Position numbers and translations under genes: made by a program
The notes under the pieces: generated by a model
The model's input: the letters and a program-made list of their open reading frames with translations, nothing else
Databases searched by the model: none
Told to the model about the DNA's origin: nothing
Shown: positions 1-64,000 of the stretch, one piece after another
How positions within the stretch are numbered: position 1 is the first letter of the stretch
Layout of the letters: every line of letters begins with the position of its first letter
Source: Podarcis vaucheri
Lineage: Eukaryota
Length of the DNA: 64,000 nt
NCBI GenBank assembly: GCA_965113315.1
Contig: OZ220371.1
Reading direction: 5' to 3' (one strand)

Positions 1-282
1 AATATCATTTCCAGCTGTAGCAGGCCACATTTCTATGACTTTGCATTTTCTGTGTCATGAAGCATATCTAGCTGAAAAAATAATGGGTTGTTTCAAGGAA
101 TGATTAGTTAGTAAGGCTAAAGAGACAGAAGTTAAAGACCATCAGATCCAGCAAAAACACAAAGGAATATTTTTTTGGGGGGTGTTAAAGTGGTTCACTG
201 TCAGAAAGGGACCATTCATTTTGCAATAGGAACAGCTCTCAATTGTGTAACTTTGTGTTTCATATGCATATGAATGGAAGAG

Positions 283-500
283 AGCGCCAGTGTGTCGGTG
301 GTGATTAGAGAGTTAGACTAGGACCATAGAGGGCAGGGTTAAAATCCCCCCTAAACCATGAGGTCCTGTAAAATCACCACCTCCCAGCCTAACCTACCTC
401 ACAGGACTGTTGTGAAGATAAAATGGGAAGTGGAGAGAGCCATGTAGACCTTCTGGGAGAAAAGGGGAGTGAATGTATATAATATTAAATAAATAATAAC
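283..500 (+). mobile_element. Degenerate MIR/CORE-like SINE
   Basis: tRNA-like head, the motif cagcctaacctacctcacaggactgttgtgaagataaaatggg and an (aata)n tail; boundaries approximate. Confidence 0.55.
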
Positions 501-1884
501 GGCGCTCCCAGCTTGTGAAAAAACAAAGCACATGAAAACATGCTGCTTGCATATTCATTATTTGGAAAAATGCAGAGATAAATCAATTTATCTATGGAAG
601 CACCGCTTTGCCATTCTGTGCAGATTAGAATTTCTAACGCTTGATTTACAAGTGTGTAAGTCGAGCACAGATGAAGGCTGATTCAACACAGCAGGTAGTT
701 TAGGACCTGATGCTGCTTGTGTAAGGAAGTTTTCCCAATGCATGTGATGTCATCTTCATGCCAAGCCATATTATTTTACTGTTAAATCCAGATTTGCTCA
801 TTCCATTGACAATCCAGTCAAAGAGTACGGTGGAGCAGTAAATCAGGATTAATTGTTTGTGGAATATGGGATGGATTTTTCACAAGGATGTCATATGAGA
901 GCTGTGATAAAGTTGCATGCATAAAGAGCGCTAAACCCACAGTAAACTGCTTTGAGGAAGCCCCTGGAGGCATGCTGTTTACTCACTCTTACCAGGCTGG
1001 CTGATCTACATTCTCACCTCAAAACTTTAGAGGGAGGCACACCGCATCCCTCTAAACTCCTAGCAATCTTTTATGCCCCCCGCCTTTCTGTCTATTCAAG
1101 TATTGTAGTCCCCCCCCTAAACACTTCATCCAAGAAACTTCTCTCAGTAAAAATACCGAGTTGTTTCCTATTTGCTCTCAATCAGAAAACATCAACCATC
1201 CATCTCATGCATCAGCCAGCAATCTCCCCATTATATTGTTATGGCTGCATAGCAATAACAATATAATAAACCACTGGTAGACAACATGGTACCTTTTGAT
1301 GTTGCTGTAGCTCCCATCATCCCTGATCATCAGCCGTAGAGGCCAGGGCTGATAGGAGGTCTAGTACAACAATACCTGGAGGGCCACAGGTTCTCCCTCC
1401 CTCCCAATTATTTACTAAAAATAATGCAATAAAACAAAGAAAAAATTCTAAAGAAAACAAAATCTCTTTTCCCAACACTAGTGACAACTGATGGTTGGCC
1501 TCTGAGGATGATCTCAGGCTCTAAAGATATATGGATAGGCTCACATGAAGAAAGGTAACTGTACAGGCACCCTAGTGCAAAACCCTAAACATCTTTAAAG
1601 GAAAGCATTGGTACTTTGAACTGGGCTCAAACATGCCTGAACAGAAACCCTGGAGCACCTGATGCTCTGCTAACTAAAATATGCCACTCTGTCCAATTTC
1701 CTGTAACCTGTTGCTTCAAATTCCCGAGAAATACCTGTCCTGCTCCAACTCTTAAGGCCATGAGCCTGACATCTGACTAGTCAATTTATAAATCCTGATA
1801 TCAATCTTGTTTTGCATGTTGATTTCTGATTATATCCATATATTATAGTCTTGACTTTCAACACTGCTTTTCTCTGTGACTCTA

Positions 1885-2075
1885 AGAGGGCTGTAAGTCG
1901 GTAGTAGAACAGCTGATTTGCAGTAGTTCCCAGGTTCAAACCTTGGCATCTCAGGTAAGGCTGGGAGCAAACTCTGTCTGACATCCTGGAGAGCCCCTGC
2001 CAGTCAGTATTAACCATACTGAGCAATAGTCTGACTCGGTGTAAGACAGAGTCCCATTTCTTTCTTTTGGTCCTA
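1885..2075 (+). mobile_element. Degenerate tRNA-derived SINE with LINE-like 3' tail
   Basis: B-box-like ggttcaaacc followed by cctggagagcccctgccagtcagt; a similar decayed copy lies at ~21480-21625. Confidence 0.45.
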
Positions 2076-4659
2076 ACATGGATTCCTGGGGATGAGCACT
2101 TTGCCAGCCCTGCAGAGGTTTCTCTACCCGTTGATCTGTTGTGGATTTCATGGCGATAAATGCCACCTTCCATCTTCAACCACTGAAATAGTTCAGCATG
2201 TTGTTTCCATTTCCATCCTCATGGCAACCCCGAAACAGTAATAAAAATGAGGCAATTTAAAGGAACTCCATGCCTAATTGCTCTGCATTTCTTGATGTAA
2301 TGGTCTGGCCTAAAGAAGTGGGTGGAGAAGGAGAAGAAGGATGAGAGCAGGACACCAGTTTTCATTGCTGTTTTATGCGACTGGGAAGTATTTGCCTGGA
2401 AGGGTTATATGCATCTGCAACTATAGGTACATCACTTCCTTCTATTCCCCCCAAGACTCAAATATGTCTGACTCAAAATAGCTTTAATCAAGTCCTTGGC
2501 TCCAATTAAAGCTAACTTGCAAAGGACTATTTTATTCCTTTCACAGTAAGTGTTACATCTGCACAGAAAAAAACCAGGATTAACAGCTGCTGTTATTTCT
2601 TAACTGTGGAAATGCTACATAAATCCTCCGAGTTTGTAAAGTTCCTGTGAAGACCTCCAAATTTAAGGAATAAAGATCTGGATTTGACGTCTAGTGTTTA
2701 AGCCCAGTCATTCTTCATTATAATGAGAATAGCAGTATTCTCATACCTTCCTGTGACTTATCCTAATTTTATTGGTGGTCTGGTTTACTGTCTATGCAGT
2801 AGGGTCACATCTGGTCAAATGTGTAGTTGGTCGGGCCAGGCCTTCTGCTCCCAAGTATGTATTGAAAAATTCAGTTACTTTTTGTCTAATCAATAGATGC
2901 TGGAAAGAAATGTAAAATTAAACACCATACATTCATATCCTTGTAGCTGGTTCTTTGTCTTGGGTTTTCGGGCTACATCATGACACATAAAACCCTGATA
3001 TCTTGAAAGGAAAAAACTATTTCCATTTAATATCCCTCATCAACTACTGTCAAAGTTAAACAGTTCATAATCAGCTTTGTTTAGTTTATTGCACAGACTG
3101 CATTAATGGATTCAATGGAAATTAAAATTAAAAGAATTAAAAAAATGTTTATCTTCAAATTATGGTTAAAAATATATTAAAATATGCATTTATAGTATAT
3201 TGTTTCACAAGAATTTTCCTTGATTTTGTTTGTACCAAATGTTGCTGAAGGGTGGCTCCTAATGTTTATGGAAAAATGTCACACATATTAACATTCTTAT
3301 GTGAATACTGTAGATCTCAGATACATTTCTGACATACACAAGTGAATCCTAGCAATCGCTTTTCTGTGACTACTGACGTTCAGTGGTATTACCTGGGTGC
3401 CAGTGTGGATTTGTAGTTCAGCATCTCAGCTTAGCTATGAAGGAAGTGGGCTTGGTAAATGGTTCAGGCATTATAGATAGTAGACTGCTACAGGTTTACT
3501 TTCTCAGAAACCATCCAGTAATATCTCTAGTGATTCCAAAACACTGGGGGGGGGGATGGAATCTGATGAAAGGGAAACACAAAGCAGTAGATAGGGATGG
3601 AAAAGTAGTGGGCCTCAAGGCTGAAGTTTTGGCTATACTTGTTTAAAGCCAGTGGCTAAGGTTATATGCCTGAAGTGTTATGTTTTCTCTATTAAGTCAA
3701 GTGTTTGAAAAGATTCCAAAAAACATGAAATGTCATTGACTGCCATTTGCAGGCCTAATATTAATGCTTTCTTATAACTCCTTCCAAAATCTTGCATCCA
3801 AGATAATCAGGTTTTATTAACAATGAAAGCTGATTTCATGATCAAAGATAATTTAGTCACTGAGAGTAGTTTTTGGTGCAACGGTTCAGACTACCTAGAA
3901 GTAAAAATATTGCCCCTGCTTAGGAAAAATTACAGTACTGAGACCAGTAGGGGGTTAATTTAAAATCTACTCATTTCTATATAGCCATTAGCTTTTAGAA
4001 AATATATTGCACAATAAAGTAATCATAGTTTTTATTAAAAGGGACCCATTCCATAGACTCCAGCCATTACAATTTACCAGGGGCAGGCCCTATATTCTTA
4101 CACTTGCTCATGGTAAAGATCCATTCCTCTTTCATCCCTATACTGTATTGCCTTATTAGAACTTGCTTAGCAAAACTTACTGGAGTTGTTACGTATTTCA
4201 GGATTTAGCCCAAGGCTGCTCACTGTGTGAGGAGACTTTGCAATGGGTCTCCCCTAATACGAAGAAGCAGCGGGACTCAGAAATACTTCAATATCGGCAT
4301 TTATTTGCAAACAACAGATCAACAACTCAGTCTTGTTACATATGGTAGTGAAGACTAAGGTTCCAACTAGTTCCCACAGAACTATGGAGGGAAGCACACC
4401 CAGGGAGGAGAAATTCTATCACAGACCAAGCATGTCTCCTAAAGAGACAGTCCACAGTCACTATAAAGGCTAGGCTTAGCCCTCTATCCTGCAATTAGCT
4501 GTTAAATCTGAGGAAGTAATACATTAGGCCATGCCTATTTGCTCTCTTCCTTTCAGCCATTCACTTGCTCTCTTGCCACAGCCAAGCCCCCAAAAGTCAA
4601 TTTCAGTTCAAAGAACTAACTTCTTTCCAAAAATGGAAAAAAGGAAATGGGGAAAAAAT

Positions 4660-5160
4660 ACATTAAAATAGATAAATCCATTTGGTATCAAATATATATG
4701 AACTATTGATGGGATATTATAAAATAGAACAAATGAAAAAGAAAACCCATCAGGATCACTTAGGCACAAGACTTAGGTCATCCTATAAAGTTTATAATTA
4801 TAAACCCTGGTGTCTGGGAAAACATCTGGAAATACAGTATTAATTTCTCATATTGAATTAATTTAAGAAAGGGCTGTTATAAAATTATGATGGTACATAA
4901 CTCCTTAAAGATTACATAGAACTACAGACAGCTATAATCGTCAGTGCTGGAAATGCAAAAGAGAAACAGGAACCTGACTCCATTTATGGTTGGATTGGCC
5001 CCATGCTAAGATTTTTTTGTGTGTCTAATATTAACAAGACTTTCAAAGGAGTTACTGGAACAGAAATACCTCTTGACCTTCTAATACTTTACTGACATAT
5101 AAAAGCAATAAATAACAGTCACTGAAAATTGTTGTACTTTGTGATAGCTACAACTAGAAT
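4660..5160 (+). mobile_element. Decayed L1/Tx1-like LINE ORF2 3' fragment
   Basis: tgctggaaatgc...catttatggttgg reads CWKC...HLW, resembling the L1 ORF2 C-terminal CCHC finger; A-rich strand. Confidence 0.45.
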
Positions 5161-8023
5161 ACGCCAAAGTTCTGAGGGATCATGAGACTCCTACAATTGC
5201 AGAAAGAGAAACCAGGGCAGGAAGAATCATAATTTTTTAAACGGCAAGACACACCTTCAGTTAGGGGTGCCATATTCGAAAGATCAAAAAAGAGTGGGCC
5301 GTCAGAGGTTTGGAGCTGTTGGGACTTCCAATCTTGGAGGGAATTTGAAACATGTTTTAAAATACCACATGGAGTCTAGTCTGGACTATGAGAAAGGGGC
5401 TGATTTGTTGAAAAGGGTCAAAAACACTACCAAGCTGGAGTTCCCACGAGTGAAAGGAAAATATGAAGAAGAACTGTGGAAGGGACATGGAAGAGATTTG
5501 AAGGCCTCGGATATAAGATCACCAGGTTAATGTGCCAGACTAATGGGATAAAAAGGACTGACAATCCTGGGACCGGGGGGAGGGGACGCTGGAAGAAGAT
5601 TGGATTGTTTTTATTCTCTTTTTTATCATCAGAAATGTTTTATGAACGTTGCAAAAATGTTGAAATGAACTCGGGGAGGCTTATTAAAAAGCCTGAACAA
5701 TAAACAGATGTTCCCTTGACCCTAACATACCATAAATCAAGACTGAACATTGACACTAAATATGAATGGCTTTAATCAGAAAATAATTCAATTATTAGTA
5801 ACACTATCAGGCTGCATAGTGAATCCTTAGATGGGAAATACTTAAAGAAATGCTTTGTGGTGAGGATACTTAGGGGCTGTCACTTCTCTATTTTTATCTG
5901 CAAAAGTGATTATTGGTACACGTGTTGTAATGTCTCAAATACCCACTGGGTCCTATAGTAAATTTGTATTTCACTTGTTGAAAAATTCAGATAGTAGTAC
6001 TGTCTAGCTAGCAGTTATAGAAGAACAAATATATTTTTAAAAAAAATCAGTTCAAGCAGAAAGAAATGAACAGCTGTGAGTGAATGTAAATGAAATCTTG
6101 GTTTTCTAATGACTCCGTCCCTGGAATCCCACATATACTCCTTCCCATGCTGAAATTAGGCTGGAAAGAAGGATTCTGTTGTAGCCCAGAGAATAGGTTG
6201 TGGTGTGTGTGTTTTGCCTACAGCGCTTTCCCAGGTTTGCAAATGGGCCCGCAGGTCTGAAAAAGTGGGTGGTCTCTTCTTTATAAGCTACTTCTGAATA
6301 GATTGTTTGATGGATTCATATAGCTACTGCCCATGATCTTCCCTATCCAAACAGAGATTCGCTAGCTATAATATGTTTCTCTATTCAAACTGGTTCTCAT
6401 CAGTTCCCCATTTAAGGCACAGTCTAGCTACTGTAAAATTATTCTACAACCGTTACCAGCACCACCACTTTCGACCTTAGTTTCTATTTTCATTTGGCAG
6501 GAGCACATTGCCACCGGGGGGGGGGGCTTAATGAAAACTCAAATTAGTAGATAAATCTGAAGCTTTGCAGTTATGCAGTTTCTTTAAAAAGAAAATAAAA
6601 GGTATGTCTGTATTGGGTTTTTATCAACCCCCAGCCTTGCGTTACACAGTACGTTTTACTGCTGAGTCTGAAGCCTTGGAATGTAATGATATCATCAAGT
6701 AGGGACTCTGGAGAATTCTGTGGTCTGTCAATCTCTCCAGTTAAACATTTCTCTTTATACTAGCATTTCTTTATAGCAATATCATTTTCTCCCTCATGCA
6801 GGGTATGACAGTTCCCAATTGTTCAGACACATAAATAAAACACCAGATTAGAACAATATAATCACCAGCCCCTTCCATTACACAGACATGGTCTGGGGGG
6901 AAAGAGGCCACCATGCCGGGATAAACAAAAGTACATAAATGTCTTTATCCTTTAGCCTGGCCTGCATTTGGGGTATAGATGTCTGTAGAAATGAAAATAT
7001 GGACCAGATTCCTCCCCCACACCCAAATCCTCACTTTTTGTGGTGGTAGACCTCAAGGCAAACTGGATTCCACTTTGCATCAAAGAAGGCATACAGAAGG
7101 TCAATTTTAATGTCACCCGGAAGCTTCAGTGTCAAGGTGTGTTTGTGTGTGTGTGTTGGGTTTGAACTGACAGGACAGAAGACTTACTATTTGCAATTTT
7201 TCTTAGGGAATTATTAGGGCATCTGCAGCCTATCAATATAGGGAGGAAGGGATTGAAGAGCATGCTGGGAAATTTAGGGTTACACAATTAAAGTCTATTT
7301 AAATGCTCTGTTGTGCTGCTGAAAGTGATGGGGAAATGCATTCAAAAGCATGGGATGGAAAAAAAAGATTAGTGAAAAGAGGTATAAACTGCCTACAAGC
7401 AAATAAAGATGAATGATCAGTGTCATATAACCTCACTGCAAACAAATCAGAATGGACTCTCAATAAAGACAATCTAACCTTTGTGTAAGCTTTATGCAAG
7501 CAAATCAGGTTGAATGATTTCCTCGCACAAAGCTTACACAGAGGTTAGATTGTCTTCACTGAGCATGCATTTTGATTTATTTGGTCCATATTTTGATTTC
7601 TACTGACATCTCCACCCCAGCTGGAGGTGTGGGTGTTTTGCCTAAACAGTAATCACAACATTTATGTATTTTTGTATATCCCCAGTTTCTACTTTCATTT
7701 GGCAGAAGCACATTACCCCAAAAAGAAAGAAAAAACATGGGACAATTCAATGATCAGTGGTAAATTTCTACTCCCGTTTCCATTTCTAATAGAATTCTGC
7801 ATTATCACTATTTGCCATTTATTTGTGTGCTGTTTTGCAGATCCATGATAGCTGTTTGCAAACCTGCTGCAAGATTCAGACCATTTAGGAAGACATAGTA
7901 AAGGGGTAGTCTCTACAATATATAAAATACTGCTCCAAGACACTGCAAACCCCCTTACCATGGTTAAAAACAAATGGGAGCATGACATAGGATACAAATT
8001 AAACCCTACCCAATGGTCTAGAC

Positions 8024-8209
8024 CAGGGGTAGTCAACCTTTTTATACCTGACGCCTACTAATGCATCTTTCTTGATGGTAACATTTCCTTACCACCCACC
8101 AGTGCTCGACGGAAGGAGGATTCAGCTTGTGCCATAGAATCCCCTGCCACCCACCTAGAATCCTGAAACGGCCACTTGTGGGCAGTAGGGACCAGGTTGT
8201 CAACCCCTG
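8024..8209. mobile_element. hAT-family MITE
   Basis: TIRs caggggtagtcaacct / aggttgtcaacccctg; perfect 8-bp TSD gtctagac (8016-8023, 8210-8217). Confidence 0.9.
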
Positions 8210-11200
8210 GTCTAGACTGTGGTCTAAACCACCATTTAAATCCATCTCAGCCAAAAGAAGAGAACTCGCCCTAAAACATATATTGATGGTACCCAACTCC
8301 ATGGAAGCTGTCACTGACATACCCAGGAGCCTCATCTAAATGCTAGGGGGCGCTGCACATCCATAGGCACATAGCTCCACAAGTGATGGGAGTGCCCCAT
8401 ACGACAATCCTTCTGAGTATCAGTGCTGCAGGAAATTTCCAAAATAACAAAACAGGTAAGCAGCTCCAGAACTAGCCCTCTTAAATCTCTTCCATGGCAA
8501 CAACAACACACACACACAAGGCAAAAATTTCCCACAGATTTCAGTAATTTCGCAGCCCAAGAACCTTCACCCCTAGATCTGCTCTGGAGGGTCCTCTCTA
8601 AAGCAGATTTGGGGGTGCAGACTACATGGAGCAGGGTGAACATATGAAAATTACTTCCTTCCCTGTTTCACAGAAGTTCAGATGATAATCACCACTGGAT
8701 CACCCAATCTTTTCAGTCCGTATTCTCCCCTGACCCATGCAATCACACTGGGAAGAAGTAAGGTCATACCCTGTGGAATCACATCTAAATCATTTGCCTT
8801 CCTCCCACACCTACACTTCCAATCTCTTCCAACTCATAATTTCCCAATCTTTCAGCTCCAGCTGATTTCTCCATAACTAAGAACATAGCATATTGTTTCA
8901 CAGAACACAATTTACCATTCCTTCAATGCTAATGCCAAAGATACTTTAGATAATGAAACAGAGTTCAGCTTTACAGGAGCCTATGGCTCCTTTCAAGTTG
9001 TTTTGCTGTTTCTCGATTATCTGTGGTTAAAAATAAATCTATGCCTGTAGAACAATACCAGCTACCAATCAAATCTTCATATGAAGGGTACTCTCTTTTT
9101 AAAAAACGTTCATTAGAAACAGCAGTGCTGGGCCAGCTGGTGTTCAGTTCTTCAATAAATATTTCTTTTAAAGCCATATCATGTTACCTTCTGGGTTTGC
9201 TAATTATGACCTTTTGGGCTAATTACTCTGAGGAGTACATCTGGTGATCACATGATTTTAATTCCCCTTTATTCATATAAAGCTAAAAGTATGCCGTGAA
9301 TTGTACCAAGTTTGTTGTAACATAGAAAACAGGATGTTACCTGATTTCACATGAGGCAGTCATTACTTCCTTTTGTCCTAAGTAGACAAACATTATTCTC
9401 CAACTTCCTACACTTTCTGTTGACTCTATAACATCGAACAATAGTTTAGGCCCTGGTTTTGCAGTATGGAATATAGAACTTCATTGAATTTGTAACATAG
9501 CATGGGTTGTCAGGTAGTTCATCCACTGGTCATGCTGACTCGGGCTGATGAAAATGTATACCCAACAAGTTCTGGGAAGCACCATGTTGCTTACCTTCAG
9601 TCCATCATCCCGTTTCCCAATAGTGTCCAGACAGATGCTTCTGGGAAGCCCATAAATAGGGTATGGAGACAATAGCCTTTCCCCATTGTTGTCGTGGTTG
9701 CTGATATTGCCCATGAACCATGGAAGCTCCACTTAGCCAATCATAACATTTAGGGATTTATAAAACTATGCCATGATCTCTTGGCCATATAGTTTTGTTT
9801 TGTTTCTTTTTTAACCAAAAAGACCTAGATGCTTAACTTATGCCTCACAAGGACAACACACTTGGTTGTGTTGCCCTTTTATGTATTCTGTTAGGGAAGG
9901 GATATCCAAAGTGTTTCCCTCCATATGTTGTTGGTTGCATCATCTCTGAACATTTACCATGCTGGCTGATAGGAGTTTGAGTCCAACAACACCAGGAGTT
10001 CAACAACATCTAGCTCGTTTATTCTGCCAGTACTCGATTGTTCAATACAATTAAAGCCCTGTAGAGATTGCATTACCTTTCTCAAAGAACAATTTTGCAT
10101 TCTTAATTATTCTGCTGTTATGTAACTGGTCACAAAGCTCACTTTTTCTCCCATTACTATTCATTTGAATATAACTTTAACTGGTTTTAGTTAAATAATT
10201 AAACAGCCACTTTGATGGCATCTGTTCTGAAGGCACTGACTTGCAATTTCTCAAACTTTAGAAGAATTAGTCTTGTCTTGTTACTTTGGTCTTTTATTCC
10301 CCACCCCCTCCAAGTGGCCGAACAAAAGAAGCAGCAGTATTTTCATGACCTGCAGTAAAAGAATAAAGCTTATGAGCTGGCAATGACTTTCCCCCATAGG
10401 AATATCTGCCATTCGTTCTTAACTAGAAACATCTCTTTAGAAAGGAATGAAAGAATTAAGAGGTCATAGCCCATTGGGTTATGTATAGAAAAAGAGCCTT
10501 TAGACATCGGATTAAGTCATTTTCCAGTAACAATTTGCAGACCTGGGACAACTTCTCTTGTGTTTTTCCATTATAAAAACATTGCTCTGTGTCGGTGTTT
10601 TGAATATATTATGAACCATTGTAAACAACAGTTGTAACAATAGTCCACTCTTAATGAACACATGGATTCCTTGGCTCTGAAGGTACAAACTGAGATCTGC
10701 CAACAACATTTTTCTTAAAGTGAAATTCAAAAGTAAAATTGGAGGTTTTTATCTGAGCAAAATAACTGAGGAGCTTTGAGGGAATTTGGCAGTGAAATAA
10801 CAAAACTGCCTGTCCCAAACATGCTTACAAGAGGAGAGCGTTCCAGAGATGAGGTGCCACAACACAGAAGGTCCTTTCTCTCATTACCACACAACAGGTG
10901 GTCAATACTGTCATGTTAAGAGGAGTCTCCAATAAAAGTTTTGAGTACAGGCAAGATGATAGAGCAAGAGATAGCCCTTCAGGTATTTGGGTCTCAATCT
11001 AAGGGTGCAATCCTAATCTCAGTGGGATTAACAAAGTGCATATGCAGTCCTTCTGTGGACCATGTTGCAGGTAGGCCAGGCAAACTTCTGTACCAGTTTG
11101 GAGCCAGGGCAGCGATCAGACCCAAATTGGGTCCAATATCATCATGTGACAGCAATGGGATTGGCTCAAATCTGCCTTCCCACCCCTGGAATGTCTGGCT

Positions 11201-14184
11201 TGGGGGCTTTCCATGATTGCCACCAGCAGAGAGCTTTCCAGTGGAACTTCTGCTTGCAACACTGAGCGGGTGAAATGTGGAGCTCTGCACCAGTGGAGTG
11301 ATAGTGGTGTCATCTTGCAAGTAGAGGCTGGCAATGAGGTAAAGCGGGGTTGGATTGCACCCTACATAAAATAAAGTTTTAATGCGGTTAACTAATTTTT
11401 TTCTAAGGAGTTCCTTATATCCATGTTCCCAAATTCCATCTAATAAAACATTCAAGGTGACTTGGGAGGTTATTGCTCAAGCATGACATTTGAGGAATTT
11501 TGAGAAAAGCTGTAAAAAGTGTTGCTAAGAGCAGCTGAGTTTCTCAAAGGAGGTTTGCATATCCCTGTTTAAAATTATATCATTTACTGGACAGCTTTGG
11601 TTGGTAAACTATACAAACATTCATGTTTTATGGATGGAAGCCATTTTGAAAAAAGATATACTGTACTTGCATTCATTTTGAATCTTCTATGCGATGAGCC
11701 CAGAAAAAGAAATCAACAGCTATTTTAGCAATCAACTGTAGTTTAAGGTAGTGACTGTCTCTCTAAGTTTTAAACAATCACCCTTCTCAATGGAAAAAAA
11801 ATCACTGGATCCGTTATGCAATTCCCAAATACTGTAGATTCAAGAAGGAAAACAAACAGAAAATGTGCACTATTTACAGCAACTGCAAAGAATGGGGGAA
11901 GTTGCACAACTGAATTCATACTAATTTAGTAATTTTATCTTTCTTCCATGAACTTCTGGAATAGCTTTTATAAGATTATATTAGGTGATATCATACTCCA
12001 TCTTGCCTCAGCCAAATATGCAACAGTCAATGTTAAGTGCTGGAAATATGGCACTAATAGTGCCAATTGGTTCCATATTTATATAGAATGTCCTAAGTTT
12101 TTATCCTAGTGGAAATCGATTATGAGCCATATAAAAGATAGGATGTCTTATGAACTACATTTACTTTTATTGATACTTTTTTGTTATTTAAGAATGGACA
12201 CTCCTCTTAGTGGCATGAGTCTTCTGTCTTCTTTTGATGCCCCGCCTCTCTGGGTGACATCATTGAGCATGCCTTCTCTTCTGAACGACTCACTCTGTCA
12301 CAGCAGGCTGTGCCCCTGAGTCCTACTCAGTTTCCACAGGCTAAGAAGGGGCAACACCTGGATCACTTGCCTTGTCAAGCCTAGATGCATCTGGGGGCAG
12401 CAGGAGGGATTCATCAAGCATACTACATGGTCTTATTATCCTCCCACTTCTCCAATTTCTAGCCCAATTCCATTTGCCTTCTCTCCTAATAAAGCAATAG
12501 ACTGAATTGTTCTGGCACTTTTTGACATCATTCTTTGGCCTCCCTGCACCAAACCCCTCACACATTTCCTGTGGATCAGCGTGCTCTTGCACTCAGCCCC
12601 TCTTTGTTGGCTTGTCACAGGAATCTGGTCGGCCACTGTAAGAACAGGATGCTGGAGGAGATGGGCATTTGAGAATTCATCCAGGCCCGTCTGGATGCAT
12701 TGCCATGCATTTTAAAATCTTAGTAGTTTTCACTCTTGATCAAAATGCATGATACTATTCCTCCAAAGGCTGGTGTGCTATGTAATATCAGCAATAGGTC
12801 AGTACAGAGTGTGCATCTTGTTTGCAATATAATATAAATGCAAGTGTTCATATTATATTAGAAACAGATGCAATTTCATGTAATCCATACTGATCAGGCC
12901 TTTCAATTACTTTTTGCTTTAGCCTTTCCAGAATTACTTCTGACATTTTATTCACTGGCATAGTAATCACAGGTCATTTTAAGTGACCCATAACTAGCCC
13001 TTTGCCAAAGAGGCTTAGAATATATTTTCTTTCTTTCTTTCTTTCTTCATTTGTGGAACTGGAAGTTTTGGAGTAAAGGTTATCCAGGAAAGGGTGAGTT
13101 AAAATTCCACAGAGCAAATTGCATGGACATATTTCCATACAATCATATGCACAATAGAAGACAAAATAAAAAATGTGATTGAGAGCAATGAATAGCAGGC
13201 TCCCCAGCAGAATGTTGCCTCTCTCTTTTTTTGGAAACTTCTTGTTCCTTTATTTTTGAACTGGAAGTGACAAAGGTGGGGAAACACTTCTCCAACTTTT
13301 AGAGAGGGACCATAACACCCACTGCTGAGAGCCCAGTGCCAGTCCAATACTTACTGCTGCCTGAAGCAGAGCCCAGATGGTATCCTCAAACCTGCAGCTG
13401 AGCAGATCAAATCCAACCACCTGCCTTTTGCTTCAGGCAAATTTACTGCACAAAGAGCTATAACTGCTCTATACAAACAGGTGTAAACCACCGATCTGGG
13501 CCCACATTCTGTATCCAAGTCATTAAGCACATTTGGAAAAGGTGAGACACACTGGCTATTCACTGGAACATTATTGCCCTCTCATAAAAACCTGCAATGC
13601 TTCGGTGACTTTAACAGAAGAAGCGACTGTGCATTGCTACCTGGAAAAAGTAATGGTTCCAAGTCCGTATCAGTTGCTTTTTCTCAAAAATTAGGACACA
13701 GTATTGTTCCTAATATTGGTTAACTTTCTATCGTCGTGGCATAGAACTTACTTAAAAGTTTATGTTGGTTTATACTTCAGGCCTGATCCTGAATCTGAGC
13801 AATTATGCCTGCTGAAGAGTTGCACGTCTACTTTAAAGGAATGTTAATGTCTATACACAGTGACTTCAAATTCACCTTGATGCAGCTAGGTTTAGGATCA
13901 AGTATTATAAGCAGACACAATATGATGAGGAAAGGTAAGGGGATATTGTTAAACTGTATTCAAGAGGAGAACTTTTAGGAAGCACATCTTTGTCCATAGC
14001 TGCTCTCCTCCTGCCCAATCAATGCATGCCCCCTCTTTATGAATCTTTGACAGATAAACTTTTTTACAAACTTTTTTTACAGCACCTAGTATGATTCGCT
14101 AACATGACACAACATGTTGTAGCTCCATGATAAAGAGCATATGCTTTGCACACAAAAGCACCATGCATCTCTGAGTATTAGATA

Positions 14185-15754
14185 CAGGTGAAACTTGAAA
14201 AATTAGAATATTGTGGAAAAGTTCATTTGTTTCAGTAATTCAACTTAAAAGGTGAAACTAATAAATGAGATAGACTCATGACATGCAAAGCGAGGTATGT
14301 CAAGCCTTTATTTGTTATAATTGTGATGTTTATGGCGTACAGCTGATGAAAACCCTAAATTAACAATCTCAGAAAATTAGAATATTAAATGAAATCAGCA
14401 AAACAAGGACTGCAAATAGAGCAATATTGCACCTCTGAGAAGTAGAAGCATGCGTATATACTCAGTGCTTGGTTTGGGCCCCTTTTGCATCAATTACTGC
14501 CTCAATGTGGCGTGACATGGATGCTATCAGCCCATGGCACTGCTGAGATATTATGGAAGACCAGGAAGCTTCAATAGCAGCCTTCAGCTCTTCTGCATTG
14601 CTCGGTCTCATATCTCTCATCTTTCTCTTGGCAATGCCCCATAGATTCTCTATGGGGTTCATGTCAGGCGGGTTTGCTGGCCAATCAAGCACAGTAATCC
14701 CATGGGCATTGAACCAGGTTTTGGTACTTTTGGCAGTGTGGGCAGGTGACAAAGTCCTACTGGAAAATGAAATCAGCATCCCCATAAAGCTTGTCTGTGG
14801 AAGGAAGCATGAAGTGCTCCAAAATCTGGTAGACGGCAACGTTGACCCTGGACTTAATGAAGCACAGTGCACCAACACCAGCTGATGACATGGCTCCCCA
14901 AATCTATTTTCTGATGAGAGCAGCTTTTGCATCTCATTTGGAAACCAAGGACCCAGAGTCTGGAGGAAGAATGGGGAGGCACACAACGCCAGATGCTTGA
15001 AGTCCAATGTGAAGTTTCCACAGTCTGTGTTGATTTGGGGAGCCATGTCATCAGCCGGTGTTGGTCCACTGTGCTTCATTAAGTCCAGGGTCAATGCAGC
15101 CATCTACCTAAAGATTTTGGAGCACTTCATGCTACCTTCTGCAGACGAGCTTTATGGGGATACTGATTTCATTTTCCAGCAGGACTTTGTCACCTGCCCA
15201 CACTGCCAAAAGTACCAAAACCTGGTTCAATGCCCATGGGATTACTGCGCTTGATTGGCCAGCAAACCCGCCTGACATGAACCCCATAGAGAATCTATGG
15301 GGCATTGCTAAGAGAAAGATGAGAGACATGAGACCGAGCAATGCAGAAGAGCTGAAGGCTGCTATTGAAGCTTCCTGGTCTTCCATAATATCTCAGCAGT
15401 GCCATGGGCTGATAGCATCCATGTCACGCCACATTGAGGCAGTAATTGATGCAAAAAGGGACCAAACCAAGTACTGAGTACATATGCATGCTTCTACTTC
15501 TCAGAGGTAAAATATTGCTCTATTTGCAGTCCTTGTTTTGCTGATTTCATTTAATATTCTAATTTTCTGAGATTGTTAATTTGGGGTTTTCATCAGCTGT
15601 ACGCCATAAACATCACAATTATAACAAATGAAGGCTTGATATACCTCGCTTTGCATGTCATGAGTCTATCTCATTTATTAGTTTCACCTTTTAAGTTGAA
15701 TTACTGAAATAAATGAACTTTTCCACAATATTCTAATTTTTCGAGTTTCACCAG
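14185..15754. mobile_element. Foldback (palindromic) non-autonomous Tc1 element
   Basis: TA on both flanks; termini caggtgaaac...gtttcaccag; 14185-14904 is the reverse complement of 15032-15754 with few mismatches. Confidence 0.93.
14905..15477 (+). pseudogene. Tc1 transposase catalytic (DDE) domain, frameshifted, N-terminus absent
   Basis: FSDES...VWR...IWGAM...FQQD, a +1 frameshift, then PAH...LDWPANPPDMNPIENLW. Confidence 0.9.
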
Positions 15755-16611
15755 TAGCTACCTATCATTTGCAATAAAAAACAAAAAATTCCAAACCCCA
15801 AAATTCGAAAAATACCATGGTGGTGAACAACAAAACTGAAACAAATACAGAATGCATCCTAAAACAACAGATCAGTATACTACATAAGCATAGCTAGATC
15901 TCCCTGCAGAAAAAACCCCTGGGTGAAAAACAGGGTTGGGAAAAATTCATTTCCTGTTTAATATAGCCATTGGCTGCTGCATATGGCTGCTTGACCACTG
16001 TGCTACAGTTTTTTCCCTACCTGCTACACCAGTGGTGGCTTCATCTCTGACCCTCCAGATGTTGACAACATGGACGTACTGGCCAAACCAATCCAGTGCT
16101 GCTGCTTGTGGTCAAACCCCAGCCCCACTACCAGTGGCAGATCTTGCAGTCTCAAATTTCAACAGTGCCCAGTGTAATGCCAGAATTTGGTGCACACCCC
16201 TAGCTCTTGTCTTCTACACTACATAATAGTTATGGTGCCCCTGAAACTCCATGCACAGTGTGACCAAACTGGTTGCACTTCCCCATATCTGCCTCTGCCA
16301 CTACCCTGCTCTGCCCCAGCCCTGCCCAGGTAGGCTGCATCAGCCCCAGAGATGGGAGGGTAGCTCCACAGCTCTGCCCCACCACACTGGCCACTACTGT
16401 TTGGATACTACAACTCCCATCATCTCTGACCATTGGCCATACTGGCTAAAGGCAGCCCTGAGGGCACAAGTGAGCCACCCTTGTTCAGAACTATCTGATA
16501 GTATAGAAAATAGGCTAACTTGGCAAATGAATCACAGAAGCTAGATTCTTTCTGAAGTACAGCTTTTCATCAAATGCACCAAGAACAAGAGATAGCATTG
16601 CAATGGCAGAC

Positions 16612-17303
16612 TGTCCTGAACCCCAGTCCTGCCTGACAGCAAGTCAGTATGCCAATTCCAAACTTCAAAATCCAGGGGTCAATACACACAAGCAAAGTTC
16701 AAAACCCAAAGGTCAGGAAACACAGTCCAGAGTCAATTTAAGTAGCCCAGTTTAAAGTCTAGCAGTTGGGATACAGTCCAGAGTCAGACCCGAAGCACAG
16801 TCCTATAGAGTATCCTAGTCAAGGTCCATCAACACAGGCAGTTAAGCAGACCCAGCACTTCAGCTCTGCTTCCCTTTCGTACTTTGCCTGGCGATTGCAG
16901 CATCTGGGCTCGATGAGGCATGGGACTCTCACCTGTTCCAAGCCTACTCCAGCTGAGGAATCACACAGCTCCTCCCAGAGCTAGTGAGCCCCACCTGGCC
17001 AGCTAAAGAGCTGGACTGTGAGCCCTTGCCTCCTTCAACCTCCTGTAGTGCCCCTCCTGCTATTCCCTATGCCTCAGAGCCCGCTGTCTGCTGTAGACAG
17101 GGGTCCCTCTGGCTCTTGTGGTGGGTCCTGCAGTTCTGGTTCCTGTGCACTGACCCCCATCCCTTTGCCATCCTCCATCACCCTTTGAATACTCCCTTCC
17201 CCATTCCCTGCTTGCCACAGTATTTCCAAGACCCAGATACACCCCCTCACCAGGATCTTCTTCTTCCTCTTCCTCCTCCCTGTCATCCTGCCAGTTCACG
17301 ACA
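16612..17303. mobile_element. Solo LTR (probably Ty3/Gypsy-like)
   Basis: TG...CA ends with short imperfect inverted termini tgtcctgaac / gttcacgaca; 5-bp TSD cagac (16607-16611, 17304-17308). Confidence 0.75.
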
Positions 17304-18334
17304 CAGACTTTCTCCTCCACACTATGTGCCTTTCAGTGTGAGCTTGTAATGTACTGTATGCACATAGGCACATTGCATAAGCACAGTGTAGATGTGTGTT
17401 GGGAATGGGGCAAAGTGAGTCATAGCTATCATAGCTGGGGCTTGACATTCTCAGGAACAAGTGGATAGTACCACAACCAAATGGCAAGCAACATGTGACT
17501 AATAATAATTAATAATAGTAATAATAGATTACTGCTTCTAACAATAAGCCTCACCAGCAGTGTAGGTAGGCACAGTCAAAATTTCTGCGCATTTGAGTGC
17601 TGAAACCATATTTGTCTTGGGCATCTGGCAATGTCATTTATTATGTTCACATGGCCTTGCATGCAGTTAAGCATGCACTGTGTATTATTTTATGATGTTT
17701 GAATTGGAATCACACTTTCTGGGTTCAAGTATTCATGCTTTTGCAGATTCTTATGTAAAGCCGGAGAGAGCCTGTTTCCAATTTCATTACCGTTTATCGC
17801 TAATCCAAAATGACTGCAGCGTTACCTACAGTCAGGAAGCTGGATAGGGGCTTGTGTGTTTTGGAGATCTCAGGCTCTTCCCAGGAAGTACTATGAAACT
17901 AGTGATTTGGTTACATGAAGGGAAGGCATAAGTCAATTCGTGGACATGACAGCTGCCTAATCGGCATTTACTTTGCAAACATTTAAGGGGTATCATAGAT
18001 AGATACTGGTTGCCTAACAAGTCCTCGTCCATTTAAGGTCAGCTCTTCCATTCACATGTTTATAAAATGTTGCTCAAATTTCAACAAAACTAAGAACATA
18101 TGATTTCTCTCTCTCTTTCCCCATCCCTGTTACATTTTGCTATGACTGAGTGGGATTAGACTTCAAAATATTATATGAGCCAGTTATTGTCATGCAAACC
18201 AATTAGGATGACTCCAGAACTCTTGGTGTAAGACTCCTAGAATGTGAAGCGACAGATCTTCTGTGACTGAGGGATCTACTTTGATAATGGCATAGAAGTA
18301 TGGGGTGTTAGGGGAGCGGTAGGATCTCTGATGG

Positions 18335-18470
18335 GGAACACCTGGCAAATGGCCATCCAATCTCTGTTTTAAAAAATCCAGTGAAGGCAAGCCCACCACC
18401 TTCTGAAGGAGTCCATTCCACTGTCAAACAGCTATTACCAACAGAAAGCTCATGCTTTCTATCAGAATCT
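18335..18470 (-). mobile_element. CR1-like LINE 3' fragment
   Basis: Minus-strand translation VGLPSLDFLKQRLDGHL resembles the CR1 ORF2 C-terminus. Confidence 0.55.
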
Positions 18471-19962
18471 CCTCTTGCTATGTTTTTTTCTTCTTAGTTA
18501 TCTACCACAAGGTTTTTTTTACAAAACATTTGGACATAACACATTATGAGCTGCAGTTTATTGCTGAGATTTGTTAGGACCTCCCAGACCTATAATTCTC
18601 AGAAGGATTATTGTTAAATCACTTTATTTCAGTGAGGGGAATAGAGGTGTCCTAACAACTCTCAGCTTCCAGTATTTATTTTTTAGGGGGCATGACTGTT
18701 AAAAGTGGTATCATAGTGCTCTGAATGTATGAATGTGGCCTGTGTGTTGCTGATATTAATTGCTTTTATAGTTTTAATAATGTTTTTGATATGCTGTATT
18801 TTATTGATTACATCTGTATACTCACCCACCTCTGGGCTGAAGGGTGGTTTAAAAATAATTAGTGAAATATAACATTCATCATATTCAGAATAGATCCATT
18901 TAAATCAATAGGCTTAAGTAAGTCCATTAATTTCAATAGGCCTACTCTGAGTATTTCTAGTGTTGGATGATGATATATGAAGAACAATAATAACAATGTA
19001 TATATCCTGAACGCAGGTCAGCTTTGAAACATTTTATAATATTATGCATGGAGAGATATTTTAAATGTATACAATATTTTTAAGCAAGTGTCTAAAAACA
19101 CAGAAAACCATATAGGATTTCCATATGGGAATGAATTGCCCCCTTTGTACCCATTTTATTGTTCGCTGCAGATAGTTAAATGACACAGATTGCATTCATT
19201 TTATTTTTCTCCTAAAAACTTAGAGGCATTTTTACAGATCCCAAGCATACAGTTCACCCAATAACTGAACCCTGTCACAGATGTACTGTAACCACAGCGG
19301 AAATGTTTCTCCAGAGTATTTCTGACTACTCCATGTTTTAACACAAGGTCTATGAAAGCTAAAGCAAAAATTATCCCCAGCTTTTCATGACCTTGATCTT
19401 CAGGAATCCATGTCTCTTTATACTTCATTCTGACATCTTTCAGAAGGCTTAGCGCAATGATATCACACATTTTAGCTTACTCAAAAAAACCTCAAAGGCT
19501 AAAATCATATGCACACTTAAGTTGTTTCCAGTCACTATTTTGTGGATGGGATTCAGTCATATACTGGCAAATGTAAGTTGAACAATTAAAGTGGATTTGC
19601 TGCTCTTGTACAACAAACTAGGTAACTTCCTCTCTTATTCTGTGCCTTCTGAACACATTTGAAAGGCAGATTCAGATACAGTGCGTGTCAGGTGTTTCTT
19701 CATGTATAGAAAATTGTGGCCAGATCATTTCTCCAGGAAGGTGCGTCAACTGAAGTTGATGAAAAGTACTATGAGGTATGGGTGTCACTTGAGCCAATCA
19801 ACAATGTGGAATCTTATTTTTAAGTGAAAACTTTCCCATAAATGACAGAACTTCCATTTTTTGATAAACCACCATAATCCAACAGTACTTCTGTTTGTTC
19901 TACTCAGTTTCAGTTTATCACCAAAGGTATTTTATTTCTAGAAGCCAGACTAAAACAGAATT

Positions 19963-20006
<44 letters not shown>
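19963..20006. repeat. Compound (TA)n(GA)n microsatellite
   Basis: Directly visible. Confidence 0.95.
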
Positions 20007-20010
<4 letters not shown>

Positions 20011-22319
20011 TGCCAGGAAGTCAACCACCATCTTGTGTTTTTTATAGGGAAATGTCTCACTGAACATTACAAAAATCAGAAGAACCCAAGTGATGTTTTT
20101 TAAGAGCCTTGCTTTCATTCTCAGCTGTGACAGCACTAATGTCTACAAACAGAAATTGTGTCTGGAGTAGGTAAATAGGAGGCAAGACAAAAGTAAGTGG
20201 GCATGAAGTAGGGCCACATATTATTCAGTTATGATGTCAGTGGAAGGTAAATGCTATGGAAGTAACCCAATTCAACTTGAGCAAGCCACCTTGCTCAGGA
20301 CAAGGGAGTGACTAGATCATAAACGCTTACCTGAGCCCCACTCTTAAGATGAGTCCCAGCCCTGGAACATACAATTCCTGGTGGGTGAGACTAGTTAGTC
20401 CCAAAGGCATTCCATATTCAGCCCCACAGATCACACAGTCCGGAGGGGCTTGCATCTAAATACACCTCTAACCTCCCAAGGTCTACAGATAATGATGTCA
20501 TGACTCCCAGTCTACTACAGGAAAGCCTCATCTGTCCATTCCAATTGCTAATCACAGCTAATGGATACAGAGAATGCTAAACAGGCTAAATGTTATGTAA
20601 GAATTGGTGTAGTACTCTTCTGTAATGTGTTACTGAGTTTTTAACTAATATTTTACTGAGTAGCTACAACCCTGCTGAGGAGTCTAAGGAATAGTCTCAT
20701 CATGCACAGCTTTGCAGATCATATTCTACATGGATGAAAAGTGTGTAAGAGACTTTGGACACACACAATCAGAAACCAACACTGTTAGAGCTCCATGAAA
20801 AAGACATGCACCTCAGAGCTTATAACACTAGTATATGTAGCATATGTACCATTTTAAATATTTCAGTAGCAGCCAATTCCTGTTATTTCCAAGATCTAGA
20901 AAATAATGACAAAAGTAGATGCACATGACGCATACAGTATCAATGAAATACTATGGATAACACTGGTAGGACTGACAAGTAGATGTATTGTCCTGCATCT
21001 AAGCAACCCACTGCGAAGTCTTTACAAAAATGGTGGAAAGCTCTCCATTATTTGAAAGCATCTACCATCTTAAGGGAAATGAAGAGGCAGCACAAGCCCC
21101 CAAACTGGCCTTAACATGCAGCAAATTCACAGCCGGCTGCACAGCAAAGCTGTTTTTGGTTTGGTTTGGTTTTTACATTTTGCAGCCAGAACCATTTTCC
21201 CCCTTTTTATGTTTGAGCAATTATCATCGTTTTCAAAGTAATGGAAATTGATTTGACCATGGAATGGGACAATCTAGTTGCTATGTCACGTGATTGTCAG
21301 CTATGAGAAGATCCACAGTACCAACTTGATTGAAGACTCTTAAGAGACAACAGAGAAAGCATTTCAGTTTACCTTAATAGATGATTTGGTACAGCCCTTG
21401 GGATGCATTGGTAGCACATGTGACTCCAGATGGAAGTCTTTGTGTTGAAATCACACCAGGGTCATGCATCTGCCTTTGGGGAGAGGGCATAGATCAGGAG
21501 TAAAGTACACATTTAGGCTATGGAGGAAACACCTCTGTGTAAAAACCTGGAAAACTCTTGCCTCTTCAAAGTAGACAGTATTGGACTATATGGGCCTGGG
21601 AGACAGCAACTTCCTATGTTCCCAGTCATCTAGATTAGGTCTGAATAAAGGTCAAGAACAGCATTTTACTTTTTAAGATTATCTTCCACAGGCTCTACGT
21701 TATAGAAGTACACAAATCATTCTGGAAACAATTTCATTTTAAAAGTTACATTGAAACTGGCTGTGCAAAGTGCATATATAGGAATGAAAATTTATTTGTA
21801 TGCAAATAGCAATATTGGCACATGTATCTATGTATTGCATTTCTAAAATGAATACATATGTTCCAAATGCAAGTGTATAGGCAGCCATTTTAGGCACAGA
21901 CATGACCTAGCACAGAAATGGCTTCAGAAAAATTGATCGTAAAGTCTGCTAAAGTGCAAATAATTTTGGTTTATGGCTTCCTCTGCTCATCTCTGAGGAA
22001 GAAGAACTCTGAAAATCTGGTGTCCAGGTATGTAAAAGAGAACAGGAAATGATTCTTTATATTTCCTTCTTTCCTAGGCCTCCTTCTTTCCTTCTTTCCC
22101 CATTTTCACCCTCATCCCTTGGATATTTTATACACTATTCATCCTCAGGCATCCTCCTTTAATGCATAGTATCTAATCAAGAAATGAAAAGCCATGAATA
22201 CACTGTATACTTTGACTCAAAACACATTTGCTCAGATGTATGCTCTTTCAATTTTGAATTAGTTCTATTATGATCACAGTCTGTACCACTTTAAATCCAA
22301 GAATTACACTTGACTTGCC

Positions 22320-22322
<3 letters not shown>

Positions 22323-22372
<50 letters not shown>

Positions 22373-22415
22373 TACCGCCCTACACCCGGAGGTCTCAGGG
22401 CGGTTCACAGAACAA
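22323..22415 (-). repeat. (AAT)n microsatellite with adjacent LINE (L2-like) 3' end
   Basis: About 16 AAT units followed by tataccgccct...cagggcggttcaca. Confidence 0.65.
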
Positions 22416-22587
22416 AATCTGTTACTAGCTGGTTCCCTCACCTCCCTGCATTCCTGCTCCAAAGCTTAACTTTCTTTTGGTGTTTGTGGATGGATGACTT
22501 CTCATTGGGTCCCAGTTCAAAATAGGGAAAAGGTCCAACACTTCTCAAAGAGATGGCAGTGTGTGGCAACCCCACCTGCAGGGAAAA

Positions 22588-22796
22588 GCGTGTTCTCCCT
22601 AACAGAGAGTACGTGTTGCGGTTGGGGAACAGGCCGCCCAGCCATGACTAGGCAAATTAATCTGCAACCCTGGCCTTTAGGGTTAATCGGGTTGCTGGGG
22701 GAATATGATTGTTACCAATTTGGAGGAGGAGTCAGAAGTTATAAATAGAAGGGCCAGACGTAGGGACGTCCTCTTGGCCGTTTTGCATCGGATCAC
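22588..22796 (+). repeat. Ngaro split direct repeat A1
   Basis: 209 bp; about 3 mismatches to 35853-36061; contains TATAAATA at ~22740. Confidence 0.92.
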
Positions 22797-22947
22797 ATGG
22801 AGCACTTGGACAATCTTCTCATTGTCTGGTTACATTTCTTTATTTTTTATTTTCCCCCCTTTTTTAAAAATCCTCTCTAGTCCCTTAAATAATTTAATTC
22901 CCCCCTTTATTTCCCCTTTCTTTTTAATCCTCTCTAGTCCCTTAAAT

Positions 22948-23615
22948 TGAAGCCTTATTTACCTAGGGATCCATTAGCCACGCCATCCCCTGGACCTCGG
23001 AGGGAACAAAAGTACCAGGAAAGCAAAAATCTTCTTTGGAGAAAAGAGTTTATTGAAAATCTGTGCACAGAGACAAGGTCTGTACTCAGAGACAACCAGC
23101 TGGATAGTTCCTGAAAATACACTGGCTGTAAAGCAAGTCACTTCAGCACACTTTCTTATACCCGCAGACTTCCCCAATCGGCTAGCAAATATTGCTTGCT
23201 AAACACAAAATATTGCCTGCTAGACATTCCTGTCTTTCTGCTAAGCCAAGCACTCCCTTCCACCTCCTTGTACACGTGTCTTCTTTTGCTAGCTAAGCTT
23301 TCCCTTCGTATCTCTTCCTATTCTTGCATTACTAAGCAGAAGTAAAGCAGGAAACATCTTGCTAGTGGTTTTCTAGTTAACAGCAGTTTCTGGCTAGGCA
23401 GGAAGCGACCTTCTGACCTGTAGCTAACATCAGCAGTTTCAAATAGCTGGTTAGGCAGGAAATGGACTTTTGCCCTGCCAGCCAAATTTAGCACAGTCAC
23501 TGGCGGCGTGCTAACTGTCTGGCCAAAATTTGCAGAAGTTGCAGAAGTAAGATTTCTTAGGTACAGAATACAAAGCACAGAAAATATTGAGAGAAACCTT
23601 TCCCATCTTCCTTTA
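22948..23615 (-). repeat. ERV 3' LTR
   Basis: No difference seen versus 29118-29785; minus-strand TATAAG (~23155-23160) and AATAAA (23049-23054). Confidence 0.95.
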
Positions 23616-23632
23616 CTCCCTCCTCTTCTTTT
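23616..23632 (-). promoter_or_regulatory. Polypurine tract
   Basis: Minus-strand AAAAGAAGAGGAGGGAG directly abuts the 3' LTR. Confidence 0.88.
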
Positions 23633-23642
23633 GAACAATCTA

Positions 23643-23891
23643 TTACTTAGATTCGTTCTGGGGTAGGGGTCTATATTCTCTCATTACAGCAATCACGCGA
23701 GGTCCCACCATATTCTGCAAGCATTGCATCAAGCAGGGAATACAAAAGCAAAGAAGCAATAGAAGCATTATTGGGCCTATTCTTCCCACAAATACGAGCA
23801 TCCATATGACAAGGGCGGTACATATCACTCCTACCCACCAAACCCAATATCTCCATGGTTCCTCCCACCAATATTCAGGGGGTGTGCTCAT
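23643..23891 (-). CDS. 82-aa membrane protein resembling the Env TM anchor and cytoplasmic tail
   Basis: ATG at 23891 (acaATGa); hydrophobic runs, LLLLLCFCIPCLMQCLQ and a YRPL (YxxL) motif; ends just before the PPT, as env does. Confidence 0.6.
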   Translation of the reverse strand: MSTPPEYWWEEPWRYWVWWVGVICTALVIWMLVFVGRIGPIMLLLLLCFCIPCLMQCLQNMVGPRVIAVMREYRPLPQNESK

Positions 23892-24117
23892 TGTTGAAGA
23901 GCCCACTGATATTTGTGCCCGACTACCTGTTGAGCCTCAAGGATGAGAGCCCACCGGTGAGCTGATGCTCCCACTATGTGGGTCAATTTTTCTACTAGCC
24001 CTGTTGGGTGGATTGAACTCTCGTGCTGCCTCCCTAGTGACCAGAACATATGGAAGCTGAAATCCTGGGGTGGCAATTCTTACTGGCACTTGTTTAGTAA
24101 TTTCAATGCACACCTGG

Positions 24118-24525
24118 CTAAGGCTCCCACCCCTGCAATACTTGCATTAAGATAGGTTCTGTCCCATCTATCACCTGGGTTAAGAGTAGGACCTGGTTTA
24201 TCAAATGAGGTTGGTACAGTGCTCTACCTTCCGGATAACAGTTGACTACCCTCCCACAACAGCAAGAGCGGTACAGAACTAGATAGATTTCGATCGTCTC
24301 TGCAGCTTCCCGTAAGTGTACTGTCCACGCGTGCTGGTCAGTGGTGTGGGAGAGGAGCCACAACGGGGTAGTGGGGTGTCTCAATACGGTAATCTCATCA
24401 AACCCCAGTTTCCAATAGCCAAGGAGCACGCCATCTCTTACCACCAGCAAGACGAACCAGTCGTAGCAGAGGCCAGCAGGCCAATAAGGGCGGTATGGTT
24501 CGGTAGGGTCAGGGCAATAAGACAT
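24118..24525 (-). CDS. Unassigned proviral accessory ORF (135 aa, MSYCPDP...QGWEP)
   Basis: Uninterrupted ORF between the pol remnants and the env tail; its ATG is the first one after the acceptor at 24850. Confidence 0.5.
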   Translation of the reverse strand: MSYCPDPTEPYRPYWPAGLCYDWFVLLVVRDGVLLGYWKLGFDEITVLRHPTTPLWLLSHTTDQHAWTVHLREAAETIEIYLVLYRSCCCGRVVNCYPEGRALYQPHLINQVLLLTQVIDGTEPILMQVLQGWEP

Positions 24526-24639
24526 AGAGCAAGTCAATAAAGAATATAAGAGAGAAAAGAGAAAGTCTTTGTAACTGTCCTTGTGATGATTAGTCGTTGC
24601 CCGTGGCCTAACGCTTTTTCCTGGTAGCGTCAGACACAA

Positions 24640-25270
24640 GGTGATGATCAACTTCAGAGGGTCAGCAGGATTTCTTTTGCAAGTCCTGACACCCTTCTTC
24701 AGATGCGTGTGATGTACCCAGGGGATCACCTCGATTACTTTCACTGCAGTTGGGGATGAGGGGGTCGCCAGACGCTGTCACTCAGAGGAACTGGTGAACC
24801 GGCTCAGCGAGACTGCCGCGGGACTGCAGGTGTACGCTCGAGGGAATACCTGGAAAGAAAGCAAACACACACAACAAACACAGGGATTGCACTTGTTCTT
24901 GGGTGATGTGATCTCCCATCTGCCCCAAACTGGCGGGGATGCCTCGGACGAAAGGGGTTGGCCTGCCATATAGAAGTTCACAGGGTGATAGCTCTCAGTC
25001 TCTTGGTTGGCGCACAGGGCACATATTGGGATATAGAATATTCTCCCAAGGTGTGCTTTAGCAGCTGGGCCTCCCAAATGGGTGGACTCGTGGTAATTCT
25101 TTACAATTGTGCTGGCCAGATGTTGGGGCACAAAAACATGGCTGTCTGGTCCTTCCTGGAGCGTTGCTCCTTTTTGGCTGGTCCACTGCTGTTCATCAAG
25201 GGTGTAACGTGGTTCCACATCATCTGGAGTGAGTTCTGGTACCAATATCAAAAGTTCTGGTGGTGCCTCT
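24640..25270 (-). pseudogene. Second, divergent integrase remnant (N-terminal HHCC region and C-terminal tail)
   Basis: PRYT...YHESTHLG...FYIPICALCA, then PTAVKVIEVIPWVHHTHLKK...DPLKL; these parallel motifs of the main integrase. Confidence 0.75.
24848..24880 (-). promoter_or_regulatory. Putative splice acceptor
   Basis: Minus strand tgtgtgtttgctttctttccag|gtatt, with the AG at 24851-24850. Confidence 0.6.
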
Positions 25271-25439
25271 AAATTGGCTGGAGAACAAATGTCTACGTTG
25301 GGGGCGCTGCCTGCGGGCGCCCCTCCCATCCAATTCTTCACCGTGCGTAGAGATATCAGCCTCTGGAGTGATATCAGCAAGGCAGTCGTCACTGGAGGGG
25401 ATCCTCAGGATGCTGAGACACAGTCCAATCTGAAGCAGC

Positions 25440-26470
25440 TTTCCTCCTTGAATGTGGTGGACCCAAGGGGTGGTGCCAGCGATCTTCACAGCTGTGGGTG
25501 TGGAGAGCAGATGGGCCCTTCCAGCACGGTTGCAGTGGTGCCTGGGACCAGTCTTATCCACACCTCGTCACTTGGCTCAAACTGGTCACGCAAGGAGTTC
25601 GGGCCTGGGTCCACCTGTTGAGAGAGAGAATCTCGAGAGAGAGACTGTACATAATTGTTCAATTCCACATCTTGAGCAGGTGAAAGCATGCACACATAAG
25701 GAACCGGTCTCCCAAACATCACTTCAAAAGGGTGACAAGTGAATACGTTTCAATGGGAGGCTACAGACTCTAAGCAAAGCCAAGGGCAACATGAACACCC
25801 AATTAGACCCGGTTTCCTGTGTCAGCTTGGACAGCTGATTCTTTAGAGTCCTGTTTATTCTTTCCACCTTTCCATAACTCTGGGGTCTATAAGCAGTATG
25901 CAGCTTCCAATTGATCTAGAGCGCTTTAGCCAGTCCCTGTAGGACTACATGAACGAATGCTGGTCCATTATCAGATCCTATGGACCTTGGCAATCCATAG
26001 CGAGGGATGATTTCCTTAAGCAGGCACCTGGTTACTTCAATTGCCTTTTCAGTCTTTGTTGGCCATGCTTCGACCCATCCGGTGTAAGTGCACACTGCCA
26101 CCAGCAGGTAGCGACATAATCCACAACGGGGTAATTCAGTGAAGTCTACCACAAGATCTTCCATTGGTGCAGTTCCACTGTGCTGAACTCCCGGGGGAGC
26201 CAGTGGTCCGGTTCTGGGATTATTCTTTTGACATAGCAGGCATTTTCTGGAAACCTGGGCTGCCAGTTGATAAAGGTGGGTTATATAGAAGCACTTTGCC
26301 AGCTGCTTGGTGGTAGCATCTGGTCCCATGTGGGTTGACTCATGGTATCTCTGAGTTATCTGCCGAGACAGGGACTCTGGAATCCATATCCTGTCATCAG
26401 GGGTGAGGTACCATCCTTCTTTGGTCAATGTCAGCTCCTAGGCATCTGCAGTGTCCCTTTCCTGTTGTGT
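25440..26470 (-). pseudogene. pol: Retroviral integrase with premature stops and frameshifts
   Basis: HESTH...CLLC, VDFTE, SDNGPAF, in-frame TAG at 25916-25918, then [23 protein letters not shown]; C-terminal PTAVKIAGTTPWVHH. Confidence 0.93.
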
Positions 26471-27443
26471 GTAAGCCGGCTTGTCAGCGGTGCTTAAAAT
26501 TTCTTCTGGGATCAGTGCTCCAATGATCGGAGCTGGGGCCAGTTCCCGGGCTGCTTCCTTGGCCACCTTGTCTGCCAGTCGATTTCCTCTGGCCACTTCC
26601 CCTGGTCCAGTTGTGTGTCCATAACAATGGATAACCGCTACTGCTTCGGGCTCCCATACAGCATCCAGAAGGTTCAATAAGGCTTGTGGGTGGGCCACCT
26701 GGTTTCCTCTGGAGGTAAGCAAACCTCTTTCTTTCCATAAGGCTCCATGGGCATGTAAAGTCAGGAATGCATACTTAGAATCTGTATAAATGTTTATTTT
26801 CTGATCCTTCGCCAGGCTCAGGGCTCTGGTAAGCGCAGTTAGTTCCGCCAGCTGGGCCGATGTTCCAGGTGGGAGTGACTTTGCTTCAATCACCTGGTCT
26901 TCCAGGGCTACCACTGCATAGCCTGCCTTCCGCTGCCCAGCCTCGTTTGCCTCGTCTTTGAGATCAGGCCTGCTGGAATATACTTCGTCCATTACTTCAA
27001 TGCAATCGTGCATCTGCTCCTCACCTTCTCCTACCGGCAACAGGGTAGCTGGGTTGAGGGCAGTGGTGACTTGGAACTTCAAACGTGGGTGCAACAATAA
27101 CATCTGACACTTTCTCATCTTTGCTTGGGAGAGAAAATAGGTACCCTTCATGTCAAGCAGTGCTGGGACTGCGTGTGGAGTCACACAAACAGTGTCTTGA
27201 CCAAAAGTAAATTTGTCTGCTTTGTTCAGTAGGGTGGCTACTGCCACAATCACTCTCATACGGGGGGGGCAACCTCTGTTCTGTTGGGGTTAGCTTCTCT
27301 GACAAGTATGCGACAGGTTGCTGCCAATTTTTCAGTTTCTGGCATAAGACTCCCTTGGCTACCCCTTGGTCTTCATCTATGAACAGGGTAAAAGGCTTCT
27401 TGGGGTTTGGATGCCAAGCACTGGGGCTTGTTAGCAATGCTTC
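26438..27443 (-). pseudogene. pol: RT connection domain and RNase H remnant
   Basis: ALLT..P..KPFTLFIDE..GVAKGVL.QKL..W..PVAYLS; LNPATLLP; SAQLAELTALTRAL; IYTDSKYAF; GNRLAD. The first RNase H motif (TDGSS) is deleted. Confidence 0.92.
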
Positions 27444-28541
27444 TGTAGTTAGTAGTGAGTCCAGGGGATATTGTTCATCATCACAAGTGGGATTATAGGT
27501 TTTTTTAAAAAAAATCCCTTCAAACAATTCTACAATCTTTGCTGGATTCTCCTCAAAAGAGGGGTTCTGATCTCTCCAATTACAGACATCTGCACTTGAA
27601 AAGGGTATATGCTGTCTGTGGTGCCTTCGCTTGTCCAGCTGGGACAGGGGCTGGTGGATCATAAACTCTCCGAAGGGGCATTTCTCCGGCTGCCTGATCC
27701 TTCCTGGTTTTCTCATACTGTCTGTGAGACATAACTCTCTTCGCCGCCTGTCCCCACTTCCTCTTTTCAGGGGTGTAGCATTTCTGTTGCCTCAACTAAC
27801 AAGGGACTCACATCCAACTTCTCCCTCAAATGGCTTTACAAACTCCTTTAGTCTCTTTTTCTGTTTTTCTGTCCACATTTTCTTTCCTTGATTCATATCA
27901 TCTAGTGTCTTCCTAAACTCTTCGTTATCTTCCTCATCTTCCTCTTCTTCCGTCTCACTATCTTCCTTCGCAGGTCCTCCTCCCCCTACACCAGCACCTC
28001 CCTGTGCTTCTTGATCTTGGCCTGGGGGGGGGTTGGAGGGGGCTGTTGGTGGAGTGTAAGGTGGTGGCTTAATTACTCCCCTCTCCTCATCTTCTGGGTC
28101 TTCTAACACCAGAGGCTTCACTGTACAAATCCTGTTCTGTGTGTTGCTGTCACAGCAAGACTTTAGCCATGGTAGATTCTTTTCTTTTACATTGGTCTTC
28201 CATGTAGAGATATAGGGGATCTGGTTTGGGTGGACATTTAATATATTTTGCCACAGGGGGTTGATTTGCCACAGGGGGTTGATTAATTGCAAATCAAAGC
28301 CACGCAGTTCCCTGGGTTGGCAAGTCCACCTCACATAAAGTTCTGAGTCTCTGTTCTTTTCAATTTGAATCCCCAAATCATCACTCTTCGTGGCCGCTTT
28401 CCAGTTATTTAAAAAAAAACATTCAGATACTCTGCTCCTAACAGGGTTTCAAAATTCTCTCACACTCCACATGCTACATATTGTCAGAAAATGCACAACC
28501 TTACAATCGCTCGGCCAAGGGGACACTAAGCCTTGGCCCAC
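27444..28541 (-). pseudogene. gag: gag remnant (MA, late-domain region, N-terminal CA)
   Basis: HPNQIPYISTW (gammaretroviral MA motif), PPPY and PTAP, PFSSADVCNW..QNPSFEENP...NPTCDD (p30 N-terminus); stops and frameshifts; start position uncertain. Confidence 0.88.
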
Positions 28542-28891
28542 ACTTGACAATTCAGTCACTAGAGTATCTGACATGCAACATACAACATACAAAACACATC
28601 AATATAACACACTAAACACACCAAAATAACTCCAGCATGCAATACACCAAAATAATTCTGACATGCAACATGCCAAAAAAACACACACACACAATTCCCT
28701 CTGCCCCATTCCCTTTCCCAAACCTTACTGGCGCCCCATTCCCTTTCCCAAACCTTACCAATTCCTTTCCTGGTGGCACTCTTACTGCACGGGCACTGTA
28801 CTGCCAACTACCAGGTGAGGCTGATCAGGCCTCTCGCCCTTTCCATCGGGCCCCTAGCCCTTTCCCTCGGGCCCCTAGCCCTTTCCCTTGG

Positions 28892-28900
28892 GCTTACCTT
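28892..28900 (-). promoter_or_regulatory. Putative major splice donor in the proviral leader
   Basis: Minus strand AAG|GTAAGC, about 200 nt downstream of the PBS and upstream of gag. Confidence 0.6.
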
Positions 28901-29093
28901 TTTCCGCTGCGGACCTGTCCCCTTGGCGCCGTTCTGTCCTCTTATTCTCCCTCAACTAGATGTCTCCGCTCCAGGACGGTGTGGCAATCTCCCCCTACAA
29001 ACTGGCAGGGTGTGCACCGGAAATGCGAACGCCGATTGGAGCTGTTCACCTTGGTTGAGCCTGGCCCTCCGGTCCATATTGGGGAGGGGGCTT

Positions 29094-29111
29094 ATCCCGG
29101 ACGAGCCCCCA
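29094..29111 (-). promoter_or_regulatory. Primer binding site, tRNA-Pro
   Basis: Minus strand TGGGGGCTCGTCCGGGAT, the canonical MLV-type tRNA-Pro PBS. Confidence 0.95.
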
Positions 29112-29117
29112 GAGAGA

Positions 29118-29785
29118 TGAAGCCTTATTTACCTAGGGATCCATTAGCCACGCCATCCCCTGGACCTCGGAGGGAACAAAAGTACCAGGAAAGCAAAAAT
29201 CTTCTTTGGAGAAAAGAGTTTATTGAAAATCTGTGCACAGAGACAAGGTCTGTACTCAGAGACAACCAGCTGGATAGTTCCTGAAAATACACTGGCTGTA
29301 AAGCAAGTCACTTCAGCACACTTTCTTATACCCGCAGACTTCCCCAATCGGCTAGCAAATATTGCTTGCTAAACACAAAATATTGCCTGCTAGACATTCC
29401 TGTCTTTCTGCTAAGCCAAGCACTCCCTTCCACCTCCTTGTACACGTGTCTTCTTTTGCTAGCTAAGCTTTCCCTTCGTATCTCTTCCTATTCTTGCATT
29501 ACTAAGCAGAAGTAAAGCAGGAAACATCTTGCTAGTGGTTTTCTAGTTAACAGCAGTTTCTGGCTAGGCAGGAAGCGACCTTCTGACCTGTAGCTAACAT
29601 CAGCAGTTTCAAATAGCTGGTTAGGCAGGAAATGGACTTTTGCCCTGCCAGCCAAATTTAGCACAGTCACTGGCGGCGTGCTAACTGTCTGGCCAAAATT
29701 TGCAGAAGTTGCAGAAGTAAGATTTCTTAGGTACAGAATACAAAGCACAGAAAATATTGAGAGAAACCTTTCCCATCTTCCTTTA
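29118..29785 (-). repeat. ERV 5' LTR
   Basis: 668 bp, same as 22948-23615, adjacent to the PBS. Confidence 0.95.
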
Positions 29786-30569
29786 AAATAATTTAATTCC
29801 CCCCTTTTCCCGTTCGATTTCCCACCCCACCCCTTACCCTGCCCTGTGGGAAGATTCTCCCTGTATCTGTGGCTTGCCTTTCCCAATAGTGAGAGAGCCC
29901 CCCGTTAGGGGCTTTCTTTCGCAAAAAGGTTTCCCCCATTTCTCTTGTTGAAATTGTGTGGCTAGTCAGGGCTGTTCCCAGCTTAGCTGGTATCACTTTC
30001 GTTTATAGTATCCCCGAAGGTTGGCTTTATGGCTCTCTGTGCCTCCAAGGACTATGAGCACTCTGTATATGCTCTTGAACTATGCTGTTTCTGAACAAGT
30101 TTATTTTCCTTAAGCGGCCCATTTGTGATAAAATAACTTTGGGTTTCTTGAAGGGGTGCTTCCCTCTAAAAGGGCAAGCAGGGGTACCTGGACAAGCTAG
30201 GGGCTACCTCAACTCTGCTATTTCACTGGAAACATTTATGCCTGGCCTAGCAGGTGATCCTAGGGCTTTGCCCTAGAATTCGATGGCCTGGAAGTGTTTC
30301 TGGCCTGAATAGTGTCCCCATGTGGTCCATGAAGCATTGGTTTCACTGGGTCAGCGGATAGTGCCGGTAATGCCTAGGTTGCAGGATTGGTCCCTGTATG
30401 GGACAGCTGCATGCTCCCCCATTGCTCTACCTGGACACTTAGGTCCTTTTGGTGGTTACCTCACTGCGAGGGATGTAACAGGCGCCACATTTGCAATATG
30501 CAACTGGGAGAAAGCACCTTTGCGTGCCCGCATTGCAGTTTGCGTTGCAGAGCACGGCGCTGCACGGGC

Positions 30570-31057
30570 TGCAATTGCATTGCATTGCTAGGAGATTTGC
30601 AGTTGCATTGCACGGAGCGTGTGTGCATTGCATGGAGGGTGTGTGTGCATTGCACAGAGTGTGTAGTCGCATTGCATGGAGTGTGTTGTTGCATTGCACA
30701 GAGTGTGTTTTTTGCATTGCACGGAGTGTGTGTGCATTGCACGGAGTATGTAGTTGCATTGAACGGAGGGTGTGTGCAGTGCACGGAGTGTGTAGTTACA
30801 TTGCATGGAGTGTAGTTACATTGCATGAAGGGTGTGTGCATTGCAGGGAGTGTGTTTTGCATTGCACGGAGTGTGTAGTTGCATTGAACGGAGTGTGTAG
30901 TTGCATTGCACGGAGGGTTTGTGTGTGCATTGCACGGAGTGTGTAGTTGCACTGCACAGAGCGTGTTTTTTGCATTGCACGGAGTGTGTAGTTGCATTGC
31001 ATGGAGAGTGTGTGCACTGCACGGAGTGTGTTTTTTGCATTGCACAGAGTGTGTGTC
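30570..31057. repeat. Minisatellite, ~21 units of 20-24 bp with core TGCATTGCACGGAGTGTG
   Basis: Directly visible tandem array with variable tails (tagt / tg / ttttt). Confidence 0.95.
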
Positions 31058-31227
31058 TGAAAAGGAAGCTGGCTCGGCGGCAGCTTGGTTGGGACTTCTT
31101 TAGGGGTTCTGGCCAGCGTCGGCCCTGTAAATTTACATATCATGTTGGCAGCACAAGATGCCCACTGCCCAAGCGGGGGCTGGAAGCTGGCAAGCAATAG
31201 CTCAATACCTTTTGCCCATATTCCCAT

Positions 31228-31375
31228 TTTATTTAGGGATCCAGTTGGATATCGTTGCTAAAACATACCACTTGCCTATGGAGAAGCTGTCTGCCTTGAA
31301 GGAAGTTATTTTGTAATACTTCCTCTGTAGCAAGTGATGCTTCACCAGATCCGATCTTGCTGGGTCACTTAACTA
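31228..31375 (+). pseudogene. DIRS/Ngaro reverse transcriptase C-terminal remnant
   Basis: YLGIQLDIVAKTYHLPMEKLSALKEVI...LLGHL resembles the DIRS RT motif FLGI.LD.....LP.EK...LLGHL. Confidence 0.75.
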
Positions 31376-32039
31376 ATCTTCCCACTAGGCCAGGCTGCCT
31401 AGATTTCACCCCTCCCATATCCAAGAATCTCCTGAGGAGTCTGCTGATTCTCCAGAGAGGAGGAGGCGTGTTCTGGTCTCTACTTATTCTGCTCCAGCAC
31501 CAAATCAGTCAGTCAGTCAGTCAGTGTCGGAGAGGGAGAGAGGCTGAGTGTTAGAGATCATGTGTAGAGATAAGGTTGCTGCTAAGGGCAGCTGCAGACA
31601 CTCAGTGCAGTGCAGCATTTATTTATACTTAGACCTATTAAGCTCTGTATATAGTTTGTATAGTTGTAGATAGAATAAAGAAGATATTCTACAGAGCTGC
31701 TCTCCGAGTTGTTTATATGCTCTGCTAGACTCTGCTGTGCGACGACTGTCTTCTTGTGGGAGTGAATCTGGTGCTCACAACTCTAAGCTGTGAGTCCACA
31801 GCACTTTGACCTGTTCCTGTGCAGAAGGTGGTCTCTGGAAGTGCTACCCAGCTCGCCTAGCCCAGTTGGGGCTGAAGTGGATGAGTCCAGTTGGTGGCAC
31901 TGGCTCAAGGGCGATGCTGACAGAGGTCCCCTTACCTTTGTGTATGCCTACCAAGTGTGGTGAAGGCAGATATCAGGCGATGGTAGCAATTCCTGAATGT
32001 ATGCAATAGTAGTTCGCCATGGCAGGATACCTTGAACCC

Positions 32040-32400
32040 GCACAGGGATTTTCAGGTTCATGCTGGTGCTGCTGGATCTTTGCCCTTTGGTTTTTTATTT
32101 CAAGGGCTGCTGGTGTGCAAAGCTATGGCCTCAAGCCAGGTGTGGTGAGGCAATCATGTGACATAACTTTTCTTGAGTTTTCCCCATTGTAGTAGCAGTT
32201 CACATGTGGCCCGAGGAGTTCAGTGACCATCGGATCTGCTTTTGGTCTGATAACCAGGTAGTGGTGAGGTCTTGGCAAAACAGTCCTCACACTCTAGCAC
32301 AGTTTCCGCCCCTCCGCTCATGCTTTCAAGCTGCGCCACTTAAGGTTTAATATTGTGCTTTCTACGCTCCAAATTACACTGACACACTATCCGATTTTCA
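32040..32400 (+). pseudogene. DIRS/Ngaro RNase H remnant
   Basis: VHAGAAGS..FG..FKGCWC...W...DITFLEF.PIVVAVHMW...ICFWSDNQVVV, read across frameshifts. Confidence 0.8.
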
Positions 32401-32547
32401 GATGAAGCGCTTCAGATCCTGGGCTCCAGACTCAGCTATTGCCAGACTTTTCCAGACCACCTGTGGCATTTTGACAACAATTAGTAATTACAGAGAGCGG
32501 CAGTTTCCATTTCCCCTTTTGCTTTTACCCCTTATGGGAAGGCCTGG

Positions 32548-33345
32548 ATGGATTTCTTAGCCTTAAGCTGGCAGTTCTCGGCCATTCAGAAGAATTGGCC
32601 CCCATCCTCTGAGCAGATCCTGCAGTATTTGGTCCACCTGCTGCAGATTGGGCATGCGGTTATAACTATCCGAATTCAGTCCGCTGCAATGTCTGTTACA
32701 TTGAAGCTTTATTTTTCAGAGACCCTTGTATAAAGTTTGCAGTGCGCAGGGCCTTGGAAGGTTGGAACCTCCAACCTCATAGGACAGTGGGCGGGAAGTC
32801 GGTCAATTTTTTACCTATGCAGTATCTGCAACAAGTTAAAACTTGTCTGCTGGTTAAAGATCAAGGTGAGACTCCTTTCAGCAGTCCATTGCATTTTCGC
32901 ACTGAGGGTTGGAAAAACGGTTGTTGGAGCCAGCACGGGGCTGAGAGTCTGGAGGCTTATTGCTTCTGGACTTTTCCTTATCCTTTGGAGCTTGTCATTA
33001 GAGTTGGTAACTCTAAAACAGACTTAGTGGGCAGGAGTGCTACAATCAGGCTTCCCGCCACAGGTGAGGAGGGCCCTTGCTCGGATAACAGAATATTTGG
33101 CTTTTTATTCCCTGGGGGCTTGCCCGCTCCTAGTGCATGAAAATGGGTTCCCGTTAGCCAGGCATCAATGTGCTTACGTCGTGTACCAGTTATTACAGCC
33201 TGCGGCTTGCTTACCGCTGAACACTCCTCATTCCTTACGATTAGGTGCTGCTGCAAAGGCTGCACACTGGGGGCCTGCCAGTAGACAGGATTGTGAATAC
33301 GGGTCATTGGAAGTCTGACGCTGACAAGGGTTATATCAGGAAGTG
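32548..33345 (+). pseudogene. Tyrosine recombinase remnant
   Basis: ALEGW, FALRVG, SKTD, TPHSLRLGAA and GHWKSDA..GYIR motifs spread over three frames. Confidence 0.88.
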
Positions 33346-33394
33346 TCACAGTGATGTCTGTGCTGATGCTTGTCTGTTATTTTCCTTTTTTCAT

Positions 33395-35400
33395 AAGAGC
33401 AGCTGTGCACATTTGGGCCACAGCATTGTACACTAGGCTGGCAAGCATGTTGACGGGTTTGGACTGGGGCGCCATCTCAGTCTTCCTGCCCATGTGAACA
33501 TATACAGGATGTCTAGATGGGGAATGCTTTGGGAGGAGATCCTTCCTTTGGTGCGGTCGAGTGTGACCTGTGCAGGTCCTCCCGCAGTGCTGGTGGTACA
33601 GCTGTGCGAGAATGTTTGCTGTCTTCCTCCAGCATAAGTTTGCATTCCTGCATGCAAGAGGGCTTGGATTGAGTTGATGGCAGCTCTCCCTGGACTCAAA
33701 ATAATTTAAGGCATTGGTTCAAGGTGGTCTGGAGGGGGGGTTGGAGCACCTGTCCCCTCCAATGCGCAAAGATGTTCCATTAAGGGAATCCAAGGATTCG
33801 CCATGCTTTTGTCGACCCCTTTTGAGGGGTAGGGCCATGCAAGAGTCCCTGGGAGCATTTGGGGTGAGCTTGAGTCCGATCCTGGTTCATTGCTCCCCCA
33901 TGCTGTTTACTGGAACTGACGATATGGTGGGGCCCAGTCGTCAGTGCTGCCCTGCTGAGGTCAGGTGCAGCTAGTCGGGACCCAGTGCCTAGACAAACTA
34001 CCACCGAGCAGGCCAGAAAGCATGTTAATAAGGCGGTGGATAATAGAATAAAATAAAGAAAATAAATAAAGTAAATAAAATAAAATAGGTCCTTGCTTTA
34101 GGTGGTTCTGTAATATTGCACCCTCCTAATTTTCTTCAAGGCTGTTGCCCTCTTTAGGGCAGATGGGGTGCATCTGTCCCCTATGGGGAACGACACCTGG
34201 CGGGATGCGATTGCCTTGGGATTCATTGCTCCCCCACAATGTTTGCTGGTACTGACGATATGGTGGGGCCCAGTCGTCAGTGCTGCCCTGCTGAGGTCAG
34301 GTGCAGCTAGTCGGGAACCAATGCCTAGACAAACTACCACCAAGAAGGCCGGAAAGCTTGTTAATAAGGCAGTGGAAATAAAATACAGGTCGTTGGAAAT
34401 CGAATGCATTCAAAGGTTATGTTCGTTAACATTATTGGTGTCTTACAATTTTTGCTTGTTTTATCTTAGGTTTAGCAGCTGTCCGCATCTGGATGGCGGT
34501 GCACAGCATCATGCATTGGGCTGGCATCAGTGCACGGCAGTCCGGATTGGGACCGGGTCTCGGCCTTCCTCCATGTGCAGTTGCCTTGGCTGTCCAGACG
34601 GGGAATGCGCCGGCCAGAATTCCTGCCGCTGATTCGGAGGCAGGTGCTGCTGGAAGGGCCGCCCACTGCTGTTGGGGTGCAGCTGGGTGAGAATGACCTG
34701 TGTGGCCATGGACTGTTTTTCGCTACGTGCTGCGATTTTGGGTGACCTGGAGACGCTGCGGGCAATGGTGCCAACAGCAAAAAATTTTCTGATCAAAGCT
34801 TTTGCAACGACGCATTTGGAGGGGCAGTCGTTGCCCAGCTGCCACTGAAAGGGCCAGAAAACTCATCAATTCTGCTGTTTCAAAAGATTTTTGAGCTGGG
34901 TGGAGATGTGATTTCCCACCCCGAGATTCTTTTTGAGAGGCCATCCTTTTTCCGAGCTGATGGCGTGCACCTTTCTGCTTCAGGGAATGAGGCTTGGATA
35001 GGTGCGGTGGTGGCCAAGCTGAGGTCTTGGTTTAATACAGCTGGGAGAGAACGACCTGGTGGCTATGCGCCGTTCTTCACTGCGTGCTGCAATTTGGATG
35101 GACTTGGGGACATTGCGGGCAATGGTGCCTACAGCAATGATATTTTGGTCTCAGCTTTTGCAACGATGCGTCTGGAGGGGCAGTCGTTGCCCAGTCGCCA
35201 CAGAAAGGGCCAGAAAGCGCATCAATTCTGCTGTGACACACCGGATTGCTGAGCTGGGTGGAGATGTGATTTCTCACCCTGCGATTCTTTTTAAGATGCC
35301 ATCCTTTTTCCGAGATGATGGCGTGCACCTTTCTGCTTCAGGGAATGAGGCTTGGTTAGGTGCGGTGGCTGCCAAGCTGAGGTCTTGGTTGGGGCTGTGA
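33395..35400 (+). pseudogene. Tandem SGNH/GDSL-like hydrolase remnants (about 2.5-3 copies)
   Basis: GHSIVH / VHSIMHWA (block I-like), VQLGENDL (block III), and FRADGVHLS / FRDDGVHLS (DxxH) at ~34155, ~34955 and ~35315. Confidence 0.82.
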
Positions 35401-35428
35401 GTGGTTTGGCGGTGAGCTGGAGGCTCCA

Positions 35429-35849
35429 TGGCGGTTAGGCATTGGTTAATTGGTGCTTGGAGGGGTAAGTGCCTACCCCTCCAAATGATGCGGAAAGGGA
35501 ATTCCGTTAAAGGAATCCAGGGGCTTGCCATTCTTTTGTCCTTGTCCGTGGAGCCGGACTTGGGCCGTGCAAGCCCCACCGGAACATGAGGGTCAGAAGT
35601 GAGGGCTTGTTTCCCGGCCTCCCTTCTATCCAATACTTGTTTCCCACGCTGGCTTCCGGTGGAGTCCGGAAGGGCCAGCCCTGTCCTTGAGGGCCAGGAC
35701 AGATAGTCATAACCAATGCCTAAGCAACCACTCACAATTTTTTGTATTTTGAATAAAGTTGTGGCCAAAATTATGCCAAAAACCTTAAACAAAATTGATG
35801 TGTGAAGTGTGTAATTATTTGGGGGGTGGCACTGTGGAACTCAACACGC
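35429..35849 (+). repeat. Ngaro split direct repeat B1
   Basis: 421 bp; one mismatch seen versus B2; AATAAA at 35752. Confidence 0.93.
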
Positions 35850-35852
35850 AAA

Positions 35853-36243
35853 GCGTGTTCTCCCTAACAGAGAGCACGTGTTGCGGTTGGGGAACAGGCC
35901 GCCCAGCCATGACTAGGCAAATTAATCTGCAACCCTGGCCTTTAGGGTTAATCGGGTTGCTGGGGGAATATGATTGTTACCAATTTGGAGGAGGAGTCAG
36001 AAGCTTTAAATAGAAGGGCCAGACGTAGGGACGTCCTCTTGGCCGTTTTGCATCGGATCACCCGCCCTCCCTCCCTTTAATAGGGGGGTTTTTTATTTAA
36101 GCTGATCGCTTGACCTTGCTATGCCTGTCATGGTGTCGTTCGCCTTGGTGCGGGGGCACGGTAGGAATTTTGCCATCTGGCTGACTGGCTGGTGCCATTT
36201 GGTTTTTGCCTACTGCGTAGCAAATCGTCACAACTTGTAAGGT
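35853..36243 (+). repeat. Ngaro split direct repeat A2
   Basis: First 209 bp match A1; the remainder has no counterpart at the 5' end. Confidence 0.85.
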
Positions 36244-36664
36244 TGGCGGTTAGGCATTGGTTAATTGGTGCTTGGAGGGGTAAGTGCCTACCCCTCCAAA
36301 TGATGCGGAAAGGGAATTCCGTTAAAGGAATCCAGGGGCTTGCCATTCTTTTGTCCTTGTCCGTGGAGCCGGACTTGGGCCGTGCAAGCCCCACCGGAAC
36401 ATGAGGGTCAGAAGTGAGGGCTTGTTTCCCGGCCTCCCTTCTATCCAATACTTGTTTCCCACGCTGGCTTCCGGTGGAGTCCAGAAGGGCCAGCCCTGTC
36501 CTTGAGGGCCAGGACAGATAGTCATAACCAATGCCTAAGCAACCACTCACAATTTTTTGTATTTTGAATAAAGTTGTGGCCAAAATTATGCCAAAAACCT
36601 TAAACAAAATTGATGTGTGAAGTGTGTAATTATTTGGGGGGTGGCACTGTGGAACTCAACACGC
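36244..36664 (+). repeat. Ngaro split direct repeat B2 (3' terminus)
   Basis: 421-bp copy of B1 ending in tcaacacgc, followed by aaa. Confidence 0.93.
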
Positions 36665-37105
36665 AAACAGCAGCCACCAGGACAAGTGCTGGTGGTGTGG
36701 GTCACTGAGGGGCCTGAGTTCTAGCTGTGGCTAAAATAAAACAGAAATAGGGTGGAACAGTAAAACCTTAAATGGAACCCTTAAATCAAACTCAACAAAT
36801 TGACTACAGTGATATTAACACAGAGAGAGTGGTGACACCACCAAGCAAGCACGGCAATCTAGCACAAGACTCTCCTCCCAATCTGTTAGAATTAATCTAA
36901 AGAAAGCCCGTAAAACCATCAAAAAGATCACTGAAAATTAAATACATTCGTCTGGTGTGAAACAAGAGCACACAGGGAGTGAAACGGGTTACATTCTCAA
37001 CTACTTTTCCTTCACTATGAGCTATGGAATTTTGACAGCAGACCATGACACCTGTAAAAATAGTATTTTACAAAATGGGTCAGATGCTAGTTGATAAAGA
37101 AAGTA

Positions 37106-37145
<40 letters not shown>

Positions 37146-37973
37146 TACAAAAATATGCGCATTGTCTCTTTTTTCAAGTTGTGTTTTCTATGGATCAGTT
37201 TCATTTGTTGTGAGACATTAGTGTTATGTACAGTGTTAGGTTAGGGAGTAAAGAGGGGGGAATGGTGAGTGGGGTGGGGTTGGGTGGCAATGCTGCTATT
37301 ATTCTACTAAGTGTATATGGGGGATTTTGTGGCAGCGTCACTTGTGTGGGTTCTCTTACTATTCACTTGTTGTATTTCCTTGGTGGTGAGAGAGGTTGGG
37401 GGTGGCCTAGGGTGTGGTTGGTTGTCTTTGGTTGGCTGTAGTGAGATTTGTTTTTGTGGGTGAGTGGGGTATGTCTGAGTGTTTTTGGATCAGGTTAGCC
37501 AGACTGATTTGTATGCTGCTGGAAGATGGAAGTATGTAGGAGACAACACGCTCTCTGATTTAAGGGCAATCATTATTATTATTTTTAAAAAAGGGGAATT
37601 ATAATTCTCAAGGAGGGTAAGATAATGCCAGAATCATAAAAATTCTACTTTGATAATAATGAAGAAATTTGGCAAAGCCTTCTCATGTAAGAAGCACACA
37701 TGTGGCATAAGACCAAACTGTGCTGGCAGAACACTGTGACTATGTTCCCTGGAAAATTCTCTTAACACGTTTTCACCAAGACTGCAGATTAAGCAGATAA
37801 TTCTTGAAGCCACAATACTCTGATTCCCAGAACACTCACAGATCCTCCTCTGCTAACAGTGGAAGACATGCTGGAGAAAAGTCAACAACAGAAAGTTGCT
37901 AGGTGTTTGATATTTTAAAAATAAAACAAAACATGTTTATTCTTTTATATACAGAATTGTTGTAGGTCTATCT

Positions 37974-38228
37974 CAGGGGTAGGCAACCTAAGGCCCAGGG
38001 GCCAGATGCGGCCCAATCACCTTCTCAGTCTGGCCTGCAGACGGTCCGGGAATCAGCATGTTTTTTCAAGAGTAGAATGTGCGCTTTTATTTAAAATGCA
38101 TCTCTGGATTATTTGTGGGGCATAGGAATTCATTCATCCCCCCCCCCCCGAAAAAATATAGTCCAGCCCACCACATGGTCTGAGGGACGGTGGACCGGCC
38201 CACAGCTGAAAAAGGTTGCTGACTCCTA
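37974..38228. mobile_element. hAT-family MITE
   Basis: Termini caggggtaggcaacct / aggttgctgactccta; 8-bp TSD gtctatct. Confidence 0.88.
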
Positions 38229-38655
38229 GTCTATCTTGAGAGACAATGCAGTGCACCTCTGGGGAAGAAGTGCTGCATTAGCAGCACCGAAGTGACTTAC
38301 CCAGGGCACAAGCCTGGGCAGTTTGTATGGAGGTCCTAGACTGCCCAGACGAGAAGACCCCATTCTTGGCCTCACTAATGCGGTCCAAAGGAAAGCAGAG
38401 CAATATGTTTGGCACAAGCTTGGCAACAGGAGTTGTCAGAAGCAGATGTACAACTTGCCAACCAATCATCTTAGGAATTCCACTCTATATTTGTGTAGCT
38501 TTTTCTTCTCCCAAATATATCCCACAAGGCAGCAGAGGTTTAGCATCAGAGTTTTCCTTCTCTTATATGGGCTGCCTTCCCAGGTAGACTAGACCCGTCT
38601 GTCCCTCATTTCCCTCTAAAGCACATACAGAAGCTACCTTCTTTACTGTTGGACC

Positions 38656-38831
38656 CAGGGGTGCCAACTTTAATAAAATATTGGGGGGGGGACTAGGCAT
38701 AACCGATCACATGATGCAGTGCACACACACCACTTGAATAGCAAATGCCCATCAACTTTGGGGGGTTTTGCCCCCTCAAATATTTTATTGGGGGGCACAG
38801 ACCCCTTGGGCCCTAGGAGCTGGCTCCTATG
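38656..38831. mobile_element. hAT-family MITE
   Basis: Termini caggggtgccaact / agctggctcctatg; 8-bp TSD gttggacc / cttggacc. Confidence 0.75.
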
Positions 38832-39404
38832 CTTGGACCCACTATTGGTCTCACCCACTCAATTCACTGGAGCCTGTCTTTGCATGCAGAGAAAATCCCT
38901 AGCTCTCTGAGGGTTTGAGACCCATCATCAACCCTGACCTGGTTTAGCAGGCCAGTTGTTGTTGTTCCCAGGTGTGGCCACTGTCACATGCTGACAGCTT
39001 CTAGGAGCCACAGGAGAGAGCTGAGTGCAGGGTGGGGACCAAAGGTGGACAAACTACCCCAAAGGAACATGACGTGTCACACACCAGAGGTACTACACTT
39101 CCCCTAACACCAAATATACCCAGTACTAAATATCACAATAATATTCCACTGGATGGTAGAACACACGCACCACTAAACTAAGATACAAAATAGAAGGCCA
39201 AGCTCTACCACTGTGTAGTTGTTGTAACACCTGGCAGTGCCGGATTTAGGCCGGTGGGGTTGGTTGCCCTGTACAAGATGCCAAGCCACAGGGTTGCCAA
39301 TCATCATGATCATTCCTATATTTATATGGGTACCTATTGAAAGTACGAAAACATGAAATATTTGGGGGGCACTGAATTTTGTACTTGCTCAAGGTGCCAT
39401 ATTA

Positions 39405-39810
39405 CCAAAGTCCACACCTCCATCTGGTAAAAGGCACTTCTAGCTATTGAGCCTATCTGGGACTCCAGTGACAAAGTAAGATGCAGAAACAGCCCCAGAC
39501 TGCATACCTGTTGCCTCACAGGAAGCACAACCCCACCCAAGGCAGGCAACTGACCAATTTCTCGGACACAGGAAACACTCTCAGTGCCTCCACTGATGCA
39601 CAACTTAGTTTCCCTCACCCGTCGCACCACTGCATCCAGTCACTGTTCCAGGGCCTGCACATCCTTTCCTGATTTAGATGTTATGGAGAAATAAAAGCTG
39701 AGTGCCATCTGCATACTGTTGGCACCTTGACCCCAAACCCCTAGTGACCACTCCCAGAGGCTTCAAATAGATGTTAAATAGCATGGGGTATAAAATAGTG
39801 CCTTCAGCAG
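39405..39810 (-). mobile_element. L2-like LINE RT fragment
   Basis: Minus strand reads CQQYADGTQL (YADD-like) and SLESQIGSIARSAFYQ. Confidence 0.7.
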
Positions 39811-39849
39811 CCAGCCTATAACATTACATGTCTACTCAGAAGCTCATAG

Positions 39850-40078
39850 TAAATGATAGAACCATCTCAAACAGGAAGCAGTGATAGCTACCAACTTGTA
39901 TGGGTTTAAAAGAGAATTAGCCATTGTTGCTATGTTCTACCGCCTCTTTCAGAGGTGCCATGGGAATTGCAAGTGGGCAGAGTGCTGTTCCATTCATGTT
40001 CAAATTGGAGGCCACTGTGAGAACAGGATACTGGACTAGATGGGCCATTGGCCTGATCCTGCAGGTTCATCTTATGTT
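39850..40078 (+). mobile_element. CR1-like LINE 3' end
   Basis: gtgatagctaccaacttgtatgggtttaaaagagaattag...ggatactggactagatgggccattggcctgatcc. Confidence 0.6.
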
Positions 40079-41299
40079 TGGAGCGTTGCTCTGCAGACCC
40101 TCTTCCAAGAACAAATGTAAAGCCTGGGACTCCTTCTCTCTCTCCCCCCCCCCCCGCCCAATATTCAACACAATTCTGTCCTTTTCCATCTCTAAACCAA
40201 ATAACTTTTTCATAATTTATATAATCTGATTCATTTGGCCTGTTCAGGGTTAAGTCTGTAGAATGTAGCCTTACCAGATTCTTAATACAATAGTGACTTG
40301 CAGTAAATTAAGCTATTTTGGCACTTCCACTTTTTGTGATCTCTTTATTGCAATCAGCTGTTCCTTTGCTCAGGATTGTGTCACTTAGGAGGATTCCAAA
40401 ACTGAAATTAATTCATCATTTGCAATGATTCTGGGTATGAATGTCATTCATGGTTTGGCTGCTAATAAGACATTATACGTGATGGGGTCAATATATAGAA
40501 CTCATTCCTTCTGTTGATTACATTTTCCTTCTTCTGATTTGCCTCGATTCTGCTCACGCTCTCACAACCACCAATTTACATGATGTGCTGTCTGTGGAAT
40601 GTTGTGGTCATTTCATTTCATTTTCTATCCTTTCTTTCTTTGTAATATTCTCTAATTGGTGATTCAATTGGTGATTCAATTGAATTGTATTATTCTCATT
40701 TTTTCGCTTGTGCACGTTTTTTTTTTTTTTGCATTTAATTATGTCTTCTTTCTGATGCAAAGTTAAAATGGGGTGTATTATTTGGTCTGGTTTTATTTTT
40801 CTGACAGTATTCACTCTGCAGTAGTTTAAGGGGTTTCTATCAGGGCATTACAGAACTGGATCTACCTTAGGTTTTATATCTTGGATTTCATTATTTGCCC
40901 AGATGCTCACTAGTGCAAAAAAAAAGAAACTTCTTTTAAAAGTTGTGCTAATTTTTACCAGCTAAGAATTCTGTCTTCTGAGTATCGACTTCCATCCCTC
41001 ATCAACCTTTTCTTTCAGTTACCTATTCCCAAATTCCAACATATCTTATTTCATTGGTCTCAGGACAGGCAGAACTACAGAAAGGATTATTTGTTATCCA
41101 CATTTATTCAGAAGCGACTATGTGGGCCAATAATTTCTCCTCTAACAGTAAACACCACCAACACTTGTTCACAGACAAATATCTGAAAAAGAATGGCGGG
41201 TTAACTCAGGAAATAACATGATTCTAAACTAAACTAGACAAAATAGAGATATAAACTAGACAAAATCACTATAAACTGCTCGGTCAATAATATGTTTCC

Positions 41300-41800
41300 A
41301 TAATGACTGAGTAAAATTTACAGTACTTGTGATGGAAAGCGTTTGGAGATGTGGGCATTCAAGGGCTGATATGAAAGATATTTGGTGGACTCATTCAATA
41401 ATTAAAATCTTTTGTGGAGATGTGATGAAGACAGTGTCTTTAATGACACCTTATACTTTCTCATTAGACCCCCTGATAATTTCATTAGGATATTTAGATC
41501 AACAAATATACCATAAGGAGTTAATATAGAATCTCACAGTAGCTGCTCATCTGGATTTTTCACAGAAATGGAAAACTGGGTCCCCATCGTAAGTGAAAGA
41601 GTAGTCAGCAATTTTTTTTCAAGGCAGCAATATAAACTTACGGAATTGATTAGTGTGACAGATGGTAGACAAGAGGAGAACATCTTAATGATAAATGGAT
41701 TCCACCAATTGAAGAGTAAATAAAATATATATGTTCATGAATATAATCACTTTTCTGTGAGGTAAAATACTAATTATTTGTTGTAATTAATGTATGTTCT
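41300..41800 (+). mobile_element. Decayed L1-like 3' fragment
   Basis: WRCG....DMKDIWW motif followed by L1-like C-terminal remnants. Confidence 0.5.
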
Positions 41801-42649
41801 TGAGATTTAATAAAGTGTGATAAGAAAGACATTGTACCTTTTTGAATGTTGTTTTTTTTATGTTGTCTCAATTATTCTGCTAAGAGATCAAGTTCCATAG
41901 CTTAACTATGTGTTGTGTGAAGTACTTCCTTTTATCTGTTCTTCCAACATTCCACATCATTGGAAGTGTTATAAGAGAAACTTTGGGGAAAAACTCTTTT
42001 AAAAAGAGATCAGTTCAATAATGCCCAGATGATGCGTTTTGTCCTCAGAAACAAGTCTGCCATTAAATAAATAGTTGGGGGGGGGTTGCTCAACAGTTTT
42101 GAAATGTACTTATTTTGATATGGGCATGTTCCTTTTTTTATTAACATGTTGAGATTTTCCAATCTAAAACAGAATACAGTTCTTTCCTAAAAGGTTAGGC
42201 TGCAAGCCTAATGTTTCAATGTTGATGGCAGATGGGGAGGGACCAGAAGGCAGCACAATTGCTTCTCTACCCAATCCTGTCCTCGGAAATGATTGCTGCT
42301 GATGGAGAGGGAGAGGCAAGAAGTTGCTGCCTGCAGATATTCTTCTGGCAGAAGCCAATGTTGCTGATATCACGTGATCCACTTTCAATACTGTTTGTGC
42401 CTGAAAAATACTTTGGGTGAAGGAAGACATATTGCTTTGTTCTAATTGGTGCATATCCTAGAACTTCCTGCTGTAATCCTGTAACTTTTTATACTACAAA
42501 TGTTCCATTTTTTTTATTTTGTCCAACTTTTGTAGCATTATAACACAGGAGTGCTCCTCCAGCTGGCAATAATGAAGAAATGCTGAGGTAGCACTGCAGA
42601 ACAAAATGGAAGGGTGGGTGAGCAGTTCAGCATAACTGCTAAGACACTA

Positions 42650-42891
42650 CAGTGGTACCTCAGGTTAAGTACTTAATTCTTTCCAGAGGTCCATACTTAA
42701 CCTGAAACTGTTCTTAACCTGAAGCACCACATTAGCTAATGGGGCCTCCTGTTGCCGCTGTGCCGCCGGAGCATGATTTCTGTTCTCATCCTGAAGCAAA
42801 GTTCTTAACCTGAAGCACTAATTCTGGGTTAGCGGAATCTGTAACCTGAAGCGTATTTAACCTGAAGCGTATGTAACCTGAGGTACCACTG
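42650..42891. mobile_element. pogo/Tigger-like (Tc1/mariner superfamily) MITE
   Basis: TIR cagtggtacctcaggtta / taacctgaggtaccactg, TA on both flanks, internal taacctgaagc repeats. Confidence 0.92.
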
Positions 42892-43116
42892 TATTATTGC
42901 ATCAATAATATATTGCAGAATACACTTGCAAAAACAAACAAACCCCAAACCCACCAGTTTGGAGTGGCCCTAAGTTAAATGTGAAAGTGGGTCCCATGTT
43001 GCAGGCTAGGAGTCTGAGGACTGGATGAAAGCAGCACTCTTCCATCTTCATTTTGCTTATAATATTGCAAAGAATAGCAATCTGGAGTGACCCTGTGTCT
43101 TTGTTCCTTGCACACA

Positions 43117-43159
<43 letters not shown>

Positions 43160-46100
43160 TTGCAGACTGGCACACCCACATCAAGAAACTTACTGTCAAA
43201 CAAATCTTTATTTTCCAAACATCAGCACCGCTATGTTACTACTAGCTGCTGCTTTTCATCTAAGAGAAGAAGACTTCAGGATCCACAGTCTCTTAAAACC
43301 TGTGGGTTGCTTTGCTATTTTCATTCTTCTTTTATGAGCATAAAAGGAGTGGGGAGGGGGATACAGCTGGTAAGTTGGGATGAATTCTTTTTTCATTAAC
43401 TTCCCTGTATTTGAGGCAAGGCATCCCATTTCAGGCTAACTCAGCAAAGGGAACTCTGCTGGTTACAGGAATGTATCAGTCATCATAACCGGCATCACTG
43501 CATTTTCCATTGCAAGGCAGATAAGTTCATGCCAAACAACGGTTATATAAAGCCAAAATAATGTTCTTGTAAACAAGTCTACGTAAACACAGGGTTAGCA
43601 GTCAGGCAGATTTCTCCAAAATTACATATCTAAGAATATAAGAATTGACTTCTTGTATTTGGCCAATATTTATTTAGTCCAGCAGCCTCTTCCCAGCAGT
43701 GACCAGCTAGTTGCCTCTGGAAGCTTACAGGAAGGTCAACAGGTAAAGGTCATCTCCTGGGTTTGTTGGGGTTTTTTGTTTTGGTCCCCAGAAAAGAGCA
43801 GGCAAGTGAAGAATGTTGATGTATCATGAAGGGATTTGGAACTTGCAGCCCTCCATATGTTGTTTAATGCCAAGTCCCATAAATTGCCAGCCAATATTGC
43901 CAATGGTCAGGTGTGATGGGAGTTGTAGTCCAGACACATCTGAAGGGCCACATTTTCTCCTATTGGTAGATATCACTCTTCCTTGAATTTTTTTTATAAC
44001 CATAATTAGAATACTTCAAATAGCTAGCAGTAGGGTCACACAGTCTTTGTCAACCATTGAGAAACTCTTTGGCTGGCTACACCTCAGGGCAGGACTGCCC
44101 ACAAAAATCCTGAATTCAAACAGGTCAGTCAGAGGCCCATTACTGAGCAAAGCCTTACTTGTGGACCATGAGTTGGCTGCTCCCACTCCAGTCCACCAGC
44201 AACACATAAAAGCCTGACGTGTCCCCTTTTGGCCCTACCAGTGTGGGATCTCCAACGGTGGTATGCTCAGAGACATGGAAGTTACCGTAGCACTGTGCTA
44301 CTTCACTTGGTATGTGGTGAACCAGCTTCACTTTGCCACTGCTGATTCAAGTATGCAGAGAGGTTCCTATTTTACTCCCATAATCGTACATAAATTTCAG
44401 AAACATTCTAACCACTGATACCATATTCCTACGCTATGCTATTTGCCAGTGAATCAAGCTATTACCCAGTAACTGTGCTACTTTAGATATGGTACAATAT
44501 CATCCAGACTTTAAAATTAATAAGATATCCTCTATTTATTGTTAACTATCAAGTCGTATTAGGGTAAATGTTGTTATCCTTAAATTGGTTGCCATTTCTT
44601 TAAGGGTTTTGTTGTTTTTTGCTTTTGTAGGGTTGTTATTATTATTACTAGGAGCTGCCACCTCTGCCTATCCGCCAACTCCACCTTCATATCTGAGCTT
44701 CCATATCTTCTTGCCTATCTTCCACCTGTCTCAGCTCTAGCATTCACACTTCAGTCTTCAATCTTCAATCAGTCTTCAAGCTTCTGTAGCTGCTGCTGCT
44801 TCTGGTCAGCACTCAAGCAGTCACCATGCTAGAACTGGACTATTTATGTTCCAGCCAGCCTACCATTCAACCAATCAGATTTGAGTGGCATAGAATTCTC
44901 TCCCTTCGTTAGACCACTTTTCCCATCCAATGAATGACCAAGAATTTCTACCCAGCAAGTCAACCAGAAGTGAAATTGTACAGTCCCATAACTCGGTATA
45001 GAAAGAACCCAGATTTTTCCAGACTAGTTTTATGCAACTAAGTAAAAATCAACTGACCAGCCACCAATGAAAACTTACTATTGGAAACTTCATATAACTT
45101 TACATAGCACCCACATACGCAGTAAACTCTTACACATTGTAGAAAAAGATCGTCAAAGTAAATTAAACCCCTTTAAAGGGTGCTTTCTTCATTGACACCA
45201 AGGAGAAATGGATCTGTCAATGGATCGGATTTTAACTTCTGTAGCTCCTAGGACACCCTCCCAGGAAATATAGGACTGCAGCCTTCAACACCTAAAATAT
45301 ATCAATAAAAAACCCACTGCTGCCATTATGGGTATGCCAAAGAACTCCAGGGGGAAATATGGAAGTCTTTTATTGTTTGATTGGTAAATCCTGTCTATAC
45401 TTGGAGAGATTTGCTTTATTTGTCAAAGAAGGACAATGAGCTGAATAGCCTGTGGTAGCTGGAAAATTGTAAAACACTCATATTTCTCAATTCCTGGACT
45501 CAAAGTGATGTTTCACAAATTCATTTACAACCATTCTTGTCAGTTGATGATTGACAGCTGAATTTATGAATTATCTCCATTGAAAGATATTGCCTTTGAT
45601 ATGATATGAGGTGCTATGAAAATACTACCTCTAGCAGGTTTCCACATACAAGTTTAATTTGACCTAGCAATATTATTTATTCGGTCCTATTGAGTTCTAT
45701 GGCCTTTTAAAGCTGTTTTTGAATGGATTTGAAGACTTTGTATTATATGGTGCTACCCATGGTGGTCATTTTGTACACCGCCTTATAAAAAGCAGTTTAA
45801 AAATCATAAATTAAATAAGTAAATATTGAACAACAGAAAAGCACAACAGAAGGCTCTCAGAAACAAAAATGAAGCAAGCAACAAAATGGAAAATGGAGGG
45901 CAAGACATTTCCTACAAATAGTGGAATAAAACAGTTTATAGACAGCTGGAGAACATTGTGGAAGATTATTAGGAGGAACTGTGAATTTTTAGGCATTAGA
46001 CTATTTTGTTCCATTCTCCCTTACAGAACTGAAATGTGTTTATAAATAAACAAAGTACATAACCTAAGAGAAACTTGTAGGATATCTGAAACTACAAATG

Positions 46101-47065
46101 CAGGGAGTTTCAAGAGAAGGAAAAATAAATGGTGAGATAAAATTTTCTCTAATGCATGTGGAGACAACTCCTTAAGCTATCCTGAATAATTGGCATTTGA
46201 GAGGAACTTCATATCCATTTCAAGGCTTCTGGCCAATGAAAAGTGTGTCAGAACAATTTTTTTAAGATGAGTTCATAAATTTTGTTTATATTATAAACAT
46301 GTTGTAGAAATGACTGATGTGTACTATAAATGGTTTTAAGTACATTATTTATAAAGGGTCATTTCTGAGGATTATAAGCTGTAAGTATTTGTCAGCTCCT
46401 GCTGGACCAGAACTGTGTGTTGTAGATGGCAGTTTTATCATGGGTTTATGCCTTCTAATAGACTATGGAGCACTGTGTAAGAATCCAGTAATAGCCATTT
46501 ATTTGATGGATAGTCACTTAAACAATCCTCTCACACACTTTTATTGTTATTATACACTTTATATCACTTGTATTTGTGGTTTTAATCATTGATTTATTGA
46601 TCTTATGATGTAAAAACACCTGAATATAACAGGTATTATTTAAAACCGATGTCCAAAGAAGTACAATGTATCAATATTCTACAATGTACAATATGCAGAA
46701 CAGGGTGTTACAGAGGATAAATGACACACATATTGACTTGACTTTTCAGGAAATTAAAATGAAGGACCAGTTTAACCAGAAGGCTATACTTTCCTAAAGA
46801 TCATTTGTCCTAGTTTAATTTGCAGCTGAATCTGTGAATTGACTCAGTTGAAAAGTACTAGATTTGAAGTGGTGCCAGTAGGAAGAGAGTAATTGTCAGG
46901 TAGAACTATGGTCTTATTCTTTCATATAAGTAAAATCAGGGTGAGTGGAAGAGTTGAGTCATGATTCAGCTAATAGCTCTGGCCTCCCTCCATTCATACA
47001 GCTGAGGAAGGCCTGAAGAGGTGAACCTTCTCGCAGAATTATTTCCCCCGCAACTGTGAACTTTG

Positions 47066-47717
47066 TTGTTGTTTTTTTATAATAATATTTATTAGTTTTC
47101 CAACAAATTGAACACAACACTACAAAAAACCAAAAAAAGAAAAAACATACAACAATGCAATACAATACAAAAAAAACCTACAAAACACTAACATACAACT
47201 AACAAAACAAAACAAAAACCATTTAAAATACAGTCCAATTTCAATATCTTATCTTTCTTTCACTAATTTCCACGACCTCCTCACACCTCGCTTTTTGTAT
47301 TCCACTTCTATTAATTGTTTCAGCAATTCCTTTCCATCTTAACACAATTGTCTTAACACATTCTAACCTTATTTTTCCCTTTAATGCTCTATTAATCTAT
47401 TTATACTTAATTCCTTATAACATTTCTACTAAAGCCATATAACTTCATTCCAACATTTTTCTAACATTCATTAATTTTACAGTATTTCTGTAAATAGTCT
47501 TTAAACTTTTTCCAGTCTTCTTCCACCGACTCCTCTCCCTGGTCTCGGATTCTGCCAGTCATTTCCGCCAATTCCATGTAGTCCATCAGCTTCATCTGCC
47601 ATTCTTCCCTGGTGGGTAGATCTTGTGTCTTCCAATACTTCGCGATGAGTATTCTTGCTGCTGTTGTTGCATACATAAAAAAAGTTCTATCCTTCTTTAA
47701 CAAGAAACCAAGAAGCA
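47066..47717 (-). mobile_element. 5'-truncated L1-like LINE
   Basis: ORF2 C-terminus FFMYATTAARILIAKYWK...EEW; 3' UTR with AATAAA and A-tail; 15-bp TSD caactgtgaactttg (47051-47065, 47718-47732). Confidence 0.9.
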
Positions 47718-47854
47718 CAACTGTGAACTTTGATCATGTTGAGTTGGGATACTAAATTCGAATGGATGTCTATAGAAATAATTCATGGGGAGAGTGGCAA
47801 GGTCTATGACTTGTAAATCTAGATTGTTTTGATTATCAGCAGTCTATGTTGGTT

Positions 47855-48230
47855 GGGACAGGAGTGGCGCTGTGGTTTAAATCACGGAGCCTCTTGGGCT
47901 TGCCGATCAGAAGGTTGGTGGTTCGAATCCCCGCAATGAGGTGAGCTCCTGTTGCTTGGTCCCAGCTCCTGCCAACCTAGCAGTTTGAAAGCACGTCAAA
48001 GTGCAAGTAGATAAATAAGTACTACTCCGACAGGAAGGTAAACGGCATTTCCGTGCACTGCTCTGGTTTCAGTGTTCCATTGTGCCATAACACCATGCTG
48101 GCCACATGACCCAGAAAAACTGTCTGCAGACGAACACCGGCTCCCTTGGCCCATAAAGCGAGATGAGCGCCACAACCCCAGAGTCATCTGCAACTGGACT
48201 TAATTTTCAGGGGTCCTTTACCTTTACCTT
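47855..48230 (+). mobile_element. Sauria SINE, full length
   Basis: A-box tggcgctgtgg, B-box ggttcgaatcc, (accttt)n tail, TSD tatgttggt. Confidence 0.92.
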
Positions 48231-49000
48231 TATGTTGGTAGTAGGGAACAATTTAGTGAGATCCAATAGTTCAGAAAGGCTTATGCTACATAATCAGTGT
48301 TTAGTTGTCTTGTCTTGGTTTTTTTAAGAAAAAAAGTTACCTGAACTCACCATGAAGTTGTTACAATAAGTGCCACACTTTTAACCGGTGTGTATGTGCT
48401 GATACTGCATACCCTTGAGTAGCCCCCCCAAAAAAAAAACCCTGCACATCATTATTAATGTATTTATTAGGGCTGTACACCAGATCCAGCCAAGTCCTGA
48501 GCTAAATCAGGCGTTTTGGGGAAAACTTGGTTGCCAGATGAACTGGGCTGAGATAGCCACATTTCAGTATGTGTCAGTTTGAATAGTCCAGAGTGATTTG
48601 TGGCTTTCAAGGGGCAAGACAGGAAGCAGGAGGGAGAGGCAGGTAAGGTGGGAAAACCTTCCTTGCTGCCAGATGCCTCCTCAGCCGCAGGATCATCTTA
48701 TCCGTCAGCAGTTGTTGAGTGGAGGGGGTGAGCTTGCAGGATACAGGTGATGCTTCATATGCAGCTTTCTTTTACACTTGCAGAGCATCACCCTCCTCCC
48801 CTATACCCAACAGCCTTTAAATGTGATGCTGGAATAGGGTTTTGAAGTATGCCCAGGAATAGCTGAAGTCAAAGGGCTCAGGTGAAGAAATTCTGGCACT
48901 CTAGCTGCCCTGCCCTTTGCTGATTAAAATGGAATTTGTTGGGCACAGTGGAGAGGGTAGTTGCCAGCAATTGCCTTGTTCTTCTCACTTACTTCTGGGA

Positions 49001-49139
49001 CAGGGTTGCCATCTTTTGAAGAACAAAAAAGAGGACACATTTTTTAACTTTTAACTATAAATCTCTATGACGACTCTCATTTTATGGACCCATGAAAAAG
49101 AAGACTTGTCCTGGAAAAAGAGGACATGTGGCAACTCTA
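49001..49139. mobile_element. MITE with agggttgcca / tggcaactct termini
   Basis: Imperfect TIRs and subterminal aaaaagaggaca repeats; TSD not clear. Confidence 0.5.
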
Positions 49140-51261
49140 AACAGGAGCACTCATGGTAGAGCTGCCTTCACTCGGGAGTCCTGAAACCAGCTTTGTGCAG
49201 GCTACGACTTCCAGCCAGACTCCCTTTTCAGGGATGGAAACTGGAATTCTGCCTGAACTGTCAGCTGTTGGCATCTAGCCTGCTTGGACATGACAGGTAT
49301 GGAGGACCATAAAAACTGAATTATAAAGGAATGGTCATACTGCCTCCTAAGTAGCTTTGTTTTTACTGCTAGAAGATTCAGCAGGAGCAAAAAGCAGATG
49401 CTTATTTGGTGACAGAGGAGTATAAACTTTGACAATGCCTATCAAGAAGACTTTATTCATTCAGCTCTGCCCAACCCAATCAAGGTCATCTATATTATTT
49501 TTCTTTCTCTAATAGACATATGCAAAGCCCACAGGTGGGATTCAAATTTAAATTCTTTCTGGTTTTCCCATTGCCCGGAGCAGATTTCTGAAGAAAAGCT
49601 GTGTACCAATTCAAACCCCATTCAGTTCTGTTTGCAACCTTTAGTGCTGCAGATATAACTTCAGCTAAAGGCTGCAAGTGTTTTGCTTGCAATCACATTG
49701 AATAGTGAGTTGTCTCATCTTAAGTCAGCAGAAACCAGCTTTTGTTGGCATGTGCTCATGAGAAAGAAGACTGAATTGTCCAAGTGAGTTTAAATATTGC
49801 CCTCAGTGGAGTTTGGTCCATTAAGTCAAATGGGACACTGCCCCACTGACCTTTGTCTGTTTTCAACCATTCCCCACTTGCTGACTTTCTTTCTTACAGC
49901 TAGATACCTGGCTGTCAGCTCCTCCTCTCCCCCCCCCTCGCATTTTTGCCCTTGTAAAACACAGCAGTGAGGACAACCAGGACAAAACTAGATTGAGTTT
50001 GCTCCTGCTCTCACTGCCTCTGACTCCACTTTCCTGTAACTCAGACTCCACCTGCTGTTGCCCTCCTTTACTTCTAGCCTACCAGTGTTGATGGGCTCCA
50101 GCCTCCTCTAATTGCCAGAATTCAGATGAAAGACACCTTGCAAGTGCCATTGTAGACAAGTACCTTAACTGTCAATGACTGCTTGTCTCCTTTTTTATAA
50201 AAATATTGTTCCTTCCAATATCTTCAAGGGTTTTTTGCTGTTCTCTCAGCCTACTGAAATTCCTTACTGAGGCTCAGCAAACATCATTCTTTCATTCATT
50301 GCACTTTGTGGCACAATAAAATAGATTTGGTTAAAATAGAGGACAAATGCTATAAAGACAGCAATAGCAATCTAGTGCTTGAAATATGGCTCCCTTGAGT
50401 AAATGAAAAAAGTTCAACCTGATAGGAAGACAGACAATGGCACAACCCTATTTAGTTGAAATATCCAGCAATATAAATGTAATGATCACAACCCAGCACC
50501 AAGTCAAGCCCATTTATTTCAGCATATGTGTTGGATAATGCCATGATACACAAAACATGTCTGACAGAAAAATCCTGGCATTAAAGGCTGCCATGTGACC
50601 CTTTTAGCAAATGGGTTCAATCAATCTGCATTTACTGTTCTGCCTATTGTAAAGCAAGACTCTCTGAGCAATGCACTTCAAGGTGAGATTGGCTGATTGT
50701 GTTTTGCTCTTCCACAACTAACTTTAACCTGTGTGATTATCCTTGGCTCACCAACATGGTGCCATGGGCACCAGTGTGCCCTCCTGTACCTCCTAAGGCA
50801 CTCATGAAAGTTATTGGTAAATGTTCTCTCAAAAATCCACAATACATGAAAAACTGTGCTTCCTATTTGTGCTGGCTCAGCCTCTCCCACATCAGCACAC
50901 ACACCCTTGAACATGACACATTTCATGAGATGCGTGGAGTGGACACCCACCTGTTCTAACCAAAGAAGAGATGCAAAGACTTTCTCTCATTCTGAGAAAA
51001 TGTGTCAGTAGCTGATGTGTATATTTGTTTTCCAGTTGATGGTAGGGGCATCTTCACACCATTTTGTGTTCTGCCACCTTCCCGTGACAGTATTTTTGTG
51101 ATGGTTGCCCTATCACATTCTTAAAATTCCAAAATTGCCCCTGAAAAGTTGGCAACCCATGGATTATCAACCGTCTTTAAATGCTTTCCATGTTCTACAC
51201 TTCACATGAAAATGGCATCTCACTTCCAATACCAAACTATCATGTTTGTAGCATCCTCATG

Positions 51262-51682
51262 TGTCAGGGAACTAGAGGCGGAGGGAAGGCTCTCAAATGA
51301 TGCTGGAGAAGGGCCCAGCAGGGAGAGAAGCAGCTCAGCAGATGGGGAAGCAAATCAGCGCAACACCAGGGGTAAAAGGGGGCAGATGGGGGAATCGGAG
51401 AGAGGGCTCCAGGACTCTTCACCAGACACCAGCAGGGAGAGCACGGGTCCTCCGCTACCCATGCCCTCCCTGCGCAGAAGACTTCCGCGCAGGGAGAGTA
51501 GGAGGAGACTTGGCGTCAAACAACTTTTATGTTGGAAAAGGTTTAAGAAACGCCCACTGACGGATTCTGCTAGCGACTGAGGCAGCCACAAAGTGAAGGG
51601 CTGTCCAGACAGAAAGGTTTAACAAGGCAACACAGCCAGGAGTGGCGGTAACTTATGCACGAGCAACCCCACACTCATTAGA
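51262..51682 (+). mobile_element. Probable LTR-like fragment
   Basis: Abrupt GC/purine-rich block starting tgtcagggaact, similar in style to the minus strand of the solo LTR at 16612-17303; 3' end unresolved. Confidence 0.35.
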
Positions 51683-52494
51683 TCATGCAAGCACAATATT
51701 GGGAATGTGGGATGCTGTTGTGACTCACTTTGGTTTAGGCTGCAAATTAGTGGTGGCTTCCAAGCTACCATTTAAAGACCAATGTCCTACAAGACTCATA
51801 ACAGTGTTCAGGATATACTTGCATGACAGAGCTCTGAAGAACATAAGTTTGTATGATTCAGAAATTTAATTAGGAAGTTCAAAGGAATAGGAAAGAAGTC
51901 CACAATGTTTGTTTAAAAAACTTTACATTTTCACAAAAATAGCATGTTGTGTTTCAGAAGTATGCAACCAAGCACAGAGTTGATCAAGTGCAATACTATG
52001 TGATAAACAGAATCTTTGTCCACAATGTACTAATGATTTGTAAACAATCACAGTGTGTCATCACCATTACAATGAATGCATCGCCTTGGATTTCTGTTGA
52101 AATATAGCAGTTTGACAACTCAGAATTTGCAGTAGTGGTATGACAAAAGTGTTAAGCAGCCAGAGAACACATATGGACTGTGAGTTACAAATTAAACTCC
52201 TATGAACACTGCAACAACAACAACAACCTCAGCAATAAGAAATTATTCAGAAATGCCCTAAATGCAACATGCTCAATTCAACTCAGATTATCACCACTAT
52301 GAAGAGCAGTTCAACTCATCGTGTGAATTGGCCCTGTTGTGCTGCAAACTGTGGACAGGATCCAAAGAGGCATGAAACAACTTCTGCAACTCCATGGAGT
52401 TTGTGTTTTTGTTGAGCATCAGTTCCCGATGCCACATGCCAAACTTCTTTTGAAACTGGTCAAAGTCTCGAATGTGATTTGCAATATTGCATGG

Positions 52495-52561
52495 AAGAGA
52501 GATAGAGATAGAGATAGAGACAGAGACAGAGACAGAGACAGAGAGAGAGAGAGAGAGAGAG
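52495..52561. repeat. (GAGATA)n(GAGACA)n(GA)n microsatellite
   Basis: Directly visible. Confidence 0.95.
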
Positions 52562-52770
52562 CGCAAAACCCACCAGACTAGCTCAAGTTTGCTATGTGAT
52601 CCTGGGCTCTAGGCAGTGAAAAAGCCATGCATGTACACAACCAATGTGAACCCTTTGTCTCCATTTTCTTCCTTTGTGTTGTTTCTCTTAGTATCCTAAA
52701 TGACAAACATAGAATGGAGGTTTAACAGAAGCAACCAAATGAATACAGAGGATGATTAGGAAATAAAAAC

Positions 52771-52772
<2 letters not shown>

Positions 52773-52816
<44 letters not shown>
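52773..52816. repeat. (TG)n microsatellite
   Basis: Directly visible. Confidence 0.95.
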
Positions 52817-52818
<2 letters not shown>

Positions 52819-53665
52819 CTGTTTAAAAAAGGAACTCTAAACCTGTGCATTTCTGGCCAAAAGTCTGCTATAAAAAGGATACCGAAATCAACAGAGCCAA
52901 TTTGTTCCATGAGTGGCAGCTGGTGCCCTGAAATCAGATAGGATGCAGAGACTGTGCTACAAGCCGCACACAAAACCACTGACCACAGTCAAATCAAGCT
53001 GAAAATACACACCCAGTATCCAGTGCAAGAACACATAATGAGTGAGTCATAGACACAAAGAGATTCATTAGAGACACATTCACAGAGTTAGCTGGCTTCG
53101 CCACCTCCCACTCTGAGATGACAATGATGGTGATCACAGAATGATTTGCAATTGCATTAATCTCATTTAAGAATGGCATTTTCTGAAAATCACCTCCCAT
53201 GGATTTAAGTTCCCATTTCACTCCTCAATCTAGACGATAAGAGGGTTGTGTATTGTTGTTGTTTTACTGTTGCACTAAGAATACAAAGAATTCTCACATA
53301 TTGTATGCATATATACACCCCAGGTTCCCTGAAGGAACTGGTGCATAAGCTGATATATATAGCATTATATAAAACTGTATGAAAATACTCATTACAAAAC
53401 TATGCTGCAGAAATATAGTAGTTTGGGACTTGACTTTTAATATGTATTATACTTATAACTTTTTATCTATAATTAAATAATATATTGGCCTGCTTGGCAA
53501 TATCTCATCTCTCCTACCTCAGTTGTCTGGCCCAGAGCACTATCTCAGGCCTAGAATTCTGTTTTTCTAGGTTATCAATTTAGCATCCCAGGCCTAAGTC
53601 ACGTCACCCCAGGACGGTTCCAGAGAGCAGGCATGCTAACTGAGACAACCCCTTCTTACCACATA

Positions 53666-53959
53666 GGTAAAGGTAAAGGTAATTGACTCCTGAACGGTCC
53701 AGTCAAAGGCGACTATGGGGTTGTGGCACTCATCTCGCTTTCAGGCTGAGGGAGCCAGCATTTGTCCACAGACAGCTTTCTGGGTCATGTGGCCAGCATG
53801 ACTAAACCGCTTCTAGTGCAACAGAACACCGAGACTGAAGTCAGAGCACACAGAAACACCATTTACCTTCCCACCACAGCAGTACCTATTTATCTATTTG
53901 CGCTGGTATGCTTTCGAACTGCTAGGCTGGCAGAAACTGGGACAGAGCAATGGGAGCTC
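53666..53959 (-). mobile_element. Sauria SINE, 5'-truncated
   Basis: (aaaggt)n tail, body homologous to 47855-48230, TSD accacata. Confidence 0.88.
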
Positions 53960-55659
53960 ACCACATACAACCAACCAGACACATTCACTGCCTTTCATGC
54001 CCAACTAACTTGGATGGACCTGATCCAACAGGCTTCCTTTTAATATAAAAGTTACCATGCACTCTTATAGTAAACACCATTGAATAAGTAAATACTATTG
54101 AGTTCAGTGGGACTTACTCCCTGGCAAGTGTGTGTTATGATTACAACTTACTACTCCCATATTAGGAATTGCCCAAGTTCATGCTACCATGAGACACCAT
54201 TAATTCTCATAAAAAAAATTCTATTAAGTGGACACCTTGTAGACCGGCTCACTACAATGTACCTGAGGGTTGTCTCATGGCAACACTGTCACCTCAGTAT
54301 ATCTGGCTTTAGTTTTAGAGGATCAGGCCCTGAGCAGAACAATACATTTGGGTTTATTTAGGAAATATTCAAGCAACAGCAAAGTTTCCTTGGAAGTGCT
54401 GTATACATATTTCCTTCCACTCACCCCCCCCCAAAAAAAAACCACTTTAAACTGGTAACCAGTCAACAGTGGATGATGAATTTTTCCATGCAAGAATGTG
54501 TTCATACACTAGTCAAAACAAATAAAGACAAGAGGGGTGTACTACAATGGTTCCAATTTAAAATCTATCATTTTGGCTTAAGCACCAATCCACTTACATT
54601 GTTGAGGTTTTGAAAACTTTTAGAGACACAAAGTACAGACAGGTACAGACAGCAGAACAGGCTTCCCTGTATGTTAGTGCCATCTAGTGGTCCTATATGT
54701 CTTCAGAGTCTGATAATATCCATTGCAAAAGAGAAAAAATAAGACTGAGGATAAATATTATATTATGTTATTATAAAATGTGCTACCTGCCCTTCACAGT
54801 CAAAGGAATAGCACATTATACAGGGTTCTCATCAGTAATATTCCAAGTAATACCCTAATGAACATTTCCCACCTTCTCATCTTTTAAAAAATATATAGAC
54901 AGCAATCATATATATTCACTGGGGATAAAAATCTTATCGGAAATAACTTTTAATAGATATACATAGGGAAGCGCTGTAAGTTGGTTTTACTCTTTACTCT
55001 GTGTCATATTAATTTCCGGTGTTCTGAGCATTAAAATTTGAATGAATGTAAACATGGAAGCAAATTCAAGACAGGATAACATTTCTGTCAACCTTCTGGT
55101 CCATCCCAAAGCATTGCATTAGCCAAGAGATCCTATCCATCTGTCACCAGGCAGAAAAATAATGTGATAGCAAATCTGTATATTAATAGACTCTTGGCCC
55201 AGTTCATGCAATTTCCTCATCCCTTTTGTTGTTGAGGTGGCAATCCAGCACAATAGCAGGTCTACCTATTTGGTACACCCATGAGCAATTATATCTGTTC
55301 TGAGCCTGTTCAGTGCTGTTTTTTGAAGACCACCCCTCCAGAATTGCAAAGCTCAGGGCCAGCCTTGTTAGATCCTTTAGTACTTATTTCAGAAATTTGT
55401 GTGCATGAGCACCACTGGACAAACTTTGAGTTTCTTGTTCATAAAACAAATGGGATTGTCTTTTTCTTATTTATACCATATTTATTAATGGATAATTGGG
55501 ATGACAAATTGTTTGCTAAAATGTTCTTGACACATTTCCTGCAGCAGCTAACTCTCATTAAAGGCTGGTGGAACTAATTATGCTAAGAGGAGATGGAAGG
55601 GAAGGAAAGAGAAAAGAAGGGAGTCAGTTTTTCTTTATATCTTTTGTCAAAGGCATGCT

Positions 55660-56510
55660 GGGACATAAAAAATGTAGGAAGAGCCTCCTGGATCAGACCA
55701 ATGACCCATCTAGCCCAACATCCTGTTCTCACAGTGCCCAACCAGATGCTGACAGGAAACTCTCATGCAGGACCCAAGCTCAACAGCATTCCACCCATTC
55801 CTGGTTTCCAGCAACTAGTATTCAGAAGCCTTACTGCCTCCAGCCATGGCTAATAGAATTTGCCTTTTTCTCAGCTGCCACAATGACCCTGAACAATATA
55901 TCATGGTCAGAAACCTTCACCTCACTGCTCACCCCTAAATCTAGATTGTTTATGAAGAAATAATAAAACACATGTTCCAACGGTCCTTATGGGACTTCTT
56001 ACATGCCTCCATGAAGAGACCTGTCCATTTATTCCTACTCTTTGCTCCCTGTTACTTAACAAATTCTTAATCTGCAAGAGGATCTGTCCTCTTATTCCCT
56101 GACTTCTAAGGTTACTCATGAATTGTTGGTGAGTTACCATGCTGAAAGCAATTTAAAAGAGCAAGTACACTATTATTCACCTTTAGAAATATGCTTGCCT
56201 ACACTCTCAAAGCACTTTTAATAGTAGGTTCATTAAATAGGACTTGCCCTTGCAGAAGTCATGCTGGCTCTGCTTCAGCCAGGCTTGCTCTTCTTTATAT
56301 TTGGTTATTTTATCTTAACAATACTTTCCACCAATTTATCCAGGACAGCAGTTAAGCTAACAGGATTGCAATTTTCAGGATTGACCCGGATCCCTTTTTA
56401 AAAATTGGTGTTACATTGGCTTTCCAGTATTACTTCCATTCATCAGGTACAGGGGGGTGATCTGAGCAATATGTTTTATATTTTGTTTAAAGACCAGCAA
56501 TTTCACATTT
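55660..56510 (-). mobile_element. CR1-like LINE, internally deleted RT fragments plus 3' end
   Basis: Minus-strand GIRGQILL.I.NLLSNREQRVGING and a CR1-type 3' UTR at 55665-55850. Confidence 0.75.
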
Positions 56511-56569
56511 GACTTCTGTCATATGATTTCTGGTGAATTAGTTGTACAACTGGAAAAAAAGAAACCCTA

Positions 56570-57168
56570 CAAAATCAATTTTGGATTTATTCCAGGTGCT
56601 TTTTGTAAAGACTATTGATGAGGAGAAGAAAGATGACAACTTCCAAACATTGCTGGATATGTACTCAGAGGACATTGATTCTGTTGTTTTTGAAGACAAA
56701 TTACAACACTTCCTGCATTGTGTCAACAATGAGGACTTTGAATCATCAAAATCTCCTACTGCCTTTTACAAGGTCATTATTAGTGGTTTGAGTGTCTCAT
56801 TTCCAAATGTAGAGACAACTCTTTAAAGGTTTTAAACCTTACCCATATTAAATGTAACTGGTGAAAGATATTTCAACACCCTTACAAGAGTCAAAGTATA
56901 TGTGTACTACTATATCTCGAGAATATTTAACTAGTTTAGCATTTTTTGTGATTGAACGTTCTGCATTTTAAGATGTAAATATTAACAAGTTGATTGTTTA
57001 TTTTGTGTGAAGCAAATGTAAAAAAAAACCACCCCACACACTATAAAGCTGATGGCTATCTATTTAGCTCCATCATATTTTCAAACACATTGCATATTTT
57101 TGGGTAGACTAATAATCATCGTCCTGAAGGTCAGTTCAAGAGCCTTGCAAACCATAAATCTGCCACTG
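56570..57168 (+). mobile_element. hAT transposon 3' remnant (dimerisation domain and probable right TIR)
   Basis: SFPNVETTL...LPILNVTGERYFNTLTRVK across a frameshift resembles the hAT motif FPN...LP.T..S.ERSFS.L.R.K; terminal taaatctgccactg. Confidence 0.7.
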
Positions 57169-59252
57169 TCCTCATAGAGGAACTAGCTGTGAACCTTTCT
57201 GCAGAGATCAATGGACACTTCCAATGTTGGATCTCTCTTTCCCAAGGTAAACCTCTTCTGCAAAGACATGTCTGTTTCTCACTCTAATGGTTTTGTTTGT
57301 GAGGCATCCAACCAACTCAGATCCCCATTCTGCATCTTTCTTGTGTCGTGGGATGAACCACTTACCATTGTTTTGTGGTGATTGGTGATTGTGGCCTAGT
57401 GTAGCCATGGAAGAATCAAGGAGGACTTCTAGTGGCTCCTTAGTCTAGGTAGAGGGGAAAGGCTGGAGCCCAACCTCTTCCCCACTCCAAGGAATTGTGG
57501 TAAAGGGTTAGGAGGGGTGCTTCTGTCTGGATGCTCAGACAGGGGTTGATAGGCCAGGAAGCACACACACCCCATGGTGTTCCTGGAGGGATCACCCCAA
57601 TTTGATGTATGTCATAGGACAATCCTTAACACAGGATTGACCCTGGAAATAATTTGCCAGCAGACGTGTTGGTTGATACACACCCAATGACTCATCCCTT
57701 GACTCCCAGTGACTATGGGCTCACTGCACAGTAGGATGCCCAATAATATCTAAACCAAGGGATGTAAACAGTGCAGTGAATACCTCTGTCCCACTTTCTT
57801 TCTTAAAAAATCAACTGCTTAAATTTTGATAAAGTTTTGGTATGTTCACACCTTACTCAGCATTAACAATTCCCATACCTAACCAGATCGAAGCTGATAG
57901 TTTAAGCCCTTTTGCAGCTGAAGATCAGGAGAGAGGTTAAGTGACTCTCAGCTCCCTATTTTTTACCTTTTAAAAAATGAGAGAGAAATATTTAATGGTC
58001 CCATGGAATGGTCTGAGAGCACATAACGCAGTCACCACACTAAAACTGAGCAGGTGTGAGTCTGATCAGTGGCTGGATGTAAAATTTCTGGGAAACTTCT
58101 TAGAGTTCTGAGATGAAGGAAAGGCTTGATATTAAAGTACAAAATAAACAGGTACCTCAGTCCACAGCAGCGTAGTTTGGGATATTAGGAAGGGAAGAGG
58201 AAATGGGTGTGCTGAACAAATGATTCCAACCTTCAAAACAAACTCCATTCAAACAGTATTCTAGGAAAGACTGGTGTGAATGCTTTTGCTTCTGTTCAGA
58301 TGCCATTATGAGGTTTGGGACATGGAATTTTGCAAAATGGATTTTTTTAGTTATGATAATAGAAATATTATATGAAGTTTCGAGGGACTATTTGGGTCAA
58401 TGAAAGAAGCTGATAATATAAAGAACAGGTGAAGCTTGTAATCACAATACCTCAGAAATCACCTTTGTCTTCATAGCTATATTCTCTGACCTTCTGGGAG
58501 GTATTACACCTTTCAGTGTGTCACAGAAAGTAATTTATAAGTTTGTACTAAGGGCCAAAGTAAAGTATCTGAGCTACACAGTTCCTAACAGAGAGCCTCA
58601 TAAAAGATAAATTGGGAAAAACAACCCACTCAGTGCTTTAAAGAGCCCATTCTCTCAAGAGGTCATTGAAGACAAATAAATTTCGTAGGTCTTTCCTAAG
58701 CAATATTTTAGGTGTAGTTAATATGTCCCTGAATACCAGTAACAAGTAGATGCAAAGGTCAATTTATTAATATATTTTCAATGGAGTCTTTATTAAGCAG
58801 CAGACTCCTTGTTCAGCATCCAACTCATTGTAGGGGGGTTGGGTGGGAATCAGAGCATCAGTTCTAGGGAGGAACCTGTCCCGCCGATTCATACATTTCA
58901 GACACCTGGCTAAGCAATATTCAGTTAGCCAAATGTCCTTGGAAGCTATTTTACTTCTAACTCCAATGCAGGCCAAAAATAACTTTTCGACCTGGTGGGA
59001 AGCAGGAAAGTCCCACACCCCAGCTAACAGTCAGATGAAGTATGACCTCACAATCTATGGTTCAGTTCAATTTAAAACTCACTTTTTCCATACCTTTATC
59101 TGTTGTTCTTTTGTTTGGCCTAGCCATCTCCCAACCTAAGGAATGCAACAAAACCTCAGAAACAGATTTGTGATGGAGACATGTCACCTACTACCAGCTG
59201 ATAGTAAGTTGCTTGACTTTGATGTGAAAAAGATGCAAAATAGATGATTGTT

Positions 59253-59356
59253 TAGAATACAGTTACAGATGGGTAGCCGTGTTGGTCTGCCATAGTCCAA
59301 ATAAAAAAATTCCTTCCTGTAGCACCTTAAAGACCAACTAAGTTAGTTCTTGGTAT
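59253..59356. mobile_element. Penelope-like element terminal fragment
   Basis: gtagccgtgttggtctgc...gtagcaccttaaagaccaact, which I recall as typical of squamate Penelope-like ends. Confidence 0.55.
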
Positions 59357-60190
59357 AATGTGGTGGGGTTGCAAGAAGATAAAAAGCTTTTGGGACCTCA
59401 TATATAATGAATTTTTAAAATTGTTCAAGATAACGTATAGCAAAAGACCAGAAGCCTTCCTCTTAGGCAGACACCCCCAACCTGCAGCCCTCCAGATGGT
59501 TTGGCCTATAACTCCCATGATCCCTAGCTAACAGGACTAGTGGTCAGGGATGATGGGAATTGTAGTCCAAAACATCTGGAGGGCCGAAGGTTGGGGATGC
59601 CTGCTCTTAGGTATAATGGCACCAGACATCCCAAGAAAGAAAAGAAGAATCTTTTTATATGCTACAATGGCAGCAAGGATGTTGGTTGCCAAGGGGTGGA
59701 AGGGAGATAAAATTCCATCAAAAGAGGAGTGGCAAGTAAAACTGTTAGAGTATATGGAATTAGCATATATAATGGGGGGGAATAGAGATTGATTGACACA
59801 AACGTTTAAAGAGGAGTGGGAAATGTATAAACAATATCTAAAAGAACAGTGTCCTCACATAAAAACTTTAGAATGCTTCACATAACTCTCAAATTGAAAT
59901 AAGGTAAAAAGAATATAAAAAAGACTTAGTACAGATCAAATTTATTGGACTATCAGAGGCAAGGAATCGAGGAAACAAGGACCTATATCAAGGAAGTCGG
60001 AAGTTGAAATATTTCTGTGCATTGATAAAGCAATGTTACATATTTTTATTTGTTTGTAAAAGATGTATATTTTTTCTTATGTATAATTTTGCTATGTCTT
60101 TGTTTTGTTTTTTTCTTCTTTGATCTTTTTTCTAAATGTTCTTTGTGTGTATGTGTTGATTTTAAACCAATAAAGAGTAATATTAAAAAA
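59357..60190 (+). mobile_element. L1-like LINE 3' fragment interrupted by a MITE
   Basis: MWWGCKKIKSFW...PEAFLLG|IMAP...FLYATMAARMLVAKGWK; 3' UTR with AATAAA at ~60169. Confidence 0.85.
59468..59603. mobile_element. hAT-family MITE
   Basis: Near-palindromic, termini cagacacccccaacct / aggttggggatgcctg; 8-bp TSD ctcttagg; removing it restores the L1 frame. Confidence 0.9.
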
Positions 60191-63100
60191 TTGCCCTGCT
60201 CCAAAGTAATCACAGTAACACTCTACACATGAATAACGCAGGGCTGGTGTGTATTTAGATGTATGTATATAGGGTCTGTGCATTGGTTTGCTAAAAGTGT
60301 GGAGGAAGGGCTGGGATCAGAAGGCATGTCACTGATCTCTCTCTCACACGCAACCATTCTATCTGAATACATACTTGAACGTGGCTCCTGTGATAGGGAA
60401 AAATGAAGAAGCCGGTGTAGAAGTTAGTAAGTCATTTTTGAAAGATGAAAACAAAGCATCCATCAAGAAAATGGCTATTAATTAGTCTTTGGTGACACTT
60501 TCTTTGCGGTGTGGGGGGAGGGCCGAATCACCACCTGGACTATGTAGCTCTATGTATGGCCTCACACAACCAACCCAGCACCCTATTTTTAGAGCTGTCT
60601 ATGATAAAGAGGACAGAGCAAAGTCTAATCAATGGTTATGTCCATATACCAGTGGGAAGAACACCTAAAGAGACATGCTTGATGACCAAAGTCTACCAGA
60701 CTGGATAATGTGGCTGCATAGTTTCAGAGCAGCTGATGGGAACCTCAAGAGTTTAATTGACACTAAGGGTCTAACATTAAATAATTTTTTTGCACGTAAT
60801 GCTGCTATCTGTTTCAAATAAATATATTTCCTGGGGGTATGTCCTGGAAGCAGACTTTCTAATGATCCAGCACGAGAAACTCAGTAGCCTGTCAGCTTGG
60901 AAATTTATTGTTATTGTCACATTTTTGTAGAGATGTTTGCACAAACAGCTGTTTGTCTTTGGTAAACCACGCCAAGTAGCTGATATTTTAATAGAAGCTT
61001 TTTTTATTGTCATCGTTGCTTTCTCAGGAAAGTTGGGCTTATTTGTGAAACCTCAAGTGAAGCAACTCGGGGATGCAAATTTGCAGCATGTGATGTGGGA
61101 GCCCTTCAAAGGGAGCCTTTCTCCACAGGGTAGGTGGTTAGAGTCCTTTTGCCAGATACGTACTTCAAAAAGTGCAGAGAGCTGTGAATCAATAAAATGC
61201 TTGTGTACTTTACAAACTTGGAAGTATTGCTCTTCTTCATCAGAGTTTACAACTCTTTCCTAAAACAAAACCCAGCCATTATGACAAACTATTCTCAGCT
61301 CACCACCTGACGTTTTACAACTCACTCTGTAATTGTTCCAAGGCAGCAGCCATGTGTGGAGGACTGAGAGAGACAAACACATTGAGCAGGTTGTGACTGT
61401 TGTGTGGTAATAAAATTTGAAAAGCTAAGAGGGGAAACTTACTTCACGACAGGGCAGAGGGCCACAAGTGGAAGCTGCATTCCCCAATTGGATGCTTCCT
61501 CAGCCCACAATATCCAGTTAATTGATTTTCCACATAACAGGAACACAGTAGGAACATAAGTATCTAATATTAATTTATTAAGAGTATTTTTAGTATTATC
61601 TCTTTCTTGCTTATTGAGAATATTTTCCATCATGCAATCCCAGAGTGCGATGCAACACAATCAAAACATGGACAAATTTTAATAGCATTAAAATAGAACT
61701 AATTACAATACAACCAAGAACAGGTAAAAAATCAACATGTTCATTCACCCACGGCGGCCTTGTTCTAGTGACAGACTATGTATGACGAAAGTGAAAAGCC
61801 TGTAAAAAAAAAAATGGACACACAGGTAGGTTTCTACTTGAGTGCTGAAATGCCAAAATAATTGCTGCGTGTCATACTGTACATCAGGAGGGAGGCCACT
61901 TCAGAACTGTGGTGCCACCACAAGGAAGGTCTTATCTCACATCACCACACAATGTACTTCTCCCAATAATGGGACAATGAGAAGGGCCTTTTGCTATGTT
62001 GGTGAACACGTGACCCTCCAAATGTAGTTAGACCACAATCCCATCATTCCTAACCAACCATTGACCATGCTGGCTAGCTCCTTGATTGGAAACTGGCTCA
62101 AAAATAACCTCTAGGAGACACCAGGGGAGGGCTGCTGCCTTAATGCCCTGCTTTTGCTTTGCACAGAAACCACTGATGGAAGGTGATGTTGGACTAGGTG
62201 AACCCTTGATCTGATTCAATGGGGTCTTTTTTTATCTGGATATATTAAGAGAGATCTGTAAAACATGTTGTGCAAAATATAATTCATATAAAACAACTGT
62301 AATGTCTTCCTTCCTACTACAAAATTTAAGAAAACATAACAGCATTTATTTAGTGTTGCTAACCCATTCTACATCCTAAAAAACAACAGACAATTCACTC
62401 TTTAGCACAGTTCAGTAGGACAGTTCAAGCCAAGCAGAGAATGCTATCATTCTAGTGAAATCACAGTGCATTTTCCATAAGGAAATCTTTACGAATAACA
62501 TGTCTTTCTTTCTACTAATGATTTGGGTGAGGAAGGTAGGCAGCCAAGTCTCTCTTATTTGCTTTGGAAGGTCAGCTCTGTCATTTAGCATCTACGGTTT
62601 TTCCCCATTATAATTATGAGGCATGTCTGAATCCTTCAATGGTGGGTGGACAATTTCACATGTCAAAACTTTCCTTTCAGGTAATAACAAAACGGCATGA
62701 ATGGCAAAGGTGTTCCATGAACCTTCAAATTAAATAGCCCTACATCATATTGGTTGTTCAGCTGAAATAACCAGCTAGGCAGTAGTGCTTATGGAAAGAC
62801 CCCAGGAAGAGAGAGAGTGATTAAACGGGACTAGTATTTAGTCTTTCAAGCATGGAAACCATACTTTGGCACCCCAAAAAAGAGGGGAAAGAGAACCATT
62901 TGTGCAATATTAATATAATAATAAGTGTTATGTGAAAGTATTAATGATGCTTAAAGAAAGAGATGGAAGTAGGGGGGGTGGAGTCTCCTGATTCCCACCA
63001 CATCTTCAAAAGGCCATTCATTGTGTGCTTTGACTTTTGTTCTAAGAAGAAATTGTGTGGTCTGTAGAAGTCAACGTGAAATAACACTGGAGCCTTGACT

Positions 63101-64000
63101 GGAGCCAAGGATTTTTTTTGTGCCAAGACTCAGTCTCCCACAGTTGTACAGTAAGACAAAAAGCATTTGATTAGTTATTTCATTCCTAAGAAAGAAGCCA
63201 CGCTAACACCTTTTACAGACACTGCTGTAGAGCTACATCACAATGTAGCGCTGAACTTAACTGTCCGTCAAGGCAAGTTGAAGATTGCTTTCACAGCTGC
63301 AGGTAGGCCTTTTCTGAGCTGCCACTGGGTCCAGAGTCTTTTTAGAGGAGAAGTGATTCTTCTCTTGCAGGCCTTAGCAAGGCAGCATTTTTGTTTTCAC
63401 AGAGGAGTTGGCCAGATTAAAAAAGGACAATACAGCCAAAATGAATTTACTCCTAAATAAGGTGTACCTCTTTCCCCTGCCCTTGGATCCACTCTGACCA
63501 CAAATTGCTTTAACTGGTTTTAACATATTTTTACATTTCTGCAACCCACCCTTGGAATGCCTTGGTGAAGGGTGGGTAAGAAATCTAAGTAAGAGCAGCA
63601 ATAAAGATTCTCCTCAGCATTCTTATCTGGGAATTTACTGTATTATGATAATCCCTGAATACCCAAAACTGAGAGACCTCTTTGGCAACCTAGAGGAGGA
63701 AGCTTCAGCCTGTAAAGGGCTCTGACATCTAGCTGCTTCAGCAGCTGTTTCTTGGGGAAGGTCTAATACTCCCAAGGCCTATTAAAGCTCAGAAATACAG
63801 CCAGAGAGTAGCAACTGGAGCAGCTGAGAGCTGAGCGGCCTTGTAAACATCTTTTGTCACCTCCACCTATCAGTGACTTTTGCACTTGCCTCCATGAGCC
63901 AGGAACCGCAAGAGACATCATCAGCAACTTAGGCAAGGAAACCCCACCTGCAATGAATATGAATCACAGAACAAGGATTGGTACAATCAGTTCTCAAATG

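Follow-up and report, generated by a model that had tools for sequence, protein, structure and literature searches.

Does a 135-aa open reading frame surviving in a broken retroviral insertion of the lizard Podarcis vaucheri encode a protein, and what kind of gene would it be? The window analysed here is a 64,000-nt stretch of contig OZ220371.1 (assembly GCA_965113315.1), in which the initial annotation had reported an intact frame of this length; its coordinates and quoted translation were verified (Table 1). The frame is probably a genuine accessory gene, belonging to a protein family not described before, and we regard this as the best reading because the frame has diverged relatives that are open, its substitutions are somewhat conservative and its predicted fold is repeatable. 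A literature search confined to main texts and mostly to open papers found no account of the ORF or of the element, which repeat libraries or supplementary tables may hold, and the accessible parts of PMC9723728 and PMC13568524 contain nothing relevant.

Table 1. Features of the provirus and of the candidate gene it carries, in window coordinates
Feature	Position	Strand	Remarks
Provirus	29785-22948	minus	6.8 kb; holds the 135-aa ORF
5' LTR, 668 bp	29118..29785	minus	668 of 668 positions the same as in the 3' LTR; ATTT 4-bp target duplication at both flanks
Primer-binding site, tRNA-Pro type	29094..29111	minus	read from sequence
Candidate splice donor AAG/GTAAGC	28892..28900	minus	first intron base 28897; 8 of 9 consensus positions; one of 3 such sites in 29330-23640
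gag remnant	27450..28541	minus	approximate bounds; presumed start without ATG; stops, frameshifts, truncated capsid
First pol remnant (RT connection, RNase H, integrase)	25400..27450	minus	approximate bounds; broken
Second pol tail (RNase H end, integrase N- and C-terminal pieces)	24640..25272	minus	condensed and decayed; holds the acceptor
Candidate splice acceptor	24850..24872	minus	last intron base 24850; richest pyrimidine tract among 5 candidates in 26500-24500
135-aa ORF, family not recognised	24118..24525	minus	ATG 24525; stop 24120-24118
Weak candidate second acceptor	24001..24024	minus	inferred; first ATG downstream is the env ATG
env lacking SU and TM ectodomain (82-aa mini-Env)	23643..23891	minus	matches the two ends of P0011
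Polypurine tract	23616..23632	minus	read from sequence
3' LTR, 668 bp	22948..23615	minus	matches the 5' LTR letter for letter

The carrier provirus

The provirus is non-autonomous, with gag and pol broken and partly deleted. Its insertion is young, since the LTRs are identical and are found together with a target duplication, a primer-binding site and a polypurine tract. In the gag remnant, Pfam gives a weak match to Gag_MA (E 0.021) and a match to Gag_p30 (E 2e-7) that is followed in one frame by a match to the RT-RNase H linker; because capsid sequence joins this linker directly, the protease and the RT core must have been deleted. The first pol remnant matches RNase_H (E 3.5e-22), rve (E 1.4e-12) and Integrase_H2C2 (E 3e-12). 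The carrier shows the features of a gamma-like (class I) ERV, namely Gag_p30, a MuLV-type integrase end (MLVIN_C), a primer-binding site that we take to be the PBS-Pro of MuLV, a 4-bp target duplication and an env of the TLV_coat family, and it is on these features rather than on an RT phylogeny that the class call rests, the RT core being deleted.

Several further observations were made around the element. The element is inserted within a short, repeated stretch rich in purines (22880-22947 and 29786-29830). Elsewhere in the window there are transposase-like frames near 14.5-15.5 kb (14462-15477), presumably of the Tc1 type, as well as a degenerate short-unit tandem array (30580-31260), copies lying about 340-360 nt apart (33886-35390) and a direct repeat at least 300 nt long (35429-36543).

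A second pol tail and the true start of env

Between the first pol remnant and the ORF lies a second pol tail, which resembles the first pol at the protein level (36% of residues identical across 88 aa, E 3e-12; at the integrase end, 65% across 17 aa), gives no useful match to it at the DNA level and has a weak Pfam match to MLVIN_C (E 0.034). CpG depletion is milder in this second remnant and the ORF, taken together, than it is in gag-pol (Fisher p 0.02), as would be expected of separate origins; the 3' block that starts with the second pol tail was likely recombined in from another retrovirus, the acceptor of that donor virus being retained. On the minus strand at 25329-24778 there is also a 183-aa ATG-started frame, mostly second pol tail, which together with the ORF frame amounts to 428 codons with one stop; a 4-nt insertion (24864, run X1) and extra letters near 25036 (run X9) suggest that it is lost in relatives. 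In three of the runs discussed below (X1, X9 and X16), a 978-nt deletion from 26211 to 25232, at a 7-nt microhomology, has removed most of the first integrase and retained the acceptor and the ORF.

The ORF had been described as occupying the env position, an assignment that has to be revised, for env begins with the ATG at 23891, a further 226 nt beyond the ORF stop, and the ORF sits between pol and env. A search with the mini-Env returned three full-length Envs among 31 candidates, two of them Podarcis muralis RefSeq proteins and one unnamed; the Podarcis matches agree with a lizard host, likely a lacertid or a related form. The frame from ATG 23891 matches P0011 at 82% to residues 1-34 and then at 62% to residues 459-516, and residues 1-34 of the two P. 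muralis Envs are matched at 82% by the window's env start; judged from these alignments, the mini-Env is an ordinary env with an internal deletion of the ectodomain. The Envs of this family (P0011, P0012 and P0013) have a long leader with two hydrophobic segments (23891-23790 in the window). P0013 has the leader and tail common to the Podarcis Envs and an ectodomain that looks different, which hints at ectodomain exchange, and several P. muralis loci are called 'syncytin-1-like' in RefSeq.

That the ORF might itself be a fragment of Env SU was considered and is not borne out by its sequence: no frame resembles the three family Envs beyond chance (best blastp E 0.075), and there is no TLV_coat match. 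In a simple scan, the ORF and its relatives, all four of them, reach a hydropathy maximum of 0.8-1.5 (vs 3.2 in P0011) and carry no N-glycosylation sequon.

The open frame and chance

Within the provirus the ORF is a separate frame outside gag, pol and env, as is characteristic of an accessory gene. An antisense gene or one in another frame was rejected at this position, since all the other frames, on either strand, contain many stops. The ORF frame is open upstream to 24777 (219 aa) in the window copy, with an in-frame hydrophobic run 5' of the ATG; an extension from 24777 serving as signal peptide was nevertheless discarded, since it begins in integrase remnant and runs through a region in which relatives carry frameshifts. 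Because of these upstream frameshifts, ATG 24525 is the likely start; its context is weak.

The extent to which such a frame may arise by chance was assessed by shuffling the 1234-nt stretch 24850-23617 under a Markov model 2000 times. An ATG-started ORF of at least 135 aa appeared in about 1% of the shuffles, and the first 324 nt were free of ATG in 0.15%, this being the length of the ATG-free gap that had been pointed out after the acceptor and that was confirmed (the minus strand has no ATG from 24900 down to 24525); both tests, of ORF length and of ATG gap, were chosen post hoc, after the feature was seen. ATG-started frames of 273, 187, 183 and 137 aa persist in the gag and pol remnants of the same provirus, so that ORF length by itself is little proof, given the post hoc nature of the shuffle test and the longer frames elsewhere. 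The annotation's argument that the ORF is open while gag and pol are wrecked carries little weight within this copy, other long frames having survived in the broken genes. A further ATG frame, of 215 aa on the plus strand at 28637-29284, spans the LTR end and the leader; it is of low complexity and probably a chance frame.

Diverged relatives and the pattern of substitution

A word-based search with the ORF found two matches among 19 candidates, and a HMMER search of 1.84 billion representatives of all lengths found four, of 91-147 aa, all unnamed and all present in Logan only. Three of these are open over most of their length and have a Met at the same place or near it, with 76% (P0004), 53% (P0006) and 36% (P0007, E 6e-4) identity to the ORF. 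In the fourth, P0005, about the first 49 residues follow the ORF frame and the rest corresponds to a different frame of sequence further downstream in the window; this marks it as a frameshifted deletion form, in a cluster of 4 whose representative occurs on 15 contigs. The invariant columns of the family contain many W, Y, P, G and C residues. No longer protein containing the ORF domain was found in the all-length HMMER search, nor among 8000 scored longer candidates, the latter being a weak test.

To judge the substitutions, neutral drift was simulated on the window DNA with stops barred, under four mutation models. The total BLOSUM score of the real relatives was reached in 2-13 of 1000 stop-free runs for P0006 and in 9-36 of 1000 for P0004. 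The mean mismatch score, a weak test because it uses mismatches only, was reached in 18-51 (P0006) and 62-128 (P0004) of 1000, and hydrophobic retention in 59-139 and 161-264 of 1000, respectively, which is not significant. Simulations for P0007 were given little weight, as its match is at the detection limit. In a first version of the simulation, only 91 and 259 of 3000 runs were stop-free at the observed divergence (3-9%). These are protein-level tests and not dN/dS, and the relatives come from a database of called ORFs, hence selected for open frames; with this in mind, the substitutions appear modestly more conservative than neutral drift and lean toward constraint at the protein level. 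The differences between the ORF and P0004 are distributed unevenly (3 of 40, 21 of 55 and 6 of 36), which could reflect selection or mosaic copies.

Family searches and predicted fold

Among Pfam families, searched to E 10 with all four members of the ORF family, only two chance matches were seen (E 0.085 and 0.33), and no dUTPase, retroviral cyclin, Vif or other Pfam-described accessory protein was matched; with no likeness to the family Envs either, the earlier judgement that the ORF is not SU, dUTPase or a retroviral cyclin is upheld at the level of sequence. There were no matches to the ORF among PDB sequences to E 10 and none in IMG/VR (0 of 40 stretches), and the ESM Atlas gave no usable match for the ORF or the mini-Env, its recognition of the ORF (1762) lying under the 2300 typical of known families. 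In JGI metagenomes 1 of 90 stretches (L001) matched and was dropped as an 18-residue chance match within a bacterial 450-aa ORF.

AlphaFold, given the four-sequence alignment, predicts for the ORF (P0002) a helix at residues 17-31, then five strands between 33 and 89, and a further helix at the C-terminus, with a mean pLDDT of 64 and a core at 76-82 in the one model of five that rises above 40 (the other four, 36-39). When P0006 leads the alignment the topology is unchanged, with a mean pLDDT of 59 and a core at 73-80 (46-50 in the other models). The two lead sequences are 49% alike; as one alignment is common to both runs, these are not independent. The structure check suggested in the annotation therefore yielded a repeatable prediction, a helix and a five-strand meander, but no meaningful fold match: no match at E 0.001 was found in PDB or BFVD, and the best VIA-align Z scores (5.6-6.1, to the unrelated sheets of p32/MAM33, polo-box and cytochrome P460) are below the tool's meaningful level, with models of middling confidence. 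The predicted fold may resemble those of Vif and TCL1/MTCP1, neither of which is among the listed fold matches, and no Env is among them either.

Sister copies of the element

The region 23620-25400 is partly present in 20 of the 24 listed runs, from 9 organisms, and the element family is young and abundant in several related species; none of the runs listed for this region is on record as RNA. Four runs were compared, X1 from organism A and X9, X16 and X24 from organism G. The kind of run is not on record for X1 and X9, X16 is guessed to be RNA, X24 is single-cell RNA of which about 6% was read, and no single piece spans 23620-25400. In X1 there is a 1-nt deletion at 24526, together with indels at 24619-24622, all upstream of the ORF ATG, as is a 10-nt insertion placed by end distances between 24545 and 24676 (X9) or 24687 (X16); inside the ORF there is none among the 12 indels listed out of 65. 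The X16 and X9 contigs listed are gap-free over codons 1-65 and 87-135, a stop being possible since 40 of 442 difference rows are listed, and one X16 contig joins the ORF end to the env start. Six substitutions are listed inside the ORF, three silent and three not, too few to judge.

Deletion forms occur beside these. In X1 the word depth of a 172-nt deletion inside the ORF is 4617, that of contigs spanning 24317 being 4482. A deletion of 1415 nt, which takes out the ORF altogether, has a depth of 84.5 in X9 and 13.3 in X16; in neither case does depth equal copy number. As regards the suspicion that the ORF is broken in most sister copies, deletion forms and gap-free contigs are both present. 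The window copy differs from all four compared runs at residues 27 and 70, the sites of two of the three non-silent substitutions, and its ORF ends 5 codons before P0004, peculiarities because of which this copy may itself be decaying.

Splice signals and RNA

Both the donor (28897) and the acceptor (24850) named in the annotation are present in the sequence. Its caution about leader ATGs is partly borne out, in that three are present (29156, 29144 and 29077) but open frames of only 7, 3 and 41 codons that end before the donor. The RNA examined comes from runs of a related species. The joint by which the proposed spliced mRNA would be recognised, from 28898 to 24849, is absent among the 15 joints listed out of 33 from the four runs. 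Raw RNA depth in X24 falls from about 286 in the leader to 8 immediately beyond the donor region, and stands at about 15 in the acceptor bin and 23-41 over the ORF. Because of the difference between the leader and the acceptor (~286 vs ~15), a 28898-to-24849 message is at most a minor one in X24. The reads over the region lie on both strands, and 66% of them continue into sequence that does not match. The ORF region is covered by RNA reads in a relative, which says nothing firm about strand, level or splicing.

Proposed mode of expression and role

In the parent virus, splicing likely ran from the donor in the leader to the acceptor within the old pol tail (28898 to 24849). On the resulting message ATG 24525 would be the first ATG of the second exon, preceded by the three short frames of the leader. 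Six ATGs, one of them in a strong context, precede env on this candidate message, so env would need another route, either the candidate second acceptor or reinitiation from a 53-codon frame. The latter, at 24049-23888 on the minus strand, has a stop that overlaps the env start (ATGA) in a termination-reinitiation layout, which may be due to chance. The product is predicted to be a small soluble protein of sheet and helix, likely acting inside the cell. Accessory proteins encoded between pol and env often bind host proteins, and it is conceivable, though on balance doubtful, that the ORF product does so too in the role of an adaptor, an idea drawn from position and fold type. The ORF likely mattered to the replicating parent virus, and defective copies would spread with help in trans, keeping or losing it. 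The suggestion that the ORF and the mini-Env form a functional payload finds no support, since the mini-Env is a deleted ordinary env and related copies are without part or all of the ORF.

Alternative explanations

An accessory gene has to be weighed against a non-coding stretch, a spacer or RNA element before env that is open by chance, with relatives that are simply the open copies picked by gene callers. The longer open frames in the same provirus, the 215-aa frame on its plus strand included, the common deletion forms and the lack of any family, fold or Atlas match all speak for it, and the stop-free fraction of neutral simulations would be enough for a few open copies in a high-copy family. 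It is, however, at odds with total substitution scores beyond neutral drift for P0006 and P0004, with the Met position common to the relatives, with the repeatable predicted fold and with the clustering of indels upstream of the ATG (among the 12 of 65 listed), and an RNA element in particular finds no Rfam match at E up to 1; on this evidence we consider a non-coding stretch a minor yet serious possibility.

Acquisition from the host is improbable in our estimate. According to this explanation a host gene or exon was captured, as was KIT ligand in CrocERV29, and has diverged beyond recognition or is unannotated in the host; it would occupy the same slot as in the crocodilian precedent (accessible text of PMC4299795), have a CpG content unlike that of gag-pol and count P0006 or P0007 as possibly cellular. 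Yet no named or annotated protein is among the matches in the protein databases searched, all four being Logan-only, there is no Pfam, PDB-sequence or clear fold match, and the CpG difference extends over the pol remnant too. Where the annotation had left a novel accessory gene and a captured gene side by side, the accessory gene is the best reading, and no host source came to light in the protein databases searched. We judge it very improbable that the ORF is the stump of an older env, the donor virus of the second pol tail having also contributed an env start that the present env later displaced. The ORF does follow the integrase end and acceptor of that tail at about the gammaretroviral distance, env beginning at such a distance from the integrase end in MuLV, and the hydrophobic run in frame 5' of the ATG in the window copy would suit a leader. 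But this hydrophobic frame is shifted in relatives, none of the four family members has a signal peptide or sequons, no longer protein with the domain came to light in HMMER at all lengths or, less tellingly, among the 8000 scored candidates, and the comparison with TLV_coat (no match) and the three family Envs (E 0.075 at best) is equally unfavourable. If the ORF is neutral, the element is an ordinary deleted ERV.

Comparison with known systems

Gamma-like retroviruses are commonly counted among the simple retroviruses, with gag, pol and env, and to our knowledge extra ORFs between pol and env are rare among them. Small intracellular proteins encoded in this position and expressed from spliced messages are familiar from lentiviruses (vif, vpr, S2 of EIAV, OrfA of FIV). 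The present locus is like them in its small pol-env ORF and candidate spliced message, and unlike them in having no Pfam, sequence or listed fold match and a gamma-like carrier (PBS-Pro, Gag_p30, MLVIN_C). If the accessory gene is real, it would bring the organisation of a complex retrovirus into a group held to be simple. The Podarcis muralis Envs XP_077783391.1 and XP_077790221.1 ('syncytin-1-like') belong to the same env family as the window's (82% over the first 34 residues, 62% over anchor and tail) and differ from it in being full length (517 and 465 aa). As the TM motif of this family is CX6CC, as opposed to the CX9CC given for Podarcis 'group 1' in the accessible part of bioRxiv 10.1101/2024.03.17.585361, the family lies outside that group. 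HERV-T3, as far as the available text of PMC5388530 describes it, offers another unexplained extra ORF of unknown function in a gamma-like ERV, located 5' of gag and compared here by position alone.

Taken as a whole, the scenario of a gamma-like lizard lineage with a true pol-env accessory gene, of an undescribed family and possibly fold, diverged to about 35% identity, expressed from a separate spliced mRNA and directed against a host factor of reptiles, is one that we put forward tentatively, at somewhat less than even chances. The closest comparison is the CrocERV29 lineage, in which the accessible text of PMC4299795 describes a KIT-ligand ORF between pol and env under measured purifying selection. 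It too is a reptile ERV with an extra pol-env ORF that is open among broken viral genes, but a host gene is recognisable there, whereas here no host source was found. The reptile precedent that we found for an ORF in this position is thus a captured cytokine, and a selected pol-env protein of unrecognisable origin would, if confirmed, add a family to the known retroviral proteins and offer a way to study the antiviral factors of reptiles.
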